From Psychromonas sp. (GTDB lineage: Bacteria > Pseudomonadota > Gammaproteobacteria > Enterobacterales > Psychromonadaceae): a DNA stretch of 64,000 bases. Location of the stretch: positions 6,285 to 70,284 of the forward strand of contig NZ_JBLIEK010000002.1 of the NCBI RefSeq assembly GCF_047632995.1, written 5' to 3'. The notes under the pieces were generated by a model. That model ran no database searches. It had not been told where the DNA came from and worked only from the letters and a program-made list of their open reading frames with translations. Shown here piece after piece: positions 1-64,000 of this stretch (the stretch's first letter is position 1; every line of letters begins with the position of its first letter). The translations under genes were made by a program, and so were the position numbers.

Positions 1-93
1 CTCTATCGACTCATACTCTTAGAATTTTTTTAATCTAAAGGGATAGATGCAGAGGCAGGCGGTTTCAATGCGACTATTAAAAACGGGTTTTAT

Positions 94-129
94 AAAAAAA
101 AGACGCCGGCGAATGCCAGCGTCCTTTTT
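94..129 (-). terminator. Rho-independent terminator of aspS
   Basis: Minus strand GACGCTGGC-ATTC-GCCGGCGTC stem-loop followed by a run of T, about 40 nt after the aspS stop. Confidence 0.8.
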
Positions 130-165
130 GATACATTTATTGCTATTTACAAGCAAATAACTGTT

Positions 166-1941
166 TTATGCTTGTTGTTTTTTTTCTTCTTTCACAACCG
201 CAATATTAAGCTCTGCCAATGCGGCAGGATTGGCAAAGCCGGGGGCATTCGTTAACGGACAAGCCGCTGATGCTGTTTTCGGGAACGCAATCACTTCACG
301 AATTGAACTGGTGCCCGTCATTAACATAATTAAACGGTCTAAACCAAACGCTAACCCTGCATGCGGAGGCGTACCATATTTTAGCGCTTCGAGCAGGAAG
401 CCGAATTTATCTTGTGCTTCTTCATCGCTGATATTTAAAATACGGAAAATAGCCGCCTGCATATCCTGTTTGTGAATACGCACACTGCCGCCGCCCAGCT
501 CACAGCCGTTTAAGACCATATCATATGCGTTGGAGATGGCGCCAACAGGATTGGCTTCAAGCTCTGCAACGGTCAAACCGATAGGTGCGGTAAAGGGATG
601 GTGCAGCGGTGTTAATGCACCGTCTTCTAAAGGTTCAAACATTGGGAAGTCGATCACCCAAAGCGGTTTCCACTGATCCTTAATTAGGCCAAGATCTTCT
701 GCCACTTTCAGACGTAAGGCACCGATCGCCTCGCTAACGATATTGGCTTTATCAGCACCAAACAGGAGAATATCGCCATCTTGTGCGCCGGTACGCGTTA
801 GGATCTCAGTAACAATCTCTGCACTTAAGAATTTAGCTATCGGTGATTGCACACCTTCAAGCCCTTTAGCAGCCTCATTGACTTTCATCCATGCCAGTCC
901 TTTAGCACCGTAGATAGTGACATATTTACCGTACTCATCAATATTTTTACGGGAAAGCTTAGCTCCGCCCGGCACACAGATAACGGCAACACGGCTGTCT
1001 GCATCATTAGCTGGCCCGGAGAAAACTTTAAATTCAACCTCTTTCATTAAATCAGCAACATCAAGCAGTTCAAAATCGATACGCAGATCCGGTTTATCAC
1101 TACCAAAACGGGTCATTGCATCAGCGTAAGTCATTTTCGGGAAGCAGCCTAAATCAACATCAAGCATCTCTTTGAAAAGATTAACGATCATCTCTTCCGT
1201 GATTTCCATCACTTGATCGGCTGACATAAATGAGGTTTCAATATCGATTTGGGTAAACTCAGGCTGACGATCAGCACGTAAGTCTTCATCTCGGAAACAT
1301 TTAACGATTTGGTAATACCTGTCCATACCCGACATCATCAATAACTGCTTGAACAGTTGCGGAGATTGCGGCAGCGCAAAGAACTGACCTTTATGCGTGC
1401 GGCTTGGCACTAAATAATCACGAGCGCCTTCCGGTGTCGCTTTAGTTAAAATCGGCGTTTCCACATCTAAGAAACCATGGTCATCGAGGAAACGACGCAC
1501 AAAACTGCTAACTTTAGCGCGGAACTGCATACGTTGTGCCATTTCAGGGCGACGCAGATCCAAATAACGATAGCGTAAACGCTGCTCTTCAGAATTCTTC
1601 TGATTACTATCCAGCGGCAGAGGCTCGCTGCGGTTTAAAATTTCCAGCTCCAGACCCAGTATCTCTATCCCACCCGTGGTCATCTCTTTGTTCACTTGAC
1701 CTTCCGGGCGCGCGCGAACTAAGCCTTTAATTTTAATACAGAATTCATTACGGATAGTTGTCGCAAGCGCAGTAGTTTCAGCTGTATCCGAGTCAAAAAA
1801 CACTTGTACTATGCCCGCACGATCACGCATATCCAAGAAGATAACACCGCCCAAATCACGCTGTTTGTTCACCCAACCTACTAACTCAACTTCCTGACCA
1901 ATGACAGCTTCGGTCACTTCACCACAATACATAGTGCGCAT
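166..1941 (-). CDS. aspS: Aspartate--tRNA ligase
   Basis: 591 aa; MRTMYCG start, [12 protein letters not shown] fold, YFALPQSPQ-like motif, [32 protein letters not shown]. Confidence 0.98.
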
Positions 1942-2176
1942 TATCGATTCCTGTTTTAAATATGAGATAAAATAATTGCGCGCATTATAACCCTAAGCAA
2001 CCTAAAAATGCGAGTTCGGCGCATCTCAAGGCGCTTAAAATAGGGCTTATTTACGCTTCACCGAGCGCCTAATTTTAAAGTGACGATTACTGTTAAATAA
2101 AATACTGATCATCTCGACTAATTTGCGTAAAATACGCACTCAAAAATGCGAAGACAGAAATCAGCAGGCAATTCAC

Positions 2177-2908
2177 ATGAGTAAAACAGACAATATCTAT
2201 AACCAACCGCTTGAACAGGTCGGAGGATTTACCTTCGATGAGCAGGTTGTGCAGGTGTTTCCGGACATGATCAAACGTTCGGTACCCGGTTATGAACAAA
2301 TCATTCAGACGATAGAGATGATCACTGAGCGCTGCGCAGTACAAAACAGCAACCTCTACGATCTAGGCTGTTCGCTTGGGGCGGCAACATTGTCGATGCG
2401 CCGCGGCCTTAACAATAAAAACGGCTGCCAAATTATTGCCGTGGATAATTCAGAGGCGATGGTCGAACGCTGTCAGCAATATATCCACGCTTATAAATCA
2501 AAGCAGCCCGTTTCTGTGATCTGTGCTGATATTTGCAATATAAAAATTGAAAATGCTTCTGTGGTTGTACTGAATTTCACCCTGCAGTTTTTAACCCCTG
2601 AAAAACGGTTAAAACTGTTAACTGATATTTATAACGGTTTGTTGCCGGGCGGTGTATTAGTGCTCTCTGAAAAGTTTGTCTTTGACGATCCGGTCAGCCA
2701 CCAGCTTTTAATCGATCTGCATTTAGACTTTAAGCGCAGTCAAGGCTATAGCGAACTTGAGATCAGCCAAAAACGTTCTTCACTGGACAATGTATTAATT
2801 GCCGATACCGTTGAGCAACACTACCAGCGTTTGCAACAAGCCGGCTTTATGCACAACAATCTCTGGTACCAGTGCTTTAATTTCGGCTCAATTATTAGCA
2901 TCAAGTAA
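2177..2908 (+). CDS. cmoA: Carboxy-S-adenosyl-L-methionine synthase
   Basis: [31 protein letters not shown]; start moved to ATG 2177; followed by cmoB. Confidence 0.95.
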
Positions 2909-2940
2909 TCAGTATCAAATAATCGTTCACAAGGTTCACC

Positions 2941-3927
2941 ATGATTGACTTTACCAATTTCTACAGCAGCATAGCTAAAAACCGTTTAAGCCACTGGTTA
3001 CGGGTGTTACCGACACAGCTTTATGAGTGGGAAAATAGCCATGTACACGGCCAACTGAGCAACTGGATTAAAATATTAAATAAATTTCCAGCGATCAAAA
3101 CAGACCATATAGAACTCAAAGAGCGCGTTGCCATCGGCAGCGGCAATGAGCTTTCTGTGGGGGAAACAAAAAAACTTGAGAGCCTGCTGCAAAAATTTCA
3201 TCCCTGGCGCAAAGGCCCGTTTGATATTCATGGTATCCATATTGATACCGAATGGCGCAGTGATTGGAAATGGGATCGAGTATTGCCGCATATCAGTCCG
3301 CTTAAATACCGCTATGTCTTAGATGTGGGCTGCGGCAGTGGTTATCATATGTGGCGTATGCGCGGTGAAGGCGCGCAGTTTGTCGTCGGTATCGATCCCA
3401 GTGATCTTTTTTTATGCCAGTTTGAAGCGGTGCGCCACTTTGCTAATAACGATCAGAGCGTCAATCTGTTACCTTTAGGCATTCAGGAATTACCCAAACT
3501 TGAAGCCTTTGACACGGTATTTTCAATGGGCGTTTTATACCACCGGAAATCCCCTATGGATCATATCACCCAGCTGCAGGACCAATTAGTCGAAGGCGGC
3601 GAACTGGTGCTGGAAACCTTAGTGATTGCAGGGGATGAAAACGCCGTATTAGTGCCGCAGGACAGATATGCAAAAATGCGCAATATCTGGTTTCTACCCA
3701 GTGCTAGCGCATTGAAACTTTGGCTGGAAAAGTGTGGCTTTATCGATGTCCGTATTGCAGATATCAACGATACCTTAACCGGCGAGCAGCGCAGTACCGC
3801 CTGGATGACCAATGAATCATTAGAAGATTATTTAGATCCCAATGATCCGACAAAAACAGTAGAGGGCCATCCCGCCCCAAAACGGGCGTTACTGATCGCT
3901 AAAAAAGCGTTTAAATCGCTGAGTTAA
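2941..3927 (+). CDS. cmoB: tRNA U34 carboxymethyltransferase
   Basis: [44 protein letters not shown]. Confidence 0.96.
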
Positions 3928-4062
3928 TACCGACGATGTTGACGCATTGGCCTGCGTCATCACAGTCATGCTGACCTGCTGTAGAATGTGTAACTTGAAT
4001 ATTTTAATCATTTTAAAAGGTAAATCGGCATCGTTAATACCGGATCGACTGATATTCGCGAC
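3922..4062 (-). pseudogene. Flagellin C-terminal remnant
   Basis: Frame without a start reads [46 protein letters not shown]; motifs and spacing match flagellin C-termini (SRSRIxDAD-x12-ILQQ-x7-QAN-x5-VL). Confidence 0.6.
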
Positions 4063-4262
4063 GCAAACAAAGAAGAGATATCAGTAACAACTGAATTAGT
4101 CATTTATAATCCCTTTAATTCATCAGAGCACAGTTCCCGTATTGGTGGGTTATCAGAGACTATTGGGAAATCTTTATAATTAATTATAAAGTAGGCCAAC
4201 TACCGCAATGACAATCAACAAAATAGTCTCCAGCAGGAAAAAATAGCAAAGATAAACAGCTC

Positions 4263-6368
4263 TTAATCTAAGTAAATAATTTTACAATCGTCGACATCTG
4301 ATTTAAATATAAGTTGATTACCTTCGATCATAGATTCAATTTTTTCTGCTGAAACAGGTTCAGAATAGTAATACCCTTGTATCAAATCACAACCATAACT
4401 ACGGATACAGGCAAGCTGTTCAAACGTTTCAACGCCTTCGGCCACAACTTCTAATCCAAGATTTTTAGCTAGGCAGATAATAGATTTAATAATGGCAACA
4501 TCTGGTTTGTTTTCAGGAATATGTTCGATAAATGATTTGTCAATTTTTAACGTAGAGAGCGGCAGGTTTCTGAGTTGTGAAAAAGAAGAATAGCCCGTAC
4601 CAAAATCATCAATGGACATTTTGATACCCAGCTCACTCAATCTTCTCAATGTTTCTTGAGCGTTTCCGTCCTGATAACTTGGCACTAAATGATCTTCAGT
4701 GATCTCAATTTCAAATAGAGTCGCGCTAACACCTTCTTGCGCTAATACAGTTTCAACGTAATCCGTAAAATCTTCACTGTAGAGCTGTTTTCCCGATACA
4801 TTAACGGCAATAGTCAAATCTTCACAAGCTGTATTTTGCCATTTGCGTAACTGACGGACCGCTTCGTAAATCACCCATCGACCTAATGGAATAATCAATC
4901 CCGTTTCTTCCGCCACGGGAATAAACTCGCTTGGAGATACAGACGGCTTATTGCCCCTATTCCAGCGGATTAAAGCCTCAACTCCAGAGACCTGTTCACT
5001 ATTAGCGCGCACCTTAGGCTGATATACAAGGGTAAAGTTGTTATTTTCCAGCGCATCATGCAACTCGTTTTCCAACGACCAACGCCTGATACTACTTTCT
5101 GTTAACTCTTTGCAGTAAAAAGCAAACTGATCTTGGTCAGAACGCTTTGCCTGATACATTGCGGTATCTGCATTGCGTAATAGCTCTTCCGTATTTTTGC
5201 CATTATCAGGATAAATACTAATGCCAATACTGGCCTCTATATAAATCATTTTATTGGCTAAATAAAATGGCTTTTCAAAAAGCATCTGCAATCGACGAAT
5301 AAAAGAAAGCACCTGTTTCACATGTTCAACAGAGTCAATAATAATAGCAAATTCATCACCGCCAAATCTCGCCACCAGATCATAATTACGAACCTCCGTA
5401 CTGAAGCGATCGGCCACTTCACACAACAAAACATCCCCAACATCATGTCCTAATGAATCATTAATATTCTTAAAGCGATCCAGATCAATAAACAACAGCC
5501 CCACCTTAAGTCCACGACGATCAGCTCGCTGTATTGCACGCTCTAGTTGTTGCTGGAATAAGGTGCGATTGGGTAGATTGGTAAGTGCATCATGATGAGC
5601 AATATGAACAAGTTGTTTCTGTGATTTTTTAAGCTCAGAGATATCCTGCATGATGCCTGACAGTATGCCCCCCTCCAATAACTTTCCTTGCAGATGCACA
5701 TATAACATAGTTTTATTAGCTAATCGGATACTTACATCAAGGCTAAATGCTTCTTTGTTGATAAATGCCTGTAGCATTACATACTTTACATATGAGCGTT
5801 CCGCGGGATGAACAAGTGCCAGCAAATGCTCAAGACCATGCTCAAATTGTATTGCAGATAAATAGAGCATTTTTGATAACTGTCGAGACAGCAACAAACG
5901 CCCTTCGGCACCATCTAACTCCCAGTGCCCTAATTTAGCGATCTGCTGAGCATGCTCCAGCCGAGATTCACTTTTTTTTAAGGATTCAAGATAACTGCTA
6001 CTGCGTAAGACATAGCGTAAGTGATGCACTATCAAAGACCAGTTAATCGGTTTTGCTATAAAATCAGTTGCCCCAAGACGATAAGCCTTATCAATTGATA
6101 AAGTATCATCCATACCAGTGATCATGACTACCGGAACATTATTCCCCGGCCCAGATTCACGTATCAGCTTACAGACTTCAAAGCCGTTTAATTTCGGTAA
6201 TTCAACATCTAATAAGACTAAATCAGGCAACTGCTCATTAAACAAAGCAAATCCTTGTGCGCCATCTTTCGCCTCGATGATATCGAACATCTCAGATGAT
6301 AGCACTTGGCAAATTAATAACCGGGTCATCTCATCATCATCTACTACCAATATCGTTTTTCTGTTCAT
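4263..6368 (-). CDS. Response regulator with REC, PAS-like, GGDEF and EAL domains (c-di-GMP enzyme)
   Basis: REC (ILVVDDD, VLLDVELP), HDALTNLPNR, RNYD I-site, GGDEF, VEALIRW, IDDFGTGYSS. Confidence 0.93.
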   Translation of the reverse strand: MNRKTILVVDDDEMTRLLICQVLSSEMFDIIEAKDGAQGFALFNEQLPDLVLLDVELPKLNGFEVCKLIRESGPGNNVPVVMITGMDDTLSIDKAYRLGATDFIAKPINWSLIVHHLRYVLRSSSYLESLKKSESRLEHAQQIAKLGHWELDGAEGRLLLSRQLSKMLYLSAIQFEHGLEHLLALVHPAERSYVKYVMLQAFINKEAFSLDVSIRLANKTMLYVHLQGKLLEGGILSGIMQDISELKKSQKQLVHIAHHDALTNLPNRTLFQQQLERAIQRADRRGLKVGLLFIDLDRFKNINDSLGHDVGDVLLCEVADRFSTEVRNYDLVARFGGDEFAIIIDSVEHVKQVLSFIRRLQMLFEKPFYLANKMIYIEASIGISIYPDNGKNTEELLRNADTAMYQAKRSDQDQFAFYCKELTESSIRRWSLENELHDALENNNFTLVYQPKVRANSEQVSGVEALIRWNRGNKPSVSPSEFIPVAEETGLIIPLGRWVIYEAVRQLRKWQNTACEDLTIAVNVSGKQLYSEDFTDYVETVLAQEGVSATLFEIEITEDHLVPSYQDGNAQETLRRLSELGIKMSIDDFGTGYSSFSQLRNLPLSTLKIDKSFIEHIPENKPDVAIIKSIICLAKNLGLEVVAEGVETFEQLACIRSYGCDLIQGYYYSEPVSAEKIESMIEGNQLIFKSDVDDCKIIYLD

Positions 6369-6379
6369 AAAACCTCAAA

Positions 6380-9175
6380 TTAGACGCTACGCCTAAACTC
6401 TGTTTCTGCATAAAAATAACGTTTCACCAAGCAAGACTCCTGCTTAATATTAGTAATAAGATCTGGTATTAAAGATAACATTTCTGCAATAACGGCCTGC
6501 TCTAACTGTTTGCATAGATCCGCTAACTGATAGGCGCCTACATTTGCGCTGCTTGATTTTAATGTGTGAGCCAGTTTCCGTATGCTGTCAAATTGTTGAG
6601 ATGGATTAGCTAACTGCACTAAACTCTCTTCTAACGTATCTAAAAACAGATGAATAACCTTATTAACCAAATAGGTTGACTGTTCAGGACTAAGTGCGGC
6701 AATTTTTTCCAGCGCACTAGGATCTACAGATGCGGCAGTTTCATCTTTTATGATTTCTAAATCATCATCATCATAATCATAATCCTGATCATCTTTTATA
6801 AAATCAGTCAACGCGCTCTGCCGTGGCACATTCAGCCACGGAGTTAATGACTCATAAAGATCAACGGCTGAAAAAGGTTTACTCAAATAACCGTTCATAC
6901 CCGTTTTCAAGCACAGCTCCATATCTCCATCCATGGCATTTGCAGTTAACGCAACAATAGTTATACCTGCAGCAAGTTTGCCTGTTAATTCCATTTTCCG
7001 GATCCGGCGAGTTGCCTCTAATCCATCCATCTCAGGCATCTGCATATCCATTAGGATAAGATCATAGGTCTGCTGTTGAACAGCAGCAACCGCTGCTAAA
7101 CCATGTTCGGCTATATCAACTTGCAGACCAAACGATTCCAACATGATTAGAGCGACTTCCTGATTAACTTTGTTATCTTCGGCAAGCAAAATTCGGTATG
7201 GATAGTCGAAATGAAGATCTGGATACTCAGAATAAACCTCTTTTTCATCTCCTTTAATTTCTACTTGAAAGGCTTGCATTAAGCAGCGGTAAAGATTTTT
7301 TTGTAAAACAGGTTTATTAAGAAAACAGCTAATACGGTTATCCTTTAATGATCTCGGATCTGCATCAACAGAGCTCAGCATGATTATTTCAGGCTGCCGC
7401 CAAGATAAATTTTGACGAATTTTATGAGCTAATTCTAAGCCATCCATATCCGGCATATCCATATCTAATATAAGCAGATCATAAGACCGTTTCTCAATAT
7501 CAGCAGCTTGCATCATCTGCAACGCTTGCTGACCACTATCAGCTAAATCACAACTGATATCGATCGCCACCAGCTGATCCTTAAAAAGCAATCGATTAGT
7601 CTGGTTATCATCAACAACAAGCAAGCGTTTATCCTGCACAACAGATAAATCAAACGGCATTATCGAATCAACAGATTGCAGTGGTATTAACGCAAGCGTA
7701 AACGTAAAGCAACTTCCTCGTGCAATTTCTGATTTTACGCTAAGCTCTCCGCCCATCATCTCAACGAGTTGCCGTGCAATCGGCAGACCTAATCCTGTTC
7801 CACCATATTTTCGCGTAGTTGAACTATCAGCCTGGGAAAACGAGGTGAAAATATGCTCAATTTTATCTTCTTTAATACCTATACCTGTATCTTCAATTGC
7901 AAACGTCAACCGCCCTTGTGACTCAGTAACTTGCAATAATACCTGTCCCTGATCTGTAAATTTAAGCGCATTACTCAGCAAGTTACTCAGTACCTGTCTG
8001 AGTCTTACCGGATCACCTTGATAATTGTTTGAGAAACGCGGCGGAATTGCAAGTACAAGCTCCATGTTTTTACTGTATGAAGACTCCGCATACAAAACAG
8101 CAAGCTCTTCAATCAACTCTCGCAAATTAAATTCAATGGATTCGAGCTCCATTTTTCCCGCTTCAATTTTGGAAAAATCTAAAATATCATTGATGATATG
8201 GAGCAGACTTTTACCCGATTGATAAACCGTTTCAGTAAAGCGTTTCTGTCGATCATTGAGCTTGGTCTGAAGTAACAGTTCCGTCATGCCCAGAACGCCA
8301 TTCATCGGCGTGCGGATCTCATGGCTCATAGTAGCTAAAAATTCACTCTTAGCTTTGCTCGCCGCTTCGGCATTCTCTTTCGCTAAGATTAACTCCTGAG
8401 TTCGTAGGGTGATTTTTTCCTCTAAGCTATTTTGATAATTTTCCAGCTCCTTATCTCGCGCTTCAACCTGCTCTAACATCATATTAAATCCCAGGATCAG
8501 CGAACCGATTTCATCATAACGCTCACCGGGAATACGGATATGGTAGTTTTTCTCCTCTGAAACCTGCTCCATCACTTGTCTCATATCCAACAAAGGCTGC
8601 GAAATAAGGCGCTGCATGCGCGCAGAGAGCAAAAAAGCCAGTAAAGTGCCAAGCATCAAAATAAAAGGAGCAAATATAGCCTGTCGCCATAAACGCTCAC
8701 GCAGCAGGCTAAGATCATCCATCAGCAGCACATTACCCAACGCTTTACCCTCGAAGCTAATCGGCTCAATATGGTAAAGAATATTATCAAATCCACTTTG
8801 TTGTAATTCTTGCAAATTCATTTGCAAGAATCTGTTATCCGCATGTTTAGCAAAAAAGGGGTGAATATATTCAGCCAGTAACAGATTATCGTTATCGTAA
8901 ATCCTAGCAAGCACAATTTCCGGCTTGGCCTGCAGACTATCCAAGCTTTCTTTGGCCGCCTCTTGATCACGAAAAGCCAATGTAGCGGTGTTCTGTGAAG
9001 CCATTAATCTGGCCAATGTCTGCAACTGATTTCGTGCATCAAGATGGCTGTAATGGTATTGCATAACGCCAATTAAGATCACTATTGTCAAGGCTACCAA
9101 AGCGCCGGACATCAAACCGATCGAGGTTAACTGACTACGTAATGAAAGATGCTTAAGTTGTATCATTAAAATCAC
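6380..9175 (-). CDS. Hybrid sensor histidine kinase (CHASE8-like/HAMP-HisKA-HATPase-REC-REC-HPt)
   Basis: Two TM helices around a [17 protein letters not shown] sensor, [16 protein letters not shown]-box, GGTGLGL, two REC domains, [13 protein letters not shown] HPt. Confidence 0.93.
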
Positions 9176-9726
9176 CTCGGATTATCAACTAGGATCGCCA
9201 GCTTAAGCAGCTTAGAGCTAAATTGCAGTTCAGAGCGGACGAGTTGCAGCCTATTCACTTGAAAACGCAGGCGCTGATCGATTTCAACCAGATTAATAAG
9301 TCCGCCAGAATCAAAAAAAGGACTGTCATCACTGATAATTAGCACTGTTTTCTGATTTATTAATGACAGAATATAACGGTAACGATTGCGTTCACTGGTA
9401 TTAATATAAAAAACATTGCACTGCTGAAAATCAAGCTTACTTTCTGGTTGCAGCAGTACAATCGGATGACCGCTAATCTCTTTTTGTTGTAACGTCTGCA
9501 ACTCCTCATCCATGCGGTCCTTACTATAGAAGCAAAGCTGAAATGGCGCGGTAGGGCTGTTCCAGGTTGCATCCGGCCAACGGGTAAACTTGGCAATATT
9601 ATATATATAGGCCACTTTTAAAGAATTTATAGCGCGCGGCGTAGCTGATGCGAAGCACTCTTCATATGCCATCACTAGCGGGAAAAACAGCAGTAAGCAA
9701 TAACGTAACCTAAAAGTTGTCACCAT
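9172..9726 (-). CDS. yfiR: YfiR/HmsC family (DUF4154) periplasmic protein
   Basis: [16 protein letters not shown] and RLRFQVN...SSKLLKLA motifs, two Cys, signal-like N-terminus; GGAG before ATG 9726. Confidence 0.85.
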
Positions 9727-9744
9727 TACACTCTCCAATAGCAA

Positions 9745-11775
9745 TCACCAGCTCAAGATAGCTTTGATAAAGACGCTGCGTTCAATGCGTGAGGGGGATG
9801 ACCAGGATTCAGTTTGAAACTGTTGTTTGTCTGAATTTAGCAGATGACGTCCCACTAGGGATAACGCCAATGACGGCATCGGCTGCCAAGCAAGGCGCAG
9901 ATCACCATCAATATTGTTCTTAATTACTTCCGGAACCGCGTTAGACCAAGAGCGCTGACCTGTGTAATAAAGGCGTAAATCTAATTCCACTGTTTCGCTT
10001 AAATTAAAACTGCCCCACAAGGAAGCCTGATGCGTAGATGAGCGGTCTGCCATCAAGGAGAGCAGATTTTCACTGTACATATTAGGCTGAGTATCCTCTA
10101 GCTGTATATCGAGCAGGCTATAAGAGAGACGCAAACGGCTGTGGGGAGTGGCTTGCCAAGTTGTTAACAGTTCCAAACCGCTACTGTGTCCCTGAATATT
10201 ATTGTCAAGGTTAAGCGGCACCACGGCAAACATATCGCCATTGACAAACTGCATATTCGCATTGCCTAAATTATAACTACGCAGATTTTTATAATCATTA
10301 TAAAAAGTAGCGATATCCAGCGCTAGTTCAGGGTGAGGCATCCAGCGAACACCTAACTCATAGGCGTCTAATTGTTCAGATTCAAAGCCTTCATTCCCTG
10401 TAATCTGCAGCATAGTGGGTAGCGGATTATTCGGATCCTCCGCAAATGGCGGTACAACGTAAATATTAAGCACGCCTTCGTTTTCCACGCGCGAAGGCGT
10501 ACGCATCGCACGCGATACAGCCCCCCACCAAGTCACCTGCTCACTAGGCACCCAGCTCATGCGTAAGTTAGGTTGCACTTCGGTACCCGTATAACTGTTA
10601 CCTTCAAACTTAGTGCCTAAGGTCAGAGATATATTTTGCTCAGGAAAACGTAACGTATCCTGAATAAACAGATTCCAGATTCCACTGTATTCCACAGCTT
10701 CAGAAACAGAAACAAGCGATGAGGAAGTGAAATCATTTTTACTCCAGCGGTAACCGCCCCCCCAAACTAACTCATGATCTGCAAATGGCGCAAACTGATG
10801 CTGCAGCTCAAAATCCAAGGTATCACGATGTTCACTATATTTAAGTTCCTGGTGATCATAAAAATCATAGTTAAAACTAGCACTTAATTCTGAATCAAGG
10901 CTCCTGATCTGGCTCCAGCGAATCCCTAAGTTCCCCCCTTTAGCTTCGACATCGCCATTCACAACTTGATCCATATACGGTGCCTCAAAGCTAGGAACTT
11001 TATGCTGCTGCTGTAGAGAGTCACGATACAGATCTCCTTGAAAGGTCAGTGATTGATCTTCACTTGGTTGCAGATCCAAACGTAAACCCGTCTGCAGATA
11101 ATCTCCGCCGTTATCCTGCCCCGTAGCAAACAGATCGTCAGATTCATCCAAACGTCGTCCTTTGGCATAAACACGTAGCTGTGCATTTTCAGAAGGCGCA
11201 AAGCCCTGACGTCCCTCAACCAGCTTTAATTCATTACCCGCAGCCAGGGCAAGCTGCCCACCTTGGGTGTCAGCGGCTTCCCGCGTAATAATATTGATAA
11301 TACCATTCACCGCATTGGCCCCCCACAGAGTGGCACCGGGACCTCGGATCACCTCTATACGCTCAATATCCGGCAACAGATAATCAAGATATTCCCAGTA
11401 AACGCCAGAATGTGTTGGCGTATAAACACTGCGACCATCAATTAACACTAATAATTTATTAGCAAAACGGCCATTAAAACCGCGTATACTCACAGCCCAT
11501 TTATTGGGATCAATCTCCGCGACATCAACACCTGGAACCAAGCGTAACGCCTCAGGAATAGATGTCGCACCGGAGCGGCGGATCTCATCCTGAGTCACCA
11601 CATAAACTGCAGCGGCAGCTTGCGAAAGTTTTTCACTTTTTTTACTTACCGAGGTAACCTCCATCTGCATTAGTTCATCAAAACCGAGTTCAGACAGATC
11701 TTGTGATGGACTGTCAGCCAGTATCAGGCTAGGAAACAAAGTAAAGATCCCGGCTAAATAGATTAATTTTCCCAT
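9745..11775 (-). CDS. TonB-dependent outer-membrane receptor (plug + barrel)
   Basis: VTSVSKKSE...EIRRSGATSIPEALRLVPG plug, IERIEVIRGPGATLWGANAVNGIINIIT, C-terminal aromatic W; AAGGA before ATG 11775. Confidence 0.92.
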   Translation of the reverse strand: MGKLIYLAGIFTLFPSLILADSPSQDLSELGFDELMQMEVTSVSKKSEKLSQAAAAVYVVTQDEIRRSGATSIPEALRLVPGVDVAEIDPNKWAVSIRGFNGRFANKLLVLIDGRSVYTPTHSGVYWEYLDYLLPDIERIEVIRGPGATLWGANAVNGIINIITREAADTQGGQLALAAGNELKLVEGRQGFAPSENAQLRVYAKGRRLDESDDLFATGQDNGGDYLQTGLRLDLQPSEDQSLTFQGDLYRDSLQQQHKVPSFEAPYMDQVVNGDVEAKGGNLGIRWSQIRSLDSELSASFNYDFYDHQELKYSEHRDTLDFELQHQFAPFADHELVWGGGYRWSKNDFTSSSLVSVSEAVEYSGIWNLFIQDTLRFPEQNISLTLGTKFEGNSYTGTEVQPNLRMSWVPSEQVTWWGAVSRAMRTPSRVENEGVLNIYVVPPFAEDPNNPLPTMLQITGNEGFESEQLDAYELGVRWMPHPELALDIATFYNDYKNLRSYNLGNANMQFVNGDMFAVVPLNLDNNIQGHSSGLELLTTWQATPHSRLRLSYSLLDIQLEDTQPNMYSENLLSLMADRSSTHQASLWGSFNLSETVELDLRLYYTGQRSWSNAVPEVIKNNIDGDLRLAWQPMPSLALSLVGRHLLNSDKQQFQTESWSSPSRIERSVFIKAILSW

Positions 11776-12228
11776 CTCTATTAATCCTTTATGTGAGGTT
11801 TTAAGTAAAAAAGTCAAAACAACCCGCCGATAGCCACTTCGGATAGATCCGTCAGTATTTATTAGCCATCACTAAAGTGGCAAAAATAAACAACACGGCA
11901 AGAGTCACAAAAAAATCAACGGTCATGAGGTTATCAATAAAAAATAGCACAACAACACAAATCAGCCAGAACAAAGTTCACAAAAACAAAGGGGAATATT
12001 TCCTGTTCATCACATAACAGAGGCCGACTGATCTTTTATATTTATAATTTGAGCGATAAAATCACCTTTATTAAAAGAATGATTTCTACAATCGCTAACC
12101 AAGGGAGTTTTAATCTTGAAGTGGTTTTGCTACATAAGAGAGTTATCACTCTCTGTTCACTTATTTTTGTGACTCTTTAAATTGCTGTTATGATTAATTA
12201 ATCATTTTGGTTAACTTCAGGCAAGTCA

Positions 12229-12822
12229 ATGGATAAGCAAGTTTTTTTAAATCGCTTTTTTTTTCATAATCAGCCTATAAGCACCGATTTACGCGCAGCT
12301 GAAAAGTCACTGCTTATAAATAATCACAGCTTAAAAAAAGCAGCGGTGTTAATCCCTTTCGTAAAACGTGCTAATGGATTAAATATAATCTTCACCGAGC
12401 GCGCTTTACATCTGCGCCATCATCCGGGGCAAATCAGCTTTCCCGGCGGGAAGCAGGAACAAGGCGACAGCAGTCTGAAACAGACGGCTCTGCGTGAGAC
12501 AGAAGAAGAGATTGGCATTTTGCAAGATCAGATAGCTATTTTTGGCACATTGCCTAAACTGCCGACAGTAAGCGGCTTTGTGGTCTATCCCTATCTGGGA
12601 TTTGTGCAAAGTAATCACACCCTGCAAATAGATGAGCAGGAAGTTAAAAGCATATTTGAAGTACCGCTTACGTTTGTTCTTAATAAAAAAAACTATTATC
12701 TACAGCATTTAACCGCCAATAAAAAACGCCATTTCACCTACTGCATCCCCTACCAGAATAGGATGATATGGGGCGCAACCGCGCAAATGCTTTATAATTT
12801 ACAGCGTCACTTAAATGATTAA
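12229..12822 (+). CDS. nudL: Nudix CoA pyrophosphatase
   Basis: LRHHPGQISFPGG plus Nudix box ALRETEEEIG, IWGATA. Confidence 0.88.
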   Translation: MDKQVFLNRFFFHNQPISTDLRAAEKSLLINNHSLKKAAVLIPFVKRANGLNIIFTERALHLRHHPGQISFPGGKQEQGDSSLKQTALRETEEEIGILQDQIAIFGTLPKLPTVSGFVVYPYLGFVQSNHTLQIDEQEVKSIFEVPLTFVLNKKNYYLQHLTANKKRHFTYCIPYQNRMIWGATAQMLYNLQRHLND

Positions 12823-13474
12823 GCACCTTTGATTCTTAATAATCTACAAATGCATTTAGTATAGGGCCGTTGCAAGTTAGCTTCCTAAGTTAGAAAGGGA
12901 CATATAGCGACTTAGAGATTTTGCACTATTTATCTGTTGTGAGTCCCTCATTTACGCTCGCTTTCGCCCCCCATGGCGAACGAATGTGCCTAGAAAGATC
13001 AGATGCAAGAATGCTGATCACTTGATCATTAACAACATATTTCTATTTGAGATTTATTTCGGAAGCCCTTTTAGATTTAGAACCTAGCCCAAACTTTATG
13101 TGGGTACTTCAATGCCGAACTTTTAATGATATTTAAAAAAACTTGCTCGAACTGAAAAATAGATCATAATCCTCGACCTTATCTAGAGTTAAGAATTAAT
13201 TACAAAGTTGCAAACTTCCCTAGTTTTGATAGTAATATCCATTCAAATAAGAGAGGTATTACAAGTGTATTGATTACACATTAATGTCAACTACATTACT
13301 GAAAATATTGGTTTTTTGGCCTATAGATAAACGTACAACAAAGTTGAAGATCTATTTCTTGTGGTAAATTTCTGGCTGAGTTTGTTAACCTTAGTTGGTA
13401 TTTAATTTTTTTAGTCTGGTTAAGTAAATTTATTAGTCTGCTGACTGGACGATGATAAATATTGGATGTATTAA

Positions 13475-14050
13475 ATGTTAGAAGTCATCGCATATTTTGT
13501 AATACCCTTTTTAGTTATACTTGTCATTGCCTATTTTTATGTAGAAGCGCAGAGAAGAAAGGTCGAAGAGGAAAAGAAGAGAGCCATTTTTTTACGTATC
13601 GCTACAATGAAAGCTAATTTCAAGGCTGAGTTGAAACGACTAGTTGAACAAGAAAGATTAACGATAAGAGAACAGGAATCGATCTATCGCATTGCTAATA
13701 ACTTTTTCGTTTTTCAACCAGTTACAATTAAAAGTATAAGTTATTGTGAACAATTGCTTAATAACGTTATCAGCGCAATGCCAACTGGTGGTCCCGATAG
13801 TATTAACTTCGATCTTATACAAGAACAAGTTAGCTCATTTGTACATTCATTACCTGCCGCCGCGCGTGACCATAACCCCGCCTTTTACCGCAATAAACTT
13901 CCAGAGTTAATTAAGCAGCTAATTGATTCTCAAGAATATATATACGAAACTGAGAACGAAAATAGCAACGAAGAATCACTGGCCCCGGTGTCTGCGGCAA
14001 TAACTACTTACTTGCCAACTCCCCCTACCGTGACTGTACCACTCATGTGA
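13475..14050 (+). CDS. Membrane-anchored hypothetical protein
   Basis: 191 aa ORF, N-terminal TM helix then helical charged region; 3' tail overlaps an IS remnant. Confidence 0.7.
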   Translation: MLEVIAYFVIPFLVILVIAYFYVEAQRRKVEEEKKRAIFLRIATMKANFKAELKRLVEQERLTIREQESIYRIANNFFVFQPVTIKSISYCEQLLNNVISAMPTGGPDSINFDLIQEQVSSFVHSLPAAARDHNPAFYRNKLPELIKQLIDSQEYIYETENENSNEESLAPVSAAITTYLPTPPTVTVPLM

Positions 14051-14097
14051 TCTTTGAGCCGCTGGCTTTTATCGCCCGTTTAGCGGCCTTGGCACCT
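14023..14097 (+). mobile_element. IS91/ISCR-family (Y2) transposase remnant
   Basis: Reads PYRDCTTHVIFEPLAFIARLAALAP, matching the family motif PYRDGTTHVIFEPLDFIARLAALVP as recalled. Confidence 0.75.
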
Positions 14098-14103
14098 ATG
14101 AGT

Positions 14104-14131
14104 AAAAGGCGGGACACGAAAAGGCGGGACA
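14104..14131 (+). repeat. Short direct repeat AAAAGGCGGGACA x2
   Basis: Identical 13-mers at 14104 and 14119, directly after the IS remnant. Confidence 0.7.
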
Positions 14132-14467
14132 TCCAAACCTTTTATTCTTTTAAAACATTGGATGAAAAAACACACCAGACTCGACTAAACTCTAAAAATA
14201 TTACACTGCTCAAAAGGCGAGTAATACAAGTCGGTATTGGCTGATAAAATTGATATTAGAGAATAAAAAGCTGCGGCTATATGCCTCCAATCACCTAAAA
14301 TAGTGGAAATGTAAGCTATGACACGCTCGCTTTTCCCCGAGCGCGAGCAAAGTAGTGACCAAGTAAATTTGGCTTTTTTTTAGTTTTGTAAGTCGCTATG
14401 GGCGTTTGCGACTTAGCTTTATTTGCTGATTCTTCATTATGTTCAGCATTATTGAAAATTCAGAGAC

Positions 14468-14665
14468 TTACTCTTCTTTTTTATCACAAGCACAGCTCGA
14501 TATGCCGAAAGGTAAATAAGCCGGGCACCAGCCCATGCTGCCAGTTAACAGCGGAATTAACCCCACAGCGCCCCACCAGCTTTGAAAATAGAAACCTGCA
14601 GCAATAATAACGAGTCCAACAATAATACGCAGAGCACGATCAAGACCACCAACATTATTTTTCAT
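14468..14665 (-). CDS. DUF2892 (YgaP-like) small membrane protein
   Basis: MKNNVGGLDRALRIIVG...WCPAYLPFGISSC. Confidence 0.88.
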   Translation of the reverse strand: MKNNVGGLDRALRIIVGLVIIAAGFYFQSWWGAVGLIPLLTGSMGWCPAYLPFGISSCACDKKEE

Positions 14666-14855
14666 AATCCAACTCCTCTGACTTGCTTAAAATCAAACCA
14701 TAGACCAATATTCTTCTTTAATACAGGACGTTGTAGCTCTCACGTTTAAATGCGCAATTAAACATCGCCTTCGAAATAATGTGCAGATGAAAGTCAATGA
14801 CAAAAGCGTAGGATTCAAACCAGTAAACACCATCACCCTAACCTTGAGCGTTATT

Positions 14856-16196
14856 ATGCCGACTACTATTGAACAGCCGATCACCCGTGCTTTATTAATT
14901 TCCATTCGCACTCCGCATGTCACAACCGAGGAAATTAATGAGTCGTTAGCCGAATTAGAGCGTTTAGTCAGCACCTTGGGGTTTACTGTTTTTGCGACGC
15001 AAACCCAGAGGCAAAACTCGACTAAACGTTTGTCTGTATTGGGATCGGGTAAACTCGAAGAGCTAGCTCGTATGACAGGAGAGATAAATAGTCTCGATTC
15101 GGAAGATGCTCTCGCTAATATTGATGAACACGCATTGAACGACTTTTTAAGCAGCTCGAAGGCTAAATCACATGCCAATGTAGTGGTTTTTGATTGTGAA
15201 CTCAGTCCAATGCAATTACGTAACGTTGAGGATATATTAGGCGTTAAGGTATTTGATCGCACGGGCATTATTATTGAAATTTTTAGCCGTCATGCGCATA
15301 CACGCAGCGCTCGGTTACAGATTGAGCTGGCACGGTTAAATTATTTAACCCCAAGATTACGCAGTGACCATAGCGGCAATAGTGAACGTCATAGCGGGCG
15401 TGGCAAGGGTGAAACGATATTTGCCATTGAGCGCCGTAAAATTCGCGACAAACAAGCAGAGCTCAGACGTGAACTAAAAAATGTACAAAATGAGATGCAA
15501 GAACAACGTAGCAGTCGCGCGCAAGAGCTGTGTGTAGCATTAGTGGGATATACCAATGCGGGTAAATCCTCCTTGATGCGCGCCTTAACTGGGGCCGAAG
15601 TATTAATTGAAGACAAACTATTTGCGACTCTAGATACGACCGTGCGGGCCTTATCACCCGCAACGCAACCCAAAATTTTAATTTCCGATACGGTCGGATT
15701 TATTAAAAAATTGCCCCACGATTTAGTCCCTTCATTTCATTCCACATTAGAAGAAGCAAAAGATGCAACGCTCCTCTTATATGTAGTTGATGCTGCAGAT
15801 CAAAACTTCCGCGCTCAACTCGCAGTCGTTGAGGATGTTTTACAACAATTAAAGCTTGCTAGCACTAACCGTTTATTACTGCTGAACAAGGTTGATTGCT
15901 TAACACCCGCTGAGAAACAAGCATTAACCCTTGAGTATCCTAACGCATTACAAATCTGCACGCGTAATGCGCATGACATTGCAGTTGTACATCAAGTGAT
16001 TCAAGACGTTTTAGCAGAGCAGATGTGCACTGCTTGTTTTAATATCCCTTACACCGCCAACGGTATTATGGGGGAGATCCACAGTAAGATGCAGGTGCTA
16101 GAAGAGCAGTATCATGAAGGTGGAATAAGAGTAACGGTTAAGGCAAGCAATGTCGCACTGGAACGATTATATAAAATGTTACAACAATCATTTTAA
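14856..16196 (+). CDS. hflX: GTPase HflX (stand-alone paralog)
   Basis: FDCELSPMQLRNVE, IIEIFSRHA, GYTNAGKSS, DKLFATLDTT, DTVGF, NKVD; probable start ATG 14856. Confidence 0.9.
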   Translation: MPTTIEQPITRALLISIRTPHVTTEEINESLAELERLVSTLGFTVFATQTQRQNSTKRLSVLGSGKLEELARMTGEINSLDSEDALANIDEHALNDFLSSSKAKSHANVVVFDCELSPMQLRNVEDILGVKVFDRTGIIIEIFSRHAHTRSARLQIELARLNYLTPRLRSDHSGNSERHSGRGKGETIFAIERRKIRDKQAELRRELKNVQNEMQEQRSSRAQELCVALVGYTNAGKSSLMRALTGAEVLIEDKLFATLDTTVRALSPATQPKILISDTVGFIKKLPHDLVPSFHSTLEEAKDATLLLYVVDAADQNFRAQLAVVEDVLQQLKLASTNRLLLLNKVDCLTPAEKQALTLEYPNALQICTRNAHDIAVVHQVIQDVLAEQMCTACFNIPYTANGIMGEIHSKMQVLEEQYHEGGIRVTVKASNVALERLYKMLQQSF

Positions 16197-16269
16197 AAAT
16201 AGGGCATGGCGAAAATCTGGCCTCAGTGTGATTCTCAGATTGCGCCATAGCAATCGCAATAATTTCTGC

Positions 16270-16818
16270 TTAGAAATTTTGCAGCGTGGCTTCTTTAACC
16301 GCTGTGGCTGTCTCTTTATCGAGCAGATATTCAATCAGAGCAATCGAAAACTCAGCAGCCGTTCCCGGTCCGCGACTGGTTATCATATTGCCATCTTGAA
16401 CAACCCGATCAGTACTAAAATCGGCACCCGTGATCGCATTTTCAAAACCGGGATAACAGGTAAACTTTCGTCCTTCAAGCAGTCCCGCCTTTCCCAATAC
16501 CACCGCAGGGGCAGCGCAGATAGCCGCCACTAGCTTATTGTTATTATCTATTTTACGCACTAACTTGATAAGCGCTTTTGATTGGGCAAGATTTGATGCG
16601 CCGGGCATTCCTCCCGGTAAAATTATCCCATCCAAATCATCGTCTAGTGCATCAAGGGTGATATCCGCAGTGATCTCAATATCATGGCCACCAATAACGT
16701 TTAACCCCCCAATACTGGTGAGAATAACCTGTATTCCTGCTCTGCGAAGAAAATCGGCAGGGGTAATAACTTCCACTTCTTCAAACCCATCCGCTAACAA
16801 TATGGCTACTTTTTTCAT
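16270..16818 (-). CDS. yajL: DJ-1/YajL/ThiJ family protein
   Basis: LADGFEEVE, ILPGGMPGA, AAICAAP, TSRGPGT. Confidence 0.88.
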   Translation of the reverse strand: MKKVAILLADGFEEVEVITPADFLRRAGIQVILTSIGGLNVIGGHDIEITADITLDALDDDLDGIILPGGMPGASNLAQSKALIKLVRKIDNNNKLVAAICAAPAVVLGKAGLLEGRKFTCYPGFENAITGADFSTDRVVQDGNMITSRGPGTAAEFSIALIEYLLDKETATAVKEATLQNF

Positions 16819-16916
16819 CTTTATCTCCTTAAAAAATCATCTGAGTTAAAAATAGGATGCGCAAAGCTTATCCGATCATCACATTAAAGAAGAAGTTTCA
16901 TTATTTCTCCTTTTTA

Positions 16917-17942
16917 TTAAGGTACTAAAGCTTTAAGAAACGGAATTTTAGCTAATGAGATAGTGCAGAGCAGCGAGATAAACAAAATGGCGATAGTAAT
17001 AACCGGAATCGCCAACCAGTTTGAAATAAACGCACTGTAAAAACCGTTATCTAAATTACGAACAGGAATCAACAGCAGAGGGTGTAGCAGGTAAATACCT
17101 AAACTGTATTTTGAGATAAGTGTAATTAAAGCGCGCAATTTCCCCTCAATTTTATCACCATAAGCTTGTGCGCAGACAAATAACATACCCGCAATAATTA
17201 CCGTATTAAGCGTTTTATAGCCCATAAAGAAACTACTGTATTTACCGCTTTCAATGGCCAACTGCCATGAACCAAAAACATTCAACAGCAACATAGATAT
17301 GCCTGCAATCAGCCAATATTTTAGCTGCCGGCTGTTATCACGGTTAAAAAGATACCAGCCGAGCATTAAGTAACCTGTATATAAAATAATATTTTGCTGT
17401 AAAAAGCTTTCTACTTTCAGCCAATGCATTAAAAACAGCAGCGTCCAAGTAATAATCAACAGTTTAATGAATTCGGGCGAGGTTTTTTTTAGCAGAGGTA
17501 TTAAAAATGGAATAACAAAATATAGGGGGATAAAATCATAGAAAAACCATAAATGATACCAAACGGGCGTATTACCTGAATTTTCAATGATTTTAAGGGT
17601 CTCAACAGCTGACCATTCTGCCTCAGTAAAACCGCCGATAAAGGCATAAATTAGCGTCCAGCAAATAAACGGAACTGCTACTTTTGCTACCCGTTTGCGC
17701 AGGTAATCTTCGCAGTTAAAGGCGCGCTCACTGGAGAGCAATAACGCGCCGCTGAGCATAATAAAAACAGGCACAGCCCAACGCGTTACACTGTTAATAG
17801 CGGTTGCAGCTAACCAATCAGAATCGGGGATTTCACCATAAAGGTAACGGAACGGCCCTAAAACATGGATAGCTATCACCGCAAATGCAGCCATGAAGCG
17901 CAGTAAATCGATGTAAAAAATAGCGGGTCGAGGCTGGCTCAT
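16917..17942 (-). CDS. Acyltransferase family 3 membrane protein (O-acetyltransferase-like)
   Basis: IDLLRFMAAFAVIAIH, RWAVPVFIMLSG, YHLWF, SLGIYLLH; multiple TM segments. Confidence 0.85.
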   Translation of the reverse strand: MSQPRPAIFYIDLLRFMAAFAVIAIHVLGPFRYLYGEIPDSDWLAATAINSVTRWAVPVFIMLSGALLLSSERAFNCEDYLRKRVAKVAVPFICWTLIYAFIGGFTEAEWSAVETLKIIENSGNTPVWYHLWFFYDFIPLYFVIPFLIPLLKKTSPEFIKLLIITWTLLFLMHWLKVESFLQQNIILYTGYLMLGWYLFNRDNSRQLKYWLIAGISMLLLNVFGSWQLAIESGKYSSFFMGYKTLNTVIIAGMLFVCAQAYGDKIEGKLRALITLISKYSLGIYLLHPLLLIPVRNLDNGFYSAFISNWLAIPVITIAILFISLLCTISLAKIPFLKALVP

Positions 17943-18018
17943 GATTTATTTTCTTTTATAACGTTTTGATACAAAAAAGAATAACCTGTTGCTTGGATAA
18001 TGGCAATCTTGGCGAATA

Positions 18019-18068
18019 TACCCATGTTACTTCAAGATGCAAAATCAGCATCTTGAAGTAACATTGTA
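18019..18068. repeat. Short ERIC-like hairpin (internally deleted element)
   Basis: Perfect 17-bp stem ATGTTACTTCAAGATGC / GCATCTTGAAGTAACAT with a 7-nt loop; left arm and loop identical to the 5' end of the element at 19451. Confidence 0.8.
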
Positions 18069-18102
18069 TTGAATAAACAACGGCATCGTTATTGATAATC
18101 AG

Positions 18103-19128
<1,026 letters not shown>

Positions 19129-19320
19129 TTACAATCCTTGTGCTTTTAATTGTTCTTCTTTTTGCTGTTGCATTTTCAGCAGTTCATTTTCTAGGTTTTT
19201 AGCTTTATCCAGCGCCTGCAACTGCGCCTGCGGAATAATCACCTGTTGCTTTTTTTCTGCCCCGCAGGCCGTTAATAAGCCGCATAAAATAACTAAGAGT
19301 AATGTATTAAATTTATTCAT
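19129..19320 (-). CDS. Small lipoprotein
   Basis: 63 aa, lipobox LLTAC, helical Gln/Lys-rich tail, stop abuts the deaminase start. Confidence 0.75.
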   Translation of the reverse strand: MNKFNTLLLVILCGLLTACGAEKKQQVIIPQAQLQALDKAKNLENELLKMQQQKEEQLKAQGL

Positions 19321-19450
19321 CTTATTGCCTCATCTGTATTGAATTAACGAGTGATTTACAGTGTAATACGAGCAAGCCGCTTCGTTTGTTTATTGATACG
19401 CGTAATAGCAAATATTATCAACTGATACTCATCCGTTACACTTTTTACCG

Positions 19451-19712
19451 ATACCCATGTTACTTCAAGATGCAAAATCAGCAAACCAAATTGGGCTTAG
19501 CTGCTAGACATAAAATTGAAGTATAGTTATTCTACATTGATGTTTTATAACAACGCAGATGAGTGCAATTTGGCTTGCCCTACGGGGGCTTCGCTCGAAA
19601 ACCAGTATTGCGTTACAGCATTCGATAAGGGAACAACCATTACCTTCATGCTGCGCCTTATTCTGGGCTCCGAGCGGAGTCCTGATAAAGCACCTTGAGG
19701 TATCATGGGTAT
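19451..19712. mobile_element. 262-bp ERIC-related MITE-like element, copy A
   Basis: Terminal inverted repeats ATACCCATGTTACTTCAAGATGC...GCACCTTGAGGTATCATGGGTAT; colinear 262-bp homolog at 56989. Confidence 0.8.
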
Positions 19713-19749
19713 ATACACAGCCGCATAACAAGTCGCCAAAGGTCAGCAA

Positions 19750-21579
19750 ATGTTTAAATTTTTTGAAAAATTAGTACCCGCACTTAACGATGCAGAGCCC
19801 ACGCAGCCCCCGAATACCTTGCTCGCGTTTTGCCTTCATTATACTCAGGATTACAAAATCCCGCTGATCATTATGACGATTCTTACTGCTGCATTAGCTA
19901 TTCTGGAAGTCTCACTATTCGGCTTTATGGGGCAACTGGTTGATTGGTTAATCACTAAAAACCCTGAAACATTGCTACAGGATGAAGGGAAAACGCTGAT
20001 ACTTATGTCAGTTATGGTGCTGGCTATTATTCCACTATTAACCCTGCTGCATTCATTAATTGTACATCAGGTTTTATTGGCCAATTACCCGATGTCGATT
20101 CGTTGGTTTGCACACAGGTACTTGCTTAAACAGAGTGTCTCATTTTACCAAGATGACTTTGCTGGCCGTATTGCCACTAAAGTGATGCAGACATCACTTG
20201 CTGTTCGTGAAACTGTAATGAAGTTGCTCGATGTGATGGTTTATGTGCTGGTCTATTTTATTTCTATGATAGTCATGATAGCAAAGGCAGATATTCGTTT
20301 AGCTATCCCTATGCTGGTGTGGTTAGTCATATACATTATGCTGCAATATTACTTTATCCCACGTTTAAAAGCGGTTGCCACTGAACAAGCGGATGCTCGT
20401 TCCACTATGACTGGCCGCATTGTCGACAGTTATACCAATATATCGACCGTTAAACTGTTTGCCCATACCGATTCAGAATCTCAATATGCCAAACAGGGGA
20501 TGCAGGCATTTTTAGAGACTGTTTACAGACAGATGCGTTTAGCCACGGGCGTTAATGTCTCAGTACAAATTGCCAACTATATTCTGGCTTTTGCCATTAG
20601 TGCATTAGCGATTGCGTTATGGATGAAAAGCGCGATTAGCGTCGGCGAGATAGCCATTGCGATCAGTTTAGCGCTGCGTTTAAATGGTATGTCACAATGG
20701 ATAATGTGGGAACTCACCTCCCTGTTTGAAAATATCGGCACAGTAACGGATGGAATGGCAACGCTTGCCAAACCGAATGTGATTGAAGATCAAAAAGATG
20801 CACAACCATTAAAGGTCACAAACGGAGATATCGTGTTTAATAACGTGAGTTTTCACTATGGTGAAACGAAAGGCGTTATCGACTTCCTAAATCTGCACAT
20901 CAAGGCGGGAGAAAAAATCGGTTTGGTCGGTCGCTCTGGAGCGGGAAAATCCACTCTGGTTAATCTGTTATTACGTTTCTACGATGTCGAGCAGGGCAAA
21001 ATTGTGATTGATGGGCAAAACATTAACCATGTTCAGCAAGAGAGTCTGCGCTTAAAAATTGGCATGGTGACGCAAGACACCTCTTTATTGCACCGCTCGG
21101 TACGCGAAAATATTCTTTATGGCCGCCCCGATGCGACTGAAGAGGAGATGATCCAGGCAACCAAACAGGCACAAGCACACGAGTTTATTTTAGGGCTGAG
21201 CGACAACGTGGGCAACACAGGTTATGACGCTCAAGTTGGCGAGCGCGGCGTAAAACTCTCAGGCGGACAACGTCAGCGTATTGCGATTTCACGCGTATTA
21301 CTTAAAGATGCCCCGATCCTTGTTTTGGATGAGGCCACATCCGCACTTGATAGCGAAATTGAAGCCGCTATTCAAGAAAGCCTGTACAAGCTGATGCAGG
21401 GTAAAACTGTGATTGCGATTGCACACCGCTTATCCACCATTGCCGCGATGGATAGGTTAATTGTTTTAGATAACGGTAAGATTGTCGAACAAGGCACACA
21501 TCAAACATTAATTGAAGATAAAGGGATCTATGCACAGCTATGGGCGCATCAAACAGGCGGTTTTTTAGGCATGGATTGA
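19750..21579 (+). CDS. ABC transporter, fused permease/ATPase (exporter type)
   Basis: TM domain, GRSGAGKS, LSGGQRQR, LVLDEATSALD, IAHRLST. Confidence 0.93.
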   Translation: MFKFFEKLVPALNDAEPTQPPNTLLAFCLHYTQDYKIPLIIMTILTAALAILEVSLFGFMGQLVDWLITKNPETLLQDEGKTLILMSVMVLAIIPLLTLLHSLIVHQVLLANYPMSIRWFAHRYLLKQSVSFYQDDFAGRIATKVMQTSLAVRETVMKLLDVMVYVLVYFISMIVMIAKADIRLAIPMLVWLVIYIMLQYYFIPRLKAVATEQADARSTMTGRIVDSYTNISTVKLFAHTDSESQYAKQGMQAFLETVYRQMRLATGVNVSVQIANYILAFAISALAIALWMKSAISVGEIAIAISLALRLNGMSQWIMWELTSLFENIGTVTDGMATLAKPNVIEDQKDAQPLKVTNGDIVFNNVSFHYGETKGVIDFLNLHIKAGEKIGLVGRSGAGKSTLVNLLLRFYDVEQGKIVIDGQNINHVQQESLRLKIGMVTQDTSLLHRSVRENILYGRPDATEEEMIQATKQAQAHEFILGLSDNVGNTGYDAQVGERGVKLSGGQRQRIAISRVLLKDAPILVLDEATSALDSEIEAAIQESLYKLMQGKTVIAIAHRLSTIAAMDRLIVLDNGKIVEQGTHQTLIEDKGIYAQLWAHQTGGFLGMD

Positions 21580-21746
21580 TAAGTGAAGATCTTGGTGGCT
21601 ATTTAAAATGCAAAACGAGCCGAATAGCCAGCAAGGCAAATAATGTGAACAGCATTCATTTATAGATTTATAACGGTAAACTAGAAGCAAAAAGCCCGAA
21701 AGACGCTATAGTGAACTGATTATTCTAACATTTTAGCGGAAAGTTC

Positions 21747-22505
21747 ATGATTCGATCGTTTTTTATCTCATTGTCTATCTTACTCCTCGCAACGAAGCAA
21801 CTGCTTGCCTGTGAAATTGATATTTATGCGAATGCCCATATGAAACCCAAAGCCTATATCGAAAACGGGCAGCCGAAAGGTATTTTAATTGAGATGATGG
21901 ACTATATTGGCGCAGATATAGGCTGTAAATTTACTTACCACTTTTCCACATGGGCACGTGCCTATAAAAGCATGTTAGACGGTAAAGGCGGCGCTATCGG
22001 CCTTTCTACCACCCAAAGCCGCCAGAGTATTATCGATTTTTCCGATACCATGTATAACGAGGAGGTGTTATTAGTTACCAATATAAAAACCCCTTTCACT
22101 TATACGGACGTGCAGGATCTAGCGGGTAAAACGGTCAGTACATCACGCGGCGCCCTCATTGGCGATGAATTTGAGAGAGGCATTAGAGAGAATATCTTTA
22201 CCTTTATCGGCGATAATGGCGATCCGGCTCACCGTTTAAGATTAGTTGCCAAAGGACGTTTAGATGTCGCCATCATTAGCCCGGGTTTATACGCGTTTAA
22301 CAATGTTTTTACAGAGCACCCGGAATTACTTCCTATCAAAGAGCAGCTTTATATTGTACCAACCCCCTTTACTATCGATTCTAATCATCTTGGTTTTTCC
22401 AAACAGAATGACCATAAAGATTTTCTAAAAAAGTTTAACCTTTCAATAAAGAAAGCCCGTAAAAAGGGCGTATTTCAAGCAATCGAAAAAAAATACCAGC
22501 ACTAA
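21747..22505 (+). CDS. Periplasmic substrate-binding protein (family 3-like), orphan
   Basis: Signal peptide, PKGILIEMM, WARAYKS, GRLDVAII, FNLSIKK. Confidence 0.75.
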   Translation: MIRSFFISLSILLLATKQLLACEIDIYANAHMKPKAYIENGQPKGILIEMMDYIGADIGCKFTYHFSTWARAYKSMLDGKGGAIGLSTTQSRQSIIDFSDTMYNEEVLLVTNIKTPFTYTDVQDLAGKTVSTSRGALIGDEFERGIRENIFTFIGDNGDPAHRLRLVAKGRLDVAIISPGLYAFNNVFTEHPELLPIKEQLYIVPTPFTIDSNHLGFSKQNDHKDFLKKFNLSIKKARKKGVFQAIEKKYQH

Positions 22506-22595
22506 ACTTAACGGGCTTTATTAAAATTAATCTACTGATTTAACCCATACAGGCTTAATCTTAGTTTTTTTGTTATGAGATCTGCTATCCATAGC

Positions 22596-22665
22596 CCATT
22601 ACTCATTACCCATTACCCATTACTCATTACCCATTACCCATTACTCATTACCCATTACCCCTTAC
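22596..22665. repeat. Heptamer tandem repeat (C/T)CATTAC x10 with 21-bp higher-order unit
   Basis: (CCATTAC TCATTAC CCATTAC)x3 plus degenerate CCCTTAC, just 3' of the M48 stop. Confidence 0.92.
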
Positions 22666-22667
22666 CA

Positions 22668-23459
22668 TCACATAATACAATTTTGTCGCGGCACATTGAT
22701 TGCCGGCAATTTTGCAATCTGTTTTTGTAACTCCTCAATACGTGTTGCGTGCGAAGGATGGGTTGATAACAGTTCGGGCGGCTGGTTACCACCTGAAGCC
22801 TTGGCCATATTTTTCCAAAGTTCAATGCTTTGCTTGGGATCAAAACCGGCTTCAGCCATCAAACGTAAACCAATAATATCCGACTCGGACTCTTCAGCTC
22901 GTCCGTAAGGCATTAGGATGCCATATTGCACACCTAACCCAAGCCCCGCCATCGCTATATTTTGATATTCACTGCCATTCATTGCCATATTTGAAAGCTG
23001 TAAACCGGCATTGGCTAACTGGCTACGAGAAAGCCTTTCATTACTGTGTTGCGCCATGACATGACCTATTTCATGGCCAATAACTGTCGCCAGTTGATCC
23101 TGATTCTTAGCAACATTAAGCAAACCTCTATAAACACCGATTTTACCGCCAGGCAGTGCGAAGGCATTCACTTGCTCACTATCAAAAACCACCACTTCCC
23201 ATTCACTAAAATCAGGCTGAGGCCCCAAACGTGCAGTAATAGCGTGGCTAACACACTGTACATATTGATTGATTTTAGGATCGTGATTAATCTTCTCCTG
23301 TTTTTTTAACTCCTCAAATGATTGCGCGCCCAGTTGAGACATATCATTGCCGGAGAAAAGCAAAACCTGCGGCCGGCCTGTGGGCGAGCTGGAACAAGCA
23401 AAAAGAGTTAATGAAGCGGCAAGCATCGCTACCGCTAAGCGAGAGTGTTGTAGCTGCAT
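22668..23459 (-). CDS. M48 family metallopeptidase lipoprotein
   Basis: Lipobox LFAC, NAFALPGGK, HEIGH zinc motif, ESESD, LSTHP. Confidence 0.9.
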   Translation of the reverse strand: MQLQHSRLAVAMLAASLTLFACSSSPTGRPQVLLFSGNDMSQLGAQSFEELKKQEKINHDPKINQYVQCVSHAITARLGPQPDFSEWEVVVFDSEQVNAFALPGGKIGVYRGLLNVAKNQDQLATVIGHEIGHVMAQHSNERLSRSQLANAGLQLSNMAMNGSEYQNIAMAGLGLGVQYGILMPYGRAEESESDIIGLRLMAEAGFDPKQSIELWKNMAKASGGNQPPELLSTHPSHATRIEELQKQIAKLPAINVPRQNCIM

Positions 23460-23632
23460 ATAGGATTCCTATTCAGAGTGATTATTGTTCCCCCGTTGTA
23501 CTGCAAAAAAGTTTAAAAACAGACTTAGGGATTAAAAAGATAAACTGTAACAGTTTTATACTAGGAAAATTAAGGCTGATTAGCGAATCACTAATCAGCC
23601 TTATCTATTAAAAAAACGCATTTATTGAAGGA

Positions 23633-23743
23633 TTAAATTTTACCTTTATTGGCTTTTTTCTCCCGTTTCTCATTGCGCTTTTCTTTCATTGTTTTTTCAG
23701 ATTTTTTCTTCTCTGATTTTTGCGAATCTTGTCCTTTAGCCAT
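23633..23743 (-). CDS. Small Lys/Glu-rich protein (36 aa), not in ORF track
   Basis: MAKGQDSQKSEKKKSEKTMKEKRNEKREKKANKGKI; AAGGA 7 nt before the ATG. Confidence 0.65.
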   Translation of the reverse strand: MAKGQDSQKSEKKKSEKTMKEKRNEKREKKANKGKI

Positions 23744-24008
23744 GATCTTATCCTTTATTACCGTTAGATATATTGACTGGATCTGTTTCATCACACACTC
23801 AAAGTGCAATCATTAGCGCCGGATTTATCCTCTTTGACTAACACACTTAGCATACGCCAAATAAATACAAACGATAGATTAAAAGTACTTTATTTTAACA
23901 AATACTTTCACTTATTATTAGGGACCATTGACCTTTCGCGTTTATTTTTAAACGAGGGAAGTCAACAACCCCTAGATTTCAAAAATCAGAGAATAAAGAA
24001 GCGAAAAA

Positions 24009-24566
24009 TCAATCACAATCTTGACGGAAGCTCTGATGACTTTTTCTGATGTGGGTTTTAAGCTGCCCCAAAATTGCTTTAATCTCGTCTTTATCTTGGG
24101 TGTTAGCCAACGACTTAAATAGATCTTGAAGCTGATTAATCCCCTGCATATATTGCATATGCAGGGAATGCTGGGCACTGTTCATCCCTTCCATACCTGC
24201 CATGCCAGACATATCATGGTCGCTGCTATCCATGTCCATATCACCATGATCCATATCAGACATACCCATCTCTTCATTTACCATATTGTCTGCATGCATA
24301 CTTTGAACTTTCAGTGGAGTTTGCTCTGCAGCGATTGCGCTGAGCTTTAACAACCCATTCATATGGTCCTGCATCCTTTGTGAATCATCATCTTTAAAAG
24401 CTTTTACATAACCCCGCAGAGAGCTTTTCATATCTTTCATCGCACTTCCCAACTGGGTCTTTTCAATATCACAATGTTTTTCATGGGCGAGTGCGCTGGC
24501 AAATGGGGTGGCTAAAAAGAGTAATCCACCGAGTGCTAATGCAATTTTACTTTTATTAATATTCAT
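24009..24566 (-). CDS. Cytochrome b562-like periplasmic protein with Met/His-rich insertion
   Basis: Signal peptide; AMKDM (Met7-like), AEQTPLK (cf. QKATPPK), KSHQSFR (cf. AYHQKYR); 13 Met and 5 His in about 50 internal residues. Confidence 0.7.
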   Translation of the reverse strand: MNINKSKIALALGGLLFLATPFASALAHEKHCDIEKTQLGSAMKDMKSSLRGYVKAFKDDDSQRMQDHMNGLLKLSAIAAEQTPLKVQSMHADNMVNEEMGMSDMDHGDMDMDSSDHDMSGMAGMEGMNSAQHSLHMQYMQGINQLQDLFKSLANTQDKDEIKAILGQLKTHIRKSHQSFRQDCD

Positions 24567-24610
24567 ACTTTTCCTTTGATTTATTTACTGGGGTAATTTT
24601 TGATAAAATA

Positions 24611-24638
24611 GTTAACCCTTTACAGATAAAGGGTTAAC
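24611..24638. terminator. Perfect 12-bp hairpin between cusA and the b562-like gene
   Basis: GTTAACCCTTTA-CAGA-TAAAGGGTTAAC. Confidence 0.55.
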
Positions 24639-24647
24639 CTGTTTGTC

Positions 24648-27600
24648 TTAATTCATATTGAATTTTTTACGCAAGCTGATTTTTTTCCATTGGAAATAGA
24701 CCGAAGGTAAAATAAGCAAGGTCAAAATAATTGCGCTGACCATGCCGCCGATCATCGGTGTTGCTATACGCTGCATTACCGATGATCCCGTTCCATCCCC
24801 AAACATAATAGGGACTAAACCCATCACCACAACGGCCACTGTCATCATCACGGGTCGCACACGTAACCCTGCCCCTTCCATTACCGCTTCTTTTAAATCC
24901 CTGACATTAAAATGCTCAAGACGTTGCATCTTTTTAGCTTCTAAGGATTGGTTTAAATATAAAAGCATAATGACGCCAATCTCTATCGAGACACCGGCAA
25001 GTGCGATAAAACCGACCCCGACCGCAACCGAGAAGTTAAAACCAAGCAGGTACATCAGCCAAATCCCCCCCATTAAAGCAAATGGCAGTGTGGATATAAT
25101 CAGCAAGACCTCCCCGACGCGGCGGAAGGCTAAATACAGTAGGATAATTATGATAGCGAGTGTCACCGGTATCACTTTTGCCAAACGTGCATTGGCTTTT
25201 TCCATATATTCATATTGTCCAGACCAGACGATTGAATATCCTCCCGGTAACGTTAGTTGCTCATTAACAATCTGCTGTGCATCTTCAACATAAGAGCCCA
25301 AATCACGATTTTCAATATCAACAAAAATCCAACCATTAAGACGCGCATTTTCTGTTTTTATCATCGGCGCGCCCGCTTCGATATAAACATCCGCGACATC
25401 AGCTAAGCTGATATTCATTTTGCTTGGCGTGACAATCGGCAGACTTTTGAGTGCGCTTACTGAGTCGCGATAATCATTCGGATAACGTAAATTGACCGGA
25501 TAACGCTCCAGCCCTTCAATGGTTTCGGTGATATTTTTACCGCCAATAGCAACCGCAACCAGTTGCTGTATTTCGGCAATATTTAGCCCGTAACGCCCCG
25601 CTTTTGCACGGTTAATATCGACTTTCACATAACGACCACCCGTTACTCGCTCTGCGTATACTGAGGCAGTACCCTCTACATCTTTTAAGATAGTCTCAAT
25701 CTGCTTACCAATTTTTTCAATCTCACCTAAATCCGCGCCCGCTATTTTGATACCAATCGGCGTTTTAATACCCGTTGCTAACATATCGATACGCGTTTTA
25801 ATCGGCATCACCCAAGCATTAGTTAAACCGGGGAATTGAATCAGACTATCGAGCTCTTCTATGATCATTTTTTTGGTCATGCCCGCTCGCCATTGATCTT
25901 TAGGTTTGAATTGAATGGTGGTTTCAATCATAGTCAGAGGCGCAGGATCGGTAGCGGTTTCAGCGCGGCCAATTTTCCCCCACACGGTTTTAACTTCCGG
26001 TAGCGTTTTAATCAGTTTATCGGTTTGCTGTAATAATTCACGCGCTTTACCAATAGAAATCCCCGGATAAGTGGTCGGCATATACATCAAGTCGCCTTCA
26101 TCGAGCGGTGGAATAAACTCACTGCCGATTTTACTCACCGGATAGAATCCAACTAATAAAACAGCTAATGCAAAGCTAATAGCCAACTTTGGAAAACGTA
26201 AGCTCAACGCCAACACAGGGGTATATAAAGCCACCAGAAAACGGTTTAATGGGTTTTTATGCTCAGGTAATACTTTACCGCGAATAAAATAGCCCATTAA
26301 CACCGGAATTAAGGTGATTGCCAAACCCGCTGAGGCGGCCATTGCATAGGTTTTAGTAAACGCCAGTGGCGAGAACATCTTGCCCGACTGCCCCTCTAAG
26401 GCAAAAACAGGCAAGAAACTAAAGGTAATAATCAGTAATGAGAAAAACAGTGCGGGGCCAACCTCAAGGGTCGCTTTACTTATCACCTGCCATCGATTTT
26501 CATCGGTAAGCTCTGTTTTCTCCATATGTTTATGGACGTTTTCAATCATCACTATCGCGCCATCGACCATTGCACCAATGGCGATAGCGATACCACCAAG
26601 CGACATAATGTTGGCGTTAATTCCCTGCCACGACATAATAATAAAGGCGACAAAAATCCCTACCGGTAAACTTAATAACACCACTAACGCAGAGCGGAAA
26701 TGGAATAAGAAAGCTGCACAGACCAAAATCACCACGACAAATTCTTCGAGTAATTTATGGTAAAGATTTTCTACGGCATTACCAATTAACACTGAGCGAT
26801 CATAGGTGGTAACAATTTCCACCCCATCGGGCAAGCTTTTTTGCAGCTCATTAAGTTTGTCTTTAACTGCGGCAATCACCCCCTGTGCATTCTCGCCATA
26901 GCGCATCACAATCACGCCACTGACTACTTCACCTTCACCGTTAAGTTCAGTAATGCCACGGCGCATTTGTGGGCCTAAGTTAATGGTCGCCACATCCCCT
27001 AATAAAAGCGGAGTGCCTTTGCTGTTCACTTGTAATGGAATAGATTTGAGATCAGCAATTGAGGAGATATAACCCGAGGTGCGCACCATATATTCGGCTT
27101 CGCCCATCTCGATAACACTGGCCCCACTTTCTTGGTTGGCATTTTGAATCGCAGTGCTGATTTTATTAAGCGGCAAGTTATAAGCGCGCAGTTTGTTCGG
27201 ATCAACACGCACTTGATACTGCTTAACCATGCCGCCGACGGTCGCCACTTCCGAGACACCCGCAACGGTTTGCAGTTCAAATTTTAAAAACCAGTCCTGC
27301 AAACTGCGCAGCTCACTTAAATCATGTTTCCCGCTTTTATCCACCAGCGCGTAACTAAAAATCCAGCCCACGCCCGTTGCGTCCGGTCCTAATGCCGAGC
27401 GTGCCGCCTCCGGCAGATCCGGTGCAACTTGCGACAAATATTCTAAAACACGAGAGCGCGCCCAGTAGATATCGGTATTGTCATCAAAAATGATATACAC
27501 ATAAGAGTCGCCAAAAAATGAGTATCCTCGCACCGTCTTTGCGCCCGGCACCGACAGCATAGCGGTGGTTAACGGATAAGTGACCTGATCTTCAACCACT

Positions 27601-27776
27601 TGCGGCGCCTGCCCGGGATAGCTGGTTTTAATAATAACCTGCACATCAGAGAGATCGGGAATAGCGTCGATCGGTGTTTTCTGCAGAGAAAACACCCCGT
27701 AAGCGACAATCGCAACGGTTATCAACAAAACCATAATACGGTTTTTAATAGACCAATTTATAATTTTCGCAATCAT
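24648..27776 (-). CDS. cusA: CusA/CzcA family heavy-metal RND pump
   Basis: IDAIPDLSDVQVII, YPLTTAML, GAMVDGAIVMIEN, PPLDEGDLMYMP, RVRPVMMT. Confidence 0.95.
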   Translation of the reverse strand: MIAKIINWSIKNRIMVLLITVAIVAYGVFSLQKTPIDAIPDLSDVQVIIKTSYPGQAPQVVEDQVTYPLTTAMLSVPGAKTVRGYSFFGDSYVYIIFDDNTDIYWARSRVLEYLSQVAPDLPEAARSALGPDATGVGWIFSYALVDKSGKHDLSELRSLQDWFLKFELQTVAGVSEVATVGGMVKQYQVRVDPNKLRAYNLPLNKISTAIQNANQESGASVIEMGEAEYMVRTSGYISSIADLKSIPLQVNSKGTPLLLGDVATINLGPQMRRGITELNGEGEVVSGVIVMRYGENAQGVIAAVKDKLNELQKSLPDGVEIVTTYDRSVLIGNAVENLYHKLLEEFVVVILVCAAFLFHFRSALVVLLSLPVGIFVAFIIMSWQGINANIMSLGGIAIAIGAMVDGAIVMIENVHKHMEKTELTDENRWQVISKATLEVGPALFFSLLIITFSFLPVFALEGQSGKMFSPLAFTKTYAMAASAGLAITLIPVLMGYFIRGKVLPEHKNPLNRFLVALYTPVLALSLRFPKLAISFALAVLLVGFYPVSKIGSEFIPPLDEGDLMYMPTTYPGISIGKARELLQQTDKLIKTLPEVKTVWGKIGRAETATDPAPLTMIETTIQFKPKDQWRAGMTKKMIIEELDSLIQFPGLTNAWVMPIKTRIDMLATGIKTPIGIKIAGADLGEIEKIGKQIETILKDVEGTASVYAERVTGGRYVKVDINRAKAGRYGLNIAEIQQLVAVAIGGKNITETIEGLERYPVNLRYPNDYRDSVSALKSLPIVTPSKMNISLADVADVYIEAGAPMIKTENARLNGWIFVDIENRDLGSYVEDAQQIVNEQLTLPGGYSIVWSGQYEYMEKANARLAKVIPVTLAIIIILLYLAFRRVGEVLLIISTLPFALMGGIWLMYLLGFNFSVAVGVGFIALAGVSIEIGVIMLLYLNQSLEAKKMQRLEHFNVRDLKEAVMEGAGLRVRPVMMTVAVVVMGLVPIMFGDGTGSSVMQRIATPMIGGMVSAIILTLLILPSVYFQWKKISLRKKFNMN

Positions 27777-29215
27777 AACGTCACCTCTTGAGTGACCCTG
27801 CCGAAATGAGGGCTATCAGATAAGCCTACATCCAGCCAATCCAAATCATCCTCGGCCAGGCTCGGGTCGTACTCCGGCTCAAGCGCTTGCTTTTCATCCC
27901 GCTTTGACATGCGCTCAAAATCAGCGCTAATACTGGACTCAGAATCTAACAGGAACTGCGCAGAGGTAACGATTTTTTGCCCTTCAGTTAAACCCGATAA
28001 GACTTCCACCGAATTTTTATTTTCCAGCCCTAAATGAACAATCACAGATTTAAAATGACCATTACCTTTAGCGAGCACGACTCGATTCATGTTACCGGCA
28101 TAAATTACCGCTTCGCGTGGAATCTGCAGTGTGCGTTTCTTCATTTGCGGGGTTAGCGTGACACTGGCAAACATATTAGGTTTTAATTGTGCTGCCGGGT
28201 TATCGAATTGCACACGAACTCGTAAGGTACGATTACTGGCATTCATCTCAGGGTAGATAAAATCAACCTGTCCGTCCCATTGCTTTCCCGGAAAATAATC
28301 TAACGTCATAGAGGCTGAATCGCCAAGCTTAACTAATGATACTTGTGCCGCAAAAACTTCAACGTCCACCCAAACCGTATCTAAATTAACCGCTTCAATC
28401 ACCACAGTAGCAGGTGAAATAAACGCCCCTTCATTTAATTTCAGTTCCGAAATGGTGCCTTTTTGCGGCGCGTAGACAGTGATATTCTGCAATACTTTTT
28501 TATTTCTGATTATCTTTTCAATTTGTCCATTACTTACCCCTAATGCATTTAAACGCGTTTTTGATGCACTAATCAAAGCGCTACGATTTAAATTAAGCGC
28601 ATTAAACAGTGACTCCTGGGCTTTTACCAACTCAGGGGAATAAAGTTCAAACAGGGGTTGCCCTTTTTTAACTTCAGCGCCCACCGATTTGACATGAAGT
28701 TTTTCAATCCACCCTGAAACACGGCTATTGATTTGCCACAACTCATTGTCATTGGCCTGCACTGTGCCTAATGTATTGATGGAGATATTTAATGGCTCAT
28801 TAACCACCAAACCGGTGCGTACGCCAAGGTTATTTTCAACAGCAGCGGAGATAGTCACCAAACCAGCTTCAGACCCAGCCTCTTCATATACAGGTACTAA
28901 ATCCATTCCCATCGGGGATTTACCCGGTTTGTCTCTTTGATAATTGGCATCCATCGGTGCCACCCAGTACGAAATTTTAGGCTCTGCTTTTTGCGCATTT
29001 TTCACTTCGGCATAAACAGCCACTAAATCCATTCCCATGGGGGATTTTCCCGGTTTGTCACGCTGATAATTGGCATCCATAGGCGCAACCCAATACAGGA
29101 TTTCTGGCTCTGCTGTTTTTTCTGTTGAGGTAAATAAAGCATTGATTTGCGCGCTCGTCGCTACGAAGAAGCCAATCAATAAACCGACAATTAACACTAA
29201 TAAATAACGCATCAT
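27773..29215 (-). CDS. cusB: CusB family membrane fusion protein with two heavy-metal-binding repeats
   Basis: WVAPMDANYQRDKPGKSPMGMDLV twice, LYSPELVKAQ, LKPNMFA, SAQFLLDSES. Confidence 0.92.
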   Translation of the reverse strand: MMRYLLVLIVGLLIGFFVATSAQINALFTSTEKTAEPEILYWVAPMDANYQRDKPGKSPMGMDLVAVYAEVKNAQKAEPKISYWVAPMDANYQRDKPGKSPMGMDLVPVYEEAGSEAGLVTISAAVENNLGVRTGLVVNEPLNISINTLGTVQANDNELWQINSRVSGWIEKLHVKSVGAEVKKGQPLFELYSPELVKAQESLFNALNLNRSALISASKTRLNALGVSNGQIEKIIRNKKVLQNITVYAPQKGTISELKLNEGAFISPATVVIEAVNLDTVWVDVEVFAAQVSLVKLGDSASMTLDYFPGKQWDGQVDFIYPEMNASNRTLRVRVQFDNPAAQLKPNMFASVTLTPQMKKRTLQIPREAVIYAGNMNRVVLAKGNGHFKSVIVHLGLENKNSVEVLSGLTEGQKIVTSAQFLLDSESSISADFERMSKRDEKQALEPEYDPSLAEDDLDWLDVGLSDSPHFGRVTQEVTL

Positions 29216-29224
29216 AATTTCCTA

Positions 29225-30529
29225 TTAAAGTGCCTGAAAATAACGGATTTTAGACAGGCTTTTCAGACCATCGAAATACAGTTGTTGATATTCTAAAGAG
29301 AGGTTCTGTTCGTGGATGTAAGCATCAATCACATCATTAAAGGAGCGTGTATTAGACTGGTAACTTTCCTCCAGCAACTTAACATGCAGTTTCGCCTGTT
29401 CCAGAAGACTCTCTTGGTAACGGGTTATCCGTTCTTGTAGCTGCTGATAATTAACAATTTCGGCCGTTAACAGGGTATTTAACTGGCGCAGTAACAGACG
29501 CTGTTGCGCTTGTTTCTCTCCTTTTACTTGCTGTGCTGAAATGAGTTTTTGATCTTGGCGCTTATCGGTAAACAGCGGAATATCCATCGACACAAAACCA
29601 CTGAGCAGATCCGACCTAGGTTCGCCCATCTCGGTTTCACTTAACCTATGCCCGTAACCCACTTCCAGCTTAAAGCTGGGTTTGTAATCCTGTTCGGCAA
29701 GCTCGATGCGGTTATCTGCCAGCAGCACATTTTGCGCCAACAGTTTGGCTTTAGGGTGGCCACTGAGCAGCGTGTAATGATCCTGCTGTTTGCCATTGGC
29801 GAGATTTACATAAATGCGGGTTTCTGACCACTGCGGAATATCACTAGGCAGTGGCTGATAGGCGTACTGACCAATCCACTCGCTTAACAAACTGCGGTAA
29901 TTAAGCGATTGCTGGGTTAATCCGGCAATTTTATCATCGAATTTATTAAGCTCAATTTCAGCCGCAATCAGATCCTCACTCTCGCTAAGCCCCAGTGAAA
30001 ATTTGGATTGTAGGTCGCGATAAAAAGCAGAAAAAAGCGCTCTATTTTCGCTTACCAAATCCTGCGACTTTTCAACAAAAAGGATGCTAAACCACAGCTG
30101 CTGTACGCTTCGTTTCACCATCAGTTGGCGATCTGCCCCCTGCAACACGGCAAGATCGGATTGCTGGTTAAAGCCTTTTTGGGTCAATTCACGTTGCGAA
30201 CCACGACTAAATTGTTGCGATAACCCCACGGTGAGTTGCGTCATAGGATCTTTGTCTAATTGAAAACTGTCTGTCGGCACGTTGGCCACACCCAGTTTTA
30301 TCATAGGATCGGCCAGCGTCGAACTGGCAATGCCCTGTGCTATCAATGCAGCTTGTTGGGATTGATATATTTGCTGCGCAGGATCTGAGGCAAGCGCCAT
30401 CTGCTCAGCTTGATCAAGGCTAATACCTTGCGCAAAGAGGTTAAAACTAAGCAAAAACGTAAAACCAAATAGGCTGTTAAAGCGCAAACGCTTGCTTGAT
30501 ATAAAATATTTAGTGATGTTCATCACCAC
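29225..30529 (-). CDS. TolC-family outer-membrane factor of the Cus-type system
   Basis: Signal peptide, DPMIKLGVANVP, SMDIPLF; directly upstream of cusBA. Confidence 0.88.
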   Translation of the reverse strand: MVMNITKYFISSKRLRFNSLFGFTFLLSFNLFAQGISLDQAEQMALASDPAQQIYQSQQAALIAQGIASSTLADPMIKLGVANVPTDSFQLDKDPMTQLTVGLSQQFSRGSQRELTQKGFNQQSDLAVLQGADRQLMVKRSVQQLWFSILFVEKSQDLVSENRALFSAFYRDLQSKFSLGLSESEDLIAAEIELNKFDDKIAGLTQQSLNYRSLLSEWIGQYAYQPLPSDIPQWSETRIYVNLANGKQQDHYTLLSGHPKAKLLAQNVLLADNRIELAEQDYKPSFKLEVGYGHRLSETEMGEPRSDLLSGFVSMDIPLFTDKRQDQKLISAQQVKGEKQAQQRLLLRQLNTLLTAEIVNYQQLQERITRYQESLLEQAKLHVKLLEESYQSNTRSFNDVIDAYIHEQNLSLEYQQLYFDGLKSLSKIRYFQAL

Positions 30530-30699
30530 ACTCCTTTATTACAATGCCTGCTATTGCCACCTTTTCTCTTTTCTAAAAAAGTAACAAAGGGTAAACAGAG
30601 GCATTAAGTAAAATTAAATTAATCTATTTATTGATAAATAAAGTCTAAAAAACAAAAAAAATCAAAGTGTTACTTCAACTAAAATGAAGCAAAAAACAG

Positions 30700-31059
30700 T
30701 TAACTTAGAAAGGGGGGCCGATATAAAGATTCAGGAAAGTAATAGGGGGAGGCAGCGTTACCAGTTGGGTAAGTAAGCAGTAACGGAGGCTGATAAAGAT
30801 GTCGGTGTGGGTCAATAAAAGAAAGCACCGCAGGCACAGTCATAAAATCACAATCGCCTTGACAGTCCATGGTATGAGACATTCCATCACCACAATCTGT
30901 TCTACTCATATCCATCTGCGCTTCATTGAAACCCATAGAGATGGGACAATTCACCATCGAAGCCGTTTTATTTTCTAATAGAGGTGCAAACGCCGTGACT
31001 TTCTGAGTGAAAGTTAGCAGAGTTGTAAGCATCAAAATTAACGTAATAAATCGTTTCAT
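30700..31059 (-). CDS. Cys/Met/His-rich small protein ending in RPP (DUF2946/CzcI-like leader)
   Basis: Hydrophobic N-terminus, CQGDC, terminal SLYRPPFLS; first gene after a CueR promoter. Confidence 0.65.
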   Translation of the reverse strand: MKRFITLILMLTTLLTFTQKVTAFAPLLENKTASMVNCPISMGFNEAQMDMSRTDCGDGMSHTMDCQGDCDFMTVPAVLSFIDPHRHLYQPPLLLTYPTGNAASPYYFPESLYRPPFLS

Positions 31060-31090
31060 ATTTCAAATCGACAGGTGAAGGAATAAAAGT

Positions 31091-31121
31091 ATATTAGGCT
31101 ATCCCCTAGGGGTAAGGTCAA
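31091..31121 (-). promoter_or_regulatory. CueR/MerR-type promoter of the cus operon
   Basis: TTGACC-TTACCCCTAGGGGATAGCC(19 bp)-TAATAT. Confidence 0.85.
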
Positions 31122-31285
31122 GTTTTATGTAATACTTTTTTGTTGTTTGTGTGAGCAAAATAGTCTAGGAAATTGGTCTCAAATTTACATTCAAAGCAAT
31201 GCCCAAATTTATGTTGCAGTATTAAGCATTCATAAAAGTGGGGGATAAATGACAGCCCACTCTATGCTTCATTTAGATAAAAAAA

Positions 31286-31660
31286 TTAACGATTATTACT
31301 CGCCCTTTCTTGGTAATGATAAATCACATTAACAGCACTTACATATTCGATCTCCCCCTCCGAATTCATTTTTTCTTGTACTGTTACATAGCTTCCCTCT
31401 TTAAGATGGAAGCTATTCTGATACCACACAGCAGCATTTAGTTGTTTCTTAAGTTCTTTTGCAGTACTGCTTTCAAGGGTATGTAATTTATCCAAGCCAA
31501 GCAGATAAGATTCTTGTTTATTTTGAGTCGCTTCAGTGTATATAATTGTTGCATGGCTTTGTCTCACATCACGACCATTATATTCACCTGATTGCGCCAC
31601 CGCCCCTGCACTAGCGAAAACGAGGGATGTAACAAGCGCGAAAGTTTTTATAGTATTCAT
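31286..31660 (-). CDS. DUF3316-like exported protein
   Basis: Signal peptide; YVTVQEKMNSEGEIEYVSAVNVIYHY resembles the Vibrio DUF3316 C-terminus; GAGG before ATG 31660. Confidence 0.65.
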   Translation of the reverse strand: MNTIKTFALVTSLVFASAGAVAQSGEYNGRDVRQSHATIIYTEATQNKQESYLLGLDKLHTLESSTAKELKKQLNAAVWYQNSFHLKEGSYVTVQEKMNSEGEIEYVSAVNVIYHYQERASNNR

Positions 31661-31732
31661 GATTGGTACCTCTAAGTTTATTAGCTTGGATGCATGATAC
31701 GGTAAGCAAATTGACAAAGACCTGTCGCCAAG

Positions 31733-31747
31733 ATTACATTTTTGTAA
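31733..31747 (-). promoter_or_regulatory. cop box (CopR/CusR-type site)
   Basis: TTACA-AAAA-TGTAAT about 75 bp upstream of the DUF3316-like gene. Confidence 0.6.
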
Positions 31748-31924
31748 CCAACCTCAGCTCGGGATTAAATTTCAGTTTAATTAAATATGAGCATAAGCGA
31801 ATTCATGAATTTATTTTGTTGACACAGAAGTTCAAATGGGTTGATGATTATAAAGAAAAAGATGAGCGTAGAGGTAAAAGTAATTTGCATTGGCAATGCT
31901 CAAAATTCCTACAACAGTATTGTA

Positions 31925-32254
31925 TTACTTGTCTTTCATGGTTGCATAAAAAGCAGCAATATCTGCCATATCTTGATCATTTAATGCAGACAACTGAGTG
32001 CGCATCATTTCAGCAAGGCCTCCTTTTCGATCACCATTTTGGTAAGCTTTCATTGCATTAAATAAATAACGCTCATTTTGACCTTGTAGATTGGGATAAT
32101 TTGGCATGGTAGCAATACCATCAATACCATGACAAAAACGACAACTTGGCGTCTTAAGCGGGCCTAAACTAGCATTTCCTTGATAGGATTCCCCTAGAGC
32201 ATTAAAAGTTGCTAAAGAGAGAAGACTAAAAAAAATGAACCCTGTTTTAATCAC
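31925..32254 (-). CDS. Monoheme c-type cytochrome (c553/c554-like)
   Basis: Signal peptide, CRFCH, PNLQGQNERYL, AEMM axial Met region. Confidence 0.9.
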   Translation of the reverse strand: MIKTGFIFFSLLSLATFNALGESYQGNASLGPLKTPSCRFCHGIDGIATMPNYPNLQGQNERYLFNAMKAYQNGDRKGGLAEMMRTQLSALNDQDMADIAAFYATMKDK

Positions 32255-32585
32255 TATTGAATTCCTTATTTGATATGAATGAGAAATGCTAACACCTGGA
32301 ATATGAATACGCAGCCTTGCAACATAAATCCCCTCGCTGTTATATTTGCACCGAAAACTAATCTCCTCCCTGATGAGCCGTATAGTGACTCTTTAGGGCT
32401 AGCTGCCCATATATTTGGATTAATAAGTGGCTAACCTACTGCTTAAAATGGGAAATAACCAACCGTACACAAGCAATACCTTGTCAAACATGGCCTAGCG
32501 CTTCAATATCGAGAGGTGTAGCATCTAAATTCAATGAGATATAGCGATAAACAGTTAAAAGTGTGCGCTGATATTGCCTTTAACC

Positions 32586-33956
32586 TTATTTACATTTTAT
32601 TGTAAATGAAAAAAGGGTTCTGCCATTTGCAGAGCACACTCGTACATCCCCGCCATGCATTTTGGCGATAGATTGTGTTATCGCTAATCCTAGTCCGACT
32701 CCTTCATGCTTATTATGTGTCCTAGATTTATCGGCTCGATAAAATCTGTCAAATAAATGCGGTACATCGTCAGGAGAAATTGTATCGCCATAATTTTCAA
32801 TCGCGACGGTAACGATATCTTTCACTGTGGATATACTAATTGTTATATCACTACCCGCTAAACTATGCCGCATCGCATTCGAAATTAAGTTACTAAATGC
32901 ACGGCGCAACATAAGTCTGTCACCTTTAATAGTTGCTTGACCTTGTGATTTCAGCTTGATCTCTCTTTCTTCTGCTAAGGCGTCGTAAAACTCGAATAAG
33001 TTTGCTATCTCTTGCTCTAACGCTATATCTTCAGCAGAAACTAATATAAGTTCATTGTCAGATTTAGCTAAAAACAGCATATCCGAAATCATCCGAGCTA
33101 ATCGTTCAAATTCTTCTGAATTTGATACTAAAATTGCCAGGCATTCATCAACAGTCCGAGGTTGTGAAAGACAGACCTGAGTTTGTGTCATCAGATTATT
33201 GACAGGTGTTCGTAACTCATGAGCAATATCGGATGAAAAATCAGATAATCTATTAAAAGCATGCTCAAGGCGTTCAAGCATATTGTTCAGCGTAATTGAT
33301 AAACCGGCAATTTCGATTGGTAATTTTTCTACTGGCATACGTTGTTCAATATCCTTCATAGAAACTAACCTAGCATGTTCTTTTAATATTTCGAGTGGAC
33401 GCAATCCCTGACGAGTTACAAACCACCCAAAAACCCCACTGAGCAGGCCTGAAAGTACGATAAATTTAACCAATGTTTTTTCAAAACTGATGAGAAACTG
33501 TTGATGATGATTAATATTGATAGCAATAGTAACGATTAATAATGAATGTTCAGCATCTCCAAGTGTTAAATCAAATTGTTTTCCACGATATAGATTCTGA
33601 TTATCTTGCCATTGAAATAGGTCGTCTTGTTTCAGTTGCTTCGCTAGTAATGTATCGCTGGGGAATTGTATACCGCCTGATGAATAAACTGTTGTTTGCG
33701 GATTTTTGATATTTACTATTAACCCATTATGCTTATCAACTTCATTTGCTATTTTTGAAAAGTCATTGTTGAAATTACCCGCTAAAATGACAGATTTAAC
33801 GACATGAGTTTTATTGTTCAATAAAATTCGGTCTTGATCTATGAAATGATTTTCTACTGCGTTATTTATAAACCAAGATAAACCGGTTATTACAATCATT
33901 GTCGCGATGGAAAAGAAACAAGTTAAACGAAGTGTTAATGACCGCCGCAGTATCAT
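32586..33956 (-). CDS. cusS: Heavy-metal sensor histidine kinase (CusS/CopS)
   Basis: HFIDQD and NHHQQF periplasmic His, [27 protein letters not shown]. Confidence 0.9.
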
Positions 33957-34639
33957 ATTTCTTCCGGGAGTTCTAATACGTAGCCCATACCACGAATGGT
34001 CTGGATAAGTTTGGGTTCAAAATCCACATCAATTTTATTGCGTAAACGACGTACAGATACATCAATAACATTAGTGTCACTATCAAAATTCATATCCCAT
34101 ACTTGAGATGCAATTAACGCTCTTGATAGCACTTCGCCTTGGCGTCGCATAAAAAGCTCCAGTAAAGAAAACTCTTTTGCAGTTAAGGTGATATTTTTCC
34201 CCGAGCGAGAGACGCGACGTCGAAGGAGATCAAGTTGTAAATCTGCAATCACCAAATTGGTAGATTCCGGACTAGCAAAATGACCCCGCTTGAGAATTGA
34301 ACGAATTCTGGCTAACAATTCAGAAAAAGAAAAGGGCTTAATTAAATAATCATCAGCCCCCAACTCAAGACCTTTTACTCTATCTTCCACTTGATCTCTG
34401 GCAGTTAAAAATATAACCGGCGTTTCATTTTTGTTCTTTCGCAAGGTTTCCAGTATTTGCCAACCATTTAGTTCTGGTAGCATTACATCCAATATAAGTA
34501 AATCGTACTCATTAGAAAGAGCATGGTATAAGCCATCATTTCCATTGGTAGCCAAATTTGTAATAAATCCTGATTCTGTCAGACCTTGTTGCAAATATTT
34601 CCCGGTCTTTGGCTCATCTTCTACAATTAGTATTTTCAT
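33953..34639 (-). CDS. cusR: Heavy-metal response regulator (CusR/CopR)
   Basis: [34 protein letters not shown]. Confidence 0.92.
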
Positions 34640-34829
34640 CTTTCAACCTTTATGGGAAGTCATTACTCACATTGGAAAATGTTAAACCTTAAATGAGACT
34701 TAGCAACAAATAATACTTATACCACTTGGATAGATACATGAGTTTTTAGTTAAACTAACACGAGGATTAATCCATGTGAAAAAAATAAACGTTACAGGAT
34801 ATAGATAGCTTACCCCATAACGTTTTAAA

Positions 34830-35297
34830 TCACTTTATTTCAACTTTACCCTTCATTCCAGCTTCCCAATGACCGGGTATTAAACAGGCAAAATCAACGT
34901 TACCTGCTTGACCGAATGTCCATATAATATCGCCTGCTTGCCCGCCTTTAAGGCTGACCATATTGGGTTCTTGATGTTGCATGTCAGGCATTTTACGCAT
35001 CATCTGTGCGTGTGCTTTAAGTTTTTCAGTATTACCAATAACTAATTCATGTTGCAATTTCCCTGTGTTTTTAACAGAGAAGCGGATCGTTTCCCCTACT
35101 TCAACTTTAATCTGACTCGGAGAAAAACGCATAGTATCGCTCATTTCAACCTCGACGGTTCGGCTAACGTCGGCGGAATAACCAGGCGTTCCCGCACTTA
35201 GCGCTTTTTCCTCTTCGTTATGGCTACCATGATCTCCCCCTGCAAAACTTAGGCTCGGCAATAGACTCAGTAGTAATAATGTAAGTATCTTTTTCAT
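34830..35297 (-). CDS. Periplasmic cupredoxin (CopI-like)
   Basis: Signal, His-rich GGDHGSH, HELVIG, HAQMMRKMPDMQH, FACLIPGHWEAGM. Confidence 0.85.
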   Translation of the reverse strand: MKKILTLLLLSLLPSLSFAGGDHGSHNEEEKALSAGTPGYSADVSRTVEVEMSDTMRFSPSQIKVEVGETIRFSVKNTGKLQHELVIGNTEKLKAHAQMMRKMPDMQHQEPNMVSLKGGQAGDIIWTFGQAGNVDFACLIPGHWEAGMKGKVEIK

Positions 35298-35476
35298 ATT
35301 AATATTCCTTGTAGAATTTTTTTCTTGTTAATTAAAATCATAAATTTTTCGTTCCATTATCGTCTTGCGGTGTATTGACACCTTAAACTCGGTATACATA
35401 ACACGGCTGCTAATAGGAGTTTCAATCTCTAACGCCAAGCCTACAGCACCGTTTCTTTCTGTAACATGACAGGGAC

Positions 35477-35491
35477 ATTACAAATCTGTCA
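35477..35491 (-). promoter_or_regulatory. cop box (CopR/CusR-type site)
   Basis: TGACA-GATT-TGTAAT about 180 bp upstream of the cupredoxin gene. Confidence 0.7.
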
Positions 35492-35777
35492 TCTTCCTGT
35501 ATTTGCAGGCTTGAACTGTAAATACAGGAATATAGTGAGCTACAATTTGAACATAGATTGTGATTAGCAAATTGGGTAAATACAAGAATGGTGCTAGATG
35601 AATAAGAAGTGCTAGCTTGTGCTAAATATTAAGACTCATATTCCGGACTTATCAATGTAAATAGACCATTTAATAAGTTAATACCGGTTTTAATCTTCCT
35701 GATAATAAAGGGATATATTTATTCCATCGTCAGGTGCAAATGTATTCTGGCACGTTAAAAATCGAGTGAGGTAAATT

Positions 35778-36128
35778 ATGTCGTTAAAAAAAGTAACTGC
35801 TATTTTTAATGAGTTAAAACTGAATGATGTAGAGGATGCACTGCGTAAACATTCAATCACGGGATACACCATTCATAAAACAGAGGGACGAGGACATTAT
35901 GTTGATACCTACAACAAAAATCATCTTTCACCTCATATTCAAATGGACATTTACACCAGTGAAAAATACGCCTCTAAAATGGCTAATATAATTATTGATG
36001 CGGCACATGCCAATACAGAAGACGAAGGCCTAGTAAGTATTACACCTGTCGATGATTTATTTTGGATACACACAAAACGACTTGCTCAAGAAGATAAATT
36101 TACAATGCTAGAGCTAGAAAATGACTAA
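35778..36128 (+). CDS. P-II-like protein in a metal-resistance context
   Basis: KKVTAIF...LNDVEDAL...GYTIHKTEGRG...GLVSITPV P-II pattern; GAGG RBS. Confidence 0.8.
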   Translation: MSLKKVTAIFNELKLNDVEDALRKHSITGYTIHKTEGRGHYVDTYNKNHLSPHIQMDIYTSEKYASKMANIIIDAAHANTEDEGLVSITPVDDLFWIHTKRLAQEDKFTMLELEND

Positions 36129-36284
36129 ACATCGCTGCAATTTTGGGCTACTCCAACAGGTTGGAACGCTCATTTTCGTCATCCTCTGTATGCTGCATTC
36201 ACCATGTTCATGTTTCCAAATTTAATAACCCAATATCATAAAATAACTAGGAGAATCTAATGATGATGGGGGAAATGATGGAAC

Positions 36285-36422
36285 ATGAGCGAGCTAGAAC
36301 GCCATATTGGTGTTAAAGAAGTCAATTTAGCCCTTAGTAATAGAAGTTACACCATGTTAATGACGATAACAAATGACTACTGTTTAATGAAATTGTCCCT
36401 GTTTTTTTGGGGAGCAGGTTAA
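36285..36422 (+). pseudogene. Truncated paralog fragment of the 39643 gene
   Basis: MSELERHIGVKEVNL vs MNNIEHRIGVTEVNL; similarity ends after about 15 codons. Confidence 0.55.
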
Positions 36423-36597
36423 AAGGAAATTAGTAAATTGAATTATATTTCGACAATAGATTACTATTGGCTGACAGCACAAACACAAAGTCATATGTCG
36501 CTTAACGCATCAAATCTCACCTTAACTACTGCAACAGATTGTTTTTAAACAACGATAATCATTACCGCCATCACATTAAATTAAAACAGCAATCAAG

Positions 36598-36628
36598 TTG
36601 ACCTTACCCTAGGGGTAACGACTAAGCT
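36598..36628 (+). promoter_or_regulatory. CueR/MerR-type promoter of the copA operon
   Basis: TTGACC-TTACCCTAGGGGTAACGAC(19 bp)-TAAGCT. Confidence 0.88.
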
Positions 36629-36669
36629 AATCATTAGGATTACAGTCGTAAACTGAATAAGGAGGGTGT

Positions 36670-39207
36670 ATGTCTTTATCCGCAAACTTAAAGTTGCCTA
36701 TCTATGGTATGACCTGCACGGGTTGTGCGAGTCGATTGCAAACCGCATTCAATGCAATAGAGGGCATTCATGCTGAAGTTGATTTTGCATCAAAGAGTGC
36801 AGAATTTACTATTGACGATAGCCTAGATCATGACGACGCTTTAAAATCAATTCTGATTTTGATTGAACAAAAAGGCTACAAAACAGCGTTATCACCTGAA
36901 GATGATGCAATACATCACGGCCAGTCAGCACAGACTCAATCATCAACAAGTAAAGATTCTCATTCATCCGGCGTTAATACACAAGAGTTACTTCTAGAGG
37001 GCGTGACCTGCGCAAGCTGTGTCAGCAAGATAGAAAAAGCCTTAAATGCTTTGCCTGATGTTCAACAAGCGCAAATAAACTTTGCCCTCAGAACCGCATC
37101 TATTACAGGTGATGTTGATACAGAAACGCTAATAAAAACCATTGAAGCGGCTGGATATAACGCTAAAAGTACAGACAATGCCAGTGACGAGATGCTACTC
37201 GATGAAAAAGAGAAAGCGGAACAAAAGTATTATAAGAAACTGATATTGCAGGTGTGGATCGGCTTAGGTTTAGGGATTCCATTAATGGCATATGGCCTTA
37301 TGGGCGGACCTATGACCGTCAATTCCCCCATAGAGCGTGCTGTTTGGTTGGTCATTGGTCTTATCTGTGCTGCCGTAATGTATTTTGCGGGTAAACATTT
37401 TTATATCGGCGCATGGAAATCTTTTATTAATCATAACGCTAATATGGATACCTTAATTGCATTAGGGACTGGCACTGCATGGTTATATTCAATGCTTGTG
37501 GTTATCTATCCACTGGCTTTCCCCGAAATGGCAAGACATGTCTATTTTGAAGCGACCGCAATGATCATAGGTTTAATTAATTTAGGGTTAGCGCTTGAAG
37601 TCAAAGCGCGTGGTCGTACCAGCGAAGCGATACAGCGATTAATTGGCTTGCAACCGAAAACCGCACGCGTTATTCGTGATGGCAAGGATATTGATATTGC
37701 CATTGAACAGGTCTTATTAAATGATCTGGTTCGCGTTCGCCCCGGTGAATGTATTCCTGTCGATGGCGAAGTTAACGAGGGGAAAACAACGATTGACGAG
37801 TCGATGCTAACTGGCGAGCCAATGCCGGTCAAAAAAACACAAGGTGATGAGGTTGTTGCCGGTTCCATTAATAAAAGTGGATCTATTGTTTTTAAAGCGA
37901 CTCGCGTCGGTAAAGATACAGCGCTCGCGCAAATAATTAAGATGGTTAAACGAGCACAAAACTCTAAGCCGCCCATCGGACGATTAGCTGATATTATCGC
38001 TTCCTATTTTGTCCCGGTCATTATGATTATTTCAATTACCAGTGCCCTGGTCTGGTTAAACTTCGGTCCGGAGCCCAGCATTGCTTTTGCCGTTGTCTCA
38101 GCAACAACCGTACTTATTATTGCTTGCCCATGTGCATTAGGGCTGGCAACACCTATGTCGGTGATGGTTGGTGTGGGTAAAGCGGCGGAAGCTGGCATCC
38201 TTATTCGCAATGGTGAAGCGCTACAAAACGCTTCAAAAATCACCACTATGGTCCTGGATAAAACCGGCACTATTACCTTAGGAGAGCCTAAAGTAACGGA
38301 TATTTATCGCGTTAATTCAATGGACGACAATCAAATCTTACAATTAGCGGCAAGTTTAGAAATTGGCTCTGAACATCCACTGGCACAAGCGATTGTAGAA
38401 TCCGCAAATGAACGAGGCTTGCAAACAGATAAAGTCGAACATTTTAATGCTATTGCTGGCCAAGGCGTAGAGGGACAAGTTCGCGATAAAGGTTTACTTT
38501 TTGGCAATCAAAAACTAATGGTTGAACAAGGCATCAGTATTAATAAAGAAACACAGGATGTTAGCCTGAAAATGGCAGGCGAGGCTAAAACCCCTATATT
38601 TTTCGCTATTGATGGTCATTTAGCAGCGGTTATCGCCGTTGCCGATCCGATCAAAGAAGATTCTATTTCAGCTATCAAACGGCTACAAAACAATGGTATT
38701 CGAGTAGTCATGCTCACTGGTGATAATCAGGCAACGGCAAAAGCTGTGGCGCAAAAAGTAGGTATAACAGATTTTTTTGCTGAAGTACTACCAGAAGAAA
38801 AATCACAAAAAGTGGCTGAATTACAGGCGCAGGGTGAAATAGTCGGTATGACTGGAGACGGCATTAACGATGCCCCCGCACTTGCGCTTGCTAATGTTGG
38901 CTTTGCAATAGGAACCGGGACGGATGTGGCGATAGAAAGTGCCGATATCACATTAATGCGCGGCTCTTTACATGGCCTTGCCGATGCAATCTCCGTGAGC
39001 AAAGCCACCTTACGTAATATCAAACAAAATCTAGTGGGTGCCTTTATTTATAACGCTGCAGGAGTTCCTCTCGCCGCGGGGGTTTTATTCCCATTATTTG
39101 GCTTGTTACTTAATCCTGTTATTGCAGGCGCTGCAATGGCATTTTCATCTTTAACCGTGGTCAGTAATGCTAACCGTTTACGTTTTTTTAAACCACAAGA
39201 TCACTAG
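36670..39207 (+). CDS. copA: Cu(I)-exporting P1B-type ATPase
   Basis: MTCTGC and VTCASC MBDs, TGEP, IACPCALG, DKTGT, EHPLA, GDGINDAP, YN and MAFSS motifs. Confidence 0.96.
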   Translation: MSLSANLKLPIYGMTCTGCASRLQTAFNAIEGIHAEVDFASKSAEFTIDDSLDHDDALKSILILIEQKGYKTALSPEDDAIHHGQSAQTQSSTSKDSHSSGVNTQELLLEGVTCASCVSKIEKALNALPDVQQAQINFALRTASITGDVDTETLIKTIEAAGYNAKSTDNASDEMLLDEKEKAEQKYYKKLILQVWIGLGLGIPLMAYGLMGGPMTVNSPIERAVWLVIGLICAAVMYFAGKHFYIGAWKSFINHNANMDTLIALGTGTAWLYSMLVVIYPLAFPEMARHVYFEATAMIIGLINLGLALEVKARGRTSEAIQRLIGLQPKTARVIRDGKDIDIAIEQVLLNDLVRVRPGECIPVDGEVNEGKTTIDESMLTGEPMPVKKTQGDEVVAGSINKSGSIVFKATRVGKDTALAQIIKMVKRAQNSKPPIGRLADIIASYFVPVIMIISITSALVWLNFGPEPSIAFAVVSATTVLIIACPCALGLATPMSVMVGVGKAAEAGILIRNGEALQNASKITTMVLDKTGTITLGEPKVTDIYRVNSMDDNQILQLAASLEIGSEHPLAQAIVESANERGLQTDKVEHFNAIAGQGVEGQVRDKGLLFGNQKLMVEQGISINKETQDVSLKMAGEAKTPIFFAIDGHLAAVIAVADPIKEDSISAIKRLQNNGIRVVMLTGDNQATAKAVAQKVGITDFFAEVLPEEKSQKVAELQAQGEIVGMTGDGINDAPALALANVGFAIGTGTDVAIESADITLMRGSLHGLADAISVSKATLRNIKQNLVGAFIYNAAGVPLAAGVLFPLFGLLLNPVIAGAAMAFSSLTVVSNANRLRFFKPQDH

Positions 39208-39216
39208 GAAAAAATT

Positions 39217-39585
39217 ATGTTAGTTATTAACCTTGTTGGAATTGCTTTAATTGTTTTAATTATCTGGTGGTTTTGGCTTTACTCTCCAAAGAAAAAGCAA
39301 AAAACATCAGCAAATAAAAGCAATGGAGGGATAAGTGTTGTTGTGCAAGATGGTGTTTATCAACCATCAACAATAGTATTAAGCACTAATACAGCCACTA
39401 CACTTAAATTTACACGTAAAGATCCTAGCCCATGCGCTGAGATGGTTATCTTTCCTGATCTAGAAATAAGTGCAGAGTTACCGTTAAACAAAACTCTTGA
39501 AATTCCACTGCCCAAGATGAAAAAAGGGAAATATGTATTTCACTGTCAAATGCAGATGTACAAAGGTTATCTAGTCGTTGAGTAA
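39217..39585 (+). CDS. Membrane-anchored cupredoxin-domain protein (CupA-like)
   Basis: N-terminal TM, SPCAEMVIFP, FHCQMQMYKG. Confidence 0.8.
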   Translation: MLVINLVGIALIVLIIWWFWLYSPKKKQKTSANKSNGGISVVVQDGVYQPSTIVLSTNTATTLKFTRKDPSPCAEMVIFPDLEISAELPLNKTLEIPLPKMKKGKYVFHCQMQMYKGYLVVE

Positions 39586-39642
39586 ATAATCTTGCAGATC
39601 TTCATGTTTAAAAATGCAGCCGATATAAGTACGGAGGAAGTT

Positions 39643-40008
39643 ATGAATAATATCGAGCACCGAATCGGTGTTACAGAAGTTAATTTAGTTATCCGAAAAC
39701 TTCAACTAACAGGACTAACTGAATTTAACCGGGCGAAAATCATCTCTGAAATAGATGCAGCTTTTGGCATTGATAACGTAACACTTGATATTAAAGACGG
39801 TCTACTGCAGATGGCTTATGATGTCACTCATCTGAATTTAGATGCCATTGAACTCATCGTACGTAAGCATGGTGCAGATATCTCTAGCAGTTGGTGGAAC
39901 CATTTAAAAGAAGGTTATTATAAGTTCGTTGATCAAAATATGCTGGAAAATATCAAACATAAGCCATCTTGTTGCAGTCGACCACCTCAAGGCACGAAAC
40001 ACAAATAG
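39643..40008 (+). CDS. HMA-like hypothetical protein of the copA operon
   Basis: GGAGG RBS before ATG 39643; ferredoxin-like pattern, C-terminal HKPSCCSRPP. Confidence 0.65.
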   Translation: MNNIEHRIGVTEVNLVIRKLQLTGLTEFNRAKIISEIDAAFGIDNVTLDIKDGLLQMAYDVTHLNLDAIELIVRKHGADISSSWWNHLKEGYYKFVDQNMLENIKHKPSCCSRPPQGTKHK

Positions 40009-40086
40009 CGAATAGGTTAATCGTGTTTTGTAACATCCCTAAAAATCAGCATTTAAAAAACGCAAGAATTTAAAGGAAAATTAGTC

Positions 40087-40476
40087 ATGTTAACTATCAG
40101 CCAAGTAGCTAAAGAAACGAGTTTATCTGTTAAATCTATTCGTTATTACGAACAGATAGGTTTAACCAGTGCACCACCTCGTAGCGAAAATGATTACCGC
40201 TATTATCCAAGCGCTTTAATCAAACAACTACATTTTATAAAAAAAACCAAAGACGCAGGCTTTAGTTTAAAAGAAAGTAAAGAATTATTAGCGTTATCTG
40301 AAAATAGCGGTAGAAGAAGTGCCGATGTAAAAGCGCTTCTATCTCAAAAAATTGAAGAATTACAAACAAAAATAAATCGAGAACAAGAGCTACTAGAGAG
40401 ATTGAAAAACATCACCCAAAAATGTTGTGGAGATGAAAAACCAAATTGCCCAATTATTGATGAATTTGCAAATTAA
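40087..40476 (+). CDS. cueR: Cu(I)-responsive MerR-family regulator
   Basis: SIRYYEQIGL, RSENDYRYY, C-terminal CCGDEKPNCPII. Confidence 0.93.
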   Translation: MLTISQVAKETSLSVKSIRYYEQIGLTSAPPRSENDYRYYPSALIKQLHFIKKTKDAGFSLKESKELLALSENSGRRSADVKALLSQKIEELQTKINREQELLERLKNITQKCCGDEKPNCPIIDEFAN

Positions 40477-40673
40477 GGGAGAGGTGAAATTCCATATGTT
40501 TTCCAAATTTAGGGTTGCAGCATAATAAAAGATATATTTCGCTCCTGCTTTTTAAATAATAAAAGCCTTTTTTATGCCAACCTTCCCTTTAATGTTGGTG
40601 TTTTTTCACGCGCATATTTAAAGCACGTCACTATCGCACTCTATCAGCCAAATTCTTAGTCACCTATAAATGA

Positions 40674-40696
40674 AAACAGCGCTCTCAGCGCTGTTT
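40674..40696 (-). terminator. Terminator after the DUF411 gene
   Basis: AAACAGCGC-loop-GCGCTGTTT(T). Confidence 0.65.
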
Positions 40697-40722
40697 ATAT
40701 GAAATAACCAGTTCAACCACTA

Positions 40723-41178
40723 TTATTTATTGGAAACATGATATTCGTTATACACCATCGTTTTTCCGTCTTTTCTAAAAGCAATGACTTGATACGGATC
40801 CGTATTGTTAGGTACGTCCATTCCAAGTGATGAAGCAGGCATACCCGGAACCGCTATTCCTGTAATGCCAGGTCTCTCTTTTAATAAGCGTTTTATATCA
40901 GCAAGCGGAACATGCCCTTCCAGCACATACCCGTCTACCGTTGCAGTATGGCAAGCTGCAAGATCGGGTGTGATTCCATAAGCTTTGTGCTGTTGATTAT
41001 TATTGGCTTGCTCTATCACTGTTACTTCAAAACCCGCTTTTTCAACGTGTTTGGCCCACGCTTTACAACAACCGCAATAAGGTGATTTGTATAAGGTCAT
41101 TTCGGTTGCAAATGCACTGCCCGCGAAAAGAGAAAGGCTAATAAGAAGTGTTTTAAATTTATTCATAATATTGTCCAT
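40723..41178 (-). CDS. CopG-like DUF411 periplasmic metal-binding protein
   Basis: YKSPYCGCCKAW, ACHTA, EGHVP, AVPGMP; start may be 41166. Confidence 0.9.
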   Translation of the reverse strand: MDNIMNKFKTLLISLSLFAGSAFATEMTLYKSPYCGCCKAWAKHVEKAGFEVTVIEQANNNQQHKAYGITPDLAACHTATVDGYVLEGHVPLADIKRLLKERPGITGIAVPGMPASSLGMDVPNNTDPYQVIAFRKDGKTMVYNEYHVSNK

Positions 41179-41216
41179 TTTTGATTGTCAGAATAAGTTG
41201 TTTATAGCGTAAATTA

Positions 41217-41546
41217 TTAAGTCAGAACATGGATAATTGGAGGTCGAAATAGACGCGAGCTATGTTGGCTGAGTCGATCTCTTTTATAATCAAAAAAGTC
41301 TAACCGCGCAAAAAATAGCGTTTCATTTAAATAATTTAATTGTTGATCTGCAAAAGATAAAACAGAAGCGGTTGAACAACAGTTATTCGTATTCTTATCA
41401 GTGTTCTCATTATCATTACTTATGCAGCTTTCTATGGCAGACATAGAAGGATCCGTTGCTAGTTCAGCTTGCGCTGAAAACACACCGATAAATATTAATG
41501 ATATTATTAAGAAAATATTTAAGCTTAGTTTCATAAACTTGCACAA
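41217..41546 (-). CDS. Second small exported-type protein ending in RPP
   Basis: Hydrophobic N-terminus, CC motif, RLFRPPIIH; first gene after a CueR promoter; start may be 41534. Confidence 0.6.
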   Translation of the reverse strand: MCKFMKLSLNIFLIISLIFIGVFSAQAELATDPSMSAIESCISNDNENTDKNTNNCCSTASVLSFADQQLNYLNETLFFARLDFFDYKRDRLSQHSSRLFRPPIIHVLT

Positions 41547-41563
41547 TTAGGTTAGATACAAAA

Positions 41564-41594
41564 ATAATAAACCATCCCCTTAGGGTAATGTCAA
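41564..41594 (-). promoter_or_regulatory. CueR/MerR-type promoter of the RPP-DUF411 unit
   Basis: TTGACA-TTACCCTAAGGGGATGGTT(19 bp)-TATTAT. Confidence 0.85.
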
Positions 41595-41762
41595 AGATAA
41601 AGTTAAATTTTTCGTGAAATAGACCCTGCGCCTGCTCGCTAATGGTGTTGATTATTAACGAGTGTTTCGCCCTGACGGCATATGATGATAAGAAACCAAA
41701 CGCAGTTTGCTGTGAACGTTTGGTTTTAGAAAACCGCGACACCCGTAATGCATTCGCTACTT

Positions 41763-42116
41763 TTATTTGTTATCAACACTCTGTGCTTCTACTTCAGCTG
41801 CTAACTTATCCATGGGGATTGCGATTTCTGACGGAACTTCATTATTTAAGGCGACACCATAAAGAAGCACCAGCATACAAACCATTGATGCGCCAAATAT
41901 TGCAATATTTCGATTCTTTAGGTAATTGACTATCGACTTTAAATTGGAGAACAGATGCCCTATAACTGCAAGTATCATTATCAAACCAAAGAGCTTATGC
42001 ACAGGGTGCATTTGAATAGTAAAAGATGGCCTCTCTATAAAAAACATCATCAACCCTGACGTAGACATGGCGATAAATGAGACAAATAACGCGACTGAAA
42101 CAATTTTTCTGAACAT
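41763..42116 (-). CDS. DUF4405-like membrane protein
   Basis: SFIAMSTSGLMM, HPVHKLFG, IGHLFSN; GAGG before ATG 42116. Confidence 0.7.
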   Translation of the reverse strand: MFRKIVSVALFVSFIAMSTSGLMMFFIERPSFTIQMHPVHKLFGLIMILAVIGHLFSNLKSIVNYLKNRNIAIFGASMVCMLVLLYGVALNNEVPSEIAIPMDKLAAEVEAQSVDNK

Positions 42117-42313
42117 ATAAAATCCTCTTTTTAGTTCTTTTGCTATTAACCGTTTTATAGATCTCGCCGCCACGTAAAAAGCGTTATGATCTGAATTAAA
42201 AGGTGGGAATACCCATTTAAATCAACAGTTGAATAATTTATGACTATTTTACAATGTGCTCACTTAATTATTTCTTTTGGAATTAGCCGTAGTAGATCAA
42301 TCTGCCGCTTTTT

Positions 42314-43570
42314 TTAAAAGTTAATTTTCACCTGATAACTGGATCCTTCAATCTTATCCCAATAAGACCAGTTATAGTTGGCTGCTAGTTTTTTGGTTAG
42401 ACGCAGTCCCAAACCAAACCCCAAATCGGAACTATCAATAACCTTATCTTCACTGGCATTAACAATTGACACACTTCCTTTAACTTGAGATATACTCACT
42501 TTGCCTTCAATCGTATGTTGAAAAGCATTACGAATAAGATTAGCCAGTATGATCCTGCAGGGAATTGCAGCCACATTAATGGTATAAGGCGCTATATCGA
42601 CTTCCAGCTGTATCTGTTTATTTTCCAGTAAGTAACCAATTTCCCCGACTAACTGCTCAATCAATTGCGCAATATCTACTTTCTCATTAGCAGGCAGATT
42701 AGCATCGTCTCTGCTCAGCCATAATAATGTTTCAGTTAAATTAGTCATGGTTTTGCCAGCACGATCTATTCGCTCTAACACTGCAAACTGTTTTTTTGTG
42801 CCCCCCTCTTTTTCATGTAACTTTATAAGCAATTCGGTATTAGCCCGAACCACACTGATCGGTGTCCTCAATTCATGGCTGGCATAAGAGAGGAACTGCA
42901 ATTCCCTGCTGAGTGTTTCCTGAACGGAGTCCAAGCTGGAATTTATTATTTCAGCAAGGGTATTAAGTTCACTATATTGAAAATCAGGGATAGGCTGCGT
43001 TAATTTATCTTCATCTAAAGATTTAGCCCAATCTTTGAGCGATTCCACCGGCTTTGCCACTTTACGAATAATAAAAAGAACAACTAATAAGAAAAGCCCG
43101 ATTGCCGCGATAGCAAAAACACCTATCCATGCAATATGGGGGATACCATGATGCTTTCCGGGCCGCACATCCGCTTTATTAATAATTTTTGATATATACC
43201 TTAACTGTCCTGCTTTATTAACCGCTTTAAGAACAAAATAGATCTCTTCTGGTGGCCTAAACAGACCTGAGCTGACCGCTCTTTTTTCTAGGGTGTAACT
43301 TTCTACTGGCGGGGTATTATCGAAGATCTCTTTTACTCGGTTTGGCACATCCTCCCAGGAACTGGCGATATGAAATCCGAGGAGCAACACCGGCTTGCCT
43401 TTTTGGCTGCCTTGAATTTCAGCGGCTTCCATTAAGGATTGTTTAATCCCTCTATCCAGCCCTTGAGTGAAGTAATTAAGTGTTAACGCTGAAAAAGAAA
43501 CGGTCATAACAAAGCCAAGCAATAACATGGCTACTGTAAAGTAAATTTTAAGACTGGGCTTTATTTTCAT
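42314..43570 (-). CDS. Sensor histidine kinase
   Basis: Two TM, FLSYASHELRTP, NLIRNAFQH, GFGLGL. Confidence 0.9.
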   Translation of the reverse strand: MKIKPSLKIYFTVAMLLLGFVMTVSFSALTLNYFTQGLDRGIKQSLMEAAEIQGSQKGKPVLLLGFHIASSWEDVPNRVKEIFDNTPPVESYTLEKRAVSSGLFRPPEEIYFVLKAVNKAGQLRYISKIINKADVRPGKHHGIPHIAWIGVFAIAAIGLFLLVVLFIIRKVAKPVESLKDWAKSLDEDKLTQPIPDFQYSELNTLAEIINSSLDSVQETLSRELQFLSYASHELRTPISVVRANTELLIKLHEKEGGTKKQFAVLERIDRAGKTMTNLTETLLWLSRDDANLPANEKVDIAQLIEQLVGEIGYLLENKQIQLEVDIAPYTINVAAIPCRIILANLIRNAFQHTIEGKVSISQVKGSVSIVNASEDKVIDSSDLGFGLGLRLTKKLAANYNWSYWDKIEGSSYQVKINF

Positions 43571-43572
43571 CT

Positions 43573-44247
43573 CTATGACTCAATATCTTCGATAGAAAAA
43601 CCAAAACCAGTAACAGTATGAAGAAGAGGTTTGCCAGCAACTGAATCTAACTGTTTTCTTAGGTTAAAAATATGCACTTTTAAACTGTTACTTTCCGGTT
43701 TATCGTTCCCCCAAACCTGCTGCGCTATTTTTTCTCTTGTGACCGGATTGGGGCTCTCTCTTAATAACAGTTCCAATATTTTCAATGCAGTCGGCGAAAT
43801 TTTTAATTGTTGTTCATTAACAGACGCTTGCCTTTTATCTAAATCCAACGCGATACCCGCCACCTTTAATAAGCTTACCTGACCGCTACGCCGCCTGGAC
43901 AGCGCTTGAACTCGTACGATAAGCTCTTCCATCGCAAAAGGCTTAATCAGATAATCATCAGCGCCTTTGGAAAACCCAGCCAGCTTATCCTGTAGGCTAT
44001 CCATGGCGGTTAACATCAATACCGGTGTATCAATTCCTTTATTGCGCATACTTTCACAAACGGTTAAACCACTCATTTTAGGCAGATTCAGATCTAAAAT
44101 AATGGCCTGATAACTGTTTTTTTCAATAAGATGTAAGCCAACCACACCGTTAGCTGCATGATCACATTGAATATCCTCTAATTCCAAATAATCGATCACG
44201 GCAGTAGCCAGATCGATATCATCTTCAACTAACAGTAGATTTAACAT
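43573..44247 (-). CDS. OmpR-family response regulator
   Basis: [30 protein letters not shown]. Confidence 0.92.
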   Translation of the reverse strand: MLNLLLVEDDIDLATAVIDYLELEDIQCDHAANGVVGLHLIEKNSYQAIILDLNLPKMSGLTVCESMRNKGIDTPVLMLTAMDSLQDKLAGFSKGADDYLIKPFAMEELIVRVQALSRRRSGQVSLLKVAGIALDLDKRQASVNEQQLKISPTALKILELLLRESPNPVTREKIAQQVWGNDKPESNSLKVHIFNLRKQLDSVAGKPLLHTVTGFGFSIEDIES

Positions 44248-47200
44248 TCGTTTAGCAGTTCCTTTTGCGGCTTAAACTTATTAATGACATTAACACAAAG
44301 GCTATTTATTTCATGCTGAATCAGTAATAGTGATGGAATAAGTATAAGCGTGATCAATGTTGCAAAGAGTATCCCATATCCCAGAGATGCCGCAGCCGGA
44401 ATTAAAAACTGAGCCTGTACTGATGTCTCACTGAGCAGTGGCGCTAAACCGGCAAAGGTTGTAAATGAGGTTAGCAGTACCGCCCTTAAGCGGCTTGTAC
44501 AAGCTTCAAATATGGCATCTTTAACGGCCATGTTTTTTTCTCTTAGCAGTTCATTAAAGCGGGAAACCAGTAACAGACTGTCATTTACAACCACGCCACT
44601 TAACGCTAGCACGCCATTTAAAGAGAGAATACTGATGGTCAGATCGTTAAACACGTGCCCTAAGATAGCCCCGACAATACCAAAAGGGATCGCCATCATA
44701 ATCAGAAGGGGTTGAATATAAGATCTTAACGGTATCGCCAACAAAGCATAGATAGCAAGAAGTGCGATCAAAAACATATTGCCCATTGAGCTTGTGGTTT
44801 CTTCCTGATGAGCGGCTTCGCCCCCAAAATCTATCTGCAGATTAGCATACTGCTCCATCAATTTAGGGACCAACTGTGTTGTTATCTGCGCGACTAACTC
44901 ATTAGATGCGATCACCTCTTTATCAACACTTGCCGTAATATATACCGCTCTTAAATTATCGATCCGGGTAATTTCAGAGGTTTGATACTCGCTATACACT
45001 TTAGCAACGCTGCTTAAAGGCAGCACCGTGCCATCTGGGGTTCTGATCCGCGCGTCCATAATATCAGCGAGTGTTTGTCGCTGCGTTTCCGGATAGCGAA
45101 CCTTTACTTTCACTTCATTTTTATCTCTTTGGAAACTCTGCACCGTTGATCCGCCAAACGAACGTAAGATCTGTGCAGCCAGACTGGATGTTTCCATTCC
45201 TAATGATCGTCCCTGCTCCGTCAATTCAAATCGATACTGTGGCTCACCTGGGCTCATATTATCATCAATCCCATTCACCCCTTTGATGCTTTGCAGTTTT
45301 GCTTTCATCGCCTCTCCGGCGGCAAATACCGTTTCGCTGTCCCATCCTTTAATTTCTGCTTTAAAATTATCTCCCATCGATTTTTTAGCTTCAATCTTGA
45401 GCTTTTTAACCCCTTCGGGATTTCCCGCTAAGCGAGTCCACTCTTTAACCAGTTCAGCAGATCCATAAGCGCTGTCACCATTAAGCTCAATCATTATATT
45501 GCCGCTACTATCACTTTCAGCAATAAGCTGTAAGCTTAATATTTCACTCTTTTGCTCTCCGTACTTGGCAATAAGATTAGTGTCGGCTTCTATTACCATT
45601 CTTTCTAGAAATAATAAACTCGACTCTGTTTGCCCAAAACTCGCATCATCATACATAGCAATTTCACCGCGCACCGTATCACCAGTAATATCAGGAAAAA
45701 ATGACACACGAACCTTGCCGGTCAACGGCAGACCAACAACCAGTACAAAGACAGAAAAGAATAAAATCAATACCGCATAGCGATATTCCAGCGCCAACGT
45801 TATTACTTTTCTGTAGATCTTTGTGCTAAACCATTGCAGTCCGGAATCAGCACCGTGCTGAATACGCGACCAAAAACCTTTCCCGGGTACGCGATGTGTA
45901 TTGAGATGGGCAAGATGAGAAGGCAGAATAAGTTTTGATTCAATCACAGAAAGCAGCAGGCAGATCATAACAACGGTCGCAAATTGGGCATAAATTTCAC
46001 CTAAACGGCCCTCTACATTTGCAACTGCGACAAATGCAGCGACGGTTGTCAGCACACCAAAAATGGTCGGTACTGCCACTTTCTTCGTTCCTCGGACAGT
46101 GTTACCGATGCTGTCGCCATCTTCCTTGCGTGTTGAATAGATACTCTCGCCCACTACGACCGCATCATCAACCACAATACCTAAGGCCATAATAAAACCA
46201 AAAGTGGTCATCTCATTAATGGTTAAAGCGGCATAACTGTCGGTCATAAAATAGAGGGTGCCGAAAAATACAAACGGCAGACCGGCTGCAACCCAAAATG
46301 CCACTCTTAAATTCAGAAAAAGTGCCAGAATAATAAAAACCAACCCAATACCTGTGAGCGCATTTTTCATTAACAGACTGAGGCGATCTGTTATCATGGT
46401 ACTTGAGTCATACCAGGTAGTAAGTTTTACATTTTCAGGAAGATAATGACTGCTATTCCACTTATCAACAACCTGATTGGCCTGCTCAACAATTTTTGTT
46501 ATATCACCATATTCATCCATTACAATTTCAATGGCCATGCCGCTTTGCTGGTTATAACGCGACAGGGTAAAGGTGTCATCTTCGAATGTTTCTTTTACGT
46601 CAGCAACATCACCCAGATAGATATTCGTACCATCAGCCAGGGTTATCAGGCGGATATGGGCAAATTCCTGCTGCTGATACCCCTGCTGAGATACTTTCAG
46701 ACGAACCGCTTTTTCACTATTGCGCAGACTAGTAGTGATGGCACTCGAAGATTCAGCATTAATAGCATCGGAGACATCAGATAAGGTCAAACCATACGCC
46801 TGCAGCTTAGCTTCATCGACTTCAACTGCAATCATAGGATCGGCCTTTGCCTTGATCGAAAGTTCGCGAATAGCCGGTTTAGTCAGTAGATCAGATTTCA
46901 GCTTTTCAGCCAGAACTTGAAACGTGGATCTATCGGCATCGCCATAGAGCTGCACCCAAATCGCATGATCCGCTCGGGTTGCTTTTTCAATAACGGGATT
47001 GTCCGCATCTGACGGAAAGTCATTGATTGCATCGACTTTAGTTTTAATATCACTAAAAAGTGTCTCTAATGGGTAGTCGCTGTTTTTTTCGACAACAACG
47101 TTGCTGCCTTTGGCATCTGAGGTTGAGGTGATAGTATCAATACCGGTAACGCTTTCTAATGCTTCCTCTATTTTTATCGCTATCCCTTCTTCAGCCTGCT

Positions 47201-47402
47201 GTGGATCACCACTGTCATAACTCACTGAAACAGTAACTCTGTCTGGCGCCATACTCGGAAAGGCCTCTTTGCGAAGTTCATTGACCGACAAAGCGCCTAA
47301 TACAAGGGTGATGATTAAGAGCAGATTAGCGGCAACAGAGTTGCGTGCAAACCAGCCGATAATACCTTCATTAAAATCTAATTTTGAATTGTGCATATTC
47401 AT
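44241..47402 (-). CDS. AcrB/AcrD/AcrF-family RND permease
   Basis: WFARNSVAANLL, LGIVVDDAVVVGE, GVVVNDSLLL, SRLRAVLLTS. Confidence 0.93.
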   Translation of the reverse strand: MNMHNSKLDFNEGIIGWFARNSVAANLLLIITLVLGALSVNELRKEAFPSMAPDRVTVSVSYDSGDPQQAEEGIAIKIEEALESVTGIDTITSTSDAKGSNVVVEKNSDYPLETLFSDIKTKVDAINDFPSDADNPVIEKATRADHAIWVQLYGDADRSTFQVLAEKLKSDLLTKPAIRELSIKAKADPMIAVEVDEAKLQAYGLTLSDVSDAINAESSSAITTSLRNSEKAVRLKVSQQGYQQQEFAHIRLITLADGTNIYLGDVADVKETFEDDTFTLSRYNQQSGMAIEIVMDEYGDITKIVEQANQVVDKWNSSHYLPENVKLTTWYDSSTMITDRLSLLMKNALTGIGLVFIILALFLNLRVAFWVAAGLPFVFFGTLYFMTDSYAALTINEMTTFGFIMALGIVVDDAVVVGESIYSTRKEDGDSIGNTVRGTKKVAVPTIFGVLTTVAAFVAVANVEGRLGEIYAQFATVVMICLLLSVIESKLILPSHLAHLNTHRVPGKGFWSRIQHGADSGLQWFSTKIYRKVITLALEYRYAVLILFFSVFVLVVGLPLTGKVRVSFFPDITGDTVRGEIAMYDDASFGQTESSLLFLERMVIEADTNLIAKYGEQKSEILSLQLIAESDSSGNIMIELNGDSAYGSAELVKEWTRLAGNPEGVKKLKIEAKKSMGDNFKAEIKGWDSETVFAAGEAMKAKLQSIKGVNGIDDNMSPGEPQYRFELTEQGRSLGMETSSLAAQILRSFGGSTVQSFQRDKNEVKVKVRYPETQRQTLADIMDARIRTPDGTVLPLSSVAKVYSEYQTSEITRIDNLRAVYITASVDKEVIASNELVAQITTQLVPKLMEQYANLQIDFGGEAAHQEETTSSMGNMFLIALLAIYALLAIPLRSYIQPLLIMMAIPFGIVGAILGHVFNDLTISILSLNGVLALSGVVVNDSLLLVSRFNELLREKNMAVKDAIFEACTSRLRAVLLTSFTTFAGLAPLLSETSVQAQFLIPAAASLGYGILFATLITLILIPSLLLIQHEINSLCVNVINKFKPQKELLNEC

Positions 47403-48598
47403 TACCCTTCAACTTTAGGAACAACAAGCATGCCAACAACATAACTGCTTAAGGGTCTTTTAATAATTTTAACGGATGCCAGATTCTCTATCGGCGTAAC
47501 ATAAACCGATTCTGCTTTTTCAAAGAGCTTGTTTGCCGCCACTTTATTTAACTGATTATCCTCAGTGATAAACCAGATATCTCCCTGCTGGGAAATCGCA
47601 GATGCGGGCAGTTCCCAAGTATTATTAAGCTCAGCCCCTTCGATATGCGCCTGAACAAAAGTGCCGGGAAATAATCCCACATCCTGAGAAAAGGGATGAA
47701 CAACGGCAACAATCAGAGAACGCTGACGGGATGTTGAATCCAGATGCTGCTCAATACGGATAACATAACCTTGCCAACTCGTGTCACCGTCAGTGCTATA
47801 GAGCATCACCGGCCATTTTTTCGCATTTTTGTGTGACAATTCTTTATTGCTCAGTTTAGGCAAATTTGCCCACTGCTTAGCTGAAAGCGGGATCTTAATT
47901 TCAACGTGATCTGTACTATAAAGCTGTGCAACAGAGCTGCCGACCTGAACATAACTTCCCGGCTGAATATTCCGCTCGATAACAAGGGCATCAAAAGGCG
48001 ACCTGATAACTGTTTCTTCAAGATCCTGCTGCGCTTTTTTCAGGCTGTATTTGGCGTTTTTTAATAGCGCTTTTTGTACTGCCAATTGTGGTGCACGTAA
48101 AACTAATGGCGAGTTAGGCTCACCATTCAGACCGGAACGTTGCCACTCCAAACGAGCCTGCTCTCCTGTTCTCTGCTCTTCAAGCAGATCCAGCTCTGCT
48201 TGCGCTAGAGAAGAGTTAGCCTGCGCTACTGCCTGTTGGTAGGAAATATTTTCAAGCTTTGCAAGAATATCGCCTTTTTTTACAATCTTACCCGTTTCAA
48301 ATCCCGGCATTAATTTGTCAACTCTACCACTCACTTCGGCAGCATAGGTGATGGCATAATGCGGCGCCGCTTCTCCATAACCTTTGACTAGCGCTTTATA
48401 TCTGTCCGGTTTAACTTCAATAACCACAACACTCGGCGCCTGAGATGCCCGAATTTCTGATTTAACCTTTGCTGAAATTTTCTGGACAGATTTCCCATTC
48501 TCAGCCTTCATCTGTGAGGCGTTATAAGTAACAGCCCCCGCTAAAAAAACAATAGATCCCAAAGTGATCAAAATTGACAATGATGGTTTAAATTTCAT
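47402..48598 (-). CDS. RND membrane fusion protein
   Basis: AEVSGRV, IRSPFDALV, LFPGTFV. Confidence 0.9.
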   Translation of the reverse strand: MKFKPSLSILITLGSIVFLAGAVTYNASQMKAENGKSVQKISAKVKSEIRASQAPSVVVIEVKPDRYKALVKGYGEAAPHYAITYAAEVSGRVDKLMPGFETGKIVKKGDILAKLENISYQQAVAQANSSLAQAELDLLEEQRTGEQARLEWQRSGLNGEPNSPLVLRAPQLAVQKALLKNAKYSLKKAQQDLEETVIRSPFDALVIERNIQPGSYVQVGSSVAQLYSTDHVEIKIPLSAKQWANLPKLSNKELSHKNAKKWPVMLYSTDGDTSWQGYVIRIEQHLDSTSRQRSLIVAVVHPFSQDVGLFPGTFVQAHIEGAELNNTWELPASAISQQGDIWFITEDNQLNKVAANKLFEKAESVYVTPIENLASVKIIKRPLSSYVVGMLVVPKVEG

Positions 48599-49953
48599 AG
48601 TGAGACTCCCAGGCCTAGTGCCAGACCTAAATCGATTCGGTTTACTAAGCGGTTATATTTAGCTTGAACAAGCTTTGTTTCAACATCAAAGCTACCGGTT
48701 TGTACAGTAATCAGATCCGAGATATCCACCAAACCTTGACGATATTTTCCCTGATAACTGGATAAACTGCGTGCAGCGCTATCGCGTGCATCCTGTAGAT
48801 GTTTTTGCTGTAATGTTAATGATTTTTCCTGACCAAGCGCATTTTCAACTTCATTTACCGCCGTTAATAAGGTGTCCTGATAATTCCAATAAGCGCTCTC
48901 GGTTGTCAGCTCAGCAATTTCAGCTTTTGATCGCAGATAACCACCATCAAAAAGCGGTGCGGATAACTGCCCCAGAACACTCCAAAGGGGGCTAGTTAAT
49001 AGCGCGGCACTTGGTGAATTTGCTACATCTGAAAGGGCTATCTCTAGACTTAGAGAAGGAAGTCGTGCCTTGTAGGCAGCTTTGGTTCTGAACTCTTCCG
49101 CCTCTATATCAAAGAGCGCACTTTGCAGATCCGGTCTTCGAGAAAGATCTTGTTTGGGCAAAGACACAAGAGGAGTCAACACTTGCGGGAATTCAGCGCT
49201 GACATTAAAGCGTTGCTCATCACCGAGCAGCCCTAACAGCAAGGTAAGGCTGCGCTGATTTTGCGCTAGCGTTTCATTATATTCTGCCAAGGTTGAACGT
49301 GAATAAGCACTATCTGCCTTAGCCGTATCCAAATCTTCTAAATCTCCCAGCCCGGAACGATATTTTTCTAAGATCATACTTTCATTACTTTCCAGGACAA
49401 CTAAACGTTTAACTTCAATATCAAGCAGTTGTTTCTGCAGACTGATTTGCAGCCAGCCGCGCATAATATTGGCAGCGAGTGTATCTTTGGTGCTTTGTAA
49501 GGTAGCAATATTACTGGCAATATCTTTATCTGCGGCACGAGTGCTGTTGCCGATTTTATTCCACAAATCTAATTCCCAGCTGACAGTCAAATCTGTGTTG
49601 TAAGCGGTATCTGAACTTTCCTCTTTATTCCCACCAAAATTTGCGCTTAATTCTGGAATACGATCGCTGTTAGTTGCAGTGCGCTGTGCATAAAGCATTT
49701 TCAACGCCATTAACCTTTGCTGCAAACTAGGATTGTTTTTCATGGCTTGCTGAATAACAGCATTTAATGCTGGAATGTGTATTAGGTCGGTCAGTTGAAC
49801 AACATCTACCGCCGCAGTCTGCTCGCTATGCCAATTAACCTGCTGTTCAAGGGATTGTTTTGCAAGTTCTTGAAAATCTTTATCTGATGATGAACTGCAT
49901 GCCGTTAAGCCGAGTATGGCTAAAGTAAGCAAACTAGGTCGATAAAAAAGCAT
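48595..49953 (-). CDS. TolC/OprM-family outer-membrane lipoprotein
   Basis: Lipobox LTAC, SWELDLW, RRPDL, APLFDGG. Confidence 0.9.
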   Translation of the reverse strand: MLFYRPSLLTLAILGLTACSSSSDKDFQELAKQSLEQQVNWHSEQTAAVDVVQLTDLIHIPALNAVIQQAMKNNPSLQQRLMALKMLYAQRTATNSDRIPELSANFGGNKEESSDTAYNTDLTVSWELDLWNKIGNSTRAADKDIASNIATLQSTKDTLAANIMRGWLQISLQKQLLDIEVKRLVVLESNESMILEKYRSGLGDLEDLDTAKADSAYSRSTLAEYNETLAQNQRSLTLLLGLLGDEQRFNVSAEFPQVLTPLVSLPKQDLSRRPDLQSALFDIEAEEFRTKAAYKARLPSLSLEIALSDVANSPSAALLTSPLWSVLGQLSAPLFDGGYLRSKAEIAELTTESAYWNYQDTLLTAVNEVENALGQEKSLTLQQKHLQDARDSAARSLSSYQGKYRQGLVDISDLITVQTGSFDVETKLVQAKYNRLVNRIDLGLALGLGVSL

Positions 49954-50751
49954 CTTCTCTCTCCTGGTTTAGACAAACCAATAATATAAGAGTGCAGGTT
50001 AATGATGGGTTAAGGATGAGTTAAATTAACTTTTTTTATTTATATAGATCCATTAAATGCAGCACAGCAGAGAATACAGACTCATTTATTATTAATACCA
50101 GTCTGATTAAATTTATGATCTATTTTAGGAAGTGTGACTTCAGCCACGCCAGTGGTATTGCGCCATTGATGGCGTGTGTCATTTGTTGACGTCCTATCAA
50201 TTACTTTGATTGCAGCAAGACAAGCAGAATAGAAAGGTTGAACACTCACTTTATTTTTGTAATAAATTCAAAATACTAGTGCTACCAAACCAATGCGTCT
50301 GGGAAATTTCCGTTTACGTTTTTCTTGCTAAATCAATTCCTTTAGCAAGTGGAAACATGGAGCGAATTGAACGCCAGTTTAGGTTTATGAGAAAGAATAA
50401 AGGGATTTATCAAGATAAAAACGTTCGGAACAGCAACGATCAAAGATACAAAATCAGCGCGCAGCGAAAGCCTACAAACAGCTAGGTTACAAACTCATTA
50501 AGATTCTCGAGAATGACGATAAGGGAAACAATTCAGGGGGATCCAAAACTTTTATTGATCATGACAAATCAATTCAGCTATGTGTCCCATCCATTTTTCT
50601 TTGGCTGTGCAAAGGCATGACTTTTTTGAATCGTGCAACTGCATTTCGGTTTTCCTCCTCTACTCGCCATCGAAGCGTCCCTATATGGCCTTTCTTTTTT
50701 GCCCCCAATCGGGACCTTATACTTATTTAAATCAAAATAATTGCTGCACTA

Positions 50752-53445
50752 TTATTTAATAACCTTGCCGCGACGCATAAAATACTTTTCTATCTCTACC
50801 AAAAATAACACAGATGAAGCGACGAGTAATATACGCAGCCATGTACTGAAGTTAATGGCTGTAGTACCAAATAAAGAGTGCATCGGTCCAAAGTAAGTGA
50901 AAACTAACTGCAAAATGATAAGTACTGTAATCGCTATAAGCACATAACGGTTCCCTGTTAATCCTGCCCAATTAAATATTGAGTCTTTAATATAGCGGGA
51001 GTTAAATAAATAAAATATCTCAAACAAAACCAAAGTGTTTACTGCCACTGTGCGTGCATGCTCAACACTCATGCCTTGTTCCATCTCCCAAATAAACAAA
51101 CCAAATGTTCCACTCATCAAAATAACCGAGACAAAGGCAACACGCCAAATAAAATGGGGCATCAGCATCGGTTCATGAGCATCGCGGGGCGGACGCTGCA
51201 TGACATTCTGTTCGGGTGGTTCGAAGGCAAGCGATAGCGCCAGCGTGACAGCCGTAACCATATTTACCCAGAGAATTTGCACAGGCAATAACGGTAGCTG
51301 ATGAAAACCAAACAAAATAGCCGCCAGAATAATCAGTGCCTCTCCACCATTGGTTGGCAGAATAAAAAGAATCGATTTTTTGAGATTGTCATAGACAGTA
51401 CGACCTTCTTTTACAGAATGAGCAATAGATGCAAAATTATCATCGGCCAGCACCATCTCAGCAGCCCCTTTGGCCGCTTCTGTACCTTTGTGTCCCATGG
51501 CAATGCCCACGTCGGCGCGTTTTAAGGCTGGTGCATCATTTACCCCGTCTCCAGTCATGGCGACAATCAAACCCAGTTCCTGCATCAGTCTAACTAACAG
51601 CAATTTATGTTCAGGATTAACACGTGCATATACGTTCACATCCTGTACACGTTGACGTAACTCATCCTCACTCATTAAGTCCAGTTCCTGTCCGGTGAGT
51701 ACATCATTGGCATTAACAAGCTTAAGTTGCTGGGCGATGGCACGTGCTGTGAGCGCGTGATCTCCGGTAATCATTTTCACCCGAATACCTGCTTCAGCAC
51801 AGGTTTTTACTGCCTCAATAGCCTCCTCTCGCGGTGGGTCAATCAAGCCGAACATGCCCAGCATAATTAAGCCATTCTCCACATCGCTAAACTTCAACTC
51901 CATCTGTCCATAGGCTACAGGCTTGAGAGCTATGGCCAATACTCGCTGGCCAAGCTGTGCCATTTTTTCAATACGGCTTAGCCAGTAATCTCTATTGATT
52001 GGTTGTTCACCAGCAATGGTTTTTTGATGAGAGCAGATCTCCAATAGCCGTTCAGGTGCACCTTTGATAAAAATAAAGGCATTATCCTTGTGGCTATGAT
52101 GGAGTGTCGCCATAAAGCGATGCTCTGATTCAAATGGAATAAGATCTGTGCGGGGATATTGTTTGGCTTCTACTTCAATTTCTAATCCAGCTTTCAAACC
52201 GGATACTAATAAAGCCCCTTCCATAGGATCGCCATGAACAATCCATTCAGAACCTTTGCATTCCAGTGACGCGTCATTGCATAGCACTGCAGCCCTGACG
52301 GTCTCTAACAACAGCGGCCGTTCTTCAGTAAACACATTCACACCCGACAAGGATATTGATCCATGGGGATCATAACCGGTACCGCTAAGCTCAAATAAAC
52401 CACTCGTGGTTGTAATCATACGCACCGTCATTTCATTGCGTGTCAGGGTACCGGTTTTATCTGAACAAATGACGTTTACAGCCCCTAGCGTTTCCACGGC
52501 GGGCAATCTGCGAATAATGGCATTTCTTCCCGCCATACGCTGTACACCTATCGCCAGGGTGATGGTCATGATAGCCGGCAATCCTTCCGGAATCGCCGCC
52601 ACTGCAAGGCTAACCGCGGCAAGAAACATTTCAGAGATTGCATAATCACGAATAAATGAACCGAAAACAAAGGTAATGATGGCAATACCTAAAATGGCCA
52701 GAGTAAGCCAGCGGCCAAACTGAGCCATTTGCCGCAATAGAGGTGTTGTTAGTGATTCGACATCTGCAACCTGTGTACTAATGTGACCTATCTCTGTGTC
52801 TAATCCGGTCGCAATGACCACACCCGCCCCCTGACCATGGGTCACCAGAGTACCCGAATAAGCAAGGCATAGACGATCACCGATCATAGATTCCAGTTCG
52901 ACAGGATCCGTGATTTTTTCTACCGCTATCGACTCGCCAGTCAGTGCCGACTCCTGAATTTGCAACCCCTTAACACGGAACAATCTAAGGTCTGCTGGTA
53001 CTTTATCACCTGATTGCAGCAAGACGACATCACCAGGTACCAAGGCTTTAGCGGGGATGGTTATCTGCTTTCCATTGCGCAACACCATGGCATTTGGCGA
53101 AAGCATTTGCCTTATAGCTTTTAAGGCATTCTCGGCCTTACCTTCCTGTACGAATCCGATGACTGCATTAATAAAGACGACCCCCAGAATTACACTGGCA
53201 TCGATCCAATGTCCCAGCATAGCCGTGACAGCGCTCGCCACAATCAATACATAGATCAGCATATTATGGAACTGGTAGACAAACTGTAGCAAAGGACCGC
53301 GTGTTTTTGCTTCAGGAAGCTGATTTGGCCCGTACTTAACCTGTCTATTAGCGGCTTCCTCACTGCTTAAGCCGTCTGCGCTTGTGTCGAGTGATTCCAG
53401 TACTGTGTTCGCTTTTTTGAAATGCCAGCTAGTATTCTCAGTCAT
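50752..53445 (-). CDS. Type II (Ca2+-like) cation-transporting P-type ATPase
   Basis: [35 protein letters not shown]; GAGGGG before ATG 53445. Confidence 0.93.
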
Positions 53446-54321
53446 CAATAGCCCCTCTTCTGCAGCAGTTGTTCTGACAAAGTAGATCTGCAACTAATTA
53501 AAACGCTTACCTAAACTTATATAAGCTCCGAACTATTAATCTCTAAAAACGTCAAAAAGTTACACAGAATTATTTGTCGATAAATTTATTATGGCGTACA
53601 GCGAGATATATTCGCTGCCCCTGCAGTTCTATCCTTGAGCTTGGATAATACCAAAAGAACTAAAAAGGTGATCATCCTTGCTGGTTAAAATCATCCCTAA
53701 CTGCGTTGTGAGTTTTGAAGTGAGAATAACTATCTCCTGCAACTCTCGCCTTGTTAGTGTTAATTTTTCCTTCGCAATCATTGATCACTTCATTAATTCT
53801 TTTGGTATAACCACTTATCAAAAAGCGATGTTTTTACAATAGTATATTTAATAGCTCAAATTGTAGGCAGCAAGATACATTAGGTAAAGTGATTCCATAG
53901 CCATTATTTAAGGATATTTATTAAGCGGGGGTTATCATCAGGGGAGCCAAAAATTTTTATAAATAAACCTAGTTAATTTAGCTCAATACCGTTCGGTTAA
54001 GCGGTTTTTTGGTTTATATCTTGATGATATAAGTAGGTGAACATATAAAAATCAATTGGATAGATGAAAGTGGGGTGAGTTTACATGTTCGGAAACTTGT
54101 CTGCCATTACTTATAAAGCACTGAACGCGGAAACGTTCGGTTTTTCCTTTTTTTAGACAGAATAAAATGATCATCATCGACACGCCGTCAAGGGCGGAAT
54201 ACCAACGATAAAAGTTCAGCCAACCGCTACAGGCGAAAGTCAACACGACAAGCCCTAGAATTCATATTCACCGCTAAGATTCTGTTTTTTAACTTAAGAA
54301 CATCATCAAAGCGGTCAAATA

Positions 54322-56133
54322 TTAGCTACTCGATTTTAAGACGTTCACATAGACTTTTAGATTTTGTCCGGGATGAATATATTTCTTATCAAACAGCTCA
54401 TTCCAGCGTACTAAATCTGCAGTTTCAACACTAAATTTTTCGGCAATAACACCAAGAGAATCACCAGTTCGTACCTTATAAGTAATATGGCGTGTAACCT
54501 GTTTTTCCTGCTTTGCTTTCTCTGTATACACACGCAGCTCTTGCCCCGGTTTGATATATTTTTCCTCGTTTAGCTTATTCCAACGTACTATATCAGCGGT
54601 TTTGACATTAAATTTTGATGCAATAACGCCAAGAGAGTCTCCAGAACGCACATGGTAAGTCACTCGTTGTGTAACTTGTTTTTTCTGCTGCGCTTTTGCT
54701 GTTTTCCAAATAGTTAGCTGCTGGCCTAAACGCAAGGTTTTCTTGCTGCTCATCTGATTCCAGTACGCAATCTCTTTGGCTGTCACATTATACATGCGAC
54801 TGATATCCCAAAGCGTATCGCCTTCGACTATCGTATGCTGAAGTTTGCGTTTACTGTTACTGTTACTCATCTTATCTTGTGAGCGATCGAAACGCTGCGC
54901 CTGGCTATATAGATAAGATTGCTGGGACTTAGTAGCAATCGGGATTAGTAACGGTTGCCCTATTTTAATCATCGAGCCGTTAATCTCATTTATCTGTTTA
55001 AGGACATTGGTGGTGGTGCCATATTGACGGGCGATCACACTTAAACTATCACCAGAGCGCACTTTGTAACGATCCCAACGGATCCGTTTATTGTTATCAC
55101 CATTACTTAATTTTTCACTAAACACTTTAGCAATACGGGTTGGCAGAAGTAATCGATGCGGACCATCCGGTGAAGTTGCCCAACGGTTAAATGCGGGATT
55201 TAATAATTGAATTTCAGCAATAGATAACTCGGCTAATTCTGCTGCATAAGCAAGATCAAGTTGCGATCCGGTATCAACATGAGTGAGCACCTGCTTATTG
55301 GGAACAAAAGGTAGTTCAATGCCATATTTTTGATGATTACGTAATAGATCAATCAGCGCTAATAATTTGGGCACATAATTTTCGGTCTCTTTGGGCAAGG
55401 ATAAATTCCAATAATCGGTGGGCTTATTATACTTCTGGTTTTTGCGCACCGCATTTTGCACTCGCCCTTCACCCGAATTATATGCTGCGAAAGCATGTAA
55501 CCAATCTTCGCCTAGATATTTATGTAAAATTTCCATATAACGTAGCGCGGCACCCGTTGAAGCATAAATATCGCGACGACCGTCATACCACCAGTCTTGT
55601 TTTAAACCGAATCGGGTTCCGGTCAGCGGCATAAATTGCCATAATCCGGAGGCATTGCTGGGTGAATAAGCAAAGGGGTCGAATGTGCTTTCGACAACAG
55701 GGAGTAAGGCTAATTCAAGAGGCAGATTTTGAGCTTCTATCTGCTCAACTATCAGATATAAGAATGGCGCAGCACGTTTTGAAACTTGTTTTAAATAATT
55801 GGGATGCCTTAAATAATAATCACGCTGCTTGGCTATACGTGCATTATCAGGCACTTCAAACTCAAAACCTTCAGCTAACTTTAACCAAAGGTTATCATAG
55901 CCCACAGGCAGTAGTTGTTGAACTTCAAGCGGTGCATCATCATCAATTAGATTGGCCAACCCTTCTTCAATGTCTACCTCTTGCAATTGCTCATCAGGCA
56001 AGACCTCATTGTTCAATGCATCAACAACTGAAGCATTACTTGCATCTGTAACATCTGTATTTGTTGTTGTTTGACAGGCACTTAATAATAACAACAAAAA
56101 TAACGGCAATAATAATTTCATAAAAGGGACCAC
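54322..56133 (-). CDS. mltD: Membrane-bound lytic murein transglycosylase D with four LysM domains
   Basis: Lipobox LSAC, LPVVESTF, ASGLWQFM, AAYNSGEG, ETENYVPKL, LysM repeats. Confidence 0.94.
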   Translation of the reverse strand: MVPFMKLLLPLFLLLLLSACQTTTNTDVTDASNASVVDALNNEVLPDEQLQEVDIEEGLANLIDDDAPLEVQQLLPVGYDNLWLKLAEGFEFEVPDNARIAKQRDYYLRHPNYLKQVSKRAAPFLYLIVEQIEAQNLPLELALLPVVESTFDPFAYSPSNASGLWQFMPLTGTRFGLKQDWWYDGRRDIYASTGAALRYMEILHKYLGEDWLHAFAAYNSGEGRVQNAVRKNQKYNKPTDYWNLSLPKETENYVPKLLALIDLLRNHQKYGIELPFVPNKQVLTHVDTGSQLDLAYAAELAELSIAEIQLLNPAFNRWATSPDGPHRLLLPTRIAKVFSEKLSNGDNNKRIRWDRYKVRSGDSLSVIARQYGTTTNVLKQINEINGSMIKIGQPLLIPIATKSQQSYLYSQAQRFDRSQDKMSNSNSKRKLQHTIVEGDTLWDISRMYNVTAKEIAYWNQMSSKKTLRLGQQLTIWKTAKAQQKKQVTQRVTYHVRSGDSLGVIASKFNVKTADIVRWNKLNEEKYIKPGQELRVYTEKAKQEKQVTRHITYKVRTGDSLGVIAEKFSVETADLVRWNELFDKKYIHPGQNLKVYVNVLKSSS

Positions 56134-56181
56134 CTACCTATAATAAGTGGCGTATTCTAGCCTAAATCATTGCAAAATTCA

Positions 56182-56952
56182 TTAGAACTGATCTTTATAC
56201 TTACGCAGTGCCGTAAAACAAGATAATGGTTCACTTAATTTCGTTGCTAAATGCATTTGCAAACTGTTAACCAGCGAACTTTGATCGCAACGCAAAAAGG
56301 GATTAATCGTTTTTTCCAGCCCGATAGTGGTCGGAATGGTCGCTAAACCTTGCTGACGTTTTTTACTAACCTGCTTAATATATTTCAGCAGGTGTTGATT
56401 TTTAGGCTCAAAATGAAAAGCAAAAATAAGATTATTTTGCGTGTATTCATGCGCGCAATAAACTTGAGTATGGTCGGGTAATAAGGCTAAACGTGATAAT
56501 GAATTAAACATCTGCAGATATGAGCCTTCAAACAGACGCCCGCACCCACCAGAAAAGAGAGTGTCACCGCAAAAAAGTAGTGATTCATTGTAGTAGGCGA
56601 CATGATCCAAGGTATGCCCTGGCACTTCCATCACCTTTAATGAAAAACGGTCGTCAAAAAAAGTTAATTCATCTCCCTCATTAACTAATACACTGTGCGC
56701 AAATAATCTGTTTTTGCTGTATAGCGCAATAGGTTGCTCAGATTCGGCTAGTAAAGCCTCCACACCATCTATATGATCATAATGATGATGGGTTAAAATA
56801 ATCGCATCGACTATTAACTGTTGCGCAGCTAATACTTGTAAAACTGGGCCAGCATCGCCGGGATCGACTACAATACAATGCTTGCTTTGACTATCTTTAA
56901 TAAGCCAAATATAGTTATCGGTAAAGGAATTAATCGTTAGAATATCAACCAT
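56182..56952 (-). CDS. gloB: Hydroxyacylglutathione hydrolase (glyoxalase II)
   Basis: DNYIW, THHHYDHIDG, PGHT, GDTLFSGGCGR, CAHEYT, NPFLR. Confidence 0.95.
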   Translation of the reverse strand: MVDILTINSFTDNYIWLIKDSQSKHCIVVDPGDAGPVLQVLAAQQLIVDAIILTHHHYDHIDGVEALLAESEQPIALYSKNRLFAHSVLVNEGDELTFFDDRFSLKVMEVPGHTLDHVAYYNESLLFCGDTLFSGGCGRLFEGSYLQMFNSLSRLALLPDHTQVYCAHEYTQNNLIFAFHFEPKNQHLLKYIKQVSKKRQQGLATIPTTIGLEKTINPFLRCDQSSLVNSLQMHLATKLSEPLSCFTALRKYKDQF

Positions 56953-56988
56953 AATTGATTCGCACCTATTTTAAGTTGGGGTTAGTTT

Positions 56989-57250
56989 ATACCCGTTACC
57001 AATCGAAATGCAAAAATCAGCAAGTCGAAAGGTAAGCAGATTCTAGGCATGAAGTTGAAGAACTAACGGGTTAAATCAAGACTTCATAACAACGAAGATG
57101 CTTGCCTCTCGACTTGCCCTTCGGGGAGCTCGCTCGAAAACCAGCGCTGCGTTGCAACAATTGTAAAGGGAACACCATTCACTCATGTTGCGCCTTGCTC
57201 TGGTATCCGAGCGTGCTCCTGATAAATGCATTTTGAATGATAACGGGTAT
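56989..57250. mobile_element. 262-bp ERIC-related MITE-like element, copy B
   Basis: TIRs ATACCCGTTACCAATCGAAATGCA...TGCATTTTGAATGATAACGGGTAT flanked by TA; colinear with copy A. Confidence 0.8.
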
Positions 57251-57254
57251 ATAT

Positions 57255-57980
57255 ATGAAAATAGCAAAAACAACACGCATCCTTACCCCGATTGAAGATT
57301 GGCAACAGTTGCCAAAGGGTAAGATGTTACAGGAGCAAACTCAACAGCGGATCGATGATTACTTGCCTCTCTGTTTTGGTTACCATCTGTTAAAATTGGG
57401 AAGATTAAGCAGCTTACTGGACACTTCATACTCATTAATTCCCCATCAAATCAATTGCGCCGCTAGCGGAAAAGATATCGGTTTACTCGCAGATATTCAC
57501 CAACTGCCCTTACAAGACGCTTCAATCGATCTCTGTATTCTGGCTCATGAATTGAATTTCTCAAATGATCCGCACCAATTATTACGTGAAGTTGAGCGGG
57601 TATTAACACTCGATGGCACCTTAATTATAACAGGATACAATCCAATGAGCGTTTTTGGATTGCGCTCGCTGTTAAAATCCAAAAGCCCGAAAACGGCACG
57701 GCTATTTTTACTCAATAGGATATACGACTGGCTCTCTTTATTGGGCTTTGAAATTCTACAAAAACAACATTTCGATTTTCTTTCTGGTGATTTTCACAGC
57801 CCATTTTCATCATTCGTCGAGCGAACAGGGCAACGCTATGCCCCTTCTTTTTGCAGTGTTTATTTTATTGTGGCCAAAAAGCATAGTATACCTATGACGC
57901 CGATTAAATCTCCATTTCAATTTAAGCAACAGAGAAGAACAGGGCAAAGTGTTGCCACCAAACATCATTACCCGTCATAA
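57255..57980 (+). CDS. yafS: SAM-dependent methyltransferase, YafS-like
   Basis: [28 protein letters not shown]; position between gloB and rnhA. Confidence 0.85.
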
Positions 57981-58429
57981 CCTAAATCTTTTTGGGTTGG
58001 TTTAGATTCTGCCGCTTGCCGAGCCAAGTCGTCACAACGTTCATTTTCTGGATGCCCAGAGTGCCCCTTCACCCAATGCCAGGTTATATTATGCTTTTCC
58101 TGTGCGGCATCTAATGCTTTCCACAAATCAACGTTTTTTACGGGGGCTTTTGCGGCCGTTTTCCAGCCGCGTTTTTTCCAATTATGGATCCACTGAGTGA
58201 TCCCTTGGCGAACGTATTGGCTGTCAGTGGTCAGATCTATTTCACACGCTTCGCTTAATGTTTCTAACCCTTTGATACAAGCTAACATCTCCATGCGATT
58301 ATTGGTTGTACGCAGGTAACCCTCCGCCAATTCGCGACGGTGCTTGTTATAAATTAACACGGCGCCATAACCACCCGGGCCAGGATTACCTAAACAGGAA
58401 CCATCTGTATAAAGTTCAATTTTCTTCAT
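57968..58429 (-). CDS. rnhA: Ribonuclease HI
   Basis: [43 protein letters not shown]. Confidence 0.97.
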
Positions 58430-58548
58430 TATTATACCCAATTGATTAATTAATTTAGCGCTTATAGATGCACTGTGATTTCAGCTCTAGGCGCATTGGT
58501 TTAGGTTTGCTAGACTCAATTCTTTGCGAACTATAAATAGAGATTAAG

Positions 58549-59268
58549 ATGAACACAAGCAAAGTAATTCGACAAGTCGTATTGGATACTGAAACCACTG
58601 GTATGAATAGAGATGGTGCGATTTATCTTGGCCATCGAATTATTGAAATAGGCTGTGTGGAAATTATTAATCGACGCTTAACAGGACGTCATTACCATGT
58701 CTATATAAAACCAGATCGTGAAGTGGATCCCGAGGCGGTCACAGTGCATGGCCTGACGGATCAGTTTCTGCAAGACAAACCCGTGTTTAGCGAGATTGCC
58801 GATGAATTTATTGAATTCATTAAAGGGGCAGATCTGGTTATCCATAACGCGCCCTTTGATGTCGGCTTTATGGATCAGGAGTTTCGTTTTTTAAATAAAA
58901 AAACACAAACAACTGAAGAAATATCCACCGTAACCGATACGCTAGTAATGGCGAAAAAATTATTCCCCGGTAAACGGAATAATCTGGATGTGTTATGTGA
59001 TCGCTACGGTATTGACAATAAACACCGCGTACTACATGGCGCGTTACTTGATGCCGAGATATTAGCAGATGTTTACCTGCTCATGACAGGTGGACAAGCA
59101 AAACTCAATCTTTCTAGTTCGGAGCGCGGTGAAAATACGACAGGACGAAAAGTCAGACAATCTCAGTCGCCATTAACTATCATTCGTGCAACAGAAGAGG
59201 AAAAAAAAGCGCACCAAAAACGTTTAGATCTTATTGAGAAATCAGGGAGTTGCTTGTGGCGACAATAA
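58549..59268 (+). CDS. dnaQ: DNA polymerase III epsilon subunit
   Basis: LDTETTG, HNAPFD, HGALLDAEIL, MTGGQ. Confidence 0.97.
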   Translation: MNTSKVIRQVVLDTETTGMNRDGAIYLGHRIIEIGCVEIINRRLTGRHYHVYIKPDREVDPEAVTVHGLTDQFLQDKPVFSEIADEFIEFIKGADLVIHNAPFDVGFMDQEFRFLNKKTQTTEEISTVTDTLVMAKKLFPGKRNNLDVLCDRYGIDNKHRVLHGALLDAEILADVYLLMTGGQAKLNLSSSERGENTTGRKVRQSQSPLTIIRATEEEKKAHQKRLDLIEKSGSCLWRQ

Positions 59269-60518
59269 TGAAAAAAAACCTCTTAAGTTTATTATTTTTG
59301 ATCTGCGCATCTACCGCCTGGGCGCACACGATTTATGCACCCAATGACATACCGTTATTAGATAATCGTTTTCGAATTGATCCCCATACCGAGCAAGTCA
59401 CCTTTATTCTTAATCACGACAAAGGCCCTGAATTTATTGTTCTGGTCCGCCCTGATGGCAGTAAGATTTATCCGGCAAGACACCCCTCTTCCGTTGCTTG
59501 GGTAAGTGGTGAAAAAGAAGACATTATTACCATAAATAACCCGATGGCAGGACCTTGGCAAGCTGTTGCAGAATTAAATGAAAATAACCGCATTAAGTTA
59601 ATTAGTCATGTTGAATTAAAAACAAATAAACTGCCGTTAAAATTATACTCACAAGAATATATCACCACCCATGCTTCGCTGTATTATGATAATCAATTAA
59701 TGACCGAACAAAGTTACCTGGACGATGCCAAGTTATCTGTCGTACTAATGGCTGGTGCAAAAACACAACTGACATTATATCAAGATGATGGCAAAGGTTA
59801 TGATGCCCTACCATTTGATGGCGACTTAACGGCCCGTGTTTATATTGATCTGCCCCCCGGACGTTACCTACTTAATATCCGCACTAAAAATGATGTTTTT
59901 CTACGCAATGTGAACAAAGATATTGTGGTTTTTCTTCCTCCTGTCACTTATAAGGTAAGCACACTTAACGAGGGCAGCAAAGAGGCGGTATTTGAGTTTA
60001 AGGTCGACAGCGAAGAGATTGATCCGGAATCGGTAATCATTGATGGGGTCATTAAAAATAGCAATAATACAGTCGTCGAGCAGTTAATTGTCCATAGCAC
60101 CGGAAATATATCAATAGAAAACAGATTCGCGACAACAAAAGCACTCTCTTACGGTGTCTTAACTTTCTCAGCGAAAGCATTTGCGACCACCCGCTCAGGA
60201 AGAGAGATAGAGTTACAATTGCCGGATCAGCAATTTGAGTTGCTGCCTAAATTTATTGTGCCGGAAATAAAGACAAGTGCAGCGGTCGCCACTGATACTG
60301 AATTTTTCAAATATAATTTCTCATCACTATGGCAAAACAGTTGGCTTATTACAGCAATTGCGATTATCTGCTTAATTATTATCTCAGCGCTCATTTTTAT
60401 GATTAGACGTAGGGCAAAAAAGAGAAAATCTGCAGATGGCAGCGATCAACCTTTAGCGGAATTAAAACTTGATGAACTGTCACCTACATCAATAAATCTA
60501 AAAGGGAATAAAAAATAA
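59268..60518 (+). CDS. TIGR03503-family exported protein with C-terminal TM
   Basis: IPLLDNRFRID, LVRPDGSK, NPMAGPWQA; conserved position between dnaQ and tRNA-Asp. Confidence 0.8.
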   Translation: MKKNLLSLLFLICASTAWAHTIYAPNDIPLLDNRFRIDPHTEQVTFILNHDKGPEFIVLVRPDGSKIYPARHPSSVAWVSGEKEDIITINNPMAGPWQAVAELNENNRIKLISHVELKTNKLPLKLYSQEYITTHASLYYDNQLMTEQSYLDDAKLSVVLMAGAKTQLTLYQDDGKGYDALPFDGDLTARVYIDLPPGRYLLNIRTKNDVFLRNVNKDIVVFLPPVTYKVSTLNEGSKEAVFEFKVDSEEIDPESVIIDGVIKNSNNTVVEQLIVHSTGNISIENRFATTKALSYGVLTFSAKAFATTRSGREIELQLPDQQFELLPKFIVPEIKTSAAVATDTEFFKYNFSSLWQNSWLITAIAIICLIIISALIFMIRRRAKKRKSADGSDQPLAELKLDELSPTSINLKGNKK

Positions 60519-60642
60519 GCACTGAAAGAATATATTTAAACAACCTAAAAATGTAAACCGCTCTGTTTTTAGGTTATTTGCATAGAAAGTAACCATTTGT
60601 GAAAGTTAAAGCTTAATATTGCTGTTTTTTTCTTTTTCCTTA

Positions 60643-60671
60643 TTGACTCAGCAAAAGCAACTAAGTATTAT
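60643..60671 (+). promoter_or_regulatory. Sigma70 stable-RNA promoter of the tRNA array
   Basis: TTGACT-17 bp-TATTAT followed by GC-rich discriminator CTGCGCC. Confidence 0.8.
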
Positions 60672-60719
60672 CTGCGCCTCAACAAACACAGTGCTCAGCT
60701 CTGTGTATTGATGCTAACT

Positions 60720-60796
60720 GGAGTGGTAGTTCAGTTGGTTAGAATACCGGCCTGTCACGCCGGGGGTCGCGGGTTCGAGTCCCGTCCACTCCGCCA
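60720..60796 (+). tRNA. tRNA-Asp(GTC) copy 1
   Basis: Canonical 77-nt cloverleaf, anticodon GTC, encoded CCA. Confidence 0.98.
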
Positions 60797-60860
60797 ATAT
60801 CATATTTAGATGTGAAATTGACGTTAGTTAGCACAATGTTGAATCTGATAATTATCACGT

Positions 60861-60937
60861 GGAGTGGTAGTTCAGTTGGTTAGAATACCGGCCTGTCACG
60901 CCGGGGGTCGCGGGTTCGAGTCCCGTCCACTCCGCCA
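60861..60937 (+). tRNA. tRNA-Asp(GTC) copy 2
   Basis: Identical to copy 1. Confidence 0.98.
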
Positions 60938-60994
60938 ACATCATATTTCGATATGAATGATAATTATCAAAAGCTTGAACTGTAATACACTCGT

Positions 60995-61071
60995 GGAGTG
61001 GTAGTTCAGTTGGTTAGAATACCGGCCTGTCACGCCGGGGGTCGCGGGTTCGAGTCCCGTCCACTCCGCCA
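60995..61071 (+). tRNA. tRNA-Asp(GTC) copy 3
   Basis: Identical to copy 1. Confidence 0.98.
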
Positions 61072-61164
61072 ACAGTATTATTGAACAAGTAAACGTTATT
61101 ATTTATTTAATAACAATTTATGTGTAACCAACACATAAAGTGAAGAAAGCTGTAACACACTCGT

Positions 61165-61222
61165 GGAGTGGTAGTTCAGTTGGTTAGGCTCTTGCTTAAC
61201 ATAGTCGGCATGTCACGCCGGG
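61165..61222 (+). pseudogene. Truncated tRNA-Asp with D-loop insertion
   Basis: GGAGTGGTAGTTCAGTTGGTT-AGGCTCTTGCTTAACATAG-TCGGCATGTCACGCCGGG, then no T-arm or acceptor 3' strand. Confidence 0.85.
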
Positions 61223-61301
61223 ATTTGAATTTAAACTCAAATTAAGAGTGGTATTTATGTGTAACCAACACATAAAGTGAAGAAAGCTGTAGCACACTCG
61301 T

Positions 61302-61378
61302 GGAGTGGTAGTTCAGTTGGTTAGAATACCGGCCTGTCACGCCGGGGGTCGCGGGTTCGAGTCCCGTCCACTCCGCCA
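61302..61378 (+). tRNA. tRNA-Asp(GTC) copy 4
   Basis: Identical to copy 1; preceded by a near-identical copy of the 48-bp spacer at 61117-61164. Confidence 0.98.
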
Positions 61379-61456
61379 ACTTCATATTTATATGAATGAA
61401 CGATGTGTACACAGTCCATCTATAATGCGAGTTATAGAACAATAAAAGATTTTAGC

Positions 61457-61533
61457 GGAGTGGTAGTTCAGTTGGTTAGAATACCGGCCTGTCACGCCGG
61501 GGGTCGCGGGTTCGAGTCCCGTCCACTCCGCCA
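61457..61533 (+). tRNA. tRNA-Asp(GTC) copy 5
   Basis: Identical to copy 1; flanks shared with the downstream tRNA-like repeats. Confidence 0.98.
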
Positions 61534-61604
61534 ATTCCTTTTATATCCTCAAGTAAAAAGACCTAACGTTTTAAAAACCCCAACTTATAATAAAAGATTT
61601 TCGC

Positions 61605-61695
61605 GAAATGGTAGTTCAGTTGGTTTACTCTTGTTTAAAAGAAAGCCGGCCTGCCACACCAGTGCTCACTGCTTCGAGTCCCATTAACGAAGCCA
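61605..61695 (+). pseudogene. tRNA-Asp-derived repeat A (91 nt, anticodon position GCC)
   Basis: 14-nt D-loop insertion, unpaired acceptor stem, TTCGAGT and GCCA retained. Confidence 0.85.
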
Positions 61696-61766
61696 ATTCC
61701 TTTTATATCCTCAAGTAAAAAGATCTAACGTTTTAAAAATCCCAACTTATAATAAAAGATTTTCGC

Positions 61767-61857
61767 GAAATGGTAGTTCAGTTGGTTTACTCTTGTTTAA
61801 AAGAAAGCCGGCCTGTCACACCAGTGCTCACTGCTTCGAGTCCCATTAACGAAGCCA
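61767..61857 (+). pseudogene. tRNA-Asp-derived repeat B (91 nt, GTC)
   Basis: One change from A; 162-bp period. Confidence 0.85.
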
Positions 61858-62006
61858 ATTCCTTTTATATCCTCAAGTAAAAAGACCTAACGTTTTAAAA
61901 CTCTCAAATAATAAATTCCCTCTGCATTTCTACTATCAATAATCTTTAGTTAATAAATAATTAGTTTATTACTTCGTTTCATTAAAATTAAATAAAAGAT
62001 TTTCGC

Positions 62007-62096
62007 GGAGTGGTAGCTCAGTTGGTTTACTCTTATTTAAAAGAAAGCCGGCCTGTCACACTAGCGTTCACTGGTTCGAGTCCTGTTAACGAGCCA
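62007..62096 (+). pseudogene. tRNA-Asp-derived repeat C (90 nt)
   Basis: Keeps the GGAGTGG 5' strand, insertion TACTCTTATTTAAA, CTGTCAC, TTCGAGT and GCCA. Confidence 0.85.
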
Positions 62097-62182
62097 ATTC
62101 CTTTTATATCCTCAAGTAAAAAAGTCCTTAGTAAAAAGACCTAACGTTTTAAAAATCCCAACTTATAATAAAAGATTTTCGC

Positions 62183-62269
62183 GAAATGGTAGTTCAGTTG
62201 GTTTACTCTTGTTTAAAAGAAAGCCGGCCTGTCACACCAGTGCTCGCAGGAGTCCCGTTAACGAAGCCA
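62183..62269 (+). pseudogene. tRNA-Asp-derived repeat D (87 nt, T-loop deleted)
   Basis: As B but GCTCGCAGGAGTCCC in place of the T-arm. Confidence 0.8.
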
Positions 62270-62361
62270 AATCCTTTTATATCCCATCTGGTAATAAATT
62301 CCTGTGCTAAACATATTTTACATATTCAAAACATTATTAAATTTAAATCGAATATTTTCAG

Positions 62362-62403
62362 AAAGTGGTCGTACTGTTGGTTTACTCTTTTTTGAAAGAA
62401 AGT
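62362..62403 (+). repeat. Degenerate remnant E of the tRNA-derived repeat
   Basis: AAAGTGGTCGTACTGTTGGTTTACTCTTTTTTGAAAGAAAG. Confidence 0.6.
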
Positions 62404-62580
62404 GTTTTAGGGGACAACTAACTTGACATTTTTTGGTAAACTTCAAACCTAAACCAGCAAATTCTGATAGAAACAAAAAATCGGGTCTATTTAAATGTAA
62501 TCTCAACCCGATAATTTATAATGTAATGTCTAAGCAACAATAGCGGTATAAAAATAGCCGTTATTGTTGGCTTTTATTTA

Positions 62581-63207
62581 CTAAGATTTAGCACTGTTTG
62601 ATTTGCGACGAGAAAATCCAAATCCCACTAAGCCCAACCCAAGCAAGGCAATAATAGCAGGCTCTGGAACTGCAGTACCCGCATAAATCAGCCCCGTTGG
62701 ATACCTATTGTCTGAGCTAATATCATGCACATAAAAGTTAAGCCTGCTAGCTGCTGCGATAAAAATATCACCGGTAATAGCGTGAACATCTATGGCGGTA
62801 TTCCATTCGTTGCCGGCAAATTCAGTAATAGAGTCAAAAAGCTCTACCCCAGCACTTTTAATTTTGAACGTATCGTCCGCAGATACCCACAGTGAAGTAA
62901 TCCACATATCTTCACCCGTCATATTTAAATCCATCTCAAATACACGATAGTCATTTAAAACAGGATCTATATAACTTCCTTCTTGCTGAACCCATTGGGC
63001 ACCTGTTGAACCTGCTGCCGTGTTGAAGTTTGCTTCAGTTATCCATGTGCTGTATGCGTTAGTTGAAAGCGTACAATTAACAGCTCCAACCTTACATCCA
63101 TCATCAGTTCCTGACACAAAATCGATAGTAGTAGCGAAGGCAGTTTGGCTACCAAGTGATAGCGCTGTTGCGGCTATCGCTGCCATTAATAATCTTTTAT
63201 TATTCAT
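62581..63207 (-). CDS. PEP-CTERM sorting-domain surface protein
   Basis: Signal peptide, Thr/Asp-rich body, AVPEPAIIALLGLGLVGFGFSRRK; AAGGA before ATG 63207. Confidence 0.92.
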   Translation of the reverse strand: MNNKRLLMAAIAATALSLGSQTAFATTIDFVSGTDDGCKVGAVNCTLSTNAYSTWITEANFNTAAGSTGAQWVQQEGSYIDPVLNDYRVFEMDLNMTGEDMWITSLWVSADDTFKIKSAGVELFDSITEFAGNEWNTAIDVHAITGDIFIAAASRLNFYVHDISSDNRYPTGLIYAGTAVPEPAIIALLGLGLVGFGFSRRKSNSAKS

Positions 63208-63338
63208 AATTAGTTCCTTTCTATTATTCAAAACCATAAAAATACAATTAAGTTCTATAAAAAGTATTAACCCGTGATATATATCCAACTTATTTACTAA
63301 ATCCATTGAACTGATATCAACATTACATCTATTGCACA

Positions 63339-63354
63339 TGCACAAGCGGTGCCA
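63339..63354 (-). promoter_or_regulatory. Sigma54 (-24/-12) promoter of the PEP-CTERM gene
   Basis: TGGCACCGCTTGTGCA, GG and GC at canonical spacing. Confidence 0.7.
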
Positions 63355-63417
63355 GATGATCATTTAATATAAAAAACATATGTGTACAAGCTATCTGCTG
63401 TACTTTTTTTGCAAAGG

Positions 63418-63547
63418 TGCAATATTTTTCGACACACCTAATATGGTTATATTAAGCTACCAGTAAGCGATAAATTAATAATCACATTAAAATACAACGA
63501 GATATATCCATTACAGCATTCAACTAAAAGTGTAAAAAATTTCGACT
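63418..63547. promoter_or_regulatory. Two candidate enhancer boxes (PEP-CTERM/PrsR-type)
   Basis: TGCAATATTTTTCGACA (63418-63434) and TGTAAAAAATTTCGACT (63531-63547), same orientation, upstream of the sigma54 site. Confidence 0.55.
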
Positions 63548-63723
63548 GCCTAAGGTGTTTTGTTTATAGCATCTGCAATTCGTAAAATTTAATCGTCCAT
63601 GGAAAAATAGATTTAGAATAATCCCTCAGATAGCTCACATTTCCACTTATATCCCATACAAACAATAGAATTTTATCTGTATAAAAGGGAGAATCTCACA
63701 TTATAAGTAAATAAAAGGTCCCC

Positions 63724-64000
63724 ATGGAAAATACATTTACACATAACTTACCTAATGCGCAGGGCTACTTTGGTGAATACGGCGGTAGCTTTGTTCCTGA
63801 ACAATTACAAACAATCATGGATCAAATCACGGCAACTTATGATGAGTGTCGCCAAGATCCCGCATTTCGTGCTGAACTGGCGCGCTTATACAAACACTTT
63901 GTGGGTCGTCCAAGCCCAATTTTTCATGCGCAAAACTTATCAAAAAAATATGGCACAGAGATCTATCTTAAACGAGAAGATTTAAACCATACTGGCGCGC
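63724..64000 (+). CDS. trpB: Tryptophan synthase beta chain, 5' partial
   Basis: [25 protein letters not shown]...VGRPSPI...[13 protein letters not shown], running off the window end. Confidence 0.92.

Follow-up and report, generated by a model that had tools for sequence, protein, structure and literature searches.

Among the described systems, YfiBNR (TpbB/DgcN) of P. aeruginosa and E. coli provides the first comparison for the locus reported here. In YfiBNR a DUF4154 gene (yfiR) adjoins the gene of an inner-membrane protein with CHASE8 and HAMP domains (YfiN), the gene of an outer-membrane partner (YfiB) lies in the same operon, and c-di-GMP is the final output. The partner is an OmpA-like lipoprotein and the sensor is fused to a GGDEF domain. 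AwsXRO and HmsCDE are paralogues of YfiBNR. In all characterised DUF4154 systems an outer-membrane protein sequesters the DUF4154 protein, as YfiB does (PMC4655355).

In FecA-FecR-FecI a receptor is encoded together with signalling genes, and its signalling domain (STN) lies N-terminal to the TonB box. PfeA-PfeS/PfeR and PirA-PirS/PirR of P. aeruginosa combine a TonB-dependent receptor with a two-component sensor of the imported ligand; they have neither a DUF4154 adaptor nor a CHASE8 domain, and their output is receptor-gene transcription, not c-di-GMP. In the case of ferric enterobactin, import by PfeA or PirA is needed and sensing by the kinase PfeS takes place in the periplasm (PMC8001512). 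In PdeK/PdeR of Xanthomonas oryzae and in RavS/RavR a histidine kinase controls a REC-GGDEF-EAL regulator, and the phosphodiesterase activity of PdeR is triggered by PdeK, which has no linked receptor or YfiR-like protein (PMC6637768). Finally, release 20 of NCBIfam holds annotation models for a TonB-dependent receptor (NF053590, TOL_0244 family), a YfiR-like protein (NF053591, TOL_0243) and an associated kinase sensor (NF053592).

The four-gene locus and its products

Within the window, a stretch of 64,000 nucleotides from a marine Psychromonas-type bacterium, four co-directional ORFs occupy the minus strand between 4263 and 11817. The ORF list gives them as 11817..9745, 9744..9172, 9175..6380 and 6368..4263, in agreement with the extent stated in the preliminary description. 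Reading of the junctions refined the likely starts to ATG 11775, ATG 9726, ATG 9166 and ATG 6368, each preceded by a ribosome-binding site (GGAG/GAGG). The features are as follows.

11776..12228, minus strand: upstream intergenic region of 453 bp, flanked by the receptor gene and by a NUDIX hydrolase gene in divergent orientation; presumed to hold the operon promoter
9745..11775, minus strand: TonB-dependent receptor, 676 aa (start ATG 11775; ORF open back to TTG 11817)
11641..11700, minus strand: conserved N-terminal element of the receptor, DLSELGFDELMQMEVTSVSK, from an alignment of 61 related receptors
9172..9726, minus strand: YfiR-like periplasmic protein (DUF4154), 184 aa with signal peptide, assigned by PF13689, fold and profile
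6380..9166, minus strand: unorthodox hybrid sensor kinase, 928 aa, assigned by Pfam and motifs
4263..6368, minus strand: response regulator with c-di-GMP enzyme domains, 701 aa, assigned by Pfam and motifs

With the refined starts the intergenic gaps measured 18, 5 and 11 nt, in agreement with the tight packing (about 0-20 nt) noted before, and the ribosome-binding site of the kinase gene overlaps the stop codon of the YfiR-like gene. The block is bounded downstream by a convergent cmoB. A promoter was not located: the sole match in the 453-bp region was a weak sigma-70-like one (11883..11854, 9/12), and such matches were no more frequent there than in shuffled sequence. The four genes are predicted to form one operon and to encode an envelope-spanning sensory pathway.

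The receptor begins with a signal peptide (MGKLIYLAGIFTLFPSLILA), followed by a plug and a 22-strand barrel ending in ...SW. Pfam matched Plug (82.8 bits) and the TonB-dependent barrel (86.5 bits) and nothing else, so that the description of a receptor without STN or another FecA-type extension held. In an AlphaFold2 model of the read-through fusion (pLDDT 89.8), which informs on the fold and not on any interface, the receptor part resembled Cir, BtuB and ChuA with TM scores of 0.80-0.88. FecR, ECF sigma and YfiB-type genes were absent from the operon and its neighbouring genes; the receptor takes the place of YfiB. In contrast to FecA-FecR-FecI, the downstream partners are a soluble periplasmic protein and a histidine kinase. 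Inner-membrane uptake genes were not found within the operon.

The YfiR-like protein matched PF13689 (DUF4154/YfiR-HmsC-like) with 136.7 bits, which settled the family call that had awaited an HMM search. Its family profile found YfiR in the PDB with E = 2.8e-13. The top 15 PDB matches of its AlphaFold2 model (pLDDT 89.9) were all YfiR (TM 0.73-0.78), and the folds next in similarity were those of periplasmic substrate-binding proteins, one of them an L-Trp complex. The most conserved residues of the family (K43, Y46, Y48, N49, W56, P57, S176, L179 and L180) sit on helix alpha1, the alpha1-beta1 loop and the C-terminal helix, the same regions that form the conserved partner-binding surface of YfiR (PMC4655355). 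Cys65 and Cys103 align to Cys71 and Cys110 of YfiR, whereas the Cys145-Cys152 disulfide has no counterpart in the cysteine alignment, and the protein scored below the cut-off of the true-YfiR equivalog model NF053586 (51.5 vs 85 bits).

The kinase comprises TM1, periplasmic CHASE8 (60.2 bits), TM2, HAMP, HisKA (H282), HATPase, REC (D568), REC (D707) and HPt (H867). Where YfiN carries a fused GGDEF domain, the sensor here works through a hybrid histidine kinase and its phosphorelay, and the kinase differs from PdeK in being an unorthodox hybrid with REC-REC-HPt. The regulator comprises REC (D54, 88 bits), a weak PAS (PAS_3, E = 4.7e-4), GGDEF (179 bits) and EAL (253 bits). Its I-site, R327-N-Y-D330, lies five residues ahead of G336GDEF340, and the EAL motif set is complete (E464AL, DDFGTG587-592, EGVE644-647). 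Motifs of kinase, receivers, HPt, GGDEF, I-site and EAL were all intact. Both the domain calls made earlier for the four genes and the reported integrity of the output enzyme were correct.

Conservation of the receptor, YfiR-like and kinase genes

The first three products found their best specific matches in the NCBIfam trio, in the same gene order, but all scored below cut-off: the receptor 587 bits against 645, the YfiR-like protein 102.9 against 125, and the kinase (residues 11-238, 'sensor histidine kinase, YfiR-like protein-associated') 149.8 against 194. The Psychromonas genes therefore represent a divergent branch, which moreover differs from the trio in adding the REC-PAS-GGDEF-EAL regulator. 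Such a gene follows the kinase gene in 16 of 76 related loci.

The preliminary description had made its proposal depend on co-conservation of the receptor, and the receptor proved to be co-conserved whichever gene the search started from, in different phyla and with either of two gene orders. The related YfiR-like loci, 73 in number and spread over many phyla, had a receptor gene directly upstream on the same strand in 64 cases and within about 6 kb in 6 more; three had YfiR-like and kinase genes and no receptor nearby. In locus L050 the YfiR-like, kinase and regulator genes are present and the receptor is absent. The reverse search of 401 Pseudomonadota genomes gave 84 receptor-family matches, of which 64 had a DUF4154 gene no more than 6 kb away (44 directly adjoining, 20 more within that distance); above the curated cut-off, 21 of 25 adjoined one. 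The permuted order YfiR-kinase-receptor was also found. The Psychromonas genome itself contains exactly two receptors of this family, two DUF4154 genes and two CHASE8 genes, all in two trios, the second of which is wired directly to GGDEF-EAL.

A CHASE8-HAMP protein was encoded directly downstream of the YfiR-like gene in 71 of 76 loci, patristic distances of the YfiR-like and sensor domains correlated with rho 0.79, and cis fusions of DUF4154 to histidine kinases exist. Together with the homology to YfiR, these observations strongly support a model in which the exported YfiR-like protein docks on the CHASE8 domain of the kinase, in the way YfiR does on YfiN, and thereby sets the kinase/phosphatase state. 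The correlation is about as strong as that between the two halves of the receptor (rho 0.78). The receptor gave rho 0.22-0.32 with the YfiR-like protein and 0.16-0.27 with the sensor domain; the YfiR-like and sensor domains co-evolve tightly, the receptor only loosely with either.

When trio receptors (61, drawn from many phyla) were aligned, the consensus was DLxxLSLEELMNIEVTSVSK. In the Psychromonas receptor it corresponds to a TonB-box-like strand, MEVTSVS, preceded by a conserved segment of about 12 residues, at the site of the signalling domain in FecA-type transducers. With 98% conservation, the 'EEL' Leu has the top information content in the N-terminal third. The element was not present in the three other TonB-dependent receptors of the genome. 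The two-way co-conservation, the permuted order, the 2:2:2 gene numbers, this element and the lack of uptake genes together support the receptor as a dedicated outer-membrane input of the pathway.

Possible coupling of the receptor to the kinase

We tentatively favour a route in which the receptor captures the YfiR-like protein directly, as YfiB captures YfiR, and give the whole of it somewhat less than an even chance. Its first step is the strongly supported one, in which the YfiR-like protein binds periplasmic CHASE8 and sets the kinase/phosphatase state. With a ligand bound at the cell surface, the receptor would let its N-terminal element (DLxxLxF/L-D/E-E-L-M, then the TonB box) reach into the periplasm, much as other TonB-dependent receptors are known to set their TonB box free when a ligand binds. 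The freed element would capture the YfiR-like protein, CHASE8 would thereby be released and the kinase switched. By analogy with YfiB, capture by the element is the mode of coupling that we infer. Phosphate may then pass from H282 to D568 or D707, on to H867 of the HPt domain and finally to D54 of the regulator, a path suggested by the intact motifs. Phosphorylation would tip the balance of the bifunctional GGDEF-EAL enzyme, by the precedent of PdeK/PdeR probably in favour of hydrolysis, and alter c-di-GMP and surface behaviour. Against capture count the loose co-evolution of the receptor with both partners, the three loci without a receptor nearby, the scores of all three trio models below their cut-offs and the occurrence of the element in two orphan members of the receptor family that have no adjoining YfiR-like gene. 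We also know of no precedent for direct signalling by an STN-less TonB-dependent receptor. Just as well, the element may be a TonB box lengthened to suit a particular TonB.

Import followed by sensing fits the data about equally well as a protein contact between receptor and YfiR-like protein, and we regard it as a quite possible explanation, if not the expected one. Here the receptor would be an ordinary TonB-driven transporter bringing a specific ligand into the periplasm. The YfiR-like protein would act as a small co-sensor resembling a substrate-binding protein, whose grip on CHASE8 changes with the ligand, or CHASE8 itself would sense the ligand with the YfiR-like protein as modulator; phosphorelay and c-di-GMP output would be unchanged. 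TorT with TorS and LuxP with LuxQ are parallels for such co-sensors. The canonical plug, barrel and TonB box, the three TonB genes of the genome and the substrate-binding proteins (including the L-Trp complex) as nearest folds after YfiR are consistent with import. So are the weak co-evolution of the receptor beside the tight YfiR-like/sensor pair, the gene content of L050 and the occurrence of DUF4154 as a periplasmic sensor domain in kinases with no receptor nearby. PfeA and PirA, with periplasmic sensing by PfeS, provide a precedent (PMC8001512). However, YfiR-like genes of organisms as far apart as Acidobacteriota and Psychromonas are accompanied by a single dedicated receptor family with this N-terminal element, which under import implies either that one ligand class is shared by very different habitats or that something besides the ligand acts as the constraint. 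Moreover, the characterised DUF4154 proteins are all controlled through sequestration by a protein, none being known as primarily import-controlled.

That the receptor is a nutrient transporter which carries no signal, and has only its operon in common with a YfiR/YfiN-type sensor of envelope or redox stress, appears improbable. The conserved Cys65/Cys103 pair, matching the redox-sensitive Cys71-Cys110 of YfiR, would let the YfiR-like protein respond to the periplasmic redox state or folding, as proposed for YfiR, and the loose co-evolution of the receptor and the few loci that lack it agree with this. An untied transporter, however, would not remain linked so consistently: the association holds from either side (64/73; 64/84), in different phyla and with either gene order, the genome has the three parts in 2:2:2 stoichiometry, and partner uptake genes are absent.

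Very improbable is the reverse arrangement, in which the YfiR-like protein on the periplasmic face of the receptor regulates transport, for instance by blocking TonB access, and the kinase reports its occupancy, information running from cell to receptor no less than from receptor to cell: the same co-conservation applies and a protein bound at the element, which overlaps the TonB box, would compete with TonB, but the idea is without precedent and leaves the phosphorelay output to a c-di-GMP enzyme unexplained.

The preliminary observation was thus confirmed and its interpretation partly supported. The route had been proposed as distinct from both YfiBNR and FecA-type signalling; the novelty was overstated, since dedicated NCBIfam models for its receptor, YfiR-like protein and kinase sensor already exist. 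Our literature search found no experimental study of the receptor/YfiR-like/kinase trio. Judged by its sequence, the four-gene locus is a real, divergent member of a database-catalogued, widely conserved variant of YfiBNR-type signalling, a candidate route by which signals at the cell surface may reach c-di-GMP, the biofilm second messenger.

Layout and products of the four-gene block

The four open reading frames lie on the reverse strand, each where the preliminary description had placed a set of co-directional, tightly packed genes:

11817..9745, (-): receptor ORF, Pfam Plug and TonB-dependent barrel; likely start ATG 11775
9744..9172, (-): YfiR-like ORF, Pfam DUF4154 (YfiR/HmsC-like), 136.7 bits; likely start ATG 9726
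9175..6380, (-): hybrid kinase ORF, Pfam CHASE8-HAMP-HisKA-HATPase_c-REC-REC-HPt; likely start ATG 9166
6368..4263, (-): regulator ORF, Pfam REC-(weak PAS)-GGDEF-EAL; likely start ATG 6368

When the junctions were read in the sequence, the gaps between the genes were 18, 5 and 11 nt. A GGAG/GAGG ribosome-binding site preceded all four likely starts, that of the kinase gene overlapping the stop codon of the YfiR-like gene. On the 5' side of the block there is a 453-bp intergenic region and then a divergent NUDIX gene; on the 3' side a convergent cmoB is followed by cmoA and aspS. No transport, sigma/anti-sigma or YfiB-type gene was found among the flanking genes (aspS, cmoA, cmoB, the NUDIX gene and an hflX-like gene), and the four genes thus make up a self-contained unit. 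Promoter and terminator scans of the block gave no signal beyond the shuffled background. The chromosomal context of the operon is common to two close relatives (loci L002 and L005). We concluded that the four genes form one functional unit, which is well supported. Between the NUDIX gene and the gene for the HflX-like GTPase, in a stretch of low GC content (0.34 at 13–14 kb), there are two 191-aa ORFs without a Pfam match, at 13475-14050 (+) and 14693-15268 (-) of the window.

The motifs reported earlier for the block proteins were all correct. The kinase contains H282, the N, G1 and G2 boxes (NALKFT, DTGIG, GGTGLG), the receiver aspartates D568 and D707 and the HPt residue H867, and it partly matches the BarA and TorS models of NCBIfam. 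With all phospho-residues and boxes present it is predicted to be an unorthodox hybrid histidine kinase phosphorelay of the BarA/TorS/ArcB type. The regulator contains D54, an R327NYD330 I-site five residues before G336GDEF and, on the EAL side, E464AL, DDFGTG, EGVE and the K of KID. Its phospho-acceptor Asp and both sets of catalytic motifs are present, as expected for a REC-GGDEF-EAL protein of the PdeR type. Phosphate would pass from H282 to D568 or D707, then to H867 and finally to D54 of the regulator, the phosphorylation of which would shift the GGDEF-EAL enzyme. We infer this relay and its phosphorylation-dependent output from the intact motifs and from PdeK/PdeR, a precedent for kinase control of a GGDEF-EAL regulator (PMC6637768).

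A catalogued trio and its divergent branch

NCBIfam release 20 contains NF053590 ('TOL_0244 family TonB-dependent receptor'), NF053591 ('TOL_0243 family YfiR-like periplasmic protein') and NF053592 ('sensor histidine kinase, YfiR-like protein-associated'), and these were the best specific matches of the receptor, the YfiR-like protein and the kinase, respectively. The receptor scored 587 bits (cut-off 645) over model positions 1-602 of 604, the next family reaching 108 bits. For the YfiR-like protein the score was 102.9 bits (cut-off 125) over the full model length, and for the kinase sensor region 149.8 bits (cut-off 194), with residues 11-238 on model positions 1-222 of 223. As all three scores lie under the curated cut-offs, the block represents a divergent branch; it shares with the NCBIfam trio the adjacency and co-conservation of the three genes. 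In a literature search on YfiR-like, DUF4154 or CHASE8 proteins together with a TonB-dependent receptor, no paper on the trio arrangement was found, and none of an experimental kind.

The block shares with YfiBNR a periplasmic DUF4154 protein. In YfiBNR, however, the CHASE8-HAMP region of YfiN is fused to an active GGDEF domain, whereas in the block it is fused to HisKA-HATPase-REC-REC-HPt and the GGDEF domain belongs to a second protein, the response regulator. An OmpA-like lipoprotein of the outer membrane, YfiB, is encoded with yfiR and yfiN; neither in the block nor beside it is a gene of this kind present. The place of YfiB is taken by the TonB-dependent receptor, and a receptor likewise accompanies the other DUF4154 gene of the genome. 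The system is genuine and belongs, as a divergent member, to a signalling variant of the YfiBNR type that is widespread and already catalogued.

The domain families named in the preliminary description were both found with Pfam, PF13689 (136.7 bits) in the YfiR-like protein and CHASE8 in the kinase. Pairwise comparison of the YfiR-like protein with YfiR of P. aeruginosa was weak (E = 0.17), and a profile of 81 family members matched YfiR in the PDB with E = 2.8e-13. The AlphaFold2 model (pLDDT 89.9) had YfiR crystal structures as all of its 15 best PDB matches (TM 0.73-0.78), followed by small periplasmic substrate-binding proteins. Since the score against the YfiR equivalog NF053586 was 51.5 (cut-off 85), we regard the protein as a homologue of YfiR and not as an orthologue. 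The cysteine pair matching Cys71/Cys110, which is the redox-responsive pair of YfiR (PMC4655355), is conserved, and the Cys145-Cys152 pair is absent. The most conserved positions of the family are in helix alpha1, the next loop and the C-terminal helix, which form the conserved partner-binding surface in YfiR (PMC4655355). An action of the YfiR-like protein on CHASE8 in the kinase, matching that of YfiR on YfiN, is well supported.

At two loci (L085:3042-5636 (-) and L086:4282-6192 (+)) DUF4154 is fused in cis to a histidine kinase as its periplasmic domain, in the order signal/TM, DUF4154, long coiled coil, TM, kinase; neither fusion has a CHASE8 domain or a receptor nearby. A Rosetta-stone fusion of DUF4154 with a receptor was rejected, as the long open frames were high-GC artefacts or such DUF4154-kinase fusions.

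Co-conservation of receptor, YfiR-like protein and CHASE8 protein

With an alignment of the YfiR-like protein 188 confirmed loci were retrieved from species-representative genomes, and the best 80 of the 188 were kept. They belong to Psychromonas, Vibrio, Colwellia, Aeromonadaceae, Betaproteobacteria and relatives of Geobacter and Desulfobulbus, and also to Acidobacteriota, Planctomycetota, Armatimonadota, Elusimicrobia, Ignavibacteria and others. Among these best 80, a TonB-dependent receptor was encoded directly upstream on the same strand in 64 of the 73 loci with enough sequence (55 detected by phmmer, 9 by Pfam) and within about 6 kb in 6 further ones; the other 3 had no receptor, and a check of these three for fragmented receptors found none. 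The YfiR-like gene was directly followed by a gene for a CHASE8-HAMP protein in 71 of 76 such loci with enough sequence, the output being a histidine kinase in 57, GGDEF-EAL in 10 and other arrangements in 4. A REC-GGDEF(-EAL) gene after the kinase, as in the window, occurred in 16 of these 76 loci, including every complete Psychromonas locus, a Vibrio, Aeromonadaceae, a Zoogloeaceae, a Geobacteraceae, an Armatimonadota and a betaproteobacterial MAG. The same four genes are present in the cultured relatives Psychromonas ossibalaenae ATCC BAA-1528, P. arctica and Psychromonas sp. PT13.

The reverse search, with NF053590 at E <= 1e-60, covered 401 evenly drawn Pseudomonadota genomes and gave 84 receptor genes in 71 of them (about 18%); PF13689 gave 132 genes in 99 of the 401. 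A same-strand DUF4154 gene directly adjoined 44 of the 84 receptor matches, and 20 more were within 6 kb of one, mostly in the permuted order YfiR-kinase-receptor, which makes 64 of 84. Four were far from DUF4154, and 16 had no DUF4154 gene, their contigs often being short. Among the matches over the curated cut-off the adjoining fraction was 21 of 25. Seen from the other side, about half of the DUF4154 genes (63/132) were near an NF053590 receptor. The receptors of this family are thus in large part dedicated partners of DUF4154 proteins, and the neighbourhood survey bore out the co-conservation of the receptor both forward (64/73) and in reverse (64/84).

Several loci deviated from the common layout. 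In Psychromonas sp. KJ10-2 (L009:6888-8914 and 12325-14408) the receptor and REC-GGDEF-EAL genes are each split into two ORFs, with the YfiR-like and kinase genes intact; the splits are due to joint decay or to assembly errors. Three Aeromonadaceae loci (L035, L042, L043) have a divergently transcribed receptor and, directly upstream of the YfiR-like gene, an ORF of ~282 aa without a Pfam match. At another locus (L051:8257-8982 (+)) a plug-only ORF of 241 aa precedes the YfiR-like gene and no CHASE8 protein follows; this locus has probably decayed.

The assembly of the Psychromonas sp. genome (4.13 Mb, 233 contigs) contains exactly two genes each for DUF4154 and CHASE8 proteins, and of its five TonB-dependent receptors two are of the trio family. 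The second trio and the three TonB genes are located as follows:

L001:6157-10806 (contig C77), (-): second trio, receptor of 664 aa, DUF4154 protein of 180 aa and CHASE8-HAMP-GGDEF-EAL protein of 701 aa
C67:14379-14615, C29:29029-29256 and C10:44470-44703: TonB paralogues, each within a few kb of one conventional receptor

The second trio is on a different contig from the window, directly upstream of phoB/phoR. A recent duplication was rejected, as the parts of the two trios are 28%, 21% and 28% identical; the trios are old and deeply diverged. From their domain content both end in c-di-GMP, the second directly and that of the window via the phosphorelay. None of the three TonB genes is near either trio receptor.

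Possible coupling of the receptor to the YfiR-like protein

The receptor has a signal peptide and a C-terminal ...SW, and its mature form carries a TonB-box-like MEVTSVS ~18 residues from the N-terminus. FecA-type transducers have an N-terminal STN domain and adjoining genes for FecR and an ECF sigma factor; the block receptor, in contrast, has neither the domain nor such neighbours. No Pfam match to STN was obtained at E <= 0.01, and the approximately 17 mature residues ahead of the TonB box leave no room for the domain, in agreement with the earlier observation that no signalling extension is obvious.

Trio receptors share a 20-residue N-terminal element with the consensus DLxxLSLEELMNIEVTSVSK, which is as conserved as the core plug motifs, with 98% conservation of the leucine in 'EEL'. 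The part ahead of the TonB box lies where the signalling domain would be in FecA. The element is missing from the three conventional receptors of the same genome and present in two orphan family members without an adjoining YfiR-like gene; it is therefore a trait of the family and not proof of YfiR docking. In four lineages (L013, L019, L047, L054) the receptor gene has independently been duplicated in tandem beside a single YfiR-like gene, the copies being 80-98% identical in N-terminus and plug and 45-80% in the barrel.

The TGA stop of the receptor and the YfiR-like frame are contiguous, and the read-through fusion was folded with a partly paired alignment (16 in-frame fusions of other loci plus unpaired rows). 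The model had a pLDDT of 89.8 and a pTM of 0.81, values that speak to the fold and not to the interface between receptor and YfiR-like protein; the TonB-box region was a short strand (pLDDT 67-77). In the fold search the receptor part matched Cir, BtuB and ChuA. All PDB matches of the receptor by sequence and fold were generic receptors (PfeA, Cir, BtuB, ChuA), which gave no clue to the ligand. One orphan family receptor (L083:2767-7911 (-)), which at 755 bits exceeds the cut-off, lacks a YfiR-like gene in its vicinity; genes for an outer-membrane efflux protein and a multicopper oxidase come after it. The window also has a large copper-resistance cluster from ~24 kb, possibly a coincidence. 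We did not name copper as the ligand, as the neighbours of a single orphan are too thin a basis.

Co-evolution was analysed by Mantel tests on FastTree patristic distances of 61 complete trios. The correlation between YfiR-like protein and sensor (rho 0.79) was similar to that between plug and barrel of the same receptor (0.78); receptor versus YfiR-like protein gave 0.22-0.32 and receptor versus sensor 0.16-0.27. All correlations were significant, and at the scale of major clades receptor, YfiR-like protein and sensor still group alike. The YfiR-like/CHASE8 pair thus forms a tightly co-evolving core with the receptor as a looser partner. In the preliminary description the block had been read as a relay from the outer membrane through YfiR to the kinase. 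That reading was supported in part: the single unit and the action of the YfiR-like protein on CHASE8 stood, while for the first link it is co-conservation that suggests a dedicated outer-membrane input in the receptor.

Capture of the YfiB type is the only logic we know of for DUF4154 systems. By analogy, our leading but tentative reading is that ligand binding would expose the N-terminal element of the receptor, which would capture the YfiR-like protein. A serious contender, also held at less than even chance, is that the ligand is imported and then sensed by the YfiR-like protein or the CHASE8 domain, the import-then-sense logic of PfeA/PfeS (PMC8001512). That the receptor is merely co-expressed with the other genes, or that the YfiR-like protein controls the receptor, we consider improbable in either case.

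To our knowledge, TonB-dependent receptors signal in only two ways. Either an N-terminal domain of the receptor acts on an anti-sigma factor, or the imported ligand reaches a periplasmic sensor; control of c-di-GMP from the outer membrane has YfiBNR as its model. NF053590 receptors could possibly be dedicated transducers of a third general TonB-dependent route across the Gram-negative envelope, beside sigma/anti-sigma and import-then-sense signalling. In such a route the ligand would expose DLxxLSLEELM and the TonB box, the soluble YfiR-like adaptor would be captured and the CHASE8 sensor released. The sensor could be connected to kinases, c-di-GMP enzymes or chemoreceptors, and the two trios here would converge on c-di-GMP.

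The module joins TonB-receptor signalling with control of the YfiBNR type and is widespread, with related loci also in Acidobacteriota, relatives of Geobacter, Planctomycetota, Armatimonadota and others. The Psychromonas version is a handy entry point, as its c-di-GMP output can easily be followed by biofilm and reporter assays. The second trio, in which the sensor is joined directly to GGDEF-EAL, is a possible internal comparison, and cultured relatives with the same four genes are a further advantage. Knowledge of the ligand and of the coupling step would reveal the signals sensed by a large class of 'orphan' receptors and CHASE8 kinases.

What the first reader, a model, noticed from the sequence alone, without database searches (positions are those of the whole stretch)
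30530..31121. Candidate copper-sensing ribosome-arrest leader (RPP) ahead of the Cus operon
Seen: the first ORF after the CueR promoter has a hydrophobic N-terminus, a CQGDC/Met/His cluster, a Pro-rich tail and LYRPP three residues from the stop. It precedes an exported outer-membrane factor by 170 nt. Known: Bordetella CruR (DUF2946; N-terminal helix, CxxC, RAPP) acts in cis by ribosome stalling, and RAPP-like motifs arrest ribosomes. Inference: a second, translational layer of copper control on an efflux rather than uptake system.
Basis: partly seen in the sequence, partly recalled or inferred. Interest (0 to 1): 0.68.

Follow-up and report, generated by a model that had tools for sequence, protein, structure and literature searches.

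The report
CutF-like copper leader peptide before cusCBA
A small exported peptide gene sits between a copper-responsive promoter and a copper efflux pump operon. It looks like a built-in sensor that pauses its own ribosome to switch on pump translation, a design already catalogued in other bacteria but never tested for an efflux pump.

Summary
A 119-aa ORF (31059..30700) follows a CueR-type promoter. It has a signal peptide, four conserved Cys including C66xxxC70, and ends SLYRPPFLS*. It lies 176 nt ahead of an OMF–CusB–CusA operon. In 88 relatives, mostly Psychromonas, SLYRPP is nearly invariant. Five different Arg codons are used, exactly three residues follow RPP in 86/88, and the last Cys lies 46 residues before the second Pro in 78/88.

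It matches the published rule set for CutF-like leader peptides in size and geometry (CutF: 118 aa, C69xxxC73, PPP114-116). It does not match Pfam DUF2946 by HMM or by profile-profile comparison, and YRPP is not an RxPP (RAPP-like) motif. Öztürk et al. 2023 already list outer-membrane efflux genes as the commonest neighbour of CutF-like genes.

New here is a conserved, covarying leader RNA. A helix contains the uORF stop codon and closes a three-way junction. A long hairpin follows. The pump's Shine-Dalgarno region is predicted to pair with Pro/Phe codons at the uORF 3' end.

The best reading is a cis-acting, periplasmic-copper-tuned ribosome pause that unmasks OMF translation. This is inferred, not shown (confidence about 0.55). 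It is a new member of a known kind.

The parts
31091..31121 (-). CueR/MerR-type promoter: TTGACC, 19-nt spacer with dyad, TAATAT
   Evidence: Read directly. The same design lies upstream of copA (36598-36628) and of the second leader (41594-41564). It is conserved upstream of the uORF in L001-L010 and L015-L025. A CueR-like regulator gene lies at 40087-40476 (TIGR02044, 142.5 bits).
30700..31059 (-). Leader-peptide gene (uORF), 119 aa including the TAA stop
   Evidence: There are 73 close and about 20 more distant homologues. Purifying selection acts at the peptide level.
30991..31059 (-). Signal peptide (residues 1-23; MKR, a 14-residue hydrophobic core, VTA|FA)
   Evidence: This is the only confidently modelled helix in AF2. 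Mean column identity is 0.80, higher than the mature region at 0.55-0.57. F17, Q19 and K20 are invariant.
30850..30948 (-). Cys/Met/His cluster: C38, C56, C66-xxx-C70 (candidate periplasmic Cu site)
   Evidence: The four Cys are conserved. 86/88 members have CxxxC and 71/88 have exactly 4 Cys. CutF also has 2 upstream Cys plus CxxxC (bioRxiv 10.1101/2025.02.05.636593).
30814..30846 (-). Conserved hydrophobic segment FMTVPAVLSFI (residues 72-82) immediately after CxxxC
   Evidence: Alignment A1 gives the consensus FMTVVSVLYFIEH. The block 66-83 has identity 0.76.
30712..30729 (-). S-L-Y-R-P-P candidate arrest motif (RPP codons 30720..30712)
   Evidence: L112, Y113, R114, P115 and P116 are invariant. 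Arg uses CGC/CGG/CGT/CGA/AGA. Three codons then a stop follow in 24/24 loci and 86/88 proteins.
30739..30758 (-). Predicted anti-SD strand (P0 5' strand) inside the uORF. In most relatives it is the Y-Y-F-P codons, UAUUACUUUCCU.
   Evidence: The SD core is paired with uORF Pro/Phe/Ser codons at p about 0.9-1 in 20/20 loci. The duplex is stronger than with control coding windows (median fraction about 0.05). It is not clearly better than synonymous recodings.
30693..30707 (-). P1 5' strand: last two sense codons, the TAA stop and the following nucleotides (UAAGUUAACUGUUUU)
   Evidence: 295/330 cells are paired versus 116-209 in shifted registers. Covariation is C-G<->U-A and G-C<->U-A. Helix 1 is 91% paired in the formal count.
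30672..30690 (-). Hairpin HP1
   Evidence: 5 of 6 pairs show compensatory changes. 6 of 6 pairs show changes on both sides in A7.
30631..30665 (-). Hairpin HP2 (UUGAU...AUCAA with a variable inner stem)
   Evidence: Helices 3 and 4 are 85% and 79% paired. The inner stem shows changes on both sides in 6 of 6 pairs.
30615..30630 (-). Conserved box AAAUAGAUUAAUUUA, the P1 3' strand
   Evidence: It sits at a constant 67-78 nt after the stop in most loci, 91 nt in L008. It pairs with the stop-codon region in all loci, including L021 with a 336-nt spacer.
30543..30605 (-). Long hairpin HP3, ending about 6 nt before the SD
   Evidence: The basal 8 pairs show compensatory changes, for example AAUGCCU:AGGCAUU here versus ACUCCUGU:ACAGGAGU elsewhere.
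30513..30541 (-). OMF ribosome-binding region: SD AAGGAG (30536..30531), ATG 30523, and hairpin HP4 (30529..30513) with the AUG in its loop
   Evidence: The spacer GUGAU can pair either with uORF codons (P0) or with OMF codons 3-4 (HP4).
24648..30523 (-). Regulated operon: OMF (30523..29225), CusB-like adaptor with two HMBD repeats (29215..27773), CusA/CzcA-family RND pump (27776..24648)
   Evidence: PF02321; PF16576 plus PF19335; TIGR00914 at 1284.7 bits.

Best explanation
The 119-aa ORF is a cis-acting leader peptide of the CutF-like class. It adds a periplasmic copper check to a pump operon whose transcription is already switched on by the cytoplasmic sensor CueR.

Proposed sequence of events (all steps inferred unless marked):
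1. CueR fires the 19-bp-spacer promoter. The promoter design is shown; CueR binding to it is inferred.
2. The uORF is translated and its very hydrophobic, unusually conserved signal peptide takes the nascent chain co-translationally to SecYEG.
3. When the ribosome reaches R114-P115-P116, the CxxxC motif lies 46 residues back. That is about the length of the exit tunnel plus the translocon, so the four Cys and the adjacent hydrophobic segment are at or beyond the periplasmic face.
4. Without copper, folding, disulfide formation and translocation pull on the chain, and the PP pause resolves. With Cu(I) bound to the thiols the pull is lost and the ribosome lingers on SLYRPP.
5. In the free mRNA, the OMF Shine-Dalgarno region and AUG spacer are paired (P0) with pyrimidine-rich Pro/Phe codons in the last ~45 nt of the uORF. 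Helix P1 (which contains the stop codon and closes the HP1/HP2 junction) and hairpin HP3 bring these two strands together. The paused ribosome fills the ~25-nt single-stranded gap between P0 and P1. Alone by steric exclusion, or together with a queued second ribosome, it keeps the anti-SD codons occupied. The SD is then free, the spacer refolds into HP4 with the AUG in its loop, and the OMF (and, by coupling, the pump genes) is translated.

Shown here: the ORF, its conservation pattern, the fixed spacings, helices P1, HP1, HP2 and HP3 with covariation, and the gene context. Inferred: arrest, copper dependence, sign of regulation and P0 opening.
For: Peptide-level selection:
- L-Y-R-P-P is invariant in 30/30 aligned homologues and R-P-P in 21/21 including distant ones.
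- Arg uses 5 synonymous codons, with synonymous variation also at Ser, Leu and Tyr.
- The conservation profile is that of a nascent-chain sensor, not a folded protein: signal peptide 0.80, CxxxC plus hydrophobic block 0.76, C-terminal motif 0.96, the rest 0.55-0.57.
- AF2 gives mean pLDDT 48.5, with residues 27-106 below 50.

Molecular rulers:
- Exactly 3 residues follow RPP in 86/88 members.
- The last Cys lies 46 residues before the second Pro in 78/88.
- The geometry is almost identical to CutF: 118 aa, C69xxxC73, P114-116, 2 residues to the stop (PMC8456105).

Context:
- The gene always heads OMF-CusB(-CusA) in 13/13 genome loci.
- Distant SLYRPP relatives in other genomes do the same.
- A CueR-type promoter is conserved upstream.
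- A second leader of the same design lies behind another CueR promoter in the window.

RNA:
- P1, HP1 and HP2 are 86.4% paired versus 77.2±0.9 in shuffles (0/500). 18 pairs change on both sides versus 11.3±1.9. Slid controls give 34-54%.
- P1 includes the stop codon.
- The element is single-copy and specific to this leader: 13 of 25 genomes of the genus, 0 of 16 other genera of the order.
- The SD is predicted paired to uORF codons in 20/20 loci, with duplexes of 11-13 contiguous bp in several loci.
- In the short-spacer subfamily (L011-13) the partner is the PP codons themselves.
- A stalled plus queued ribosome lowers the SD opening energy by about 3 kcal/mol on average.

Precedent: CutF and CruR work in cis through C-terminal proline motifs (PMC9973294, PMC9426467, PMC12992588).
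Against:
- YRPP is neither RAPP/RGPP nor PPP. RPP is not depleted in this proteome, so arrest strength is unknown and EF-P may resolve it.
- In the thermodynamic model a single ribosome stalled at RPP does not open the SD (10.9 vs 10.6 kcal/mol). In this window even the queued model gives no change.
- The anti-SD pairing is not clearly better than synonymous recodings (10 loci, fraction >= natural 0.03-0.70). It may therefore be a by-product of Pro/Phe-rich coding, and it cannot be tested by covariation because one strand is coding.
- The 160-200-nt structured spacer is longer than most CutF-like spacers (<100 nt, PMC9973294).
- The A7 alignment was fitted to the model, which inflates pairing.
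- A four-Cys exported peptide could also act in trans.
Confidence: 0.55

Rival explanations
1. The ORF encodes an ordinary small exported copper-binding protein that works in trans, for example a chaperone or pump accessory replacing the missing CusF. SLYRPP would then be a protein-protein contact or stability motif, and the leader RNA would be unrelated housekeeping structure.
For: There are four conserved Cys plus Met/His in an exported protein. No cusF gene lies between OMF and adaptor. CutF itself was first interpreted as a chaperone (PMC8456105). RPP is not an avoided sequence in this proteome.
Against: No folded domain is predicted: pLDDT is below 50 for residues 27-106. The signal peptide and the last 12 residues are more conserved than the mature body. 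The distances from RPP to the stop and from Cys to PP are fixed. The stop codon is embedded in a covarying helix. The adaptor already carries two metal-binding HMBD repeats.
Confidence: 0.2
2. CruR-type logic: the ribosome arrested at RPP controls Rho-dependent transcription termination in the long spacer rather than SD access, possibly with copper relieving instead of prolonging the arrest.
For: CruR is the closest prototype with Arg next to PP. It uses a long intergenic region and Rho (PMC9426467). The spacer here is long (160-207 nt in most loci). The single-ribosome model does not open the SD.
Against: The spacer has C 13% and G 16% (G>C) and is almost fully folded into P1, HP1, HP2 and HP3, which makes it a poor rut site. 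For an efflux pump, copper-relieved arrest leading to termination would have the wrong sign. No intrinsic terminator is present.
Confidence: 0.12
3. The uORF is translated constitutively and serves only to open the leader RNA (translational coupling at a distance) or to stabilise the mRNA. Copper is sensed solely by CueR, and the Cys residues and RPP have no sensing role.
For: Any ribosome crossing the last 45 nt melts the predicted anti-SD. The anti-SD signal is largely explained by amino-acid composition.
Against: This does not explain the invariance of SLYRPP, the four Cys, the 46-residue ruler, or the conserved signal peptide.
Confidence: 0.1

Closest known systems
CutF of Rhodobacter capsulatus (cutFOG; Öztürk et al. 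2021, 2023, 2025: PMC8456105, PMC9973294, bioRxiv 10.1101/2025.02.05.636593)
   Same: Size is almost identical (118 vs 119 aa). Both have a Sec signal peptide and two upstream Cys plus CxxxC at nearly the same positions (C69/C73 vs C66/C70). The proline motif sits at residues 114-116, with 2-3 residues to the stop. Both are the first gene of a copper-detoxification operon. The proposed logic is the same: copper prolongs the stall and an SD-masking RNA opens. The ORF meets every published rule for 'CutF-like'.
   Different: The motif is SLYRPP rather than GPPP. The downstream gene is an RND outer-membrane factor, not a multicopper oxidase. The spacer is 176 nt with a three-way junction and a long hairpin, instead of one short stem-loop. 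The predicted anti-SD lies inside the uORF coding region. The promoter is CueR-type, whereas cutF expression was reported not to be Cu-regulated (PMC8456105). Sequence homology to CutF was not tested.
CruR (Bp2923, DUF2946) of Bordetella pertussis (PMC9426467; arrest shown in PMC12992588)
   Same: A small leader with a hydrophobic N-terminus, a Cys motif, Arg plus PP near the C-terminus, a long spacer, cis action and a copper link.
   Different: CruR has CxxC and RAPP, belongs to PF11162, precedes a TonB-dependent uptake receptor, is switched off by copper, and acts through Rho. The present family gives no PF11162 hit and 1.8% hhalign probability. Its spacer is G>C and structured.
CutF-like proteins upstream of OEP genes, including SilD/CusD of Cupriavidus (network in PMC9973294)
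   Same: The same gene order: a small Cys-containing, PP-terminated exported ORF followed by a cusC/czcC/silC-type OMF. The literature reports this as the most frequent context.
   Different: Those are catalogued only bioinformatically. Whether this Psychromonas family is in that list could not be checked, because the held supplements contain neither 'Psychromonas' nor the motif. No leader RNA structure has been described for them.
SecM, MifM, VemP and the RAPP peptides ApdA/ApdP/ApcA
   Same: A C-terminal arrest near the stop of an exported or membrane-targeted leader. Release depends on pulling force at the translocon. The stalled ribosome remodels mRNA to expose a downstream SD.
   Different: Those monitor the secretion machinery, not a metal. 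Their motifs are RAGP/RAPP/RAPG or unrelated. The SD-masking stem directly abuts the stall site.
CopL of Xanthomonas/Stenotrophomonas
   Same: A cis-only small ORF required for copper-induced expression of the downstream copper-resistance gene. It is grouped with CutF-like proteins (PMC9973294).
   Different: The downstream gene is the oxidase CopA. The sequences were not compared here.

Membership tests
Pfam DUF2946 (PF11162) | Match to the family HMM above the gathering score (23.7 bits) | tested here: not met
   No hit for the ORF at E<=1. No hit anywhere in the genome at E<=1. None of 21 family members hits it at E<=10. The same HMM finds 49 of 351 genomes of the phylum.
Pfam DUF2946 (PF11162) | Detectable remote homology (profile-profile) | tested here: not met
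   hhalign of the 20-sequence family profile against 26 DUF2946 proteins gives probability 1.8%. Only the N-terminal hydrophobic stretch aligns.
Pfam DUF2946 (PF11162) | Central CxxC and C-terminal RAPP | tested here: not met
   This family has CxxxC and YRPP. 24 of the 26 extracted DUF2946 proteins end in RAPP and two in RGPP, each followed by 1-10 further residues, and all contain a CxxC (which my extraction filter required).
CutF-like proteins (rule-based class of Öztürk et al. 2021/2023) | Fewer than 150-170 residues and no Pfam domain | tested here: met
   119 aa with no Pfam-A hit.
CutF-like proteins (rule-based class of Öztürk et al. 2021/2023) | N-terminal signal peptide | tested here: met
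   MKR, then 14 hydrophobic residues, then VTA|FA by inspection. AF2 models a helix at residues 2-23 with pLDDT 73-83. No dedicated signal-peptide predictor was available.
CutF-like proteins (rule-based class of Öztürk et al. 2021/2023) | CxxxC (or a Cys variant) in the central region | tested here: met
   C66-QGD-C70 here. Present in 86/88 family members.
CutF-like proteins (rule-based class of Öztürk et al. 2021/2023) | [quoted passage not shown] | tested here: met
   P115-P116, 3 residues from the stop, in 86/88.
CutF-like proteins (rule-based class of Öztürk et al. 2021/2023) | [quoted passage not shown] | tested here: met
   The OMF lies 176 nt downstream, followed by CusB-like and CusA/CzcA-family genes.
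CutF-like proteins (rule-based class of Öztürk et al. 2021/2023) | Recovered by the authors' iterative jackhmmer profiles (sequence link to CutF) | not testable with these tools
   Their profiles and list D are not held. The held supplements do not mention Psychromonas or the motif.
RAPP-like arrest peptides (ApdA/ApdP/ApcA/CruR; PMC12992588) | Core motif R-[A/G]-P-P (or RAGP/RAPG) at the peptidyl-transferase centre | tested here: not met
   The motif is L-Y-R-P-P-F. Arg is adjacent to PP with no small residue between them.
RAPP-like arrest peptides (ApdA/ApdP/ApcA/CruR; PMC12992588) | Motif near the C-terminus of a small secretory or membrane protein encoded upstream of the regulated gene | tested here: met
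RAPP-like arrest peptides (ApdA/ApdP/ApcA/CruR; PMC12992588) | Translation arrest, refractory to EF-P | not testable with these tools
   This needs toeprinting or a PURE-system assay.
Arrest-peptide leaders that unmask a downstream SD (SecM/MifM/VemP/CutF type) | The downstream SD is sequestered in RNA structure that the stalled ribosome disrupts | tested here: inconclusive
   The SD is predicted paired to uORF 3' codons in 20/20 loci and more strongly than to control windows. However, the pairing is not clearly better than synonymous recodings, and it is not opened by a single modelled ribosome.
CueR (MerR-family) regulon promoter | -35 and -10 hexamers separated by 19 bp with a dyad in the spacer; cognate CueR gene present | tested here: met
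   TTGACC-19-TAATAT with the CCCCTAGGGG dyad. Two more such promoters are in the window. The regulator at 40087-40476 best matches CueR TIGR02044, at 142.5 bits against a cut-off of 147.4, so just below the equivalog threshold.

The most novel reading that the evidence does not exclude
The locus is a two-input AND gate for copper. CueR reports cytoplasmic Cu(I) at the promoter. A nascent-chain sensor reports periplasmic copper at the ribosome. The second signal is read out by a previously undescribed leader RNA architecture. The ribosome parks on SLYRPP in a ~25-nt single-stranded window framed on the 5' side by the anti-SD codons (P0). On the 3' side it is framed by a covarying helix that contains the uORF stop codon and begins about 10 nt downstream of the P-site (P1). 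Unmasking of the pump's SD would then depend on steric exclusion or on a collided second ribosome. This would be the first HME-RND efflux pump shown to be under arrest-peptide control. It would also add a new arrest motif class (SLYRPP, neither RAPP nor polyproline).
Probability: 0.3. Interest if true: 0.65.

Novelty: new member of a known kind. Interest (0 to 1): 0.42.

Why it matters
Copper/silver RND pumps are textbook examples of purely transcriptional control by CusRS or CueR. If this leader works as proposed, pump synthesis also depends on a co-translational measurement of periplasmic copper by the nascent chain. The published CutF-like catalogue suggests that thousands of metal-efflux operons may do the same, but none has been tested.

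This family is a clean test case. It has an invariant six-residue motif, fixed molecular rulers and a compact covarying leader RNA, and it occurs once per genome. It also offers a natural arrest motif (SLYRPP) distinct from RAPP and PPP for ribosome-stalling studies.

Tried and rejected
1. DUF2946/CzcI membership. Pfam and NCBIfam scans of the ORF, of 21 family members and of the whole genome found nothing. hhalign against 26 DUF2946 proteins gave 1.8%. Rejected as a homologous member.
2. A DUF2946 alignment via the search for homologous proteins returned only the query. I used genome hits instead.
3. Known RNA family. Rfam gave no hit at E<=1.
4. Intrinsic terminator or attenuator. Only two weak consensus hits appeared: one is HP4 around the OMF AUG and one lies inside the uORF. 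Neither lies in the spacer between the uORF stop and the OMF ribosome-binding site.
5. Rho site. The spacer is G>C and structured, so this is disfavoured.
6. A direct 'one stalled ribosome opens the SD' model. ViennaRNA constraint folding showed no effect.
7. Selection for the anti-SD beyond coding needs. The synonymous-recoding control was not clearly significant.
8. A folded periplasmic domain. AF2 confidence was low, so no fold search was run.
9. A third leader at C71:9512-9802. It lies antisense inside an 892-aa gene and is spurious.
10. A repeat or mobile element explanation for the leader RNA. It is single-copy per genome.
12. The supplement search for Psychromonas or the motif in the CutF-like list found nothing held.
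13. A literature search for YRPP/LYRPP/SLYRPP found nothing relevant.
Full report
**Observation**

The feature is on the minus strand. A MerR/CueR-type promoter comes first: TTGACC at 31121..31116, a 19-nt spacer with the dyad CCCCTAGGGG, and TAATAT at 31096..31091. It is followed by an SD-less ~30-nt 5' UTR and a 119-codon ORF at 31059..30700.

The product is MKRFITLILMLTTLLTFTQKVTAFA|PLLENKTASMVNC38...C56...C66QGDC70DFMTVPAVLSFI...PYYFPESLYRPPFLS*.

An outer-membrane factor (PF02321) starts 170 nt (GTG) or 176 nt downstream. The 176-nt start is ATG 30523, preceded by AAGGAG. It is followed by a CusB-like adaptor with two HMBD metal-binding repeats and a CusA/CzcA-family RND pump (TIGR00914, 1284.7 bits).

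A CueR-like regulator gene lies at 40087-40476. It best matches TIGR02044 at 142.5 bits, just under the 147.4 cut-off. Two further promoters of identical design precede copA and a second small ORF.

**Is it more than chance?**

L[YF]RPP occurs three times in all six-frame ORFs of the 4.1-Mb genome. A genome-wide screen looked for small ORFs with a hydrophobic N-terminus and RPP/RxPP/PPP in the last 12 residues. It returns only this ORF, the second leader at 41534..41217, and one spurious antisense ORF.

**The family**

A search of 5.8 billion proteins found 73 homologues (47-75% identity), all unnamed or 'hypothetical'. Where named, they come from Psychromonas or a related marine isolate. An exhaustive profile search of 1.84 billion representatives found only 23 clusters.

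- In 30 aligned sequences, L112, Y113, R114, P115 and P116 are invariant, as are F17, Q19 and K20 in the signal peptide. C38, C56, C66 and C70 are invariant or nearly so.
- Including the most distant members, R-P-P remains invariant.
- Mean column identity is 0.80 for the signal peptide, 0.57 for residues 28-65, 0.76 for CxxxC plus the hydrophobic block, 0.55 for the linker, and 0.96 for PYYFPESLYRPP.
- At the DNA level, Arg114 is encoded by CGC, CGG, CGT, CGA or AGA in 24 distinct loci. Ser, Leu and Tyr also vary synonymously. Selection is therefore on the peptide.
- RPP is followed by exactly three codons and a stop in 24/24 loci and 86/88 proteins.
- The last Cys lies 46 residues before the second Pro in 78/88, although the linker between them is poorly conserved.
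- AlphaFold2 with the family alignment gives mean pLDDT 48.5. Only the signal-peptide helix is confident.

This is the signature of a nascent-chain device rather than of a folded periplasmic protein.

**Context**

All 13 genome loci and the informative metagenome loci have the order leader, spacer (94-336 nt, mostly 160-207), OMF, adaptor. L001-L010 and most metagenome loci keep the 19-bp-spacer promoter.

Three distant relatives ending SLYRPP plus 2-3 residues also precede OEP-CusB(-CusA). One contig carries two divergent leader-OMF-adaptor units back to back.

**Leader RNA**

The spacer is not a known Rfam family. It contains four conserved structures.

- *P1.* The last two sense codons, the stop codon and the next ~7 nt (UAAGUUAACUGUUUU) pair with a conserved box (AACAGAUUAAUUUA) 67-78 nt downstream in most loci. 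In 22 loci, 295 of 330 cells pair, versus 116-209 in shifted registers. Two positions covary cleanly: C-G x9 with U-A x11, and G-C x10 with U-A x10.
- *HP1 and HP2.* P1 encloses two hairpins.
- *HP3.* A ~60-nt hairpin follows and ends about 6 nt before the SD. Its base covaries (AAUGCCU:AGGCAUU here, ACUCCUGU:ACAGGAGU elsewhere).
- *HP4.* The OMF AUG sits in the loop of a small hairpin.

A covariance model of P1, HP1 and HP2 finds exactly one copy at every leader. On the resulting alignment:

- 86.4% of cells pair, versus 77.2±0.9 in shuffles (0/500).
- 18 of 32 pairs change on both sides, versus 11.3±1.9 in shuffles.
- Slid registers give 34-54%.
- Caveat: the alignment was fitted to the model.

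In whole genomes the element is single-copy. It is present in 13 of 25 genomes of the genus and in none of 16 other genera of the order.

**SD masking**

In partition-function folds of 20 loci, the OMF SD core is paired (p about 0.9-1) with pyrimidine-rich codons in the last ~50 nt of the uORF. The usual partner is Y-Y-F-P (UAUUACUUUCCU against AGGAAAGUGAU, 11-13 contiguous bp). In this window and L002 it is Ser-Pro codons. In the short-spacer subfamily it is the Pro-Pro codons themselves.

These duplexes are stronger than those with control coding windows of the same loci (median fraction about 0.05). Two controls weaken the case:

- Synonymous recodings of the uORF pair almost as well.
- A single modelled ribosome on RPP does not lower the SD opening energy (10.9 to 10.6 kcal/mol). 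A stalled plus a queued ribosome lowers it to 8.1 on average, but not in this window.

Geometrically, with P115 in the P-site the anti-SD strand ends about 16 nt upstream and P1 begins about 10 nt downstream. The ribosome therefore just fills the single-stranded gap between the two helices. This follows from the coordinates, and its consequence is inference.

The spacer is C 13%, G 16% and almost fully structured, and it has no intrinsic terminator. This disfavours a CruR-like Rho mechanism.

**Comparison with the known**

CruR (DUF2946; CxxC; RAPP) controls a TonB receptor through arrest and Rho, with copper relieving arrest (PMC9426467). Its arrest has been shown in vitro (PMC12992588).

CutF (118 aa; signal peptide; C69xxxC73 plus two upstream Cys; P114-116; two residues to the stop) senses periplasmic copper during co-translational export. 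Copper prolongs an EF-P-sensitive stall that melts a stem-loop masking the cutO SD (PMC8456105, PMC9973294, bioRxiv 10.1101/2025.02.05.636593).

The present ORF meets every rule of the published CutF-like class and copies CutF's geometry almost residue for residue. It fails every DUF2946 test. It is also not RAPP-like, which requires R-[A/G]-P-P. RPP itself is not depleted in this proteome (59 observed, about 52 expected).

Öztürk et al. 2023 state that OEP genes of RND systems are the most frequent downstream neighbours of CutF-like genes, and they label SilD and CusD as members. So the kind is known from bioinformatics. I found no experimental study of an efflux-associated member.

**Verdict**

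The locus is very probably a cis-regulatory leader peptide, but its prototype is CutF rather than CruR/DUF2946, and the concept is already in the literature.

What this work adds:
- a distinct sequence family with an invariant SLYRPP+3 motif
- two molecular rulers
- a covarying leader RNA that incorporates the uORF stop codon
- the pairing of this device with a CueR promoter, twice in one regulon

Arrest, copper dependence, sign and cis action are all untested.

Noticed in passing
window 41217-41594 (minus strand): A second leader of the same design. It has a CueR-type promoter (TTGACA-19-TATTAT) and a 105-aa ORF with a signal peptide, Cys37/52/53 and the hydrophobic VLSF block, ending SSRLFRPPIIHVLT*. 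A DUF411/CopG-like gene starts 38-50 nt downstream. Three homologues keep LFRPPI invariant. No stable RNA structure is predicted in its short spacer (z = 0.29).
   Followed up: partly
window 42314-43570 (minus strand), residue ~102-107 of the 418-aa histidine kinase: The only other L[YF]RPP in the genome's six-frame ORFs is SSGLFRPPEE, in the sensor part of a histidine kinase next to another RND operon. It is probably coincidence.
   Followed up: no
window 30712-30717 and the equivalent codons in 23 other loci: The two Pro codons of RPP are never CCG (0/48), and the second is always CCY (24/24). Yet CCG is the commonest Pro codon in the large genes of the window (55 of 141). This could reflect the CCUCC anti-SD potential or a tRNA-Pro isoacceptor effect on stalling. 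The loci are not phylogenetically independent.
   Followed up: partly
window 31060-31090 (minus strand) and the equivalent in L001-L025: The uORF has no Shine-Dalgarno sequence, but its short 5' UTR is conserved (TTCACC-N2-TCGAYTTRAAT-ATG). UCACC is complementary to the GGUGA/GUGA just before the OMF start codon. The role is unknown.
   Followed up: no
L029:1-4793: Two divergently transcribed units sit back to back on one metagenome contig, each a leader followed by an OMF-like gene; an adaptor gene (CzcB-like) is seen only after the minus-strand unit, the plus-strand unit running off the locus. One leader ends SLYRPPILS*. The other ends SLRPPIA* and carries a CHHCCHCHGVAC cluster.
   Followed up: partly
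L021:1863-2200 and L016:1860-2400: L021 has an insertion that lengthens the spacer to 336 nt, yet it keeps the box and the P1 pairing. L016 keeps the uORF but has lost most of the leader, and no OMF gene follows within 500 nt (a rearranged locus).
   Followed up: no
window 39592-40008 (plus strand): A 138-aa ORF between copA-associated genes and cueR ends ...KPSCCSRPPQGTKHK. It has no signal peptide and is probably unrelated to the leaders.
   Followed up: no
L031-L060 (DUF2946 loci from 351 genomes of the phylum): Among 26 DUF2946 proteins extracted with a filter that required CxxC and a C-terminal PP, 24 end in RAPP and 2 in RGPP, followed by 1-10 residues. The C-terminal placement of the arrest motif is therefore family-wide, as in the present family.
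   Followed up: partly
   Followed up: no

What the first reader, a model, noticed from the sequence alone, without database searches (positions are those of the whole stretch)
61605..62403. Tandem family of tRNA-Asp-derived RNAs: loops kept, stems broken, 14-nt D-loop insert
Seen: four near-complete copies and one remnant follow the last intact tRNA-Asp, with no clear terminator noticed between them. Compared with tRNA-Asp, copy B has a 14-nt D-loop insertion (TACTCTTGTTTAAA) and 17 substitutions by hand count. None falls in the 27 D-loop, anticodon-loop, T-loop or GCCA positions, and the acceptor, anticodon and T stems can no longer pair. New pairings appear instead: a long 5' hairpin (GTTGGTTT..TCTT-loop-AAGA-AAGCCGGC; TCTTT/AAAGA in remnant E) and a 3' stem GCTTCG/CGAAGC (A,B) or GGTTCG/CGAGCC (C). 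Known precedent: the repeats behind E. coli tyrT yield rtT RNA. Inference: this may be a refolded tRNA-like small-RNA family (decoy or sponge for AspRS, modification enzymes or anticodon nucleases, or a processing/termination module) rather than neutral decay.
Basis: partly seen in the sequence, partly recalled or inferred. Interest (0 to 1): 0.85.

Follow-up and report, generated by a model that had tools for sequence, protein, structure and literature searches.

The report
Conserved family of tRNA-Asp-derived repeats
Behind the five working aspartate-tRNA genes of this Psychromonas genome lie five altered copies that can no longer be tRNAs, yet they belong to an old, sequence-conserved family found beside tRNA-Asp genes in many marine bacteria, so they are probably functional non-coding elements of unknown role rather than simple decay products.

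Summary
Four near-complete copies and one remnant follow the last of five intact tRNA-Asp genes. Each carries the same 14-nt D-loop insert. Copy B differs from tRNA-Asp by 17 substitutions, none in the 27 loop/GCCA positions (P about 6e-4 after correcting for GC content). A sixth, truncated copy with a related insert lies inside the array at 61165.

The copies are not private decay. Homologous copies occupy the same rnhA-dnaQ-linked locus in other Psychromonas species. Their bodies are 78-85% identical, while fourfold sites are saturated and the neighbouring spacer DNA is no more similar than shuffled sequence. tRNA-Asp-like copies with an insert at the same D-loop site sit next to tRNA-Asp genes in Aliivibrio, Photobacterium, Vibrio, Shewanella, Colwellia, Thalassotalea, Psychrosphaera and Pseudoalteromonas. 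A model search found them in about 30 of 301 genomes of the order. Rfam has no such family, and four literature searches found no description.

The "refolded" stems are not supported. They show no compensatory change, the 3' stem is private to this genome, and the folding energies are unremarkable.

Best reading: a conserved tRNA-Asp-derived element, amplified here by tandem duplication and probably acting as RNA. Its mechanism is unknown.

The parts
60643..60671 (+). Promoter-like site (TTGACT-17-TATTAT) upstream of the first tRNA-Asp gene. It is the likely start of the operon that contains everything below.
   Evidence: Consensus scan, 10 of 12 matches. This is inference only.
60720..61533 (+). 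Five intact, identical tRNA-Asp(GTC) genes: 60720-60796, 60861-60937, 60995-61071, 61302-61378 and 61457-61533. The locus is orthologous to E. coli rnhA-dnaQ-aspV.
   Evidence: ARAGORN; Rfam tRNA model, 70.4 bits each; rnhA and dnaQ lie upstream.
61165..61245 (+). Copy P0 ('class 1'), an internal truncated tRNA-Asp derivative. It has the native 5' part, the D-loop insert GGCTCTTGCTTAAC forming the hairpin GUUAGGC/GCUUAAC, an anticodon arm, and then a short AU hairpin in place of the T-arm.
   Evidence: Sequence. Orthologous copies occur in at least 10 Psychromonas species. The insert hairpin is 100% paired with 2 compensatory pairs; 8 of 500 shuffles do as well.
61605..61696 (+). Copy A ('class 2'), 92 nt. 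The D-loop insert is at 61626-61639. The anticodon loop carries a T-to-C change (CTGCCAC).
61767..61858 (+). Copy B (class 2), 92 nt. The insert is at 61788-61801. It has 17 substitutions against tRNA-Asp, none in the loops.
62007..62097 (+). Copy C (class 2), 91 nt, the oldest of the four (84-88% identical to A, B and D). It keeps the native 5' acceptor strand GGAGTGG. The insert is at 62028-62041.
62183..62270 (+). Copy D (class 2), 88 nt. The insert is at 62204-62217. A 4-nt deletion removes part of the T-loop.
62362..62403 (+). Remnant E. Only the 5' part and the insert (62383-62396) remain.
61534..61604 (+). Spacer of the repeat unit. The trailer ATTCCTTTTAT follows GCCA, and the leader AATAAAAGATTTTCGC precedes the next copy. 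The unit is 162-163 nt, and the N5-to-A and A-to-B units are 97.5% identical. About 18 nt of leader and 12 nt of trailer are conserved between species; the rest is not.
62556..62572 (.). Hairpin AGCCGTTATTGTTGGCT followed by a T-run. It is the first terminator-like site downstream on the + strand. It also lies behind the convergent PEP-CTERM gene (62581-63363, - strand).

Best explanation
WHAT IT IS (shown). Copies A-E, together with the internal copy P0, belong to an old lineage of tRNA-Asp-derived elements that are no longer tRNAs. The lineage is defined by an insert of about 12-16 nt at one fixed D-loop site, after GGTT(A/T)(G). It always lies next to and co-oriented with intact tRNA-Asp genes. 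It arises and turns over by tandem duplication of a whole unit (leader + body + trailer). In this genome the unit is 162 nt and was recently amplified (A, B and D are 91-99% identical).

CONSTRAINT (shown by comparison). The body and its immediate flanks are under purifying selection. Adjacent spacer DNA and synonymous sites are saturated. The constraint is strongest on positions 8-21 (5' D-stem strand and D-loop), the insert and its 3' junction, and the 3' GCCA. It is moderate on the anticodon region and weak on the former acceptor and T stems.

HOW IT WORKS (inferred, low confidence). The copies lie on the tRNA strand between the operon promoter and the first terminator-like hairpin. They keep the tRNA-type leader, the GCCA end and the AU-rich trailer. 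They are therefore most likely transcribed as the 3' trailer of the tRNA-Asp operon and cut out like tRNAs into RNAs of about 90 nt. These RNAs cannot fold as a cloverleaf or be charged. They would display tRNA-Asp sequence motifs (D-loop, GUC anticodon loop with C38, G73-CCA) plus the insert. That points to a trans-acting mimic or competitor for some factor that reads tRNA-Asp. The factor is not identified.
For: - Same locus, patchy but old. The array sits behind rnhA-dnaQ in all 12 Psychromonas genomes examined. Window-type class-2 copies occur in two clades of the DnaQ+RnhA tree and are absent from G011, G036 and G008.
- Constraint. Fourfold-site identity in dnaQ against G013, G035 and G012 is 0.32-0.37, which is saturated. 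Class-2 bodies are 0.78-0.85 identical, and leaders 0.67-0.89. Far spacers in the same units are 0.43-0.61, against shuffled controls of 0.46-0.53.
- Shared derived states. ACCAG, TCAC, GTTAAC.AAGCCAA and the insert are shared across species and cannot come from gene conversion by the native gene.
- Uneven constraint. Positions 8-21 are invariant in 10 of 14 columns, against 0 of 7 in the adjoining acceptor strand (Fisher P = 0.004). Loops are invariant in 15 of 26 columns, against 13 of 42 for stems (P = 0.04).
- Every non-native tRNA-Asp copy in the Psychromonas arrays carries the insert.
- An insert-agnostic pattern found 22 of 401 genomes of the order, with 0 hits for the reversed control. 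Nearly all inserts began AG(A/G/C)CT..TT; the window's own begin TACT.
- Model R1 found insert-bearing copies in about 30 of 301 genomes from 7 families.
- Named hosts include Aliivibrio fischeri, Photobacterium, Vibrio, Shewanella, Colwellia, Thalassotalea, Psychrosphaera and Pseudoalteromonas.
- The dead-acceptor 3' tail TCCCGTTAACG(A/T)AGCCA and the 5' GCGAAATGG are shared with A. fischeri, and the tail also with Thalassotalea.
- Plus-strand RNA structure has some support in the class-1 relative. Its hairpin is 100% paired, has 2 compensatory pairs, and has a G-U pair that would be C-A on the other strand.
- The GC content of copy B is 46%, against 23% in the spacer.
Against:
- Neither the class-2 stems nor the family-wide core shows covariation. 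Folding energies are unremarkable. An RNA-structure-based function is therefore unproven, and a DNA-level role is not excluded.
- The elements are dispensable. The closest relative examined (G011, DnaQ 92% identical) and several other species lack class-2 copies.
- Individual copies decay. A has an anticodon-loop change, D has a T-loop deletion, and E is a stump.
- Other spacers inside the array are conserved as strongly. The N4-N5 spacer is 84-90% identical. Part of the signal may therefore be a general constraint on the operon transcript.
- Exchange of array segments between species by recombination, anchored on identical tRNA genes, cannot be ruled out as a contributor.
Confidence: 0.45

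Rival explanations
1. Non-functional pseudogenes kept alive by the dynamics of tandem arrays. Unequal crossing-over keeps making extra tRNA-Asp units. Only copies whose homology to their neighbours is interrupted by an insert escape homogenisation and collapse, so they persist and drift. Patches identical to the native gene are renewed by gene conversion, or array segments are swapped between species by recombination anchored on the identical tRNA genes.
For: - Distribution is patchy, with repeated loss and variable copy number from 0 to 5.
- Decay of single copies is visible: A, D, E, and the second G012 copy.
- Many variants in Vibrionaceae and Shewanella are mosaics with long native-identical 3' parts.
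- No covariation was found.
Against: - Derived, non-native states are conserved at 78-85% while far spacers and fourfold sites are randomised.
- The identity islands in class-2 copies are only 10-16 nt long, which I take from general knowledge to be too short for RecA-type conversion. The adjoining acceptor strand is the most variable part.
- Nearly all inserts found by an insert-agnostic search share one site and one motif across families.
- One genus carries the copies in 10 of 13 sampled genomes, some of them at several loci.
Confidence: 0.2
2. A cis-acting operon-end or spacer module rather than a trans-acting RNA. The tRNA-like bodies would help process, insulate or terminate the long untranslated tRNA-Asp (or rrn-distal) transcript. 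On the opposite strand, the anticodon-arm hairpin followed by the T-rich complement of the insert could stop antisense transcription coming from the convergent downstream gene.
For: - Leader and trailer processing motifs are conserved along with the body.
- In Vibrionaceae, Shewanella and genus g2, each variant unit repeats the strong terminator of the rrn-distal tRNA-Asp, giving tandem terminators.
- Three minus-strand terminator-like sites (CTGGTGTGACAGGCCGG + CTTTCTTTT) fall exactly in copies A, B and D.
- The C-A mismatches of the plus-strand anticodon stem are G-U pairs on the minus strand.
- A convergent gene ends at 62581.
Against: - The Psychromonas units contain no plus-strand terminator.
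- The minus-strand hairpins are only 5 bp with 2-3 G-U pairs, and class-1 and A. fischeri copies lack the T-run.
- Several species do without the module.
- A processing or terminator role does not explain why the D-loop sequence and the insert motif are kept across families.
Confidence: 0.2
3. The conserved insert is a protein-binding motif displayed on a tRNA scaffold, specifically a boxA-like site for NusB/NusE. The units would then act in antitermination of long untranslated arrays, or as decoys that titrate Nus factors.
For: - Of 56 distinct inserts, 26 lie within 2 mismatches of the gammaproteobacterial boxA consensus GYTCTTTAANA (consensus from PMC5725501). Composition-matched shuffles give 1.8.
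- Some variants differ from the consensus by one base, for example Thalassotalea GGCTCTTTATAA and Shewanella CCTCTTTAAAAA.
- In several genera the native tRNA-Asp is the distal gene of rrn operons.
Against: - The resemblance was noticed after the fact, and the inserts are not phylogenetically independent.
- The window's own inserts need a 3-nt gap to fit the consensus (CTCTT-GTT-TAAAA).
- The motif is usually drawn into a hairpin, whereas boxA is bound single-stranded (PMC2800207).
- boxA-like words are not enriched near tRNA genes in this genome: 8 seen, 7.4 expected.
- The genuine rrn boxA of this genome is (T/C)GCTCTTTAACAA.
Confidence: 0.08

Closest known systems
rtT repeats behind E. coli tyrT (own knowledge: Egan and Landy 1978; Bösl and Kersten 1991)
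   Same: Both are tandem repeats in the 3' trailer of a tRNA operon. Both arose by duplicating a unit that includes tRNA sequence, and both are co-oriented and presumably co-transcribed.
   Different: The rtT units carry only the last ~19 nt of tRNA-Tyr plus a small ORF (Tpr). Here nearly the whole tRNA body is kept in altered form, with a defining D-loop insert. The 36-codon ORF in copies A and B is not conserved in other species. The family spans several bacterial families. No sequence homology to rtT was sought or expected.
tRNA-operon spacer or trailer fragments acting as sRNA sponges (3'ETS-leuZ; own knowledge: Lalaouna et al. 2015)
   Same: Both are non-tRNA RNA released from a tRNA operon transcript by the tRNA-processing enzymes, with a possible trans-acting role.
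   Different: 3'ETS-leuZ is not tRNA-derived and works through complementarity to RyhB and RybB. No sRNA partner was sought here.
Pseudo-tRNA 'tRNAOther' of Bacillus cereus (PMC3399842)
   Same: Both are tRNA-like genes that do not serve translation but have, or are suspected to have, a cellular function.
   Different: tRNAOther keeps a tRNA fold, is a single gene beside an island, and acts through a T-box. The present copies have lost the cloverleaf, occur in tandem, and gammaproteobacteria lack T-boxes (own knowledge).
tRNA-Pro pseudogene repeats in the Photobacterium phosphoreum tRNA operon (own knowledge: Giroux, Beaudet and Cedergren 1988-89; the papers could not be retrieved)
   Same: Both are repeated tRNA-like pseudogenes inside tandem tRNA operons of marine gammaproteobacteria. 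This genome also has tRNA-Pro-derived copies.
   Different: That case involves a different tRNA. As far as I recall, no conserved D-loop insert and no cross-family conservation were described.
tRNA-derived SINEs of eukaryotes
   Same: Both show the pattern 'loops kept, stems decayed' in tRNA-derived repeats.
   Different: In SINEs the kept loops are the internal A and B boxes of the RNA polymerase III promoter. Bacteria have no such promoter, so the reason for the pattern must differ.

Membership tests
Canonical tRNA (Rfam RF00005) | Cloverleaf with four paired stems, detectable by the tRNA covariance model or by ARAGORN | tested here: not met
   Copies A-E and P0 gave no ARAGORN call and no RF00005 hit, even at E<=10. 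Only 51% of cloverleaf cells pair in class-2 copies.
Canonical tRNA (Rfam RF00005) | Chargeable acceptor helix ending in the discriminator base and CCA | tested here: not met
   GCCA is kept, but only 38% of acceptor-stem cells pair. In copy B, 2 of 7 acceptor pairs remain.
Neutrally decaying tRNA pseudogene | Divergence between species at the neutral rate, with no lineage-specific conserved states | tested here: not met
   The body is 78-85% identical, against shuffle-level far spacers and saturated fourfold sites. Derived states are shared across clades and families.
rtT-like tRNA-operon trailer repeats | Tandem repeat units directly downstream of, and co-oriented with, the last tRNA gene, derived from it by duplication | tested here: met
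   The units are 162-239 nt. The N5-to-A and A-to-B units are 97.5% identical, spacer included.
rtT-like tRNA-operon trailer repeats | A discrete processed RNA released from the trailer | not testable with these tools
Integrase att-site remnants at tRNA genes | Duplicated 3' segment of the tRNA only, with an integrase or island alongside | tested here: not met
   The copies retain the 5' part and are full length. The neighbours are rnhA, dnaQ, a membrane protein and a PEP-CTERM protein, and no integrase ORF was seen. The insert occurs nowhere else in the genome.
Dispersed mini-element (MITE/REP-like) inserted in a tRNA gene | The same insert sequence present at many unrelated sites in the genome | tested here: not met
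   The window's insert occurs only in this array. In Psychrosphaera the module ACTCTT..AAAGCAT occurs 6 times, all in the tRNA-Asp variant array, plus 3 chance matches that lie in no tRNA.
Type III antitoxin RNA repeats (ToxI-like) | Tandem RNA repeats immediately followed by a co-oriented toxin endoribonuclease gene | tested here: not met
   The next gene (62581-63363) is on the opposite strand and encodes a PEP-CTERM protein.
boxA (NusB/NusE site) | Match to GYTCTTTAANA, single-stranded, and bound by NusB/NusE | tested here: inconclusive
   The family's inserts are enriched for near-matches. The window's inserts have 4 ungapped mismatches and are predicted to be paired. Binding cannot be tested here.

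The most novel reading that the evidence does not exclude
Marine gammaproteobacteria, from Vibrionaceae to Psychromonas, may share an undescribed class of small RNAs built on a disabled tRNA-Asp scaffold. The class would be defined by a conserved, boxA-like or hairpin-forming module grafted into the D-loop, and in some genera also into the variable and T-loops. The RNAs would be released by the tRNA-processing machinery. They would act in trans as non-chargeable mimics that titrate a factor reading tRNA-Asp (AspRS, the queuosine or Glu-Q enzymes, or an anticodon nuclease) or the Nus complex.
Probability: 0.25. Interest if true: 0.85.

Novelty: new variant of a known kind. Interest (0 to 1): 0.68.

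Why it matters
tRNA-like leftovers in tRNA arrays are usually ignored as pseudogenes. Here one such lineage is conserved against a saturated neutral background and recurs beside tRNA-Asp genes in at least seven families of marine bacteria, including tractable models such as Aliivibrio fischeri ES114. It has no Rfam family, and my literature searches found no description. If the elements are expressed, they would form a new family of tRNA-derived bacterial RNAs. They would also be a natural example of a tRNA scaffold carrying inserted modules, with possible links to tRNA-Asp-specific enzymes, anticodon nucleases or transcription antitermination. If they are not expressed, they would still show how tandem tRNA arrays can preserve non-tRNA DNA for very long periods.

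Tried and rejected
2. Known RNA family: Rfam at gathering and at permissive thresholds, on the window and on seven loci from other genera, gave only tRNA, rRNA and chance hits.
3. Literature: four searches on tRNA pseudogenes, D-loop inserts and tRNA arrays in Vibrio and Photobacterium found nothing relevant. The Giroux and Cedergren papers could not be opened by DOI.
4. Mobile mini-element: the insert is not dispersed in this genome or in Psychrosphaera. No phage or plasmid carries the unit.
6. A single family-wide structure for the D-loop insert: RNAalifold predicts none, and the pair counts equal the shuffles. Individual sublineages do form hairpins of quite different sequence.
7. Coding potential: G-to-A changes at tRNA positions 2 and 4 (GGAGTGG to GAAATGG) create an ATG and a 36-codon ORF in copies A and B, but other species lack the start. 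I rejected it by inspection.
8. Minus-strand terminator idea: kept only as part of a rival, because the hairpins are weak and not universal.
9. boxA idea: kept as a low-probability rival.
10. Recent horizontal spread of whole arrays: disfavoured, because far spacers within the same units are randomised even between close species. It is not excluded for short segments.
11. Possible chimera with the tRNA-Lys anticodon arm (GTTGACTCTTTAT against GTTGACTTTTAAT): seen by eye only, in low-complexity sequence, and not pursued.
Full report
ANATOMY

The window ends in a tRNA-Asp operon that lies downstream of rnhA (57968-58441, - strand), dnaQ (58549-59268) and a membrane-protein gene. This is the same neighbourhood as aspV in E. 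coli (own knowledge; ORFs). A promoter-like site lies at 60643-60671. Five identical tRNA-Asp(GTC) genes follow, at 60720, 60861, 60995, 61302 and 61457.

A truncated copy, P0 (61165-61245), lies between genes 3 and 4. Each carries the insert TACTCTTGTTTAAA, or a one- or two-base variant of it, after GGTT of the D-loop.

The repeat unit includes the spacer. The stretch from gene 5 to copy A is 97.5% identical to the stretch from A to B. The copies therefore arose by tandem duplication of the last tRNA unit. A, B and D are recent (91-99% identical), and C is older (84-88%).

No terminator-like hairpin lies on the + strand before 62556-62572, which also ends the convergent PEP-CTERM gene. The tRNA model does not see any of the altered copies, even at E<=10.

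CHECKING THE COUNTS

Copy B differs from tRNA-Asp by exactly 17 substitutions plus the 14-nt insert. None of the 17 falls in the 27 D-loop, anticodon-loop, T-loop or GCCA positions. The hypergeometric P is 2e-4. When G/C and A/T positions are treated separately, to allow for GC-to-AT pressure, P is 6e-4. The former stems are broken: 51% of cloverleaf cells pair over the class-2 alignment.

ARE THE NEW STEMS REAL?

- The 5' hairpin pairs in 86% of cells, but almost all of its columns are invariant. There are no compensatory changes, and a G-to-C change breaks it in three species. Its outer part, GUUGG/CCGGC, can already be drawn in the native tRNA.
- The 3' stem pairs in 63% of cells. Two of its six pairs are unpaired in most species, so the perfect GCTTCG/CGAAGC is a private feature of copies A and B.
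- Minimum free energies are not unusual: z = -1.7, -0.75 and -0.35 for B, C and D.
- A 39-sequence alignment of the 5' core from many genera gives no consensus structure, and its pair counts equal the shuffles.

The internal class-1 element gives a different result. Its insert forms the hairpin GUUAGGC/GCUUAAC, which is paired in all 11 sequences and has two compensatory pairs; 8 of 500 shuffles do as well. It also has a G-U pair that would be C-A on the other strand. By eye, the D-loop inserts of other genera also form hairpins, with quite different stems. A hairpin grafted onto the D-loop may therefore be a family trait. For the window's class-2 copies this remains unproven.

HOMOLOGUES WITHIN THE GENUS

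A BLAST search of 36 congeneric genomes found related copies. The genome-collection scan identifies the genus as Psychromonas. In all 12 genomes that I examined in detail, the array sits behind rnhA and dnaQ.

With N for an intact gene and v for an altered copy, the orders are:
- this genome: NNNvNNvvvvv
- G013: NNNvNNvv
- G035: NNNNNvv
- G012: NNvNvvNNvv
- G015: NNNNvv
- G005: NNNNvNvvvv
- G004: NNNNNv
- G008, G036, G020: NNNNN
- G011, the closest relative examined: NNvNNN

Every altered copy carries a D-loop insert, and I saw no plain point-mutated pseudogene. On a DnaQ+RnhA tree, window-type class-2 copies occur in two separate clades and are missing from three members of the window's own clade. 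The lineage is therefore old, and it has been lost repeatedly.

IS IT CONSTRAINED?

- Fourfold-degenerate sites of dnaQ are 0.32-0.37 identical between this genome and G013, G035 and G012, which is saturated.
- Class-2 bodies are 0.78-0.85 identical to copy B. They share derived states that the native gene cannot have supplied: the insert, ACCAG, TCAC and GTTAAC.AAGCCAA.
- The best internal control is the repeat unit itself. The 18-nt leader is 0.67-0.89 identical and the body 0.78-0.85. The far spacers, 40-60 nt on either side, are 0.43-0.61, against shuffled controls of 0.46-0.53. The same holds among the three closely related species.
- The constraint is uneven. Positions 8-21 are invariant in 10 of 14 columns, against 0 of 7 in the adjoining 5' acceptor strand (Fisher P = 0.004). 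Loops as a group are invariant in 15 of 26 columns, against 13 of 42 for stems (P = 0.04). The T-loop is only weakly kept.
- The identity islands shared with the native gene are 10-16 nt long. From general knowledge this is too short for RecA-type gene conversion, and conversion would also have repaired the adjacent stems.

I conclude that the body is under purifying selection. One caveat is that some true inter-tRNA spacers in the array are equally conserved (84-90%). Part of the signal could therefore be a general constraint on the operon transcript.

BEYOND THE GENUS

- A pattern scan of one genome per species found insert-bearing tRNA-Asp copies beside intact tRNA-Asp genes in the following: Aliivibrio fischeri (including ES114), Photobacterium (damselae, SKA34, nomapromontoriensis), Vibrio sp. 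99-8-1, several Shewanella, Colwellia, Thalassotalea, Psychrosphaera algicola and Pseudoalteromonas piscicida.
- A pattern that fixes only the flanks (GTAGTTCAGTTGGTT, then 12-40 of any base, then GCCTGTCAC) hit 22 of 401 genomes of the order. The reversed control gave none. Nearly all inserts began AG(A/G/C)CT..TT and ended in a purine-rich run; the window's own begin TACT.
- Covariance model R1, built on the 5' core, separates insert-bearing copies (52-57 nt, above 47 bits) from native genes (40 nt, 45.4 bits). It found insert-bearing copies in about 30 of 301 genomes from seven families. These include 10 of 20 Psychromonas and 10 of 13 genomes of a second genus, some of them with several copies at several loci.
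- In Vibrionaceae, Shewanella and that second genus, the native gene is the 5S-distal gene of an rrn operon or is followed by a strong terminator. Each variant unit repeats the leader and the terminator.
- The dead-acceptor 3' tail TCCCGTTAACG(A/T)AGCCA of the window's copies recurs in A. fischeri and Thalassotalea. The 5' GCGAAATGG recurs in A. fischeri ES114.
- The unit is absent from phage and plasmid collections. The insert is not dispersed elsewhere in this genome or in Psychrosphaera. It is therefore not an active mini-element.

WHAT IT MOST LIKELY IS AND DOES

Shown: this is an old, selectively maintained lineage of tRNA-Asp-derived non-tRNA elements. It is defined by a D-loop insert, propagated by tandem unit duplication, and subject to birth and death of individual copies.

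Inferred: the copies lie on the tRNA strand inside the operon. They keep the tRNA-type leader, G73-CCA and the AU-rich trailer. They are therefore probably transcribed with the tRNAs and cut out as RNAs of about 90 nt. These RNAs cannot fold as tRNA or be charged, but they still display the D-loop, the GUC anticodon loop with C38, G10 and G73. By my recollection of Nameki et al. 1992, these last are the E. coli AspRS identity elements. A trans-acting mimic or competitor is the most economical reading, but the partner is unknown.

I put the identity and constraint statements at about 0.75-0.8. I put the RNA-mimic mechanism at about 0.3. The combined statement stands at 0.45.

RIVALS

(a) Array dynamics without function. 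Unequal crossing-over, plus escape from homogenisation through the insert, would keep pseudogenes alive. This fits the patchiness and the visible decay of single copies. It does not fit the conserved derived states or the cross-family motif.

(b) A cis-acting operon-end module for processing, insulation or tandem terminators, including weak minus-strand terminator-like hairpins in A, B and D. This is plausible for the terminator-bearing units of other genera and less so here.

(c) A boxA-like protein site. Of 56 distinct inserts, 26 lie within two mismatches of GYTCTTTAANA (consensus from PMC5725501), against 1.8 in shuffles. However, the resemblance was noticed afterwards. The window's inserts need a gap to fit. 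The motif is usually paired. boxA-like words are not enriched near tRNA genes in this genome.

LIMITS

- Genome handles are anonymous, so family names for f2, f6 and the others are inferred only from the named collection scan.
- The window comes from a 233-contig draft, so the exact copy number of a 162-nt tandem repeat could be mis-assembled.
- Conservation statistics use few and phylogenetically related sequences.

VERDICT

The family is absent from Rfam and from the literature I could search. I rate it a new variant of a known kind (tRNA-derived or pseudo-tRNA elements in tRNA operons), with interest 0.68.

Noticed in passing
window 61165-61245: An internal truncated tRNA-Asp copy (class 1) lies between intact genes 3 and 4, so it is almost certainly transcribed. 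It has a D-loop insert hairpin, an anticodon arm and a third hairpin. The third hairpin's stem differs between species (UUUGA/UCAAA, UUCGA/UCGAA, CGGUU/AACCG). Orthologues occur in at least 10 Psychromonas species.
   Followed up: partly
own genome contig C11:20480-21900 (outside the window): The tRNA-Asn array is interleaved with many tRNA-Asn-derived elements. Some are 'closed minihelices', made of the 5' acceptor strand, the D-arm and a complementary strand, with compensatory variants (CCUC/GAGG, CUUCU/AGAAG, UUUUAC/GUAGAA). Others are fragments that keep the anticodon loop CUGUUAA on new stems.
   Followed up: partly
own genome contigs C80:8300-9110 and C6:24534-24563; also C61, C118 and C155 (outside the window): tRNA-Pro, tRNA-Gln and tRNA-Lys arrays also contain partial copies. 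These keep the first 26-47 nt and then diverge. The tRNA-Pro copies carry a hairpin, CUCCA-UGGGUUUG-UGGAG, in place of the anticodon arm.
   Followed up: no
L095 (Vibrio sp. 99-8-1) reverse strand 501-700; L112 (Shewanella atlantica) from about 422; L062 (Shewanella sp. UCD-KL12) reverse strand 1050-1560: Some variant tRNA-Asp copies carry further nested inserts of about 50 nt made of two small hairpins, often with UCCA loops (consensus ..CA-UCCA-UG..). The same D-loop site is used in Vibrio and in Shewanella. In Shewanella, further inserts split the acceptor stem.
   Followed up: no
L040 (Psychrosphaera algicola) reverse strand 1781-2560: The same ~18-nt module ACTCTT..AAAGCAT sits in the D-loop of these variant copies and, in two of the three, also in the T-loop. 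It occurs nowhere else in that genome apart from three chance matches that lie in no tRNA.
   Followed up: yes
window 61595-61600, 61757-61762 and 62173-62178: A perfect TATAAT lies about 11 nt upstream of copies A, B and D, in the conserved leader. No good -35 hexamer accompanies it. The copies could have weak promoters of their own.
   Followed up: no
window 61609-61719 and 61771-61881: G-to-A changes at tRNA positions 2 and 4 (GGAGTGG to GAAATGG) create an ATG that opens a 36-codon ORF in copies A and B (MVVQLVYSCLKESRP...). Other species lack the start codon, so it is probably meaningless.
   Followed up: partly
window 62581-63363 (- strand): The convergent gene encodes a protein with a C-terminal PEP-CTERM-like sorting signal (VPEPAIIALLGLGLVGFGFSRRK). 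Its terminator hairpin at 62556-62572 would also end the tRNA-Asp operon.
   Followed up: no
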